Below, piece after piece: positions 1 to 32,000 of a stretch of 32,000 nucleotides of DNA. Position numbers and translations under genes: made by a program. The notes below the pieces were generated by a model, which did not search any database, was not told where the DNA came from, and saw only the letters and a program-made list of their open reading frames with translations. How positions within the stretch are numbered: position 1 is the stretch's first letter; the number at the start of each line of letters is the position of its first letter. The DNA comes from Bellilinea caldifistulae (GTDB lineage Bacteria > Chloroflexota > Anaerolineae > Anaerolineales > Anaerolineaceae), in contig NZ_LGHJ01000014.1 in NCBI RefSeq assembly GCF_001306055.1, forward strand, positions 197,724 to 229,723, given 5' to 3'.

Positions 1-910
1 AGCACGCTGGTTGGAAGTATCTCTGATTGTAGATGGGGAATTGGCCGAAGCCGTAGCAGATGTGATTGGCCGTTACACCTCGCAGGGAGTGGTGATGGAA
101 CAGGCCGTCCGTTATAACGACGAAGAGAGCGAAGGCGTTCCCTACGGACCGGTCAAAGTGTTCGGTTACATGGTGGTGGATAGCACCCTGGAACAGCGCC
201 GCATGAAACTGGAAGAAGCTTTGTGGCACCTCAGTCAGATTCAGCCGCTACCACCCGCCGAATACCGCGAGATTGAAGATCAGGATTGGATGGCGGCCTG
301 GCGGGAGCATTATCGGCCGATACCGGTTGGAGAAAAATTAATGATTTTACCGGCATGGATAGAACTGACCGATGAGCAGCGTATCCCCATCAAAATTGAC
401 CCGAGTATGGCGTTCGGCACCGGTACGCATCCTACCACCCAGTTGTGTCTGGCGCTGCTGGAAAAGCACTTAAGAGCGGGGGATGCGGTCATTGATATCG
501 GCTGTGGGTCGGGGATTTTATCCATTGCGGCGGTCAAACTGGGCGCCAGTCGCGTTTTGGCAGTAGATATTGATCAGGCCGCCATCCGTTCGACCCGTGA
601 AAACGCTGCCCTGAACGGCGTTGTCGATCAAATTGACAGTGGGGTTGGTTCCCTAAATGAGATCCTGGTGGGGTATTACACACTGCGCCGTGCTCCGCTG
701 GTACTGGCTAATATTTTGGCGCCGGTGATCATTCGCATGTTTGGGGAAGGATTGGCGGATACCCTTACAAAGGGCGGAAAGATCATCCTTTCCGGCATTC
801 TGGATGAACAATCGCCGGCGGTAGAGGCCGAGGCTGAAATGCATGGCCTTCAGTTTGTCGAGCGAATGATTCAAAACGACTGGGTTGGGCTGGTCTATCA
901 AAAACCCTGA
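1..910 (+). CDS. prmA: ribosomal protein L11 methyltransferase PrmA (5' end probably a few codons outside the window)
   Basis: ORF 11..910 stays open back to base 2 (..ARW before the TTG). It has the SAM-MTase motif VIDIGCGSGILSIAA, DPSMAFGTGTHPTT and ANILA motifs, and the size typical of PrmA. Confidence 0.85.
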   Translation, partial: ARWLEVSLIVDGELAEAVADVIGRYTSQGVVMEQAVRYNDEESEGVPYGPVKVFGYMVVDSTLEQRRMKLEEALWHLSQIQPLPPAEYREIEDQDWMAAWREHYRPIPVGEKLMILPAWIELTDEQRIPIKIDPSMAFGTGTHPTTQLCLALLEKHLRAGDAVIDIGCGSGILSIAAVKLGASRVLAVDIDQAAIRSTRENAALNGVVDQIDSGVGSLNEILVGYYTLRRAPLVLANILAPVIIRMFGEGLADTLTKGGKIILSGILDEQSPAVEAEAEMHGLQFVERMIQNDWVGLVYQKP

Positions 911-911
911 A

Positions 912-2255
912 TTACCAGACTCGTTCTAAATCAGGGTTATCCAGTGCTTTGCGGCCGACTTTGGCCATATCCACCCATTGACCATCCACTTTGATGCGCA
1001 CCACATCAGCGGTATAGTCGGTGACGGTATCGTTGTGGTTATCGAACAGGGCTGAGCCGACCGCGTAGATATCCACCGGCACTTGCAGTTTTTCAAAACG
1101 GGTGATTTTTTCGGGGGTGAAGCCGCCGGAGACGACGATTTTGACCTCCTGACAGTAGCGCCGGGCTGGCTCGCGCCAATCGGCGGGTAGATCCCAGGTT
1201 TCCCAGGCCGTATCCAGCGCCTGACGTACCAGAAAGACCAGCCGAGGATTGACGCCCAAATCGAGGGCAGGGTCACCGAGCGGCGGAACGCTGACATCTC
1301 GTAAACTTCCACTGGTATCCAGTCGGACGCCATAGAGTTTATACCGCTGGGCTTCTTCCGTCTGACCGGCTTCAATCAATGCGCGGTAGCGTTCAAACAT
1401 GGCCTTGCAAACCGCCAGCGAATCACGCACACAATCATTGTTGAAATCCACCAGAGCAATGCGTGGAATGCTGGGAGAAAGCACCTTGGCAAACGCCAGC
1501 ATGGCCTCGGCGGTGTCCCCCAAAAAGGAAGCAATTGCAGCATGAGCCACCGTGCCACCGCCAGCACCACCCCACCAGTCGCCCTGTGCATCGGTGGAAA
1601 CGAAGGGGCCTAATGTGCTGGCATGATCGTGGTTATACCGCTGGACGGCAATCTGGTAGGCGTAACCATCAGCTGCCTGCACTTCGTGCAGGTCAAAACG
1701 AGCCGGGAAAAAAAGCATTGGCTTGCCACGTGCAGCCACCAGAGCATTATACACATTGGTGGCCACCCGGCTGGCGCGGGTGAGGATACCAAGGGTGGGG
1801 GTCTCCAGAATAGCAAAGTCTCGGTACCGCCCGCGCACGCGCATCACCGGTTGAACATTCAGAGGGTTGCCGTCCGAAGTGACCGTGCAGCCATCATGAA
1901 CCGCCCAAACTTCCAACTGATCGGCAGTATTAATAAAGGTATCTCCCTCAAAGTAACCCGTGCAGTGGCGCAGCATGGTCAGGGCTTTATCCACGCCAAC
2001 CACAATGGTTTTACCCGGTCGGCGGGTGAACCACTGCATCTCGACTTCAATATCGCCGCAGGCGATCTGGTATGGGTCAATGCCGGGCGGCAGGCGGTGA
2101 TCCTGGCCCTGATAACGATAACCCTGTTTGGAAAGCACGCTGAGCATGGTGGTAATGTTGACGAAGTACTTGTCGGTATACCAGCCGCGCCGCATGCGCT
2201 CAATATCCAGTTTGAAGGTTTCATTGGTCAGACGCTTGCCGTCGAAAATGCTCAT
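912..2255 (-). CDS. pncB: nicotinate phosphoribosyltransferase (NAPRTase family)
   Basis: 447-aa ORF. The N-terminus FKLDIERMRRGWYTDKYF and the overall length match the ~450-aa NAPRTase family. GGAG lies upstream of the ATG and a strong promoter lies upstream of that. Confidence 0.75.
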   Translation of the reverse strand: MSIFDGKRLTNETFKLDIERMRRGWYTDKYFVNITTMLSVLSKQGYRYQGQDHRLPPGIDPYQIACGDIEVEMQWFTRRPGKTIVVGVDKALTMLRHCTGYFEGDTFINTADQLEVWAVHDGCTVTSDGNPLNVQPVMRVRGRYRDFAILETPTLGILTRASRVATNVYNALVAARGKPMLFFPARFDLHEVQAADGYAYQIAVQRYNHDHASTLGPFVSTDAQGDWWGGAGGGTVAHAAIASFLGDTAEAMLAFAKVLSPSIPRIALVDFNNDCVRDSLAVCKAMFERYRALIEAGQTEEAQRYKLYGVRLDTSGSLRDVSVPPLGDPALDLGVNPRLVFLVRQALDTAWETWDLPADWREPARRYCQEVKIVVSGGFTPEKITRFEKLQVPVDIYAVGSALFDNHNDTVTDYTADVVRIKVDGQWVDMAKVGRKALDNPDLERVW

Positions 2256-2279
2256 GGGAAAACTCCGGGGAAAGATAGT

Positions 2280-2298
2280 TGGTGTAATTTATACACTA
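2280..2298 (-). promoter_or_regulatory. candidate operator: imperfect inverted repeat TGGTGTA-N5-TACACTA over the predicted pncB transcription start
   Basis: The arms at 2280..2286 and 2292..2298 are reverse complements at 6 of 7 positions (core GTGTA/TACAC is perfect). The repeat lies immediately downstream of the -10 hexamer. Confidence 0.35.
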
Positions 2299-2327
2299 AA
2301 TATAAACCCAAATGAATGGGGTGTCAA
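2299..2327 (-). promoter_or_regulatory. sigma70-type promoter for pncB (TTGACA-N17-TATATT)
   Basis: The minus strand reads TTGACA (2327..2322), a 17-nt spacer, then TATATT (2304..2299), about 45 nt upstream of the ATG at 2255. Confidence 0.55.
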
Positions 2328-2330
2328 GGA

Positions 2331-2355
2331 GTTTAGGAAGTTCTCTTTCCTAAAC
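2331..2355. promoter_or_regulatory. perfect 9-bp inverted repeat GTTTAGGAA-N7-TTCCTAAAC abutting the pncB -35 in the divergent intergenic region
   Basis: The arms at 2331..2339 and 2347..2355 are exact reverse complements. The position is consistent with a regulator site or an insulating hairpin. Confidence 0.3.
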
Positions 2356-2476
2356 ATCAATTCTTATTTGGTATTATTGCCACTATGCTTCCAAAAATTC
2401 AGTGCGAGGTTACCCTACCCATCCCGCCCTCTATGGATTATATTTTTGAAAAATCCAGTCGAGAGGTGAAGTCACC

Positions 2477-2710
2477 ATGCAGAGTTTTGAAGTGATTGGA
2501 CGCTGGTTGATGTTTCTGGGTATTGGGCTGGTGGTGGTCGGTGGCATCTTCTGGATAATGGGACGGCTGCCGGCTTTGCAGAACCTGCCCGGCACCATTA
2601 AAATCGAACGAGAGGGTTTTACCTGCATCTTCCCGCTGGCAGCCTCCATTTTGCTCAGCATCATTCTGACGGTGGTCTTGAACATTATCGCCCGTCTGGG
2701 CGGCCGTTAG
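2477..2710 (+). CDS. DUF2905 family small membrane protein
   Basis: 77 aa with two hydrophobic helices flanking the LPGDI-like segment LPGTIKIEREGFTCIFPL that is characteristic of DUF2905. GAGAGGTGA Shine-Dalgarno sequence upstream. Confidence 0.7.
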   Translation: MQSFEVIGRWLMFLGIGLVVVGGIFWIMGRLPALQNLPGTIKIEREGFTCIFPLAASILLSIILTVVLNIIARLGGR

Positions 2711-2822
2711 GCTTTCATATAAATGGGATTGATTTGTCTTAAAACGAATTGTTCTATGGTAAACTTGAAGTCTGTCATCATCGGGGACATGCCGGCAGAA
2801 AAATTGTTGAGGAGTTGGAAAA

Positions 2823-3374
2823 ATGGTCGAACGCGAAACTTACGCGATTGAACTGGCGGGGCTGCGCCGCGAGTTGCCGCTATTTGAGGTCAAACCCGGT
2901 TTGAAAATTGCGATTTTGAATATTCTGGGGGATACGCCGCTGGTTGAGGCTTGCGCTGAGGCTCTGGCACATCAGTCGCGTGATCGTGATTTTGATGTGA
3001 TCGTCACAGCCGAGTCAAAAAGTATTCCACTGGCGTATGCCATGTCGGTGCGTTTGAACAAGCCTTATGTGGTGCTGCGCAAGGTTTATAAATTTTACAT
3101 GGGCGAGGCCTTGAAGGCCCAAACCCTTTCAATTACCACCGGTGAGCCGCAAACGCTCTATCTTGATGAAAAGGATCACCGCTTACTGCGCGGGAAAAAA
3201 GTCATGATCCTGGATGATGTGATCAGCACCGGTTCAACCCTGGAAGGTATGCGTTCCCTCATGGAACAGGCTGGGGCAACCGTCACTGTGGAAGCGGCCA
3301 TCTGCACTGAGGGGGACTTGGCGCGCTGGAATGGGATTGTCGCTCTGGCACACCTGCCTTTGTTTGAAGAATAA
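2823..3374 (+). CDS. phosphoribosyltransferase (adenine/xanthine PRTase-like, type I)
   Basis: 183 aa with the PRPP-binding motif VMILDDVISTGSTLEG. The layout resembles Xpt/Apt-type purine PRTases. GGAG Shine-Dalgarno sequence upstream. Confidence 0.7.
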   Translation: MVERETYAIELAGLRRELPLFEVKPGLKIAILNILGDTPLVEACAEALAHQSRDRDFDVIVTAESKSIPLAYAMSVRLNKPYVVLRKVYKFYMGEALKAQTLSITTGEPQTLYLDEKDHRLLRGKKVMILDDVISTGSTLEGMRSLMEQAGATVTVEAAICTEGDLARWNGIVALAHLPLFEE

Positions 3375-3395
3375 ACCATTCATCGAATCCGAATC

Positions 3396-3436
3396 AAAAA
3401 TCACCCCGCGGTGATCGCTTAACGGGGTGATTTTTT
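3396..3436 (+). terminator. Rho-independent terminator, potentially bidirectional
   Basis: Stem AAAAATCACCCCG (3396..3408) pairs with CGGGGTGATTTTT (3423..3435). An A-run precedes the hairpin and a T-run follows it. It sits 22 nt after the stop of the PRTase gene. Confidence 0.8.
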
Positions 3437-3602
3437 GTAATTATCGGAAACGGAAAATCAGGCGCGCCGGCGGACGCGCACCAACACGTCAACTTTCAAA
3501 GACAAACGGGGTTCCTCCGCCTATCATCCAATCGGATTTGCCGCAGATAACCTCACTCCTTTACGGCAAATTTTCCTGTTTCGTCAAAAACTCAGCGGCT
3601 CG

Positions 3603-3794
3603 TCAATCTTCGAATGAAATGGCTTCTTCGGGGCATTCATCCACGGCTTGCTGGACGAGGTCACGGTAAGATTCGGGGACGGGATCCATGATGACAATTG
3701 CATGAATGGCGTCACCCAACTGAAAAATTTCGGGGGCAATCGTTTCGCATACACCGCAGCCCATACAGATATCCGGGTCAACAAACACCTTCAT
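3603..3794 (-). CDS. small single-cluster ferredoxin
   Basis: 63 aa with CMGCGVCETIAP ... CPEEAI (C-x2-C-x2-C ... CP). AGGAGG Shine-Dalgarno sequence upstream. Confidence 0.85.
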   Translation of the reverse strand: MKVFVDPDICMGCGVCETIAPEIFQLGDAIHAIVIMDPVPESYRDLVQQAVDECPEEAISFED

Positions 3795-3965
3795 TAGTAA
3801 ATTTCCTCCTGAAGTGTGGGGGTAGAAAACGAGAGAAACAGCGGCGAGACTTCGATACTGCCAGTAAACATGGGGGATATTCTCATTATATTGATTTTAG
3901 GGTTAAATGCTTCGGTTTACAGGGTGATATTCTTCCTGATTTTTGTCCGAAAATGTCCATTGACT

Positions 3966-5105
3966 TCATGCCTTTTGAAGGCTGACTCCCTCACTGGCGT
4001 GGCAGAGGTAGATTTCAGCCGATTTGCCGGTGCGGGTGTGATATTCCTGCGCCAGCGATTGGGCAAAAGTCCGGGCTGCTTCTTCCAGCACCAGATTAAC
4101 CGTGCATCCCCCAAAACCGGCTCCCGTCAGGCGTGCCCCAAGGCAACCCGGCAGGTGGGCGGCAATCTCCACCAGTGCATCCAGTTCGGGAATGCTGACC
4201 TGATACAAATCTCGCAAAGAGGCATGACCTTCGTACATTAATTCCCCGAACGAACGACTATCACCACCTTTGAGGTATTTTACGGCTTGCTGCACGCGGG
4301 CAATTTCTTCCACCACATGACGGGCATGTTGGCGAACCTGCTCCGGCAGGTATAAGGCTAGTCGGTTGAAGTCCTCCGGGCTGACATCCCGCAAGCTATG
4401 AATGGCAGGCAGGTGCATCTGCAAGAGGCGCACGGCTTCTTCACAATCGGCGCGGCGTTGATTGTAAGCCGAACCTGCCAGGGTGCGGCGCACCCCTGAA
4501 TCGGCGATCACCAACGCGGTTCCAGACGGGAGAGGGACGGGTTCGTATTCCAGGGAGCGGGTATCGAACATCAGGGCGTGATCCTTGACCCCGCAGGCGG
4601 AGGCAAATTGATCCATCAGTCCGCAGTTGACGCCGACAAACTGATTTTCGGCTTGCTGACACAGACGTGCCAGTTCCAAACGGCTCAGTCCCCAGCCGTT
4701 TAATTCATTCCATAAAGCCCCAAAAGCCACTTCAACCGCAGCCGAGGAACTGAGACCCGCTCCAATCGGGACAGTGGAAGTGAACACCGCATGAATGCCG
4801 CTGACGGTTAAGCCGCGCTGCCTGGCCGCCCAGGCCACTCCGGCGGGGTAGCGTGCCCAATCCGGTAATTGCCGGGCCTGCAGGTCTTCTACATCGAAAG
4901 AAATTCTCTGCCCCAGATCCAGCGCGGTTAAATCTACCGTGGTGTCAGAACGTGCCGCGGCCTGTAAGTGAACATAACGGTCAATGGCAGCCGGCAAGAC
5001 GATGCCCTCATTGTAATCAACATGCTCCCCCAGTAGATTGACTCGACCGGGGGCGCGGACATCAAAGTCGGGGTTGGGGAGATGAGCGGAGAGTGGTTCG
5101 ATCAT
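3966..5105 (-). CDS. galK: galactokinase
   Basis: 379 aa with the galactokinase signature GRVNLLGEHVDYNEG, the GHMP kinase motif PIGAGLSSSAA, and the C-terminal GAGFGGC. Confidence 0.9.
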   Translation of the reverse strand: MIEPLSAHLPNPDFDVRAPGRVNLLGEHVDYNEGIVLPAAIDRYVHLQAAARSDTTVDLTALDLGQRISFDVEDLQARQLPDWARYPAGVAWAARQRGLTVSGIHAVFTSTVPIGAGLSSSAAVEVAFGALWNELNGWGLSRLELARLCQQAENQFVGVNCGLMDQFASACGVKDHALMFDTRSLEYEPVPLPSGTALVIADSGVRRTLAGSAYNQRRADCEEAVRLLQMHLPAIHSLRDVSPEDFNRLALYLPEQVRQHARHVVEEIARVQQAVKYLKGGDSRSFGELMYEGHASLRDLYQVSIPELDALVEIAAHLPGCLGARLTGAGFGGCTVNLVLEEAARTFAQSLAQEYHTRTGKSAEIYLCHASEGVSLQKA

Positions 5106-5356
5106 TGCGAATTGTTGTTTTGAATCAATTCTTTTTTACGCTGATGATTGAGCTTTTTCAACTGAGCTTCACGGCGCAAGGCGGCCTGCCGGCTAGGCTG
5201 CTCTTCAACATACACAAGGCGGACGGGCAGATGCAAGCGGGTATAACGCGCTCCCCGACCGGAATTGTGCTGGCGCTCGCGGCGGTGCGGGTCGGTGCTC
5301 CAGCCGGTATAAAAACTGCCATCATTGCATTCCAGAATATAGCAGTAATACCCCAT
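5102..5356 (-). CDS. stand-alone GIY-YIG domain protein (UPF0213/YhbQ-like)
   Basis: 84 aa: YYCYILECNDGSFYTGWSTDPHRRERQHN matches the GIY-YIG core. Its stop overlaps the galK start by 4 nt. Confidence 0.8.
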   Translation of the reverse strand: MGYYCYILECNDGSFYTGWSTDPHRRERQHNSGRGARYTRLHLPVRLVYVEEQPSRQAALRREAQLKKLNHQRKKELIQNNNSQ

Positions 5357-5359
5357 AGA

Positions 5360-6367
5360 CTATCTGGATGGTTTGTTCCCTTTGCCCTGTTCTCGGGGGC
5401 GCTTGCCCAGACCGAACAATCTGCCGATCAGCTGACCACTGGTGGGCAGAATCGAAGGTGAGGAAGGCACATCCCACATCCCTTCCAGGCGGTCTTGCCA
5501 CCATTGAATGCGCTGTTGCTGAGCGCTGGTCAATGCCTGATGAAGCGCCTGATCATCCTGATTAAGCAGCATTTCGCGGAAATCTTCCAGTTCACCAATC
5601 AGGGCATCCAGCAGGCGAATGGCATTGTCGCTGTTGAAGATTGCGGTTTGACCGAGCAATTTTTGTTCATTGAGGTGCAAAAGGGGTTCGGTCACCTCTA
5701 CAAACGAGCGCCCGGCCAGTTTTCTACCTTCCCGCCAGCCCGGCTGATTCATGGCAGCCCGCATCATGCCGGCCGCCGTCAGTTTGGGCAGCAAATCAAC
5801 CATTGCCATAAGACCGTCGGCTTCAAAAGGATCAGCATAAAAAGGTTTACCGCCGATCATTTCTGCCAGATCTCCGGCCAGTTTGAGGGCATCGGCGTGA
5901 GTGTCAGGCGGGGCGGTGATGACGATCAGGCCGCGCTGGAAGTAGTCTGGACTGGCTTTGTCCAGGGATTCATCCGTATCGGTGAGGAAGGACGGATTCA
6001 GGGCGGGGGTGAAGGAGATGAGATAGCGTTCTTCGGGTAAGAGATTTTTTGCCCAGTTAAACACGGTGTTGGAAAGCGGGGAAGTATCCAGAACCACTGC
6101 GCCGGCTTTCAATGATGGCGCAATGGCTTCCAGGGTACTGCGAATTTCATCCACCGGCAGGCACAAAATGACTACATCGGCTTTTTCTACCGCAGCGTGC
6201 AGGTTGTGAATGATACGGTCAATCGCCTTGAGATGAAGGGCTTTTTGCTCGGCAATCAGGTCGGCATCTGAGCCGACCCGCTCCAGTTGGGCTGTGTTTT
6301 TTTGGAGCGCCAGCCCGATAGAAACTGCGGTCTGGTTCAGACCAAGAAGACTGATGCGTAATGCCAT
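5360..6367 (-). CDS. prephenate/arogenate dehydrogenase-like protein with an atypical nucleotide-binding motif
   Basis: 335 aa. The N-terminal Rossmann-like region ISLLGLNQTAVSIGLAL...ADVVILCLP resembles the TyrA family, but GxGxxG is replaced by GLNQTA. The ATG overlaps the upstream stop (TAATG). Confidence 0.5.
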   Translation of the reverse strand: MALRISLLGLNQTAVSIGLALQKNTAQLERVGSDADLIAEQKALHLKAIDRIIHNLHAAVEKADVVILCLPVDEIRSTLEAIAPSLKAGAVVLDTSPLSNTVFNWAKNLLPEERYLISFTPALNPSFLTDTDESLDKASPDYFQRGLIVITAPPDTHADALKLAGDLAEMIGGKPFYADPFEADGLMAMVDLLPKLTAAGMMRAAMNQPGWREGRKLAGRSFVEVTEPLLHLNEQKLLGQTAIFNSDNAIRLLDALIGELEDFREMLLNQDDQALHQALTSAQQQRIQWWQDRLEGMWDVPSSPSILPTSGQLIGRLFGLGKRPREQGKGNKPSR

Positions 6368-7020
6368 TAATTTCCTCCCAGTAATAAATAAAGGAGATTG
6401 GGTAAGGCGGGATTCATAATTAAGGAAAACACGTCAAAACCCAGGCGAGAGGGGATGATCAGTAAACCGATTAAAATCAGTGATCCGTACGGGCGGATCA
6501 CACTCATAGCACGTGCCAATGACGGTGGTGCAAAATACTCGACGATTTTATCGCCGTCCAGGGGTGCCAGCGGAATCAGGTTGAACAACATCAATATCAG
6601 GTTGATAAAGATAAATTCAAGCAGGAACTGGTAGGGCGTTGGGAAAAAGCCCGGCAGGGGACTGCCGGATGAGAAAGTCACCAGACCCAATCGCAATGGA
6701 ATGGCGGCCAGAGCTGCCAGTAGAAAATTGGAAAACGGCCCGGCGAGTGAGACCCACATCAGGGCGGCTGGTGAGCGCCGGTTGAGCGCATACGGGTTGA
6801 CCGGCACCGGTTTGGCCCAGCCAAAACCGGCAATTAACAGCATCAGGGAGCCAAAGGGATCGAGATGACTGAGCGGATTGAGGGTCAGCCGTCCGTATTG
6901 ACGCGGCGTTTCATCGCCGAAACGGGTAGCCGTCCAGGCATGGGCAAATTCATGCACGCTGAAGGCAATGATCAGGATGAAAATGCGGCTGATGAGGGTT
7001 TGCGGATCGAGATTCAACAT
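6367..7020 (-). CDS. site-2 protease family (peptidase M50) membrane metalloprotease
   Basis: HEFAHAW (HExxH) and NLIPLAPLDGDKI motifs, polytopic. I place the start at the ATG at 7020 (MLNLDPQ...). The 50 extra codons of ORF 6367..7170 would overlap DUF951 and have no family similarity. Confidence 0.8.
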   Translation of the reverse strand: MLNLDPQTLISRIFILIIAFSVHEFAHAWTATRFGDETPRQYGRLTLNPLSHLDPFGSLMLLIAGFGWAKPVPVNPYALNRRSPAALMWVSLAGPFSNFLLAALAAIPLRLGLVTFSSGSPLPGFFPTPYQFLLEFIFINLILMLFNLIPLAPLDGDKIVEYFAPPSLARAMSVIRPYGSLILIGLLIIPSRLGFDVFSLIMNPALPNLLYLLLGGN

Positions 7021-7026
7021 AAAACG

Positions 7027-7035
7027 ATTATAACA
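7027..7035 (-). promoter_or_regulatory. extended -10 promoter (TGTTATAAT) exactly 6 nt upstream of the M50 ATG; leaderless-type
   Basis: The minus strand reads TGT TATAAT CGTTTT ATG. Confidence 0.4.
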
Positions 7036-7039
7036 TGGG

Positions 7040-7048
7040 TGGTATAAT
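7040..7048 (+). promoter_or_regulatory. extended -10 promoter (TGGTATAAT) exactly 6 nt upstream of the DUF951 ATG; leaderless-type
   Basis: The plus strand reads TGG TATAAT GCGGGC ATG. There is no Shine-Dalgarno sequence. Confidence 0.4.
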
Positions 7049-7054
7049 GCGGGC

Positions 7055-7267
7055 ATGTTGCCAGATTTGCAGCTGAATGATGTGGTGCGCCTTCGAAAAC
7101 CCCATCCTTGTGGAGGGTATGAATGGAAGGTGGTACGCCTGGGTGCCGATATTGGGCTGGAATGCTGCACCTGTCAACGGCGGGTGTTATTGACCCGTCG
7201 GGAGTTATCCCGCCGCTTGAAGACAATTGTGACGCGAGGCAGCCATGAGCAAAACCCCGCCGGATAA
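7055..7267 (+). CDS. DUF951 family protein
   Basis: 70 aa: [34 protein letters not shown] matches the conserved DUF951 core. Confidence 0.75.
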
Positions 7268-8402
7268 ACCGCACATCCTTTTTCTGTTTTCAGATACCGG
7301 CGGCGGTCATCGCAGCGCGGCGGAAGCCATCATCGAGGCAATGGGTCTGGAATTTGGTGACCAGATCAGCACGGAGATGGTGGACATCTTTTTGGAATAT
7401 GCTCCCCCGCCGATTAACCTTGCACCGCGCATTTACCCCACCCTTTCGCGCATGCCGGATTTATGGGAATTGGGTTACCGGATCAGCGACGGTAAGCGCC
7501 GAACTCGTTTTGCATATACCATGCTCTGGCCGTATGTACGCCGTTCGCTCGACCGTCTTTTGATGGAACATCCGGCTTCGCTGGTTGTTTCGGTTCATCA
7601 GTTGATCAACACTCCTGTTTCAAAAGCAGCCAAAAAGTTGGGTGTGCCGTTCATTACCGTCGTAACCGACCTGGTTTCTACCCACGCGGCGTGGTACTGC
7701 AATCAGGCGGATCTGGTGGTGGTGCCGACCGACGAGGCTTTCCAGCGCGGGCTGGAGATGGGGCTGAATCCGTCACAGATGCGGGTAGTCGGCCTGCCGG
7801 TTGCGGAGCGGTTTTGCCAGCCAAGGGCTGACGAACGCGTGTTACGCGAGCGGCTTGGTTGGCGACAAGACTTGCCGGTGGCCATTCTGGTGGGCGGCGG
7901 TGAGGGGATGGGGCCGCTGGCCGCCACCGCTCGAGCAATTGACGAAGCCCATCTCCCTCTGCAGTTGATCATTGTGGCCGGGCGTAACCGCGTCTTGAAA
8001 GAACAACTCCAACGCGTGCGCTGGCAAATACCGGTCAAAGTCTATGGCTTTGTCACCGAAATGCCCGATTTTATGCGGGCTGCCGATATTTTGATTACCA
8101 AAGCCGGGCCGGGTACGATTTGTGAAGCCTTTATTGCCGGTTTACCATTGATTCTTTACAGCAAAATGCCCGGACAAGAGGACGGCAATGTGGATTTTGT
8201 TGTCCGGCATGGGGCGGGCGTATGGGCACCTCAACCCGGGCTGGTGGTCAAGGCGTTACAGCACTGGCTGCGGCGGCCTGAGGAACGCCTGAAAACCGCT
8301 CAAACTGCTTTGAAACTGGGCAGGCCGAAGGCTGCTCGCGAGATTGCCCATTTACTCGTGGAGCAAGCCCGCCGACAGTCAACCACCAAAATACGGGTAT
8401 AA
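7245..8402 (+). CDS. GT28 glycosyltransferase, monogalactosyldiacylglycerol-synthase / diacylglycerol glycosyltransferase-like
   Basis: 385 aa. The N-terminal motif [15 protein letters not shown] and the [12 protein letters not shown]-terminal motif are typical of MGDG synthase/UgtP-type enzymes. Confidence 0.75.
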
Positions 8403-8409
8403 TTTGAAT

Positions 8410-8904
8410 ATGCCTATTCTGGATGCACGAACGCTGGAATTTTTCAGTCGCAGCGCCGATCAAACCCGCCGGCTGGGAATGCGTTTGGGAGGTCTGTTAC
8501 AGAAAGGGGATGTGGTCCTCCTGCAGGGAGAACTTGGCAGCGGTAAAACAACGCTGGTACAAGGCATGGCGCATGGGTGGGGATCGTTAGATCCCGTTTC
8601 CAGCCCCACCTTTGTGCTGGTGAATGTTTACCGTCGGCCGGATGGCCAGGCTCTTTATCATCTGGATGCTTACCGTTTGAAGTCAGCCGCGGAAGCCCTG
8701 GATTTGGACCTGGACTGGTTGATGGAAAGTGGCGCATTGGTGGTGGAATGGCCGGAGAACATCCAATCGGCTCTACCGCGCGAACACTTGCTGGTGCGCT
8801 TGAGCTGGATTGCGGAAGAACAACGCGGTATGGTGTTTCTGGCTCAGGGCAGTCGTTACGAAACGCTGGTCCAGGAATTCCGTCAGCGGGTGGTGGGAGG
8901 CTGA
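8410..8904 (+). CDS. tsaE: tRNA t6A37 biosynthesis ATPase TsaE
   Basis: Walker A within LQGELGSGKTTLVQG, followed by SPTFVL and HLDAYRL motifs. The start is chosen at the ATG at 8410, not the ORF start at 8344, which would overlap the GT28 gene. Confidence 0.85.
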   Translation: MPILDARTLEFFSRSADQTRRLGMRLGGLLQKGDVVLLQGELGSGKTTLVQGMAHGWGSLDPVSSPTFVLVNVYRRPDGQALYHLDAYRLKSAAEALDLDLDWLMESGALVVEWPENIQSALPREHLLVRLSWIAEEQRGMVFLAQGSRYETLVQEFRQRVVGG

Positions 8905-9573
8905 ATGCTGCTGGCATTGGATACGTCAACTCAATACGCCGGCGTTGCCCTGTATGAAGGGGCGCAGGTCATTGCGGAATCGATCTGGCGCACCCAAAAT
9001 CATCACACCGTCGAGGTGGCTCCGGCTTTGCAAGACCTGATGAATCGCTGCGGAGTGCGCACTGCTGACTTAAAAGCCATCGGGGTCGCTCTTGGACCGG
9101 GATCCTTCACCAGCTTACGGATTGGACTGGCGATTGCCAAAGGTATGGCATTGGCTTTGAAAATTCCCTTGATTGGCATCCCGACCTTTGAAATCCTGAC
9201 GGCTGCCCAACCGGTGCAAGACCTCCCGCTGGTGGTTGCCTTGCAGGCCGGAAGAGGGCGGCTGGCAGTGGGCTGGTATCAGTCAAAAGCACACCGCTGG
9301 GAAAGTCAGTCCGAACCGAAGGTGATGAGTGTCGAAGAATTGGCACAAACCATCGAAACGCCCACTCTGGTTTGCGGTGAATTGAGCGCAGCAGAGCGGG
9401 TAGTCCTGGCACGTAAAAGACGATTGGTTGTGCTGGCTTCACCAGCCGCTTCCTTGCGCAGGCCATCCTATCTGGCGGAACTGGCGTGGAAACGCTGGCG
9501 CACTAACAAAGTGGATGATCCAATCCGTCTGGCGCCGATTTACCTCAGCACCGCGGAGGGAGTAACGGTTTGA
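8905..9573 (+). CDS. tsaB: tRNA t6A37 biosynthesis protein TsaB
   Basis: MLLALDTSTQYAGVAL, GPGSFTSLRIG and the length are typical of TsaB. The start abuts the tsaE stop. Confidence 0.85.
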   Translation: MLLALDTSTQYAGVALYEGAQVIAESIWRTQNHHTVEVAPALQDLMNRCGVRTADLKAIGVALGPGSFTSLRIGLAIAKGMALALKIPLIGIPTFEILTAAQPVQDLPLVVALQAGRGRLAVGWYQSKAHRWESQSEPKVMSVEELAQTIETPTLVCGELSAAERVVLARKRRLVVLASPAASLRRPSYLAELAWKRWRTNKVDDPIRLAPIYLSTAEGVTV

Positions 9574-10139
9574 AAGAAAACCTTTCCTCAGCCCGGGTGA
9601 TCATCCGTCCAATGGAATTGCGGGATGTTCCGCGAGTGCGGGAAATTGATCTGGCTTCATTTTCGCTGCCATGGCCGGAACGATCCTTCCGATTCGAAAT
9701 CACCGAAAATCCGGCTTCCCGCTTGTGGGTTGCGGAAGTTCAAACTGCCGAGGGGCAGGTTGAGGTGGTGGGTATGATTGTGATGTGGCAGGTACTGGAC
9801 GAGGCGCATATCGGTACCTTTGCCATCCACCCGGTCTATCGGCGGCATGGAATCGGCCGCCGCCTGCTGGCAGAATCCCTGCTTGAAGTGTACGAAATGG
9901 GTGTCCGGCAATGTTATCTGGAAGTCCGCCGTTCGAATCTGGCTGCCCAGAATCTCTATAAAAAATTTGGGTTCAGGGTCACAGCCGTGCGTAGCGGGTA
10001 CTACCGGGATAATGGAGAAGATGCCCTGATTATGACACTGGATAACATCAACCCGCAAAAATTACGCGAATTTTTGCAAGATGGTGATGAGGATGTTGGG
10101 ACAATTCCTTCGGGAGAGATAGACCATGGATCAACCTGA
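9570..10139 (+). CDS. rimI: ribosomal-protein-alanine N-acetyltransferase (GNAT)
   Basis: GNAT motif A HPVYRRHGIGRRLL, in the canonical tsaE-tsaB-rimI context. The TTG start overlaps the tsaB stop. Confidence 0.75.
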   Translation: MKENLSSARVIIRPMELRDVPRVREIDLASFSLPWPERSFRFEITENPASRLWVAEVQTAEGQVEVVGMIVMWQVLDEAHIGTFAIHPVYRRHGIGRRLLAESLLEVYEMGVRQCYLEVRRSNLAAQNLYKKFGFRVTAVRSGYYRDNGEDALIMTLDNINPQKLREFLQDGDEDVGTIPSGEIDHGST

Positions 10140-10782
10140 TGAAGTCTTGAAAAAAGTCGCAGCGGAGGTATCCGTGTGTCAACGCTGCCAGCTGAGTTTT
10201 TCGCGCAAAAAAGCCGTGCCGGGAGAAGGCCCGGCAAATGCCGAAGTGATGTTTATTGGCGAAGGACCGGGCTTTTATGAAAATGAACAGGGTCGCCCGT
10301 TTGTCGGGGCGGCCGGAAAATTTTTGGATGAACTGTTGCAGCGTGCCGGGCTAAAGAGGGAAACGGTGTTTATCACCAATGTGGTTAAATGCCGCCCGCC
10401 GGGCAACCGGGACCCTCTGCCGGAGGAGTTGATGGCCTGCAATGACTATCTGGAACGGCAGATTCAGGCGATCAATCCGCTGGTCATTGTCACGCTGGGG
10501 CGCTACTCGATGGCACGTTTTCTTCCCAATGTTCGCATCAGTGATGTGCATGGTAAAGCACGCTGGCTGGATGGGCGTATGATTGTGCCGATGTTTCATC
10601 CGGCTGCAGCCCTGCATCAACCTTCTTTGAAGGGCGCAGTAGTAGAGGACTTTTCCAGGCTGGGTGGCTACATCCAACAGGCACGCCAGAATCGTCAAAA
10701 CGTCAAAGATGCTCAGCCGCTTTCCAAACCGGCTGAGGAGGAAGAAGAGCAATCCAAACCCACCCAACTGAGCCTCTTTTAG
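10126..10782 (+). CDS. family 4 uracil-DNA glycosylase (Fe-S type) with a C-terminal QLSLF tail
   Basis: GEGPG...GRPFVGAAG and HPAA motifs. Four Cys (CQRC, VKCRPP, ACNDY) sit at the positions of the family-4 4Fe-4S ligands. Confidence 0.85.
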   Translation: MDQPDEVLKKVAAEVSVCQRCQLSFSRKKAVPGEGPANAEVMFIGEGPGFYENEQGRPFVGAAGKFLDELLQRAGLKRETVFITNVVKCRPPGNRDPLPEELMACNDYLERQIQAINPLVIVTLGRYSMARFLPNVRISDVHGKARWLDGRMIVPMFHPAAALHQPSLKGAVVEDFSRLGGYIQQARQNRQNVKDAQPLSKPAEEEEEQSKPTQLSLF

Positions 10783-10835
10783 GCGTTACGGCTAAGGGTG
10801 TTCGTTTCCATTTCTCTGGTGAAAGAGCAAAAAAG

Positions 10836-12158
10836 ATGACGGAAAACTACCAACAGCAGTTGATTGAAAAATTCAAGAACCGCTCTGCGAAAGTGGCCAT
10901 CCTTGGCATGGGGTATGTGGGGCTGCCGCTCGCCGTTGTGTTTGCAGAAGCCGGCTTTGAAGTGACCGGTATTGACCCGGTTGAAAGCAAAGTGGAGGCA
11001 CTCAACCGCGGCGAAAGTTATATTCTGGATGTGCCACAGGAACAGGTACAACGTCTGGTGGAGCAGGGCAGGTTAAAGGCCACGACCGATTATGCTGCTT
11101 TGCAGGAGGCGGATGCCGTTTCGATTTGTGTGCCGACCCCGCTGCGCAAAACCGGAGACCCCGATTTGTCCTATATTGTCAGTGCAGCCGAAGGACTAGC
11201 GCCGTTTGCCCACCCCGGTATGGTGATCGTCCTTGAATCCAGCACCTACCCCGGTACCACCCGTGAGCTGGTGCTGCCGGCCTTGTGTGCTCAACCCGGG
11301 CTGGAAATTGGGGATAACATTTTCCTTGCCTTTTCGCCCGAACGAGTAGATCCGGGACGCAAGGATTGGACAACTTACAACACTCCCAAAGTGCTGGGCG
11401 GAATCACACCCCGCTGCACGGAGGTGGCGGCGGCATGGTACGGTGCGGCTCTCCAAACCGTGGTGCCGGTTTCATCCACCGAGGTTGCTGAAATGGCCAA
11501 ACTCCTTGAAAACACCTTCCGCATGATTAACATCGGTCTGGTCAATGAACTTGCGATCATGTGCAACCGTCTGAAAGTGGATGTTTGGGAGGTCATCGAA
11601 GCAGCTGCTACCAAACCCTTTGGTTTCATGAAATTTACCCCCGGTCCGGGGTTGGGCGGACATTGTATTCCTATTGATCCGCTCTATCTCTCATGGAAAC
11701 TCAAATCACTGAACTACACTGCGCGCTTCATTGAACTGGCTTCAGAGATCAACACGAACATGCCGCGCTTTGTGGTGGGAAAGGTTCAGGATGCCCTGAA
11801 CGATCATCGCAAACCCCTGCGGGATAGCAAAATACTGGTCATCGGCGCGGCCTACAAGCCGGATGTGGATGACTTGCGCGAGTCACCTGCCCTGGATGTC
11901 ATTCACCTGCTGCGCGAAAAAGGCGCGCTGGTCAGTTATCATGATCCTTATATTCCTACGATTGAACATAATGATTATCATCTCGAATCGGTGACGGATT
12001 TGATGGCAGCAGTGCGCGAGGCGGATTGTGTGGTGATCATTACCAACCACTCGGTCTATGATTACCCGGCATTGCTTGAACAGGCGCGCTTGATTGTGGA
12101 CACCCGCAATGCACTCGGTAAACTGGGACGCAATCATCCCAAAGTGGTGAGGTTGTAA
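10836..12158 (+). CDS. nucleotide-sugar dehydrogenase (UDP-glucose/GDP-mannose dehydrogenase family, WecC/TviB-like)
   Basis: 440 aa with the N-terminal VAILGMGYVGLPLAV Rossmann motif and the catalytic region GLGGHCIPIDP. Confidence 0.8.
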   Translation: MTENYQQQLIEKFKNRSAKVAILGMGYVGLPLAVVFAEAGFEVTGIDPVESKVEALNRGESYILDVPQEQVQRLVEQGRLKATTDYAALQEADAVSICVPTPLRKTGDPDLSYIVSAAEGLAPFAHPGMVIVLESSTYPGTTRELVLPALCAQPGLEIGDNIFLAFSPERVDPGRKDWTTYNTPKVLGGITPRCTEVAAAWYGAALQTVVPVSSTEVAEMAKLLENTFRMINIGLVNELAIMCNRLKVDVWEVIEAAATKPFGFMKFTPGPGLGGHCIPIDPLYLSWKLKSLNYTARFIELASEINTNMPRFVVGKVQDALNDHRKPLRDSKILVIGAAYKPDVDDLRESPALDVIHLLREKGALVSYHDPYIPTIEHNDYHLESVTDLMAAVREADCVVIITNHSVYDYPALLEQARLIVDTRNALGKLGRNHPKVVRL

Positions 12159-13141
12159 TGCCGATGCGCTTTCTGGTGACCGGCGCGGCTGGATTTATCG
12201 GTGCGCGGGTAGCCAATCTGTTGATTGCCCAGGGACATCAGGTTGTGGGGGTGGACAACCTCAATACCGCCTATGATGTGCGCTTGAAGGAATACCGGCT
12301 TGCCCGGCTTAAGGAATTTTCTCAATTTGAATTTCACCGGCAAGACATTGCCGACCGGCAGGCAATGCGGGAATTGTTCGCCCACTACCGCCCCTTTGAC
12401 GGTGTAATTCATCTGGCTGCCAGGGCGGGCGTGCGTGCCAGTACCCAGGACCCCTGGGAATTTGAACGATCCAATTCGGCCGGCACGCTGACCTTGCTGG
12501 AAATGTGCCGTCAATTTGATTGTGCAAAGTTTGTATTCGCCTCGACTTCATCTATTTACGGTGCAAATCCCCCCTATCCAACCCCTGAAGAAGCCGATAG
12601 CAGTCATCCTCTCCAGCCTTACGCAGCCACAAAAAAAGCCGGCGAGGTCATGTGTCATGCCTACCATCATTTGTACGGGCTGGATGTTACAATCTTCCGT
12701 TTCTTTACTGTCTATGGGCCGGCAGGCAGGCCGGATCTGGCCATGTTTCGTTTTGTCCAGTGGATTGCCGAAGGACGGCCGGTAAAAATCAATGGGGATG
12801 GCAGCCAGTCCCGTGGTTTTACCTACATTGATGATGTTGCCCGCGGGGTATTGCTGGGTTTGAAACCACTGGGTTTTGAAATTATCAATCTGGGCGGGCA
12901 TGAATCGATCAGTGTGCTGGATTTGGTGACATTGATCGAAGAACTACTCGGTCGGAAAGCCCGGCTGGAATTTTTGCCGTTTCATCCGGCTGATATGATG
13001 AAAAATCTGGCTGATGTGCGCAAAGCAGAACAGGTGTTGGGCTGGCAGCCGCAGGTCAACCTGCGGGAGGGTGTTCAAAATCTGGTCAACTGGTACCTGC
13101 AAGAGCGCGAGTGGGCCAGCCAGATTATAACGGATGGATAG
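12158..13141 (+). CDS. NAD-dependent epimerase, UDP-glucuronate 4-epimerase-like SDR
   Basis: VTGAAGFIG, YAATKKAGE and FRFFTVYGPAGRPDLA match the UDP-uronate 4-epimerase subgroup of extended SDRs. The start overlaps the upstream stop (TAATG). Confidence 0.75.
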   Translation: MPMRFLVTGAAGFIGARVANLLIAQGHQVVGVDNLNTAYDVRLKEYRLARLKEFSQFEFHRQDIADRQAMRELFAHYRPFDGVIHLAARAGVRASTQDPWEFERSNSAGTLTLLEMCRQFDCAKFVFASTSSIYGANPPYPTPEEADSSHPLQPYAATKKAGEVMCHAYHHLYGLDVTIFRFFTVYGPAGRPDLAMFRFVQWIAEGRPVKINGDGSQSRGFTYIDDVARGVLLGLKPLGFEIINLGGHESISVLDLVTLIEELLGRKARLEFLPFHPADMMKNLADVRKAEQVLGWQPQVNLREGVQNLVNWYLQEREWASQIITDG

Positions 13142-14490
13142 TGACAAAGCGCTGGTTGCAGCAATGGCGGGAAGATCGTTTATTGCGCACGGTTGTGCGT
13201 AATTCATCTTACCTGTTTTCTTCCAATACGATCAGTATGGGATTGGCCTCCCTGCAAGGTTTGCTGGCAGCAGCCCTGTTGAATGTGGGGGATTACGGGT
13301 TGTTGGGGATGATCATTGCATATGCTTCGAATGTCAATCGTCTGCTCTCATTCCGGATGAACGAACTGGTGGTCAAGTTTGCCGGGCAGTATCTGGCTGA
13401 GGAGCAAAAGGAACGGGCAGCAGCCGTGATCAAAGCAGCCGGGATGAGTGAGGCTTTTACCTCTTTGGTGGCCTATGGACTGCTGATCCTCACCGCCCAA
13501 CTGGCGGCTGTCTACATCATCAAAGATGAAAGAGCGGCTCCCTGGATTATCCTGTATGGATTGGCGCTGCTGGCCAATCTTGTGACAGAAACATCGAGCG
13601 CCATTTTACAGCTGGGGGGGCATTTTCGCACGCTGGCAGCCTTGAACCTGAGTCAGAACTTGCTCACTGCCGGCTGGATTGGGACGGTATTCTTGTTGCG
13701 GGGCGGCTTATTTGACGTGTTGATGGCGTATTTGGCCGGAAAATTCATCTATGGTCTGGGATTGATGATTGCGGCGTTGTACTGGATGCGGCCGTTAGTC
13801 GGTAAGGGCTGGTGGCGGATACCACTTTCCAGCCTGAGCGGTAAGAAAGAACTGGCAAAATTTGCCATCAGTACCAATCTCAGCCAGACGGTCAACATGC
13901 TGATACGCGATAACGAGGTGTTGTGGGTGGGTTTCTTCCTCTCGCCGGTAGAAGCGGGTTATTACAAATTCGGCCTGGCAATTATGAATGTGATTGTTTT
14001 ACCGATTTCGCCGTTTATCCAGACGACCTTCCCGGAAATCAACCGGGCGGTTACATTGCGCATCTGGGATCGGCTGCGGTCCTTGCTGCGACGCACCAGT
14101 TTGATTGCGGCGGCCTGGAGTGGACTGGCGGGATTGGGAATGCTGATCGCAGGTCCTTATCTTTTATCCTTTTTCAAGGATGGCGCTTATTTACCCGCCT
14201 TTCCGGTGATTCTGGTATTGTTTGCCGGTTTCAGTTTTGCAAATTTGTTTTACTGGAATCGCCCCTTGTTGCTGGCGCTCGGCAATCCCAATTTTCCACT
14301 GGTGGTTACTTTTTCGGTGGGAATATTGAAAACCGTTTTAATGTTCTTGCTGGTGCGGCAGTTTGGGGTTATCATGCAGGCGCTGCTGATGAGCGGTTAT
14401 TTCATCGTTTCCATTGGGATCATTGTAATTAAAGGGTTAAGGCAGGTTTATCATCTGCAAAAAACCTCCGAGCAGGTTCAACCGGCGTGA
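13141..14490 (+). CDS. polysaccharide flippase (MOP/Wzx family)
   Basis: About 450 aa with about 12-14 hydrophobic helices, in a glycan-cluster context. The GTG at 13141 (GGATGGA upstream, TAGTG overlap) is preferred over the GTG at 13111. Confidence 0.65.
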   Translation: MTKRWLQQWREDRLLRTVVRNSSYLFSSNTISMGLASLQGLLAAALLNVGDYGLLGMIIAYASNVNRLLSFRMNELVVKFAGQYLAEEQKERAAAVIKAAGMSEAFTSLVAYGLLILTAQLAAVYIIKDERAAPWIILYGLALLANLVTETSSAILQLGGHFRTLAALNLSQNLLTAGWIGTVFLLRGGLFDVLMAYLAGKFIYGLGLMIAALYWMRPLVGKGWWRIPLSSLSGKKELAKFAISTNLSQTVNMLIRDNEVLWVGFFLSPVEAGYYKFGLAIMNVIVLPISPFIQTTFPEINRAVTLRIWDRLRSLLRRTSLIAAAWSGLAGLGMLIAGPYLLSFFKDGAYLPAFPVILVLFAGFSFANLFYWNRPLLLALGNPNFPLVVTFSVGILKTVLMFLLVRQFGVIMQALLMSGYFIVSIGIIVIKGLRQVYHLQKTSEQVQPA

Positions 14491-15632
14491 AAATTTGCTG
14501 CATTACTTCGTTTCGAATTCCGTCAAAGGCGGCCAACAGCATTCAGGTGATGAAGGTTGGGCAGGCGTTGTCCCAATTGGGGCACGAGGTGGTTTTATTT
14601 ACGCCCGGCCATGTGCATACCCCGTGGAAAGACTTGGCGGCTTTATATGGTCTGACTCTGCCTTTTGAGGTAATCTGGCTGCCGGCTTATGCAAGCCTGA
14701 AGCGGTATGACTTTGCGGTCAAAGCAGTTCAGCAGGCAGGCCTTCGAAAAGCTGACTTGATCTATACCTGGTTGCCTCAGGCCGGGCTTCTCGGTGTTCT
14801 GCTGGGATTTCCGGTGGTGTTGGAAATTCATGACCGCCCGACCGGACGGCTTGGTAGCTGGCTGCTGCGCCGGATGGCGGAAATGCGGGGGGAAAAACGT
14901 TTTGCGGTGATTACCCGCGCGCTGGAACAGGCTTTGCGCCATGAGTTCGGAATCCCCTTTAAAAAGGACGAGGTTGTAATTGCGCCCAATGGAGTGGATT
15001 TGCAACGGTTTGAGCAATTGCCAGCGCCCCCCGAGGCTCGCCGCCAGTTGAATCTACCTCAGCAACTGACGGCGGTTTACAGCGGTCATTTTTATGCCGG
15101 GCGGGGCATGGATTTGTTGCTGGGGCTGGCGCAGCGATTTCCGAATATCCACTTTCTTTGGGTGGGCGGCCAACCGGATGCAGTAGAATCATATCGGGAG
15201 GTCGTTCGCATGAAGGGTCTGACCAATGTGACCCTGACCGGTTTTGTGGAGAATCAACGCCTGCCGCTCTTTCAGGCGGCTGGAGAAATATTACTGATGC
15301 CCTATGAACGCCAGATTGCTGGTAGTGGTGGAGGAAACTCGGCTGATATTTGCAGTCCGATGAAAATGTTTGAATATCTGGCCTGTGGAAGGGCGATTTT
15401 AGCCAGCGATTTACCCGTTCTCCATGAAGTTTTACAGGAAAACAACGCCGTTTTTTGCCCGCCGCAGGATCTGGAAGGATGGAGCAATGCGCTCTCGGCC
15501 CTTGTCTCTGACCTGAACCGCATTGAGATGCTTGGTAAAAATGCAAGAGAAACCGCACGCCGATTCACCTGGGTGGTGCGGGAGGAAAAAATTCTTGCCG
15601 GATTTCCGCACCGGGAGGGTGTAAAAGCATGA
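14487..15632 (+). CDS. GT4 family (GT-B fold) glycosyltransferase
   Basis: 381 aa with the N-terminus KICCITSFRIPSKAANSIQV and the E-x7-E region PMKMFEYLACGRAILASD. GTGA overlap with the flippase gene. Confidence 0.8.
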   Translation: MKICCITSFRIPSKAANSIQVMKVGQALSQLGHEVVLFTPGHVHTPWKDLAALYGLTLPFEVIWLPAYASLKRYDFAVKAVQQAGLRKADLIYTWLPQAGLLGVLLGFPVVLEIHDRPTGRLGSWLLRRMAEMRGEKRFAVITRALEQALRHEFGIPFKKDEVVIAPNGVDLQRFEQLPAPPEARRQLNLPQQLTAVYSGHFYAGRGMDLLLGLAQRFPNIHFLWVGGQPDAVESYREVVRMKGLTNVTLTGFVENQRLPLFQAAGEILLMPYERQIAGSGGGNSADICSPMKMFEYLACGRAILASDLPVLHEVLQENNAVFCPPQDLEGWSNALSALVSDLNRIEMLGKNARETARRFTWVVREEKILAGFPHREGVKA

Positions 15633-17155
15633 GCCGGGCCGGTTGGAAACGTTTGATCGGCATCCTTATGGCTGCCTTGCTGGGCGGTTTATTGCTGAAT
15701 GGCTTGGCCGAACAGCGTTTTTCTTTGCAGGGCTGGCTGTCCAGTTCGGTGCTGCTCTCGGTTAGCGGTGGTCTGCTGTGGTTTTTCTGGCAGATGACGG
15801 CTTCACCCCGCCGGGTTGGATGGGCTGTTGCGGTGGCTTTCTTACTGAGATTGTTCGTCGGCATTGGTCTGTCCCTGGCTTTACCGGTTTGGGGGCATGA
15901 TAGTGAAGTTTCAAAGGCGGGGTACCTGTTCTTTGATGCATTTACCCGTGACCGCCAGGCTTGGGAACTGGCCACATCGGGTCAATCCCTGCTGGCGGCG
16001 TTTGGCAACGAATTTTCCGGTGATCAGTACGGAGGTATGCTGGCTGCCAGCGCACTTATTTATCGTCTGCTCAGCCCAGATCTTCATCGTCCCTATTTGA
16101 TCTTGATTTTGACCGCATTTGCGGCTGCTGCGGCAGTGCCTTTCTTTTATGCGGCAGTCAAGCGTTATTTTGGGGCGGTAGTAGCGGCCTTGGCGGTCTG
16201 GATCTATGTTTTGTACCCCGAAAGTGTTTTGCTGGGGGCATCTCAAATGCGTGATCCAGTCCTGATTGGGTTGGCTGGCGTGGCTTTGTGGCTGGTCAGC
16301 CGCTGGCAGGATGCCCCTCGACGGGTGACCTTCGGGCTGGTGGGGATTGTCCTGCTCACAGCCGTATTTTCCTATCTTGTGGCGCTGCCCCTGACCGGGT
16401 TGCTCTTCCTGTGGTGGTGGCTGGAATACTCGAGCCGCATCCGGCAGGTGAAAATCCGCCGATTGGTGTGGTTATTTGTGGCGGTGAGCGGTGTGCTGAT
16501 GCTGGCCGGTATGGCCGCCTGGCTGCGTGAATCGGCGCTGTGGGATGCGCGTCTGACCGAATCGGGTTCTGGCAAAATTCAAGCGTTATTTGAGGCTCTA
16601 CCCGATCCGCTGGAATTACCGTTTCTGGTCGTGTACGGCTTACTCCAACCAGTGTTGCCAGCGGCGTTGTTTGATCCTTCCAAACCCCTCTGGACAGTCA
16701 TTTCTACGCTTCGTTCTCTGGGCTGGTATGGGGTATTGCCACTATTGGCGTATGCGCCGCTGGGAATGCGTTTTGAAGCCAAAGGTTTACCGCGCCGCTT
16801 GATTTTCTGGACTTTTCTGATAGTGGTCGGTTGGAGCCTGCTTTCCAGCTTCCGGGCGGGGGGTGATTTGTGGGACAATCCCCGATATCGCACCTTATTG
16901 CTGCCGTGGCTGGCGATGCTGGCTGCCTGGTCCTTTGTGATCGCCCGTCAGCAGCGGGATATCTGGTTGCCTCGTCTGTTGGCTTGCGAGGGCATCTTCG
17001 TCTGTATCTTTGGGATATGGTATGCCAATCGCAGTTTTCAATTGGGGTTGAATTTTTCTTTCTTTGTCGCTGCGGCGGTTACGGCTGTCCTGTGTGGTCT
17101 GGTGGTGATCATTGGCTATGGGTATGATCGCCGTCGGCGGTTGAAACCAGGATAG
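15629..17155 (+). CDS. polytopic membrane protein, GT-C-like glycosyltransferase candidate
   Basis: 508 aa, more than 10 predicted TM helices. An acidic first-loop motif FFDAFTRDRQAWELA resembles the ArnT/PMT loop-1 motif. ATGA overlap with the GT4 gene. The family assignment is tentative. Confidence 0.4.
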   Translation: MSRAGWKRLIGILMAALLGGLLLNGLAEQRFSLQGWLSSSVLLSVSGGLLWFFWQMTASPRRVGWAVAVAFLLRLFVGIGLSLALPVWGHDSEVSKAGYLFFDAFTRDRQAWELATSGQSLLAAFGNEFSGDQYGGMLAASALIYRLLSPDLHRPYLILILTAFAAAAAVPFFYAAVKRYFGAVVAALAVWIYVLYPESVLLGASQMRDPVLIGLAGVALWLVSRWQDAPRRVTFGLVGIVLLTAVFSYLVALPLTGLLFLWWWLEYSSRIRQVKIRRLVWLFVAVSGVLMLAGMAAWLRESALWDARLTESGSGKIQALFEALPDPLELPFLVVYGLLQPVLPAALFDPSKPLWTVISTLRSLGWYGVLPLLAYAPLGMRFEAKGLPRRLIFWTFLIVVGWSLLSSFRAGGDLWDNPRYRTLLLPWLAMLAAWSFVIARQQRDIWLPRLLACEGIFVCIFGIWYANRSFQLGLNFSFFVAAAVTAVLCGLVVIIGYGYDRRRRLKPG

Positions 17156-17158
17156 GGT

Positions 17159-19747
17159 ATGGACGATACGAGGACACGTATGCAGGTCTGGATAACCTCC
17201 TGGTTCTGGCTTCTGGCAGCCTTTGGGACCGGCGTAATGATTTGGACGGCTGCCATACCCGCCGATGAAAAAGGAAGCATACTATTGGGGTTTTCTGCTG
17301 CGAGGCTGATCTTACTGTCAGGTCTTCTGGGGCTGGTAATCTTGTGTCTTTTGGGGGGATGGCTCTCATTTCGTAACCGTCATGTTGTCGAGAAAATTAA
17401 CGATTGGCTGACCGGCTCAAAGTCCCGTCAGTTCATCCAAGCCGTTGCGGGTGTCTTTACCCTGATTGGCTGGTTGGCTGCGTTTATGCCTGCTTACTGG
17501 TTTAGAATTTACCAGTTTTACTTTGTACGCCTTCAACCCTTGCTGGTCTGGCTGGGGTTGGCCGGTTTGACTACGCTGATGATGATCGGTTCACACGGGT
17601 TGAAAAACCGCTGGAGGGATTGGAAAGACGATCTTAAAAATCAAAAGGAACTTCTTCGAGCCGCCGGAATCACTTTTTTGATTTTTGCGCTGATCTGGTT
17701 GATTGCAGCAACCACGGGTTTGGGCATCAATGCCGAACCCTATTTTTGGGATGAAGCCAGTGTGCCGCTGCTGGCAATTCAAATCGTCTTGTGCACAGCC
17801 GCAACGCTGTTTTTAGAACGCCGGGTGTTTTCCTCAGAGAGGCTGAAAGATCGGCGGCTTGTCAAAGGAAGTATTTTCCTTGTATTGTGGTTATTTACCT
17901 TTCTCCTCTGGTACGTCACACCCCTGAAGCACAGCTACTTTGCGCCCGGTCCGCGCCCCCCCAATTATCTATTTTATCCTTACTCCGATTCCGAGTTTTA
18001 CGACCTTGCTGCCCAATACATCTTGATTGGCCAGGGGGTCTTGAACGGCATTCCCATGGATAAGCCGCTGTATGCCTTATTTTTGAGTATTCTTCACGCG
18101 ATTGCGGGGCAGGGCTACGAAGAAACCATCAACCTGCAAATTGCGGTGCTGGCGTTAATGCCCCCAATGCTTTACCTGCTTGGCTCACAAATGGTCAACC
18201 GCCCGACGGGATTGCTGATGGGACTGCTGGCTGCGTTTCATCAGCGCAATGCGATTGCCGCAACCCCTTTCATCAAGGTATCTCATTCAAAATTATATTT
18301 GACCGAATACCCAACCGCCTTGCTTTTGGTAATTTTTGCTCTGTTTGCCTTTCGCTGTTTAAAAAAAGGGGAAAAGAAAATTTCCTGGGCGGATGCTGTT
18401 GTGGCGGGCGGTTTTCTGGGACTGGCCATGCTGATACGTCCCAATGCGTTGATGGTCTTGCCATTTGTCTTGTTGCTGGTGTGGGTTGCCAACCGGCGGC
18501 AGATTAAGCCCTGGCTGCTCAGTTCGGCCATTGTTGTTTTGATGGTCACATTGACGGTTTTACCATTCATGCTGGAAATACCCAAGGGCTTCAATGAACC
18601 GTACCTGATGATTAAAATCCGCGCCATTCTGGAAACCCGCATTCTGACCGATGAGCCACGCGGTTTTATTCCACTGGAAAAGCAGGTGGCAGGGGATCTT
18701 CCTTTTCAGATGGGAGAGAATGAGCAATCTTCATTTGCCTTGCTGGATGGCCTGGAACGCTTTGCTTACGTTCCACGTCACTTTTTTCATAATATGATTA
18801 TGACCATAATGTTGCTGCCGAATACCTTTGCCCTGCATGACTTGCGTCATACGCTCGAAGCGCCCTACTGGAAGGATGTACAACAATGGACGGGGGAGCT
18901 GCCGCCCGGCGGTCTGTTGTTCTTGCCGTTCAACTTGTTGGTTCTGGCAGTGGGTGTGGGAGCAGCCTGGCAGCGTAACAAGGCGGCCGGTTTGGTGCCT
19001 TTAATGATGCTGCCGGGATATTTCCTTGCCAATTCTCTGGCTCGCAATTCCGGCTGGCGTTATCTTGTGCCAATGGATTGGGTGGTGCTGGTTTACTTTG
19101 CGATTGGCTTGCTGGTTTTGCTGGGCTGGGTACTGGAATGGCTGGGAATAGATCTGTTGCGGAAGTGGCAACCGGCATTCAGCGAGGAGTCAATCTCCAA
19201 TTTTCACTCTACAAAGCGGTGGAACAGATTTATGACTCCGCTGGTGGGTGTTATTTTTGTGCTGGTAGGGCTTTCTCTACCCTTGAACAAGGTATTCATT
19301 CCTGACCGATATCCTCCAATCAGCCCGTTGACCTTGTTCGACAATCTCAACGCGGCCGGATTGCGTATAGATAGAGAGGCTTTTCGAGAGTTTATCAACA
19401 GCCCTAATGCTTACCTGAATTATGGTCTGGGGTTGTACCCTCGTTTCTATCCGGCTAACAGCGGTGAGCCGCAGCCCAATTTACCGCTCAAAGGGCGACC
19501 GTATCCCCGGTTTACCCTCACAATCGTGGCATGGGATACATTTTACACCGTCCTGTTGCCAATGGAGGATGCGATGCCCAACTTCCCGCATGGTGAGGAT
19601 GTGATTGTGATGGGATGCAAGGATACCCGTGAGCCGTTTATTGATGCTTACGCAATTGTTGTGTTGAGCGACCCTCCTCAGGTCTATCAACGCGATGCAA
19701 AAACGCGATTAGTCTGTCCCTTCCCGCCGCTTGCCCATCAGCCGTGA
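17159..19747 (+). CDS. GT-C fold membrane glycosyltransferase (ArnT/PMT_2-like) with a large C-terminal extracytoplasmic region
   Basis: 862 aa. YSDSEFYDLAAQYIL followed by DKPLYALFLSILHAIAG matches the loop-1 DE..Y / hPPLy pattern of GT39/GT83 enzymes. Many TM helices precede a roughly 200-aa soluble tail. Confidence 0.6.
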   Translation: MDDTRTRMQVWITSWFWLLAAFGTGVMIWTAAIPADEKGSILLGFSAARLILLSGLLGLVILCLLGGWLSFRNRHVVEKINDWLTGSKSRQFIQAVAGVFTLIGWLAAFMPAYWFRIYQFYFVRLQPLLVWLGLAGLTTLMMIGSHGLKNRWRDWKDDLKNQKELLRAAGITFLIFALIWLIAATTGLGINAEPYFWDEASVPLLAIQIVLCTAATLFLERRVFSSERLKDRRLVKGSIFLVLWLFTFLLWYVTPLKHSYFAPGPRPPNYLFYPYSDSEFYDLAAQYILIGQGVLNGIPMDKPLYALFLSILHAIAGQGYEETINLQIAVLALMPPMLYLLGSQMVNRPTGLLMGLLAAFHQRNAIAATPFIKVSHSKLYLTEYPTALLLVIFALFAFRCLKKGEKKISWADAVVAGGFLGLAMLIRPNALMVLPFVLLLVWVANRRQIKPWLLSSAIVVLMVTLTVLPFMLEIPKGFNEPYLMIKIRAILETRILTDEPRGFIPLEKQVAGDLPFQMGENEQSSFALLDGLERFAYVPRHFFHNMIMTIMLLPNTFALHDLRHTLEAPYWKDVQQWTGELPPGGLLFLPFNLLVLAVGVGAAWQRNKAAGLVPLMMLPGYFLANSLARNSGWRYLVPMDWVVLVYFAIGLLVLLGWVLEWLGIDLLRKWQPAFSEESISNFHSTKRWNRFMTPLVGVIFVLVGLSLPLNKVFIPDRYPPISPLTLFDNLNAAGLRIDREAFREFINSPNAYLNYGLGLYPRFYPANSGEPQPNLPLKGRPYPRFTLTIVAWDTFYTVLLPMEDAMPNFPHGEDVIVMGCKDTREPFIDAYAIVVLSDPPQVYQRDAKTRLVCPFPPLAHQP

Positions 19748-21264
19748 GCTGACAATTCATCGCTGTTGGACTTTGTTCTGAGCACAAAAGCCGTCAGCAG
19801 CCAGCCGAAAATCAACCAGAAATAGGGAAAGGCGAAGGTGTCCACGCTCATTCCCTCCACCAACAGGGCAACAAGGGTTAGCTGGGCTGTCAGGGCGAGT
19901 GTGGCGGTCAGCGGATGTGCATCCCGGCTCAAAAACCGTGCAGTGTTCCAGAGAAGGTATAAAAAACTCACAAACAACGAAAAGCCGATAATACCGGTTT
20001 CGCTCAAGAGGCGAATCCACAGGCTCAGTGTGTTGGGAAGGGCACTGCTATAATACATTTTGTGAGATTCAACCACCGTCCAGCCAAATAGAGGGAGCTT
20101 CTCCGGAAAGAAATAGCCGGCATTTTCCAAGCCTACTCCCAAAAGCGGATACTGACCGAAAATTTGCAAGCCGGTTATCCAAAAGGCTACTCGTTCACCG
20201 AAAAATAGATAATTGGCGGCTTCCAGGGGGGTATAGGGGTTGCGGATCACGCGGAATAAATCGGCCATGCGCGGGTCAAGACGGGTTAAGACGAATACAC
20301 CTCCCAATAAAATGGCAGCGTACCCCCCAAAAATGACCAGCCAGATGCAGGTTTTGAGAAGGGAGGCAGGCAGTCCGGAGAAAAAGCGGCTACCCCGTCC
20401 AGTGAGTTTCTGGTGAATCCAGCCGGCCAGACGGGCGGTGGTCAGTAAAATCAACCAACCAACTGAAAGGCTGAAAGAGAGCAAAGCATTGCGTGCCAGC
20501 GAGAGAACCAGAATCACAACTCCGCCGGCAAGTAAAATGTTTTCGGCGGAAATCCCCCAAAGACGCCAGCGGAATACGCTAAACCGCCTGAATGAAGCCG
20601 CCAGCCAGCAAGGCAGGTAGAATAACACCAGTTGATGCCCCAGCCAGGAAGGTTCAAAAGCCAGGCCGGTCGTCCGGCGGATATACAAATTGCCGCTGGA
20701 TGAGATCAAACTTTGAATCCTTCCCATCCAATCCGGATAATCCCCCGTCATGTACCAGAAGACGGACTGCATTCCTGCCCACAGCAGGGCGATGCTCCCG
20801 CCGATATTGACCCATTTGAAGAAAAACGCCAGTCGGTCTTCAGAGTCGGTTAAGAGCAGGGCTGCAAAGAAAAAGGAAAGGCCGACCCCCAGTGTCAGGA
20901 AGCCAGAAAGCATATTTCGTAGACGGTTGGCTTCCCGGAACAGGGGAAATTCAATAAAAAATGAAAGCGCGCTACTCAACACCGCCAGCAACACAAAGGC
21001 AAGCAGTGGAGTGACTACCCGGGGCAAGCGGCGTAGACGAGCTAGATTAAGCGGAAGGAAAACGATTAAAAGGATAGCGAGTGGCAAGACAGAGGCGGGG
21101 GCAACCATACTCCCACCGGCTGCTTTTGAAAGCAGCGGTAGACTGGTAATCGGCAAGAGCAGGATCAATCCAGCCCAAAGGACTTGATAGAGAAAATGGT
21201 TTAGCCGCTGAAGCAAATCATCCCCTTTTTGATAGACGCTCTGGCAGACGAAAATGAATGACAA
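19738..21264 (-). CDS. O-antigen ligase / Wzy-type polymerase family membrane protein
   Basis: 508 aa, polytopic. NTLSLWIRLLSETGIIGFSLF and SLARNALLSF resemble the conserved Wzy_C motifs. The start is uncertain: TTG at 21264 or TTG at 21216, just after the upstream stop. Confidence 0.65.
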   Translation of the reverse strand: MSFIFVCQSVYQKGDDLLQRLNHFLYQVLWAGLILLLPITSLPLLSKAAGGSMVAPASVLPLAILLIVFLPLNLARLRRLPRVVTPLLAFVLLAVLSSALSFFIEFPLFREANRLRNMLSGFLTLGVGLSFFFAALLLTDSEDRLAFFFKWVNIGGSIALLWAGMQSVFWYMTGDYPDWMGRIQSLISSSGNLYIRRTTGLAFEPSWLGHQLVLFYLPCWLAASFRRFSVFRWRLWGISAENILLAGGVVILVLSLARNALLSFSLSVGWLILLTTARLAGWIHQKLTGRGSRFFSGLPASLLKTCIWLVIFGGYAAILLGGVFVLTRLDPRMADLFRVIRNPYTPLEAANYLFFGERVAFWITGLQIFGQYPLLGVGLENAGYFFPEKLPLFGWTVVESHKMYYSSALPNTLSLWIRLLSETGIIGFSLFVSFLYLLWNTARFLSRDAHPLTATLALTAQLTLVALLVEGMSVDTFAFPYFWLIFGWLLTAFVLRTKSNSDELSAHG

Positions 21265-22027
21265 ACAATGCGGCTACCAGCCCAATCAGCGCGCCAGCCA
21301 GGAGGCCGGTACTGCGCTGAAATTGAACCGGTTCGGGCAGCAATTCTGCCGGTTGAGTGAGGGCAAAACGGATCCCTGGAATTAGACCGCGGGCGTTGGC
21401 CCGGGATTTGAGGATTTCTTTGCCGGTTTTGTTAATTTCGGTCTGGAGTTGTTGCAGGTCTTGAAAGGGGCAGGCATGTATTTCCACCCCGCCGCTGGTT
21501 TGTTGCTGCAAGCAGGTCGTCAATCCGTCCAGATAACGTTCCAGATGATCGGCTTGCAGGGCGTTTTGAGAGGCGCTTTCGAGCGCCCGCAAGGCCAGCT
21601 CGCTCCATCGGTCGGTCAATTCAAGGGCGGCCTGGGGGTTGGGATGCTGAACGCGCAGGATAAAACTTTCGGCTTTGCGTTCGATAAAAAACATGCGTTG
21701 GGGATTGCTGTTGGGGGCGAGCCAGCCTGCTTTCGTGGCTTGCTGTTTTAAGTCGTCCATAATTGCGGCGGTCGCCATAACCCGCCCGGTGGTGTTGATG
21801 AGAATGTCCTGATTGGTATCGCTCAATGTACCAGTACGGCTGAGGTCTACATTCAGGGCAATTTCAGCGCGGGCTTCGTAAAGAGGCGGTTGAATTTGAA
21901 AGAGGATCCAGCCGAGAATTACCCCTGCCGTCATCAGTACCACGATCAGCCACCAGTAGCGCAAGGCGGCGTTCAAGTCATCCAGCAGATTGTAAGGTGA
22001 TGTCATTGGATTGAACAACAGTTTCAC
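21218..22027 (-). CDS. Wzz-like polysaccharide co-polymerase (chain-length determinant), no kinase domain
   Basis: 269 aa with an N-terminal TM (YWWLIVVLMTAGVILGWILF), a predicted helical soluble middle and a C-terminal TM (GLLAGALIGLVAALFVIHF). This is the PCP-1 topology. GTG start. Confidence 0.55.
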   Translation of the reverse strand: MKLLFNPMTSPYNLLDDLNAALRYWWLIVVLMTAGVILGWILFQIQPPLYEARAEIALNVDLSRTGTLSDTNQDILINTTGRVMATAAIMDDLKQQATKAGWLAPNSNPQRMFFIERKAESFILRVQHPNPQAALELTDRWSELALRALESASQNALQADHLERYLDGLTTCLQQQTSGGVEIHACPFQDLQQLQTEINKTGKEILKSRANARGLIPGIRFALTQPAELLPEPVQFQRSTGLLAGALIGLVAALFVIHFRLPERLSKRG

Positions 22028-22127
22028 AAAGGATGGCTCAATTCTACCCGATTTTTGGCGATGTGTTTCACCTTCTGATTTATAATCTCAACGGTTCAAT
22101 TTAATCACAAAGGAGGAAAAGAGGGAG

Positions 22128-23084
22128 ATGGAATATCGAAAATTGGGTCGGACGGGTTTGAAAGTATCGGCATTGTGTATGGGCAGCATGCAATTCGGCT
22201 GGACAGCCACAGAGGAAGAATCCTATCAAATTCTCACTCGTTCGTTCGAAGCCGGGATCAATTTCATTGATACGGCTGATGTTTATTCGCGCTGGGTTAC
22301 GGGCAATCCCGGCGGGGTAGCTGAGACCATCATCGGCAACTGGATGAAGCGCAATGGCATTCCCCGCCATGAAGTGATTATTGCCACCAAGGTGCGGGCA
22401 AAGGTGGGAGAGGCTCCCAATGATGAGGGGTTGTCGCGTGCGCATATTTTCCACGCGGTTGAACAATCTCTGCGCCGGCTGCAGACCGATTACATTGATT
22501 TGTACCAGACGCACTGGTACGATGACCAGACGCCGATTGAAGAAACTTTGACGGCCTTAGATGATCTGGTACGGCAGGGCAAGGTGCGTTATATCGGCTG
22601 TTCTAATTACCCGGCCTGGCGTTTGATGCAGGCTTTGTGGACATCGGATAAATTGGGGTTGGCCCGTTTCGATTCGCTCCAGCCGCATTACAATCTGGTA
22701 CATCGGGCTGAATATGAACGTGAACTGGCGGATGTTTGCCGTACCTACGGTCTGGGGGTGATTCCCTACAGTCCGCTGGCAGGCGGCTTTCTGAGTGGTA
22801 AGTACCGGCGTGGACAAACCGAAACCGGCAGCCAGCGGAATGTCAGCCGATACTTCACCGAATACGGCTGGAAAGTGCTGGATGCTGTGGATGAGATCGC
22901 TCGCCAGCGCGGTGTTTCAATCTCGCAAATTGCGCTGGCATGGATGTTGACTCTGCCGGACATAACCAGTCCAATCATTGGGCCACGGTCGCTCGAACAA
23001 TTCGAGGATAATCTTGGTGCAGCGGATTTACGTCTGAGCCAAGATGAAATGGAGAAATTGAACGAAGCCAGCCGCTGGCAGTAG
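22128..23084 (+). CDS. aldo/keto reductase
   Basis: [31 protein letters not shown] and YIGCSNY motifs. Strong AGGAGG Shine-Dalgarno sequence. Confidence 0.9.
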
Positions 23085-23087
23085 TGC

Positions 23088-24884
23088 CTAAAAAACAACC
23101 GGTTTTCCTAAACGGGCGCGTTCCTCTTCGATGATGGACGCGTCCAGCTTTTTAAACAGGGGTTCCGGTTTTTGAATGGGCGCTCCGGCTTTGATCTGAC
23201 TGGGTTGCCATTGACCGCTGGCTGAATCCGGATCATAGCGAACCACGGTATGGCTACCGAGCGCATCCTCGACTTCCTGAAGGTAACCCTGCCCAAAGAG
23301 GGGCTGTTGATACCCCAGAAAACGGTGCAACCGTTCGGCGGTATGTGGCAGCACGGGGGCCAGCAAGATTTTCAGGTTATCTATGGCGCGAATGGCGGTA
23401 TAAATTGCGCGGGCGGCGGCTTGTCGGTCGGTTTTGATACTCGTCCATGGCGCTGTTTGATCCAGATAGCGGTTGACTTCACTGGCAAGGCGCATGGCTT
23501 CTCCCAGTGCGGCGCGCAAGTGAACAGCCTCATATTCCTTGCCAACCGTTTCAAAGCCTTTTTCAATGATAGCCAGCAATTCCTGGTCGGCTGCGGTCAA
23601 TTCACCCGGGTCGGGGATGACCCCTTCCCAGTGTTTATAGGCAAAAGAAAGCACTCGATTGGCTAAATTGCCCCAGGTGGCAACCAGTTCGTCATTGTTG
23701 CGTTTGTAAAAATCTTCCCAATCCCAATCGGTATCTCGCGTTTCGGGCATATTTACGGTCAGGTAATAGCGCAAAGGGTCGGGGTCGTAGCGGGTCAAAA
23801 AATCACGCGCATAAACCGCCCAGTTGCGGCTGCCAGAGATTTTCTGCCCTTCCAGATTCATAAATTGATTGGCAGGCACATCGTAGGGCAGAGTAAGCCG
23901 TTGACCGGTTTCACCGGCGAAGATTTCCAAAAATTGTTCGCCGGTGCCCATTAACTGAGCCGGCCACCAGGCAGCATGGAAGAAGATATTATCTTTTCCG
24001 ATGAAGTAAAACGATTTAGCCTCAGGATTCGTCCACCAGTTTTTCCAGGCCTGCGGGTCACCGCTGAGTTTTGCCCATTCAATGGCTGCTGAAAGGTAAC
24101 CGATGACGGCTTCGAACCAGACGTACAGGCATTTGCCTTCCCAGCCGGGGATGGGAACAGGAATGCCCCAATCCAGATCGCGGGTAATGGCGCGCGGTTT
24201 GAGACCTTCACTTTCGATTTGCCCAAGGGATTGTCCGATGACCGTTTCCCGCCAATAGTGTTTACGTTCGCGCAAGAAACGGGCAACTTCCGGTTCAAGT
24301 TTGGAGAGATCGAGGAAAAAGTGTTCGGTTTCGCGCAATTCGGGGGTTGAACCATCCACTTTGGAGCGCGGATTGATTAACTTTTCGGGTTCAAGGACAC
24401 TGCCGCAGCGGTCGCATTGATCCGAGCGGGCGCCTTCGTAACCGCAAACGTAGCAAGTACCTTCGACATAACGATCGGGCAGAAAACGTTTGCTGACAGG
24501 CGAATACCACTGCGGGCGCGATTCGGTGTACAGGTAACCGTTCTTTTGCAGGGCCAGGAAGATGCTCTGAGCCACCTTGAAGTGATTTTCGGTGTGGGTG
24601 GTGGTGAACAAATCGTAATGAATGCCCAATTGGAGAAACAGATCGAGGAAGCCGTTGTGAAAACGCTTATAAACTTCCTCAATGGGTTTGCCCTCCGCGT
24701 CGGCGCGCAGGGTAACCGGAGTGCCATGCGAATCGGTGCCGGAGACCATCAAAACCCGATTGCCTTTCAAGCGATGGTAGCGGGCGACAATATCCCCCGG
24801 CAAGTGGGAGCCGGTTACGTTACCCACGTGAATTTCGGCATTGGCATATGGCCAGGCAATGGCAATCAGGATGTGTTCGGTCAT
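23088..24884 (-). CDS. metG: methionine--tRNA ligase (no C-terminal tRNA-binding appendix)
   Basis: HIGH-type motif PYANAEIHVGN, zinc knuckle CYVCGYEGARSDQCDRCG, and a KMSKS-like QKISGSR. The second ATG (24884) is preferred because GAGGTG lies 4 nt upstream. The ORF itself extends to 24896. Confidence 0.9.
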   Translation of the reverse strand: MTEHILIAIAWPYANAEIHVGNVTGSHLPGDIVARYHRLKGNRVLMVSGTDSHGTPVTLRADAEGKPIEEVYKRFHNGFLDLFLQLGIHYDLFTTTHTENHFKVAQSIFLALQKNGYLYTESRPQWYSPVSKRFLPDRYVEGTCYVCGYEGARSDQCDRCGSVLEPEKLINPRSKVDGSTPELRETEHFFLDLSKLEPEVARFLRERKHYWRETVIGQSLGQIESEGLKPRAITRDLDWGIPVPIPGWEGKCLYVWFEAVIGYLSAAIEWAKLSGDPQAWKNWWTNPEAKSFYFIGKDNIFFHAAWWPAQLMGTGEQFLEIFAGETGQRLTLPYDVPANQFMNLEGQKISGSRNWAVYARDFLTRYDPDPLRYYLTVNMPETRDTDWDWEDFYKRNNDELVATWGNLANRVLSFAYKHWEGVIPDPGELTAADQELLAIIEKGFETVGKEYEAVHLRAALGEAMRLASEVNRYLDQTAPWTSIKTDRQAAARAIYTAIRAIDNLKILLAPVLPHTAERLHRFLGYQQPLFGQGYLQEVEDALGSHTVVRYDPDSASGQWQPSQIKAGAPIQKPEPLFKKLDASIIEEERARLGKPVVF

Positions 24885-24917
24885 GCTACACCTCATCAGG
24901 ATGAAAATCAGATTAAG

Positions 24918-24926
24918 ATTTTATCA
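24918..24926 (-). promoter_or_regulatory. extended -10 element TGATAAAAT upstream of metG
   Basis: The minus strand reads TGATAAAATC about 30 nt upstream of the metG ATG and immediately after the upstream terminator hairpin. The identical 10-mer recurs at 30678..30687. Confidence 0.35.
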
Positions 24927-24928
24927 CG

Positions 24929-24958
24929 AAACGGGGCTATCCGCAGATAGCCCCGTTT
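24929..24958 (-). terminator. 13-bp stem hairpin after the DhaM-HPr-EI gene (intrinsic terminator candidate)
   Basis: AAACGGGGCTATC (24929..24941) pairs with GATAGCCCCGTTT (24946..24958) around a 4-nt loop. The U-tract is clean on the plus-strand side only (GAGTTTTTG). Confidence 0.5.
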
Positions 24959-24983
24959 GAGTTTTTGACAAATAAATAGAGAA

Positions 24984-27512
24984 CTAGCCAACCCCGGGCA
25001 GGCTTTTCAAAAACTCAGCAGCCAGTTGGCGGGTTTGTTGAGCGTTGGCACAGGCGACGGCCTGCCGGGCGATCTGTTGGGCTTTTTCGGTGGTTAATGC
25101 CCGCACAATGGCTTTAACGCGGGGGATGCCGGCTGCATTCACGCTTAATTCGCGCACCCCCAAACCGATCAGAATGGCAACTGCCTCCGGATCACCAGCC
25201 AGTTCGCCGCAAACCCCCACCCATTTCCCGTGTTTTTCGGCAGCCTGAGTGACTTCACCAATCAAGCGTAAGACGGCCGGATGGAGTGCGTCGTTCAGAT
25301 AGTTCAACTGCGGGTTACCGCGTTCGGCTGCCATGGTGTATTGTGTCAGGTCGTTGGTGCCGATGCTGAAGAAGGCAACATGCTCCGCAAGTGCGTCAGC
25401 CACAATCGCCGCGGACGGAATTTCTACCATGATGCCCGTTTCAATCGGCCACCGGTGAGACAATCCTTCCTCTTCCAATTCTGCGTGAATTTTTTCAAGG
25501 AATTGATTGGCTTGCAGTACTTCTTCGATGGTTGCCACCATCGGGAACATGATACGCAGGTGGGTATCCGCGCCAGCGCGCAGAATGGCGCGCAATTGGG
25601 TGCGGAATAGATCGGGTTGCTGCAGGGAAAGGCGTAGAGCGCGCACACCGAGGAAGGGATTGGCTTCCGGCTGCTGGTTTATATAAGGGAGGGGTTTATC
25701 GCCGCCGACATCCAGCGTGCGCACAATGACCGGCTTGCCCTGCAAGGTCATGCCAATCTGGTGAATCGCTTGATACTGCTCCTCTTCGGTTGGGGCCGTT
25801 TGGCGGGTGAGGAAGAGGAATTCGGTGCGCAACAGGCCCACACCGTCCGCACCGTTTTGTACGGCGGTTTGCGCATCGGCCAGATTGCCCACATTAGCGG
25901 CCACTTCAATAGCCAGACCATCCAGTGTGACGGCGGCCTGATGGGTGGAAGCCAGCAGGCGCTGTTTTTCTTCCAGCCAGCGGGTTCGTCGGCTTTCAAA
26001 TTCCTGGCGGGTGGATTCATCCGGTTGGATCAGTACTTCCCCCTTGAATCCATCCAGCGCAGCCAGCGTTTGCTGGGGAATTTGTTTGATGCGGATGGGT
26101 AAACCGGTAACCGCGGGAATGCCCAGCGAACGGGCCAGAATGGCACTGTGGGAAGTAGCCCCGCCGCTGAGCAGAGCAATGCCCTGCACGCGCTCCAGAT
26201 CCAACGAAGCAGTTTCGGTCGGAGTCAGATCGTCTGCCACTAAAATGACCGGCTCGCTGAAGACAATTTTTTGGTGAGCCTCGCCGCTCAATTCACGCAG
26301 GACTTGATTACCGACATCCTGTACATCCACAGCCCGCTGTTTGAGGTAGTCATCGGATAGTGCCTTAAAACGGGCAACAATCGTATCCACGCTTTCCTTC
26401 CAGGCGCGGGCAGCGTTGTATTGCTTTTCCGTGATTAACGAGCGGGCATTTTCCAGCAATTCCTCATCACTCAGCAGGAGTGCATGGGCTTCGAAGATGG
26501 CGGCTTCTTCTTCACCAACCCGATTGACCATTTCACGCTGGCGATCAAGGATGGCACGCCGTACTTTTTCCAGCGCAGTCTGTAATTTTTGCCACTCTGC
26601 CTCGGTGTCTTGTGCCTCGTAATCCGGAATCAGGGGGGGCAAGCTTTCGTAATGAAAAATGGGAGCAACGGCCACTCCTTCGGAAACCGGTAACCCACGC
26701 AGGATGCGTTCATCAGAAGGTTGTGGTTCGGGCATCTGCGGGGTGGGTTTTAGCGGTGGTGGTGCAGCGGCTTCTCCAAACCGCTCCTCCACCAGATTGG
26801 AAAGAGCCTGAAGGGCCTCGGCGGCTTGTTCACCCTGTGCCTGAATCTGGATTTGGTGCCCGTGCAGCGCGCCGAGGGTTGCCAGGGCGTTCAGACTTTT
26901 GGCGGAAACCGCTGCACTGCCGGTGGTCAGATTGGTTACCCGAATGTCCGCTTTGAAGCGGGAGGCGGTTTGCACAAAACGGGCAGCCGGCCGGGCGTGC
27001 AAACCATGGGCATTGGTCAGTTCCAGCACGACGGTGTGAAGTTCGCCGGCTGGGGGGAGCGGGGCGGGTGCTTCAACGGCAACAGGCAGCGGGGCGGGTT
27101 CGCTGAAATGCAACTGCTCGGCTTTGGGTTGGAGAGCCTGACAGGCTTCGCGGCAAATGGTTTGCGGATCATTACCCAAACTTGCCTGTACACCGGCGGC
27201 AATGGCGCCTTCTACCAGCGGAGCGGGGCAAAAGTGAACCCGGCTGCGCACCTCTTCAGGCAGCAGTTCCATTGCCATTTCTGCGCTGAGGATGGCACTG
27301 CCCAAATCCATCAGGACGAGGATGCCATCGGGGCTGTCGACTTCCTGGATGACCTGGGCAATTTGGGTGGCGTCGGTGCCAAAATCATCATGATTTTCAC
27401 CTGCACCAGCTGCCACACCAATTTTGACCTCCTCGCCGGCCATCTGGCGCACCAGATGTACCAGTGATTCAGCCAGCAGTTTGCTGTGCGAAACCAGAAC
27501 CAGACTCACCAT
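24984..27512 (-). CDS. ptsI: triple-fusion phosphotransferase: DhaM-type EIIA(Man)-like domain + HPr domain + full-length PTS Enzyme I
   Basis: 842 aa. MVSLVLVSHSKLLAE...VLMDLGSAILSAE is the DhaM N-domain. TNAHGLHARPAARFV is HPr. GGATSHSAILARSLGIPAV, FFSIGTNDLTQY and VGVCGELAGD are EI. Pro/Ala-rich linkers separate the domains. Confidence 0.85.
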   Translation of the reverse strand: MVSLVLVSHSKLLAESLVHLVRQMAGEEVKIGVAAGAGENHDDFGTDATQIAQVIQEVDSPDGILVLMDLGSAILSAEMAMELLPEEVRSRVHFCPAPLVEGAIAAGVQASLGNDPQTICREACQALQPKAEQLHFSEPAPLPVAVEAPAPLPPAGELHTVVLELTNAHGLHARPAARFVQTASRFKADIRVTNLTTGSAAVSAKSLNALATLGALHGHQIQIQAQGEQAAEALQALSNLVEERFGEAAAPPPLKPTPQMPEPQPSDERILRGLPVSEGVAVAPIFHYESLPPLIPDYEAQDTEAEWQKLQTALEKVRRAILDRQREMVNRVGEEEAAIFEAHALLLSDEELLENARSLITEKQYNAARAWKESVDTIVARFKALSDDYLKQRAVDVQDVGNQVLRELSGEAHQKIVFSEPVILVADDLTPTETASLDLERVQGIALLSGGATSHSAILARSLGIPAVTGLPIRIKQIPQQTLAALDGFKGEVLIQPDESTRQEFESRRTRWLEEKQRLLASTHQAAVTLDGLAIEVAANVGNLADAQTAVQNGADGVGLLRTEFLFLTRQTAPTEEEQYQAIHQIGMTLQGKPVIVRTLDVGGDKPLPYINQQPEANPFLGVRALRLSLQQPDLFRTQLRAILRAGADTHLRIMFPMVATIEEVLQANQFLEKIHAELEEEGLSHRWPIETGIMVEIPSAAIVADALAEHVAFFSIGTNDLTQYTMAAERGNPQLNYLNDALHPAVLRLIGEVTQAAEKHGKWVGVCGELAGDPEAVAILIGLGVRELSVNAAGIPRVKAIVRALTTEKAQQIARQAVACANAQQTRQLAAEFLKSLPGVG

Positions 27513-27533
27513 GGGTAGTTACCGGTTAATTTC

Positions 27534-27911
27534 CTACACTCCGAAATTAATGACCGCAAACAGCAACCAGATGCCGTATGCGGTTGCAAACAGACCGACG
27601 GCGATAAAGAGATAATCGAGGACTTTCAATACAGCCGGACTGGGACGAAGGTCAAGGATGATGCTGCGCGAACCGATCAAGGAATGTGCCACCACAAAAA
27701 CGAGGAAAAAACCTTCCATGATTGGGACAATCGGGTAATTGCGGTAGTAAGCAACCACTTCGGCGTGACTGAGCAGGCCGTTAGGGGCAAACAGGTGATT
27801 AACCAGAAAATGGATGATCAGCACCGCAAGGATCAAAACCCCGCTGACAATTTTGATCAGCCACAACAGGTAACTTTCACCGGGTTTGGGTTGAGAGAGG
27901 GTGTTTTGCAT
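27534..27911 (-). CDS. SdhD-like 3-TM membrane anchor subunit
   Basis: 125 aa with three hydrophobic helices and the motif AHSLIGSRSIILD (H-x3-G-x-R...D) in helix 2. It lies 15 nt downstream of the SdhC-like gene. Confidence 0.5.
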   Translation of the reverse strand: MQNTLSQPKPGESYLLWLIKIVSGVLILAVLIIHFLVNHLFAPNGLLSHAEVVAYYRNYPIVPIMEGFFLVFVVAHSLIGSRSIILDLRPSPAVLKVLDYLFIAVGLFATAYGIWLLFAVINFGV

Positions 27912-27926
27912 GAGATCACCTCCGTC

Positions 27927-28319
27927 CTAGTGGGCTGTGAGCATTCGCACGCCAAAAACGACCGTGCCAATCAGGGTGATTCCAACCACGCCATACAGTA
28001 GCTGGCGTTGGGCGGGTACGGCAATTCCAAAGCTGTTGAGGGCGATGCGAAGGCCGTTGAGACCGTGGTACAAACCGGCGATGATCACCAACATTTCGCC
28101 GAACATGATGGCAGGCTGTTTGGCAGTTTCGATGAAAGCGTCAAATGCTTCGGGCCCTTGTGCCAGTTTGCCCAGCATGTAGAGATGCAGGTACAAGTAA
28201 ACGGTCAACCCGATGGCAGACAGGCGGTTAATGATAAAACCCCATCCGCCAACATTTCTGCCGCGGGGGTCGAACCAGTCTAAAATTCCGCGGGTATTGG
28301 GTTTTTTGGGAGTATCCAT
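27927..28319 (-). CDS. SdhC-like cytochrome b-type 3-TM membrane anchor subunit
   Basis: 130 aa with three helices and the motif LYHGLNGLR (H-x3-G-x-R) in helix 2, as in SdhC/FrdC-type anchors. Confidence 0.5.
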   Translation of the reverse strand: MDTPKKPNTRGILDWFDPRGRNVGGWGFIINRLSAIGLTVYLYLHLYMLGKLAQGPEAFDAFIETAKQPAIMFGEMLVIIAGLYHGLNGLRIALNSFGIAVPAQRQLLYGVVGITLIGTVVFGVRMLTAH

Positions 28320-28341
28320 TCGCTCATTCTCCTGTAAACTT

Positions 28342-29088
28342 CTAGGCTTTTACAAACCAGCGTTTGATGCGTTCACCCACCACCTGACGGCGCAAGTCCA
28401 TAATCCGCCAGCCGGGGTCAACGTTAGAAGGACAAACCGCAGTGCATTCATATGCGCTGTGGCAGCGCCACAGCCCGTCTGCACAGTCCACTAAATCCAG
28501 CAGGTCGGGGTTATGTTTTAGCCCTTGTAGTTGAGCGGCTGCCAGCACTGCCGGCCCAAGGTAGTTTTCGGCTGTACCGGCTACCGGGCAGGCACTGATG
28601 CACAAACCGCATTCAATGCAATCTGCCAGACGCAGATATTCATCCCCGTTGTTGCGTGGGACATCTTTGGGCGGGCGGATACCCTCACCTTCCAGTGGAG
28701 CTGCCGAAAGCGGATGAACCGCTTTGGCGTGGACGCGGTCCATGGCGGCGTACATGCGGGTCATATCCACTACCAGATCGCCAATGATGGGGAAGTTGCG
28801 TAGTGGTTCAATTTTAAGGCTTCCGCCATTGGTGGTCACATCGCGGATTTTGGTGATGCAAGTCAACTTCTCCACATCATTCACTCGCATACCGCAGGCG
28901 CCACAAGTGGAATGGTGGCAGGCATGGGCAAAAATGAGTGAACGATCATGGAATGCCCAGATCCGTTCCACGCCGTCAATCACATATTCGTCCGGATCCA
29001 CTTCCAGCACATAACTATCGTAGCGGGGAGGCTGGTCTCCCTTTTTACGAAAGATGACAAATTTTACCGTCCATTTTTCTTCAGTCAT
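28342..29088 (-). CDS. succinate dehydrogenase/fumarate reductase-type iron-sulfur subunit (SdhB-like, three clusters)
   Basis: 248 aa. CHHSTCGACGMRVNDVEKLTC is the 2Fe-2S pattern C-x4-C-x2-C-x11-C. CIECGLCISACP is the 4Fe-4S pattern. CHSAYECTAVCP is the 3Fe-4S-type C-x5-C-x3-CP. IIGDLVVDM and YLGPAVL are as in SdhB. Confidence 0.8.
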   Translation of the reverse strand: MTEEKWTVKFVIFRKKGDQPPRYDSYVLEVDPDEYVIDGVERIWAFHDRSLIFAHACHHSTCGACGMRVNDVEKLTCITKIRDVTTNGGSLKIEPLRNFPIIGDLVVDMTRMYAAMDRVHAKAVHPLSAAPLEGEGIRPPKDVPRNNGDEYLRLADCIECGLCISACPVAGTAENYLGPAVLAAAQLQGLKHNPDLLDLVDCADGLWRCHSAYECTAVCPSNVDPGWRIMDLRRQVVGERIKRWFVKA

Positions 29089-29132
29089 TGCTCACTCCGT
29101 ACAGATAGAGTTCGTTCAACGAGTCACCCAAC

Positions 29133-30296
29133 TCAGTTGACGTAGAACTTGCGGTAAGAGAGAAGGGGAGTTTCGGCGGTGGTGCAGGGGATGTTCAGGT
29201 TAAATTTCTTACAAATTAAATCCACGGTCTTTTCCGCCATCAAGCGCAGGGTGGTGGCTTTTCCGCCGGTAATGGTCACCAAACCCTCGACATTATCGGT
29301 TTCTTTGTGGTCATAGGCTTTGAAGGTCCGGGAAATGCTGCGGCCGGGAGCGGAAGCGCCGATTAAGGGGCGAGTAGCCATATAAGCCCCGCGTTCTTTG
29401 GTCTGGCGCAGAGCCGGGATCAGATTCGAGCCGCGTTCGATCATCAGTTGAACGTGATCTTCGTAGACCGGCACATAATCAGGATCTTCGATGGTGAAGG
29501 AAGTTGTGCCGACGACCATCATGCGCCGTTGAGGGAGGACAATGTCGCCATCACCGGGTTTGTTCAATAGATTGATGGCACGCTGGGTTAAGCGTTGGTC
29601 ATAGGCAACCATTACGCCGGGGGTGGGGGTAATTGGAACTGAAATACCCGCCATGGAAGTGATATGACCCACCCAGGCTCCCGTGGCATTGACGACAATA
29701 TCGCCGCGAATCTCAAATCGCTTGTCGGTGGCGCGGTCCCAGGCTTTAACTCCGACGATGTTACCCTGTCCATCGGTGAGCAGGTCAACCACATCGGTAT
29801 AGAGATGGAACACAGCCCCGTTCGATTTGGCGGAAGCGGCAAATGCCAGTGCCAAACGCAGTGGATCGAATGTTCCGTCCGGCACGGTGAAAGCCGTCTG
29901 CAGTTTAGGGTTGAGGTTGGGCTCCAGGCGCAAGGCTTCCTGGGGGGTTAATTCCTTGATCGGAATTCTGCAGGCAGCGCAGCCCTCGATGAATTTTTCC
30001 CGATAGGCCATATCTTCGTCGGTGATGCCGATGAACAACCCTCCGTTTGGTTCAATGGCATCCGGCACAATCAGGCGCAGGATTTGATTTTCCTGAATGC
30101 ACTCGATGGCTGATTCCTGATCGTTGACGGCATAACGTGCGCCGGAGTGAAGCAGCCCATGCGTGCGGCCTGATGTGCCATTGACGATTGGACCCCGTTC
30201 CACAACCGTAACTGCAAAACCGCGCAGCGCCAGGTCATGGGCGATTGCGACTCCGGTGAAACCGGCACCAATCACAATGGCATGGAGTTTACTCAT
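29133..30296 (-). CDS. glpA: GlpA-type FAD-dependent glycerol-3-phosphate dehydrogenase flavoprotein, lacking the C-terminal BFD-like domain
   Basis: AIVIGAGFTGVAIAHDLALRG and NGTSGRTHGLLHSGARYAVNDQESAIECIQENQIL closely parallel the anaerobic G3P dehydrogenase subunit A signature. VTITGGKATTLRLMAE lies near the C-terminus. The start is at the ATG at 30296 (AGGAGA Shine-Dalgarno sequence). The ORF extends to 30344. Confidence 0.8.
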   Translation of the reverse strand: MSKLHAIVIGAGFTGVAIAHDLALRGFAVTVVERGPIVNGTSGRTHGLLHSGARYAVNDQESAIECIQENQILRLIVPDAIEPNGGLFIGITDEDMAYREKFIEGCAACRIPIKELTPQEALRLEPNLNPKLQTAFTVPDGTFDPLRLALAFAASAKSNGAVFHLYTDVVDLLTDGQGNIVGVKAWDRATDKRFEIRGDIVVNATGAWVGHITSMAGISVPITPTPGVMVAYDQRLTQRAINLLNKPGDGDIVLPQRRMMVVGTTSFTIEDPDYVPVYEDHVQLMIERGSNLIPALRQTKERGAYMATRPLIGASAPGRSISRTFKAYDHKETDNVEGLVTITGGKATTLRLMAEKTVDLICKKFNLNIPCTTAETPLLSYRKFYVN

Positions 30297-30395
30297 AATT
30301 CTTTCTCCTGTTTCAATATCTGCCACAATCGTGGTGTTTTTCACAAAGTTAAGCGTGCAATTTATCGCGGTTGAGCGCGTAAATTTTCGGGGGAA

Positions 30396-30647
30396 TTATT
30401 TCCTTCTGCGAAGCAGGCGGTTGATGAGCAGGAAGAATAAGAAGACCAGCCAGATGCTTCCACCAAATACGACGCCCCACAGGATGCGTTCGAGAAGCGG
30501 CAGTTCCGGGTTGCTGGTGATGACCGTCCAGATTGCCAGTAAGATGCTGACGATACCCACTACGATTAAACCGGTTTTAAAGGGAATCCAGGGTTGGGCA
30601 GTCAATTCCTGGGGCTGATTTTTGGAGGAGGGTTTATTTTTGGACAT
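30396..30647 (-). CDS. hypothetical small 2-TM membrane protein
   Basis: 83 aa from the ATG at 30647 (MSKNKPSSKNQ...), with two hydrophobic helices and a basic C-terminus RLLRRRK. I recognise no family. The longer ORF to 30782 would run through the promoter and terminator region. Confidence 0.4.
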   Translation of the reverse strand: MSKNKPSSKNQPQELTAQPWIPFKTGLIVVGIVSILLAIWTVITSNPELPLLERILWGVVFGGSIWLVFLFFLLINRLLRRRK

Positions 30648-30678
30648 GTTTTTTCCGTGATGGGCCTTCAAGGTATGG

Positions 30679-30687
30679 ATTTTATCA
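30679..30687 (-). promoter_or_regulatory. extended -10 element TGATAAAAT upstream of the small-ORF/glpA-like operon
   Basis: The minus strand reads TGATAAAATC about 32 nt upstream of the ATG at 30647. It is the same 10-mer as upstream of metG. Confidence 0.35.
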
Positions 30688-30807
30688 TAGGTAAACAAGA
30701 ACCGGACAAAAATCACCCTGGCGCGTGGAAAATTACAAAGGGCGGTACAGGTCTTGTGGACTGTACCAGACCGCTGACCCACCGCCCCTGCGCAAAGGAA
30801 GAGAGGA

Positions 30808-30832
30808 GGGGGCAGGTTTGCGACCTGCCCCC
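30808..30832 (-). terminator. intrinsic terminator candidate after glpK
   Basis: GGGGGCAGG (30808..30816) pairs with CCTGCCCCC (30824..30832). On the minus strand it is followed by the pyrimidine/T-rich TCCTCTCTTCCTTT. It begins 13 nt after the glpK stop. Confidence 0.6.
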
Positions 30833-30845
30833 GGTTATGGAATTA

Positions 30846-31937
30846 TTAAACTTCGACCCAGCCGAAAGTGCGCTCGACGGCTTTCTTCCAGCCTGCGTAC
30901 AGTTTTTCCCGTTCTTCGGGAGCCATCTTGGGATGCCATTCGGCGTCTTTGCCCCAGTTGGCGCGCAGTTCGTCAAAGTTGCTCCAGAAGCCAACCGCCA
31001 GACCAGCTGCGTAAGCAGCACCCAGGGAGGTGGTTTCGGCAACTTTCGGGCGGATAACCGGCACGCCGAGGATATCGGCCTGGAATTGCATGAGCAATTC
31101 GTTGTACACCATACCACCATCCACCTTGAGGGCGGTCAGCGGTACGCCGGAGTCTTTGTTCATCGCGTCCAGCACCTCGCGGGTCTGGTAAGCGGTGGCT
31201 TCCAGTGCGGCGCGGGCGATGTGACCGCGGTTGATGTAGCGGGTCAGGCCGACAATGACACCGCGGGCGTCGCTGCGCCAGTACGGTGCAAACAGACCGG
31301 AGAAGGCCGGCACAAAGTAAATGCCGCCATTGTCTTCCACCGTGCGAGCCAGCGGTTCAATGTCCTTGGAGTTTTCAATCATCTTCAAGTTGTCGCGCAG
31401 CCACTGCACCAATGCACCGGTGATGGCGATGGAGCCTTCCAGGCAGTAGACAGCTGGTTGATTGCCGATCTTGTAGCCCAGGGTGGTCAGCAAACCACTC
31501 TTGCTGGGGACCGGTTTGGTGCCGGTGTTGAGCAGCATGAAGCAGCCCGTACCGTAGGTGTTCTTGGCTTCGCCGGGGTCGTAGCAGGCCTGACCGAAGA
31601 GGGCGGCTTGTTGATCGCCAAGGTCACCGGCGACCGGAATGCCCTCAAGGGCGCCGCGGGCATGACCATACACTTCGGAGGACGGGCGAACGGCGGGCAG
31701 CATGGCACGCGGAATGCCCATCAGTTTGAGGATTTCATCGTCCCAGTCCAGCGTTTCGAGGTTCATCAGCATGGTGCGGGAGGCATTGGACACGTCGGTG
31801 ACATGCACGCCGCCCTGCGGGCCGCCGGTCAGGTTCCAGATGACCCAGGTGTCAATGTTACCAAAGAGGACTTGAGAGAGTTGAAAAATCAAGCGTAATA
31901 CGCCGAGCAGGCTGTTTGAGGGGTGGAAAAGCCGCAC
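30846..31937 (-). CDS. glpK: glycerol kinase, N-terminally truncated or interrupted (possible pseudogene)
   Basis: From [16 protein letters not shown]...[15 protein letters not shown] through [10 protein letters not shown] to the C-terminal [11 protein letters not shown], the ORF is collinear with GlpK residues ~135 to the end. The first ~20 codons of the ORF (31875..31937, GTG start) and all three frames upstream show no GlpK similarity. Confidence 0.75.
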
Positions 31938-32000
31938 CCGATGGGGTATCCACCCTAAAATAAAGGGGCTGTGTATCTTGATTTGACCTCTTCACCTCCA

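Follow-up and report, generated by a model that had tools for sequence, protein, structure and literature searches.

A predicted glycerol-3-phosphate:quinone oxidoreductase with complex-II-type electron transfer subunits in Bellilinea caldifistulae and other bacteria

Four adjacent genes within a 32,000-nucleotide stretch of the Bellilinea caldifistulae genome (contig NZ_LGHJ01000014.1; this whole stretch is called the window below) probably encode a glycerol-3-phosphate:(mena)quinone oxidoreductase that is membrane-bound and has complex II as its chassis, a reading of the sequence to which we assign a probability of about 0.8. In the proposed enzyme, GlpA', a GlpA-lineage flavoprotein (FAD, DAO fold) from which the C-terminal BFD/[2Fe-2S] region has been lost, would oxidise sn-glycerol-3-phosphate (G3P) to DHAP, and the electrons would then travel through three clusters, [2Fe-2S], [4Fe-4S] and [3Fe-4S], in an SdhB-type subunit (SdhB') to a two-subunit, six-helix anchor (SdhC' and SdhD'), most likely with two b haems in a type-A-like arrangement, which would reduce the quinone. 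The N-terminal [2Fe-2S] domain of SdhB' may replace the missing BFD cluster; the assembly of the four proteins into one complex in this organism, its use of G3P, the route of the electrons, the bound haems and the quinone as acceptor are likewise predictions. The idea of a G3P-oxidising flavoprotein on an SDH-type wire goes back to an earlier note on this DNA, and it is now supported by synteny, by gene fusions and by loci devoid of SdhA.

Organization of the gene string and its neighbourhood

The four ORFs are co-directional and tightly packed between positions 27534 and 30296 of the minus strand (Table 1), with intergenic gaps of 44, 22 and 15 nt, as had been read from the letters at first sight (15-44 nt). 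An AGGAG Shine-Dalgarno (SD) sequence lies approximately 8 nt upstream of the glpA' ATG at 30296, and this start agrees with the gene call in Anaerolinea thermophila. Neither GlpB, GlpC nor SdhA was found in the window by Pfam analysis of the four module ORFs and 20 further window ORFs, and E. coli SdhA used as a tblastn query against the window gave zero matches, so that the reported lack of a glpB/glpC homologue and of an adjacent SdhA/FrdA was borne out.

Table 1. Features of the gene string and its surroundings, in positions of the window
Feature	Position	Strand	Description
glpK, 3' two-thirds	30846-31874	minus	residues 158-498 of a 498-aa glycerol kinase
flank unrelated to glpK	31875-32000		breakpoint inside glpK
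small ORF	30399-30647	minus	83 aa, two hydrophobic helices (TM); between glpK and glpA'
glpA'	29133-30296	minus	387 aa from ATG; truncated GlpA-type FAD flavoprotein, predicted G3P-oxidising subunit
sdhB'	28342-29088	minus	248 aa; SdhB/FrdB-type iron-sulfur subunit with [2Fe-2S], [4Fe-4S] and [3Fe-4S] ligands
sdhC'	27927-28319	minus	130 aa; 3-TM membrane anchor subunit
sdhD'	27534-27911	minus	125 aa; second 3-TM anchor subunit
fused DhaM(EIIA-man)-HPr-Enzyme I gene	24984-27512	minus	21 nt downstream of sdhD'
hairpin	24929-24958		G+C-rich, 13 bp; after the dhaM-type gene; sole strong terminator-like structure downstream of the string

The truncated glpK scores 534 bits against the GlpK model NF000756 over profile positions 159-499 and is 91% identical to the Thermanaerothrix GlpK from residue 158 on, with an in-frame stop upstream. 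For the remaining flank (31875-32000), neither the reading of all frames nor the related loci gave homology to glpK, and positions 31873-32000 are 98% identical to the metagenome contig Ga0226835_1000077, in which a 217-aa ORF for a predicted membrane protein, DedA-like by eye, stands downstream of the matching region. The breakpoint reflects a rearrangement or a chimeric assembly. Either way, the kinase context here is damaged or chimeric, which counts against the main reading. The earlier note, which took the glpK context as support for G3P as substrate, needs correcting in that the gene of the window is cut at codon 158. A true glpK (>60% identity; 72-91% to that of the window) stands directly upstream in 41 of 80 loci.

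The 83-aa ORF has no Pfam match and is conserved in nine further loci with the module, where it stands ahead of glpA' or immediately behind sdhD'; it is a candidate accessory membrane subunit. On the other side of the string, the DhaM-type fusion contains the Pfam domains EIIA-man, PTS-HPr, PEP-utilisers_N, PEP-utilizers and PEP-utilizers_C and also matches TIGR02364 and TIGR01417, and 35 of the 80 loci have a homologue on the downstream side of the module. This gene is glycerol/dihydroxyacetone context and not part of the enzyme. The hairpin behind it is weak evidence, since terminator-like sites in the region are no more numerous than in shuffles.

The flavoprotein is a shortened GlpA

GlpA' matches the GlpA model TIGR03377 with an E-value of 2.9e-133 and 445 bits over profile positions 2-378 of 530, a score that falls under the equivalog cutoff of 552.8 because 150 C-terminal profile positions are missing. 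The NCBIfam models for GlpD, GlpO, ThiO and LhgO give at most 99 bits, the best being GlpD (99 bits; cutoff 360). DAO is the only Pfam domain of GlpA'; Fer2_BFD and DAO_C were not found in it by Pfam, whose nearest long relatives have DAO_C and/or Fer2_BFD there, at approximately residues 373-494. The protein extends only about 12 residues beyond the CxT motif and ends with the conserved tail C-T-T-A-E-T-P-L-L-S-Y-R-K-F-Y, which is kept in the short forms. The profile span and the Pfam result confirm the initial description of a GlpA-type protein of about 387 aa without the BFD-like [2Fe-2S] domain.

Identity to canonical long GlpA representatives amounts to 45-47%, and the GlpA signature GRxHGLLHSGARYAVxD...ECxxEN is present in GlpA' and invariant in alignments. 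Also invariant are R54, R309 and K346, which align to GGLRY, RPL and GGK of GlpD/GlpO, where we take their counterparts to be substrate-binding positions. Met occupies the position (helix/strand) that carries His in GlpD-type enzymes, and E. coli GlpA presumably lacks this His as well. The AF2 model of GlpA' (pLDDT 90.8) has GlpD/GlpO as best PDB neighbours, with TMq values of 0.81-0.83. In an NJ tree, which carries no support values, the SdhB-linked short forms constitute one clade beside canonical GlpA, and together with the NCBIfam scores this places the flavoprotein with GlpA and not with other DAO oxidases.

Iron-sulfur subunit and membrane anchor

SdhB' reaches 157 bits against TIGR00384 dhsB (cutoff 88) and carries the Pfam domains Fer2_3 and Fer4_8, while scoring under every SdhB/FrdB equivalog cutoff; in the PDB it matches E. 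coli FrdB (1kf6_B, 1.3e-29). The complete SdhB/FrdB cysteine pattern recognized in the earlier note is indeed there, with all 11 cluster ligands arranged as C57-x4-C62-x2-C65-x11-C77, C157-x2-C160-x2-C163-x3-C167-P and C209-x5-C215-x3-C219-P, and each of these cysteines is kept in 74-76 of the 76 copies of the module compared.

Both anchors match Pfam Sdh_cyt (51.8 bits for SdhC', 32.1 bits for SdhD') and contain three hydrophobic segments, with an H-x3-G-x-R motif in helix 2 (H85 of SdhC', H76 of SdhD'). This much agrees with the earlier note, whose haem reading has to be amended: each anchor also has an invariant helix-1 His (H45 of SdhC', H34 of SdhD'), so that two haems are likely instead of one. 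Among 56 copies, H45 of SdhC' is kept in all and H85 in 55, and H34, H39 and H76 of SdhD' are kept in all 56; D87 of SdhD' and R32 of SdhC' are conserved too. The best PDB match of SdhC' is chain C of the M. smegmatis Sdh2 structure (6lum_C, 3.3e-12), in which HisC47 and HisC87 correspond to H45 and H85, the ligand positions for haems bD and bP, respectively. When SdhD' is aligned to the same chain, H34 and H76 fall on both ligand positions, and their spacing of 42 residues equals that of HisD65 and HisD107 in Sdh2; we presume that they serve as the second ligands of bD and bP. The anchor is therefore likely of a dihaem, type-A-like kind with two b haems. SdhC' R32 and SdhD' D87 presumably match the E. 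coli SQR quinone-site residues SdhC Arg31 and SdhD Asp82.

Distribution, synteny and gene fusions

Synteny was assessed in the 80 best species-level loci, 77 of them informative and two cut by contig ends. The adjacency of glpA' and sdhB', on which the original proposal depended, is conserved across five phyla: a short GlpA is linked to an SdhB-like gene in 74 of the 77 informative loci, and only three are without it. The sdhB' gene begins within 400 nt of the glpA' stop in 71 of these loci and 598 nt away in one; in one further locus the two genes are fused, and in another sdhB'C'D' lies upstream. Both sdhC' and sdhD' follow in 53 of the 80 loci. The loci come from Chloroflexota, Actinomycetota, Planctomycetota, Desulfobacterota and Spirochaetota, the glpA'-sdhB' order being kept in at least five phyla, often with genes that overlap or nearly abut. 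Anaerolinea thermophila, for example, has glpK-glpA'-sdhB'-sdhC'-sdhD' with flanks that differ from those of the window.

GlpA'::SdhB' fusions that unite DAO, Fer2_3 and Fer4_8 in one polypeptide of 664-752 aa form at least 31 sequence clusters. Isolates bearing them include Cellulomonas, Pengzhenrongella, Isoptericola and Actinotalea, and in Cellulomonas sp. P24 the fusion gene is followed by two Sdh_cyt genes. The AF2 model of a natural fusion had a pLDDT of 54 and a pTM of 0.48 and yielded no flavoprotein/SdhB interface, a point against the main reading.

Alternative readings of the module

Public annotation names these proteins succinate dehydrogenase/fumarate reductase subunits, and SdhB' does exceed the generic TIGR00384 cutoff; moreover, the window covers only 32 kb of the genome. 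SdhB'C'D' might accordingly belong to a conventional complex II (succinate:quinone or quinol:fumarate oxidoreductase) with its SdhA/FrdA gene at another place in the genome, the GlpA-like gene being a mere neighbour, for instance through co-regulation. Canonical sdh/frd operons keep sdhA beside sdhB, however, and no SdhA/FrdA homologue was detected in 929 kb comprising the window and 83 related loci (reaching to about 6 kb from each of 84 modules), searched with an SdhA query validated against 1NEK_A. A distant SdhA as partner is unlikely given this result and the existence of natural covalent GlpA'::SdhB' fusions. The conserved, often overlapping gene order in several phyla and the scores of SdhB' under all SdhB/FrdB equivalog cutoffs speak against an ordinary complex II as well, and we regard it as very improbable.

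It is improbable, though somewhat less so, that the complex is real and its flavoprotein acts here on another phosphorylated polyol, a 2-hydroxy acid or an amine. The sub-cutoff GlpA score, the Met at the GlpD-type His position, and the adjoining FGGY kinases of loci L068, L076 and L078, which are only about 30% identical to GlpK, would fit such a substrate. Yet the missing C-terminal positions explain the score and that His is presumably absent from E. coli GlpA too, while the 45-47% identity to long GlpA proteins, the invariant signature and Arg/Lys positions, and the true glpK genes upstream all favour G3P.

A similarly low probability is given to an acceptor other than membrane quinone, be it a partner across the membrane reached through the haems or, in some lineages, no membrane component at all, as in a soluble two-subunit enzyme. 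Dihaem anchors of this kind support transmembrane electron transfer (PMC7447783). The hosts are likely anaerobes, and in Desulfobacterota and Spirochaetota glpA' and sdhB' stand alone, with no anchor detected in these loci, which means that quinone coupling is not universal in the family. Against a non-quinone acceptor speak the conservation of R32 and D87 with their presumed quinone-site counterparts, and the fact that the nearest solved anchor belongs to a menaquinone reductase.

Two further points count against the preferred reading of a G3P:quinone oxidoreductase. To the best of our knowledge, no docking mode of a DAO-fold protein on SdhB is known. Besides, we take the close relatives of this organism to be strict anaerobic fermenters, for which the re-oxidation of menaquinol would have to be accounted for.

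Comparison with known systems

The earlier note was not aware of this subunit composition as a described form of G3P dehydrogenase. Its novelty does not hold, as Schmerling et al. (2025, Commun Biol 8:539, PMC11962113) had already proposed a "GlpA-SdhBCD" in Thermofilum pendens, encoded by Tpen_1127 and the genes downstream of it. Their prediction drew solely on synteny and on AlphaFold models of monomers, the arrangement was proposed to provide membrane anchoring and electron transfer, and bacterial glpA was described as consistently paired with glpB/glpC (PMC11962113). As compared by description, the T. pendens type likewise has a GlpA-lineage flavoprotein with almost no C-terminal extension, followed by SdhB/SdhC/SdhD-like genes; it is archaeal (Thermofilales), whereas the present module is widespread among bacteria and also occurs in fused and anchor-less forms. 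Archaeal names were absent among the results of a profile search from basal short forms. New here are the wide bacterial distribution, the fusions, the anchor-less variants and the candidate small membrane subunit.

With GlpABC of the E. coli type, the module shares a DAO-fold catalytic domain of the same lineage, the glpK/glycerol context and presumed quinone reduction, but GlpA' lacks DAO_C and the BFD [2Fe-2S] domain, and SdhB' plus the predicted dihaem anchor stand in for GlpB/GlpC. M. smegmatis Sdh2 (PDB 6LUM), a type-A succinate:menaquinone oxidoreductase, has the same three-cluster SdhB, two 3-TM anchors and bP/bD His positions; its flavoprotein, in contrast, is SdhA (FAD_binding_2 + Succ_DH_flav_C) with succinate as substrate, where the present module has a DAO-fold GlpA relative predicted to use G3P. 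No gene like the SdhF of Sdh2 was identified with the module, some copies of which are accompanied by the different, 83-aa 2-TM ORF. GlpA-CoxG of Sulfolobus acidocaldarius (Saci_2032/2031) also combines a truncated GlpA-lineage enzyme with a non-canonical membrane partner in place of GlpB/GlpC, yet this partner is a CoxG-like anchor without Fe-S or haem, and the enzyme has a helical tail of about 50 aa; that system is biochemically characterised, whereas the present type is known from genes. Aerobic GlpD is set apart by its model score for GlpA' and by its C-terminal DAO_C domain, which GlpA' lacks.

Implications

Three subunits out of four carry the annotation succinate dehydrogenase/fumarate reductase in Anaerolinea thermophila and elsewhere, and the flavoprotein is entered as a generic oxidoreductase. 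Owing to such labels, metabolic reconstructions of Chloroflexota and Actinomycetota can infer a false partial complex II and miss the G3P dehydrogenase. For the evolution of respiratory chains, the module would be a clear case of exchange, with a flavoprotein from another fold family making use of the complex-II wire. The 2025 description was limited to a small archaeal group, and the SdhB-linked short form is found here in many bacterial lineages of several phyla. How a DAO-fold protein docks on SdhB and whether G3P oxidation through the dihaem anchor may be electrogenic are directly testable questions, for which the GlpA'::SdhB' fusions offer a natural handle for structural work.

We further surmise, at slightly better than even odds, that the Fe-S/dihaem part of complex II acts as a portable cassette for quinone reduction, re-headed in bacteria with a DAO-fold G3P dehydrogenase to form a widespread predicted respiratory class. 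This class would have a conserved tail of its own for docking (LLxYRxFY / LLPHTAYY), variants that are fused or that are soluble with two subunits, and the 83-aa two-helix subunit in Anaerolineae. If this is true, the label "succinate dehydrogenase" is mistaken for many proteins from Chloroflexota, Actinomycetota and other phyla, and the glycerol respiration of these abundant environmental bacteria would use this enzyme.

The flavoprotein and its three partner genes

The module consists of glpA', encoding a short GlpA-type flavoprotein, followed by sdhB' (an SdhB-like Fe-S protein) and the anchor genes sdhC' and sdhD', with intervals of 44, 22 and 15 nt. An AGGAG motif precedes the ATG at 30296, and the orthologous gene call in Anaerolinea thermophila comprises 386 aa, both of which support the 387-aa start of glpA'. 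GlpA' matched the NCBIfam equivalog TIGR03377 (GlpA) with an E value of 2.9e-133 and 445 bits, although the match spans no more than positions 2-378 of the 530-position profile; among the GlpD models the top score was 99 bits, and ThiO, DadA, LhgO and others scored below that. DAO is the sole Pfam domain in GlpA', while in the nearest long relatives, of 538-569 aa, DAO_C and/or Fer2_BFD lies at about residues 373-494. We therefore regard the truncation as real, as claimed in the earlier note, which had placed the end of the protein right after the CTTAE segment. Relatives of about 1000 aa have an extra GlpB-like FAD_binding_2 half.

SdhB' scored 157 bits against TIGR00384 (cutoff 88) and matched E. 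coli FrdB (1kf6_B) at 1.3e-29, and it has all the cysteines expected of a three-cluster subunit, which bears out its assignment as an SdhB/FrdB homologue. SdhC' and SdhD' each contain three hydrophobic segments and an Sdh_cyt domain, in keeping with their description as 3-TM Sdh-type anchors. Pfam analysis of 20 other ORFs in the window, where housekeeping and polysaccharide genes were seen, revealed no GlpB, GlpC or SdhA; the lack of GlpB and GlpC had been noticed before. The four-gene observation is thus confirmed. The region has as many promoter- and terminator-like sites as shuffled sequences do, and hence the scan for them says little about operon structure.

Coordinates of the module, its neighbours and unusual ORFs in related loci (L numbers)
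Location	Feature	Position	Strand	Remarks
Window	fused DhaM(EIIA-man)-HPr-Enzyme I gene	24984-27512	-	842 aa; 21 nt downstream of sdhD'
Window	sdhD'	27534-27911	-	ORF call; Sdh_cyt
Window	sdhC'	27927-28319	-	ORF call; Sdh_cyt
Window	sdhB'	28342-29088	-	ORF call
Window	glpA'	29133-30296	-	ORF call; 387 aa
Window	small ORF	30399-30647	-	83 aa; two hydrophobic helices; between glpK and glpA'; no Pfam match
Window	glpK	30846-31874	-	upstream of glpA'; 5'-truncated
L013	long SdhB-like ORF	6980-8890
L016	long SdhB-like ORF	7025-8773
L022	long SdhB-like ORF	7104-8777
L051	canonical long GlpA with BFD domain	8791-10500		569 aa
L055	fusion gene	5917-8055		low-complexity linker of ~55-70 aa; then two Sdh_cyt genes
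L084	fusion gene	7001-9067		low-complexity linker of ~55-70 aa; then two Sdh_cyt genes

Phylogeny, fold and putative substrate positions of GlpA'

When 1.84 billion cluster representatives were searched exhaustively, 468 clusters matched at E <= 1e-30, among which short forms (59, 52, 48 and 47% identity) were nearest to GlpA', followed by canonical long GlpA proteins (45-47%). In a midpoint-rooted neighbour-joining tree of 155 sequences, built without support values, all SdhB-linked short forms fell into one clade, apart from long GlpA, GlpA-GlpB fusions and a group of 420-440 aa, and next to canonical GlpA; the phylogeny thus agrees with the proposed GlpA affiliation. Both members of the 420-440-aa group that we looked up are archaeal. 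Looking up the clusters of basal short forms turned up no SdhB-linked name from Archaea, and the proteins retrieved with a profile of four basal representatives were all bacterial or unnamed. The basal member P0181 lacks an SdhB neighbour.

The AF2 model of GlpA' (77-sequence alignment) reached a pLDDT of 90.8 and a pTM of 0.90. Its top PDB matches were E. coli GlpD, Streptococcus GlpO and Bacillus halodurans GlpD (TMq 0.73-0.83), with glycine oxidase and other DAO-fold enzymes ranking after them. R54, R309 and K346 of GlpA' are invariant and align to the GGLRY, RPL and GGK motifs of GlpD/GlpO, which we take to be phosphate- and substrate-binding positions. Past the CxT motif, the short forms end in a tail, LLSYRKFY or LLPHTAYY, that is not found in long GlpA and that we propose as a candidate docking element.

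Conservation of the gene order

GlpA' is 97% identical to its counterpart in a Bellilinea sp. MAG, 89% in Thermanaerothrix solaris and 84% in A. thermophila UNI-1, which assigns the window to an Anaerolineaceae bacterium (Chloroflexota); the block glpK-glpA'-sdhB'-sdhC'-sdhD' also occurs in A. thermophila, where the flanks are entirely different. Scanning one genome per species identified at least 598 GlpA-like loci, the best 80 of which were analysed by comparing their ORFs with the window proteins. The proposed adjacency held in this set: sdhB' starts 400 nt or less from the end of glpA' in 71 of these 80 loci and 598 nt away in one, the two genes are fused in one, and sdhB'C'D' lies on the upstream side in another. 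For the remaining loci, glpA' was situated at a contig end (two), sdhB' was absent (two Thermoflexales MAGs and one unclassified Chloroflexota MAG), or the gene encoded a canonical long GlpA (one). In 53 of the 80 loci, from Chloroflexota, Actinomycetota (including Solirubrobacterales, Streptosporangiaceae and Cellulomonas) and one Planctomycetaceae MAG, sdhC' and sdhD' come next, and a true glpK is located directly upstream of the module in 41. A tblastn search (E <= 1e-3) of the window and 83 loci (929 kb) gave no match to E. coli SdhA; the query sequence agrees almost completely with 1NEK_A (1362 bits).

Homology of the window glpK to a 498-aa GlpK begins abruptly at residue 158 (window 31874), with an in-frame stop upstream of the remnant and no glpK-like sequence there in any frame. 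The stretch 31873-32000 is 98% identical to a metagenome contig, Ga0226835_1000077 (L085, 106-233), on which it precedes a gene for a 217-aa predicted membrane protein that appears DedA-like by eye only. The breakpoint reflects a real rearrangement or a pseudogene, unless the assembly is chimeric here; no Rfam match was found in 31600-32000, and hence no evidence for an intron at this position.

On the other side of the module, neither DhaK nor DhaL is present in the window despite the DhaM-HPr-Enzyme I fusion. A DhaM-type homologue lies downstream of the module in 35 of the best 80 of at least 598 loci.

Natural GlpA'::SdhB' fusions

In Cellulomonas sp. T2.31MG-18, a single 712-aa ORF comprises DAO (14-368), a low-complexity linker, Fer2_3 (461-563) and Fer4_8 (600-672). 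A database search with this protein retrieved 31 clusters of identical architecture with 67-96% identity to the query, 30 of them 664-752 aa long and one (P0346) shorter, at 570 aa. Isolates represented include Cellulomonas (SG140, P24), Pengzhenrongella phosphoraccumulans, Isoptericola and Actinotalea; in Cellulomonas sp. P24, two Sdh_cyt genes follow the fusion gene, the first one overlapping it. Such Rosetta-stone evidence indicates that the GlpA-like and the SdhB-like protein form a single functional unit. The AF2 model of the Cellulomonas fusion (25-sequence alignment), used as an interface proxy, had a pLDDT of 54 and a pTM of 0.48, too low to be of use.

Membrane anchor and predicted haem ligands

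H45 and H85 of SdhC' and H34, H39 and H76 of SdhD' are invariant across 56 module copies, save one H85 substitution. The helix-2 histidines pointed out in the earlier note are therefore present, while the other conserved histidines of both anchors had been missed. The best PDB match of SdhC' (3.3e-12) was chain C of 6LUM, the dihaem type-A succinate:menaquinone reductase Sdh2 of Mycobacterium smegmatis; in the alignment, H45 pairs with His C47 and H85 with His C87. The 42-residue spacing of H34 and H76 in SdhD' equals that of D65 and D107 in Sdh2, and, when SdhD' is aligned to 6LUM_C, these two residues land on the same ligand positions as H45 and H85 of SdhC'. The full histidine pattern argues for two haems, and thus for a predicted dihaem-type anchor. 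R32 of SdhC' and D87 of SdhD' are also conserved, presumably corresponding to Arg31 of SdhC and Asp82 of SdhD in the quinone site of E. coli SQR.

M. smegmatis Sdh1 (type F) carries a Rieske-type membrane cluster (PMC8054011). Such a cluster is ruled out here, as neither SdhC' nor SdhD' contains a cysteine and the 6LUM_C match is to the dihaem type-A Sdh2.

Variants of the module

Some loci showed glpA' and sdhB' alone, with neither an SdhC/SdhD homologue nor a clearly hydrophobic ORF after sdhB'; they belong to Desulfobacterota (Nitratidesulfovibrio isolates among them), Spirochaetota, a Bacteriovoracaceae MAG and "Bacterium UASB14" (L052, L057, L059, L062, L063, L065-L067, L069-L071, L074, L077, L079-L082). 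These may represent a soluble two-subunit form, or the anchor may be encoded elsewhere. Homologues of the 83-aa ORF were found with an HMM in nine other module loci (Anaerolineae, Ardenticatenaceae and other Chloroflexota), placed as in the window or directly after sdhD' (L012, L015, L019, L027, L064); its product may be an additional membrane subunit, with a loose parallel in the SdhF of M. smegmatis Sdh2.

Solirubrobacterales-type Actinomycetota (L013, L016, L022) have SdhB-like ORFs of 557-636 aa, whose limits are uncertain because of the high-GC genomes, with a C-terminal extension that is about 300 aa long, contains cysteines and lacks a Pfam match, and with no SdhC/SdhD following. In a Streptosporangiaceae MAG (L051), a canonical long GlpA gene immediately follows glpA'-sdhB'C'D', so both G3P dehydrogenase types can coexist side by side. 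The kinase beside the module in three Chloroflexota loci (L068, L076, L078) is an FGGY kinase only ~30% identical to GlpK, and the flavoprotein substrate may be different in this subclade.

Proposed function and relation to known complexes

Taken as a prediction, a G3P dehydrogenase on a complex-II wire is supported with a probability of about 0.8. Most likely, GlpK would phosphorylate glycerol, the FAD of GlpA' would oxidise G3P, and electrons would pass through the three SdhB' clusters to haem bP (and bD) and on to menaquinone. With midpoint potentials of about -190 mV for DHAP/G3P and about -74 mV for MK/MKH2, this transfer would be exergonic; the menaquinol formed would then need a route of re-oxidation in what is presumably an anaerobic fermenter. 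The N-terminal [2Fe-2S] domain of SdhB' may substitute for the lost BFD cluster, a reasonable suggestion made before.

The view that this subunit composition was undescribed did not hold. In a study of G3P dehydrogenases from Archaea, Schmerling et al. (Commun Biol 2025, PMC11962113) reconstructed a complex "GlpA-SdhBCD (T. pendens)" in their Fig. 9b; the composition is thus already described, in silico only and for a small archaeal group only, while glpA in Bacteria was said to co-occur consistently with glpB and glpC. The window module is of the same kind as that of Thermofilum pendens and is a bacterial member. Our literature search for a bacterial description, or for the quinone or complex II content of Anaerolineae, found nothing relevant, and public annotation lists the subunits as succinate dehydrogenase/fumarate reductase components and the flavoprotein as a generic FAD-dependent oxidoreductase. 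New here are the absence of SdhA around all copies examined, the wide spread of the module among bacteria, its fused and anchor-less variants, the candidate extra subunit and the dihaem ligand pattern.
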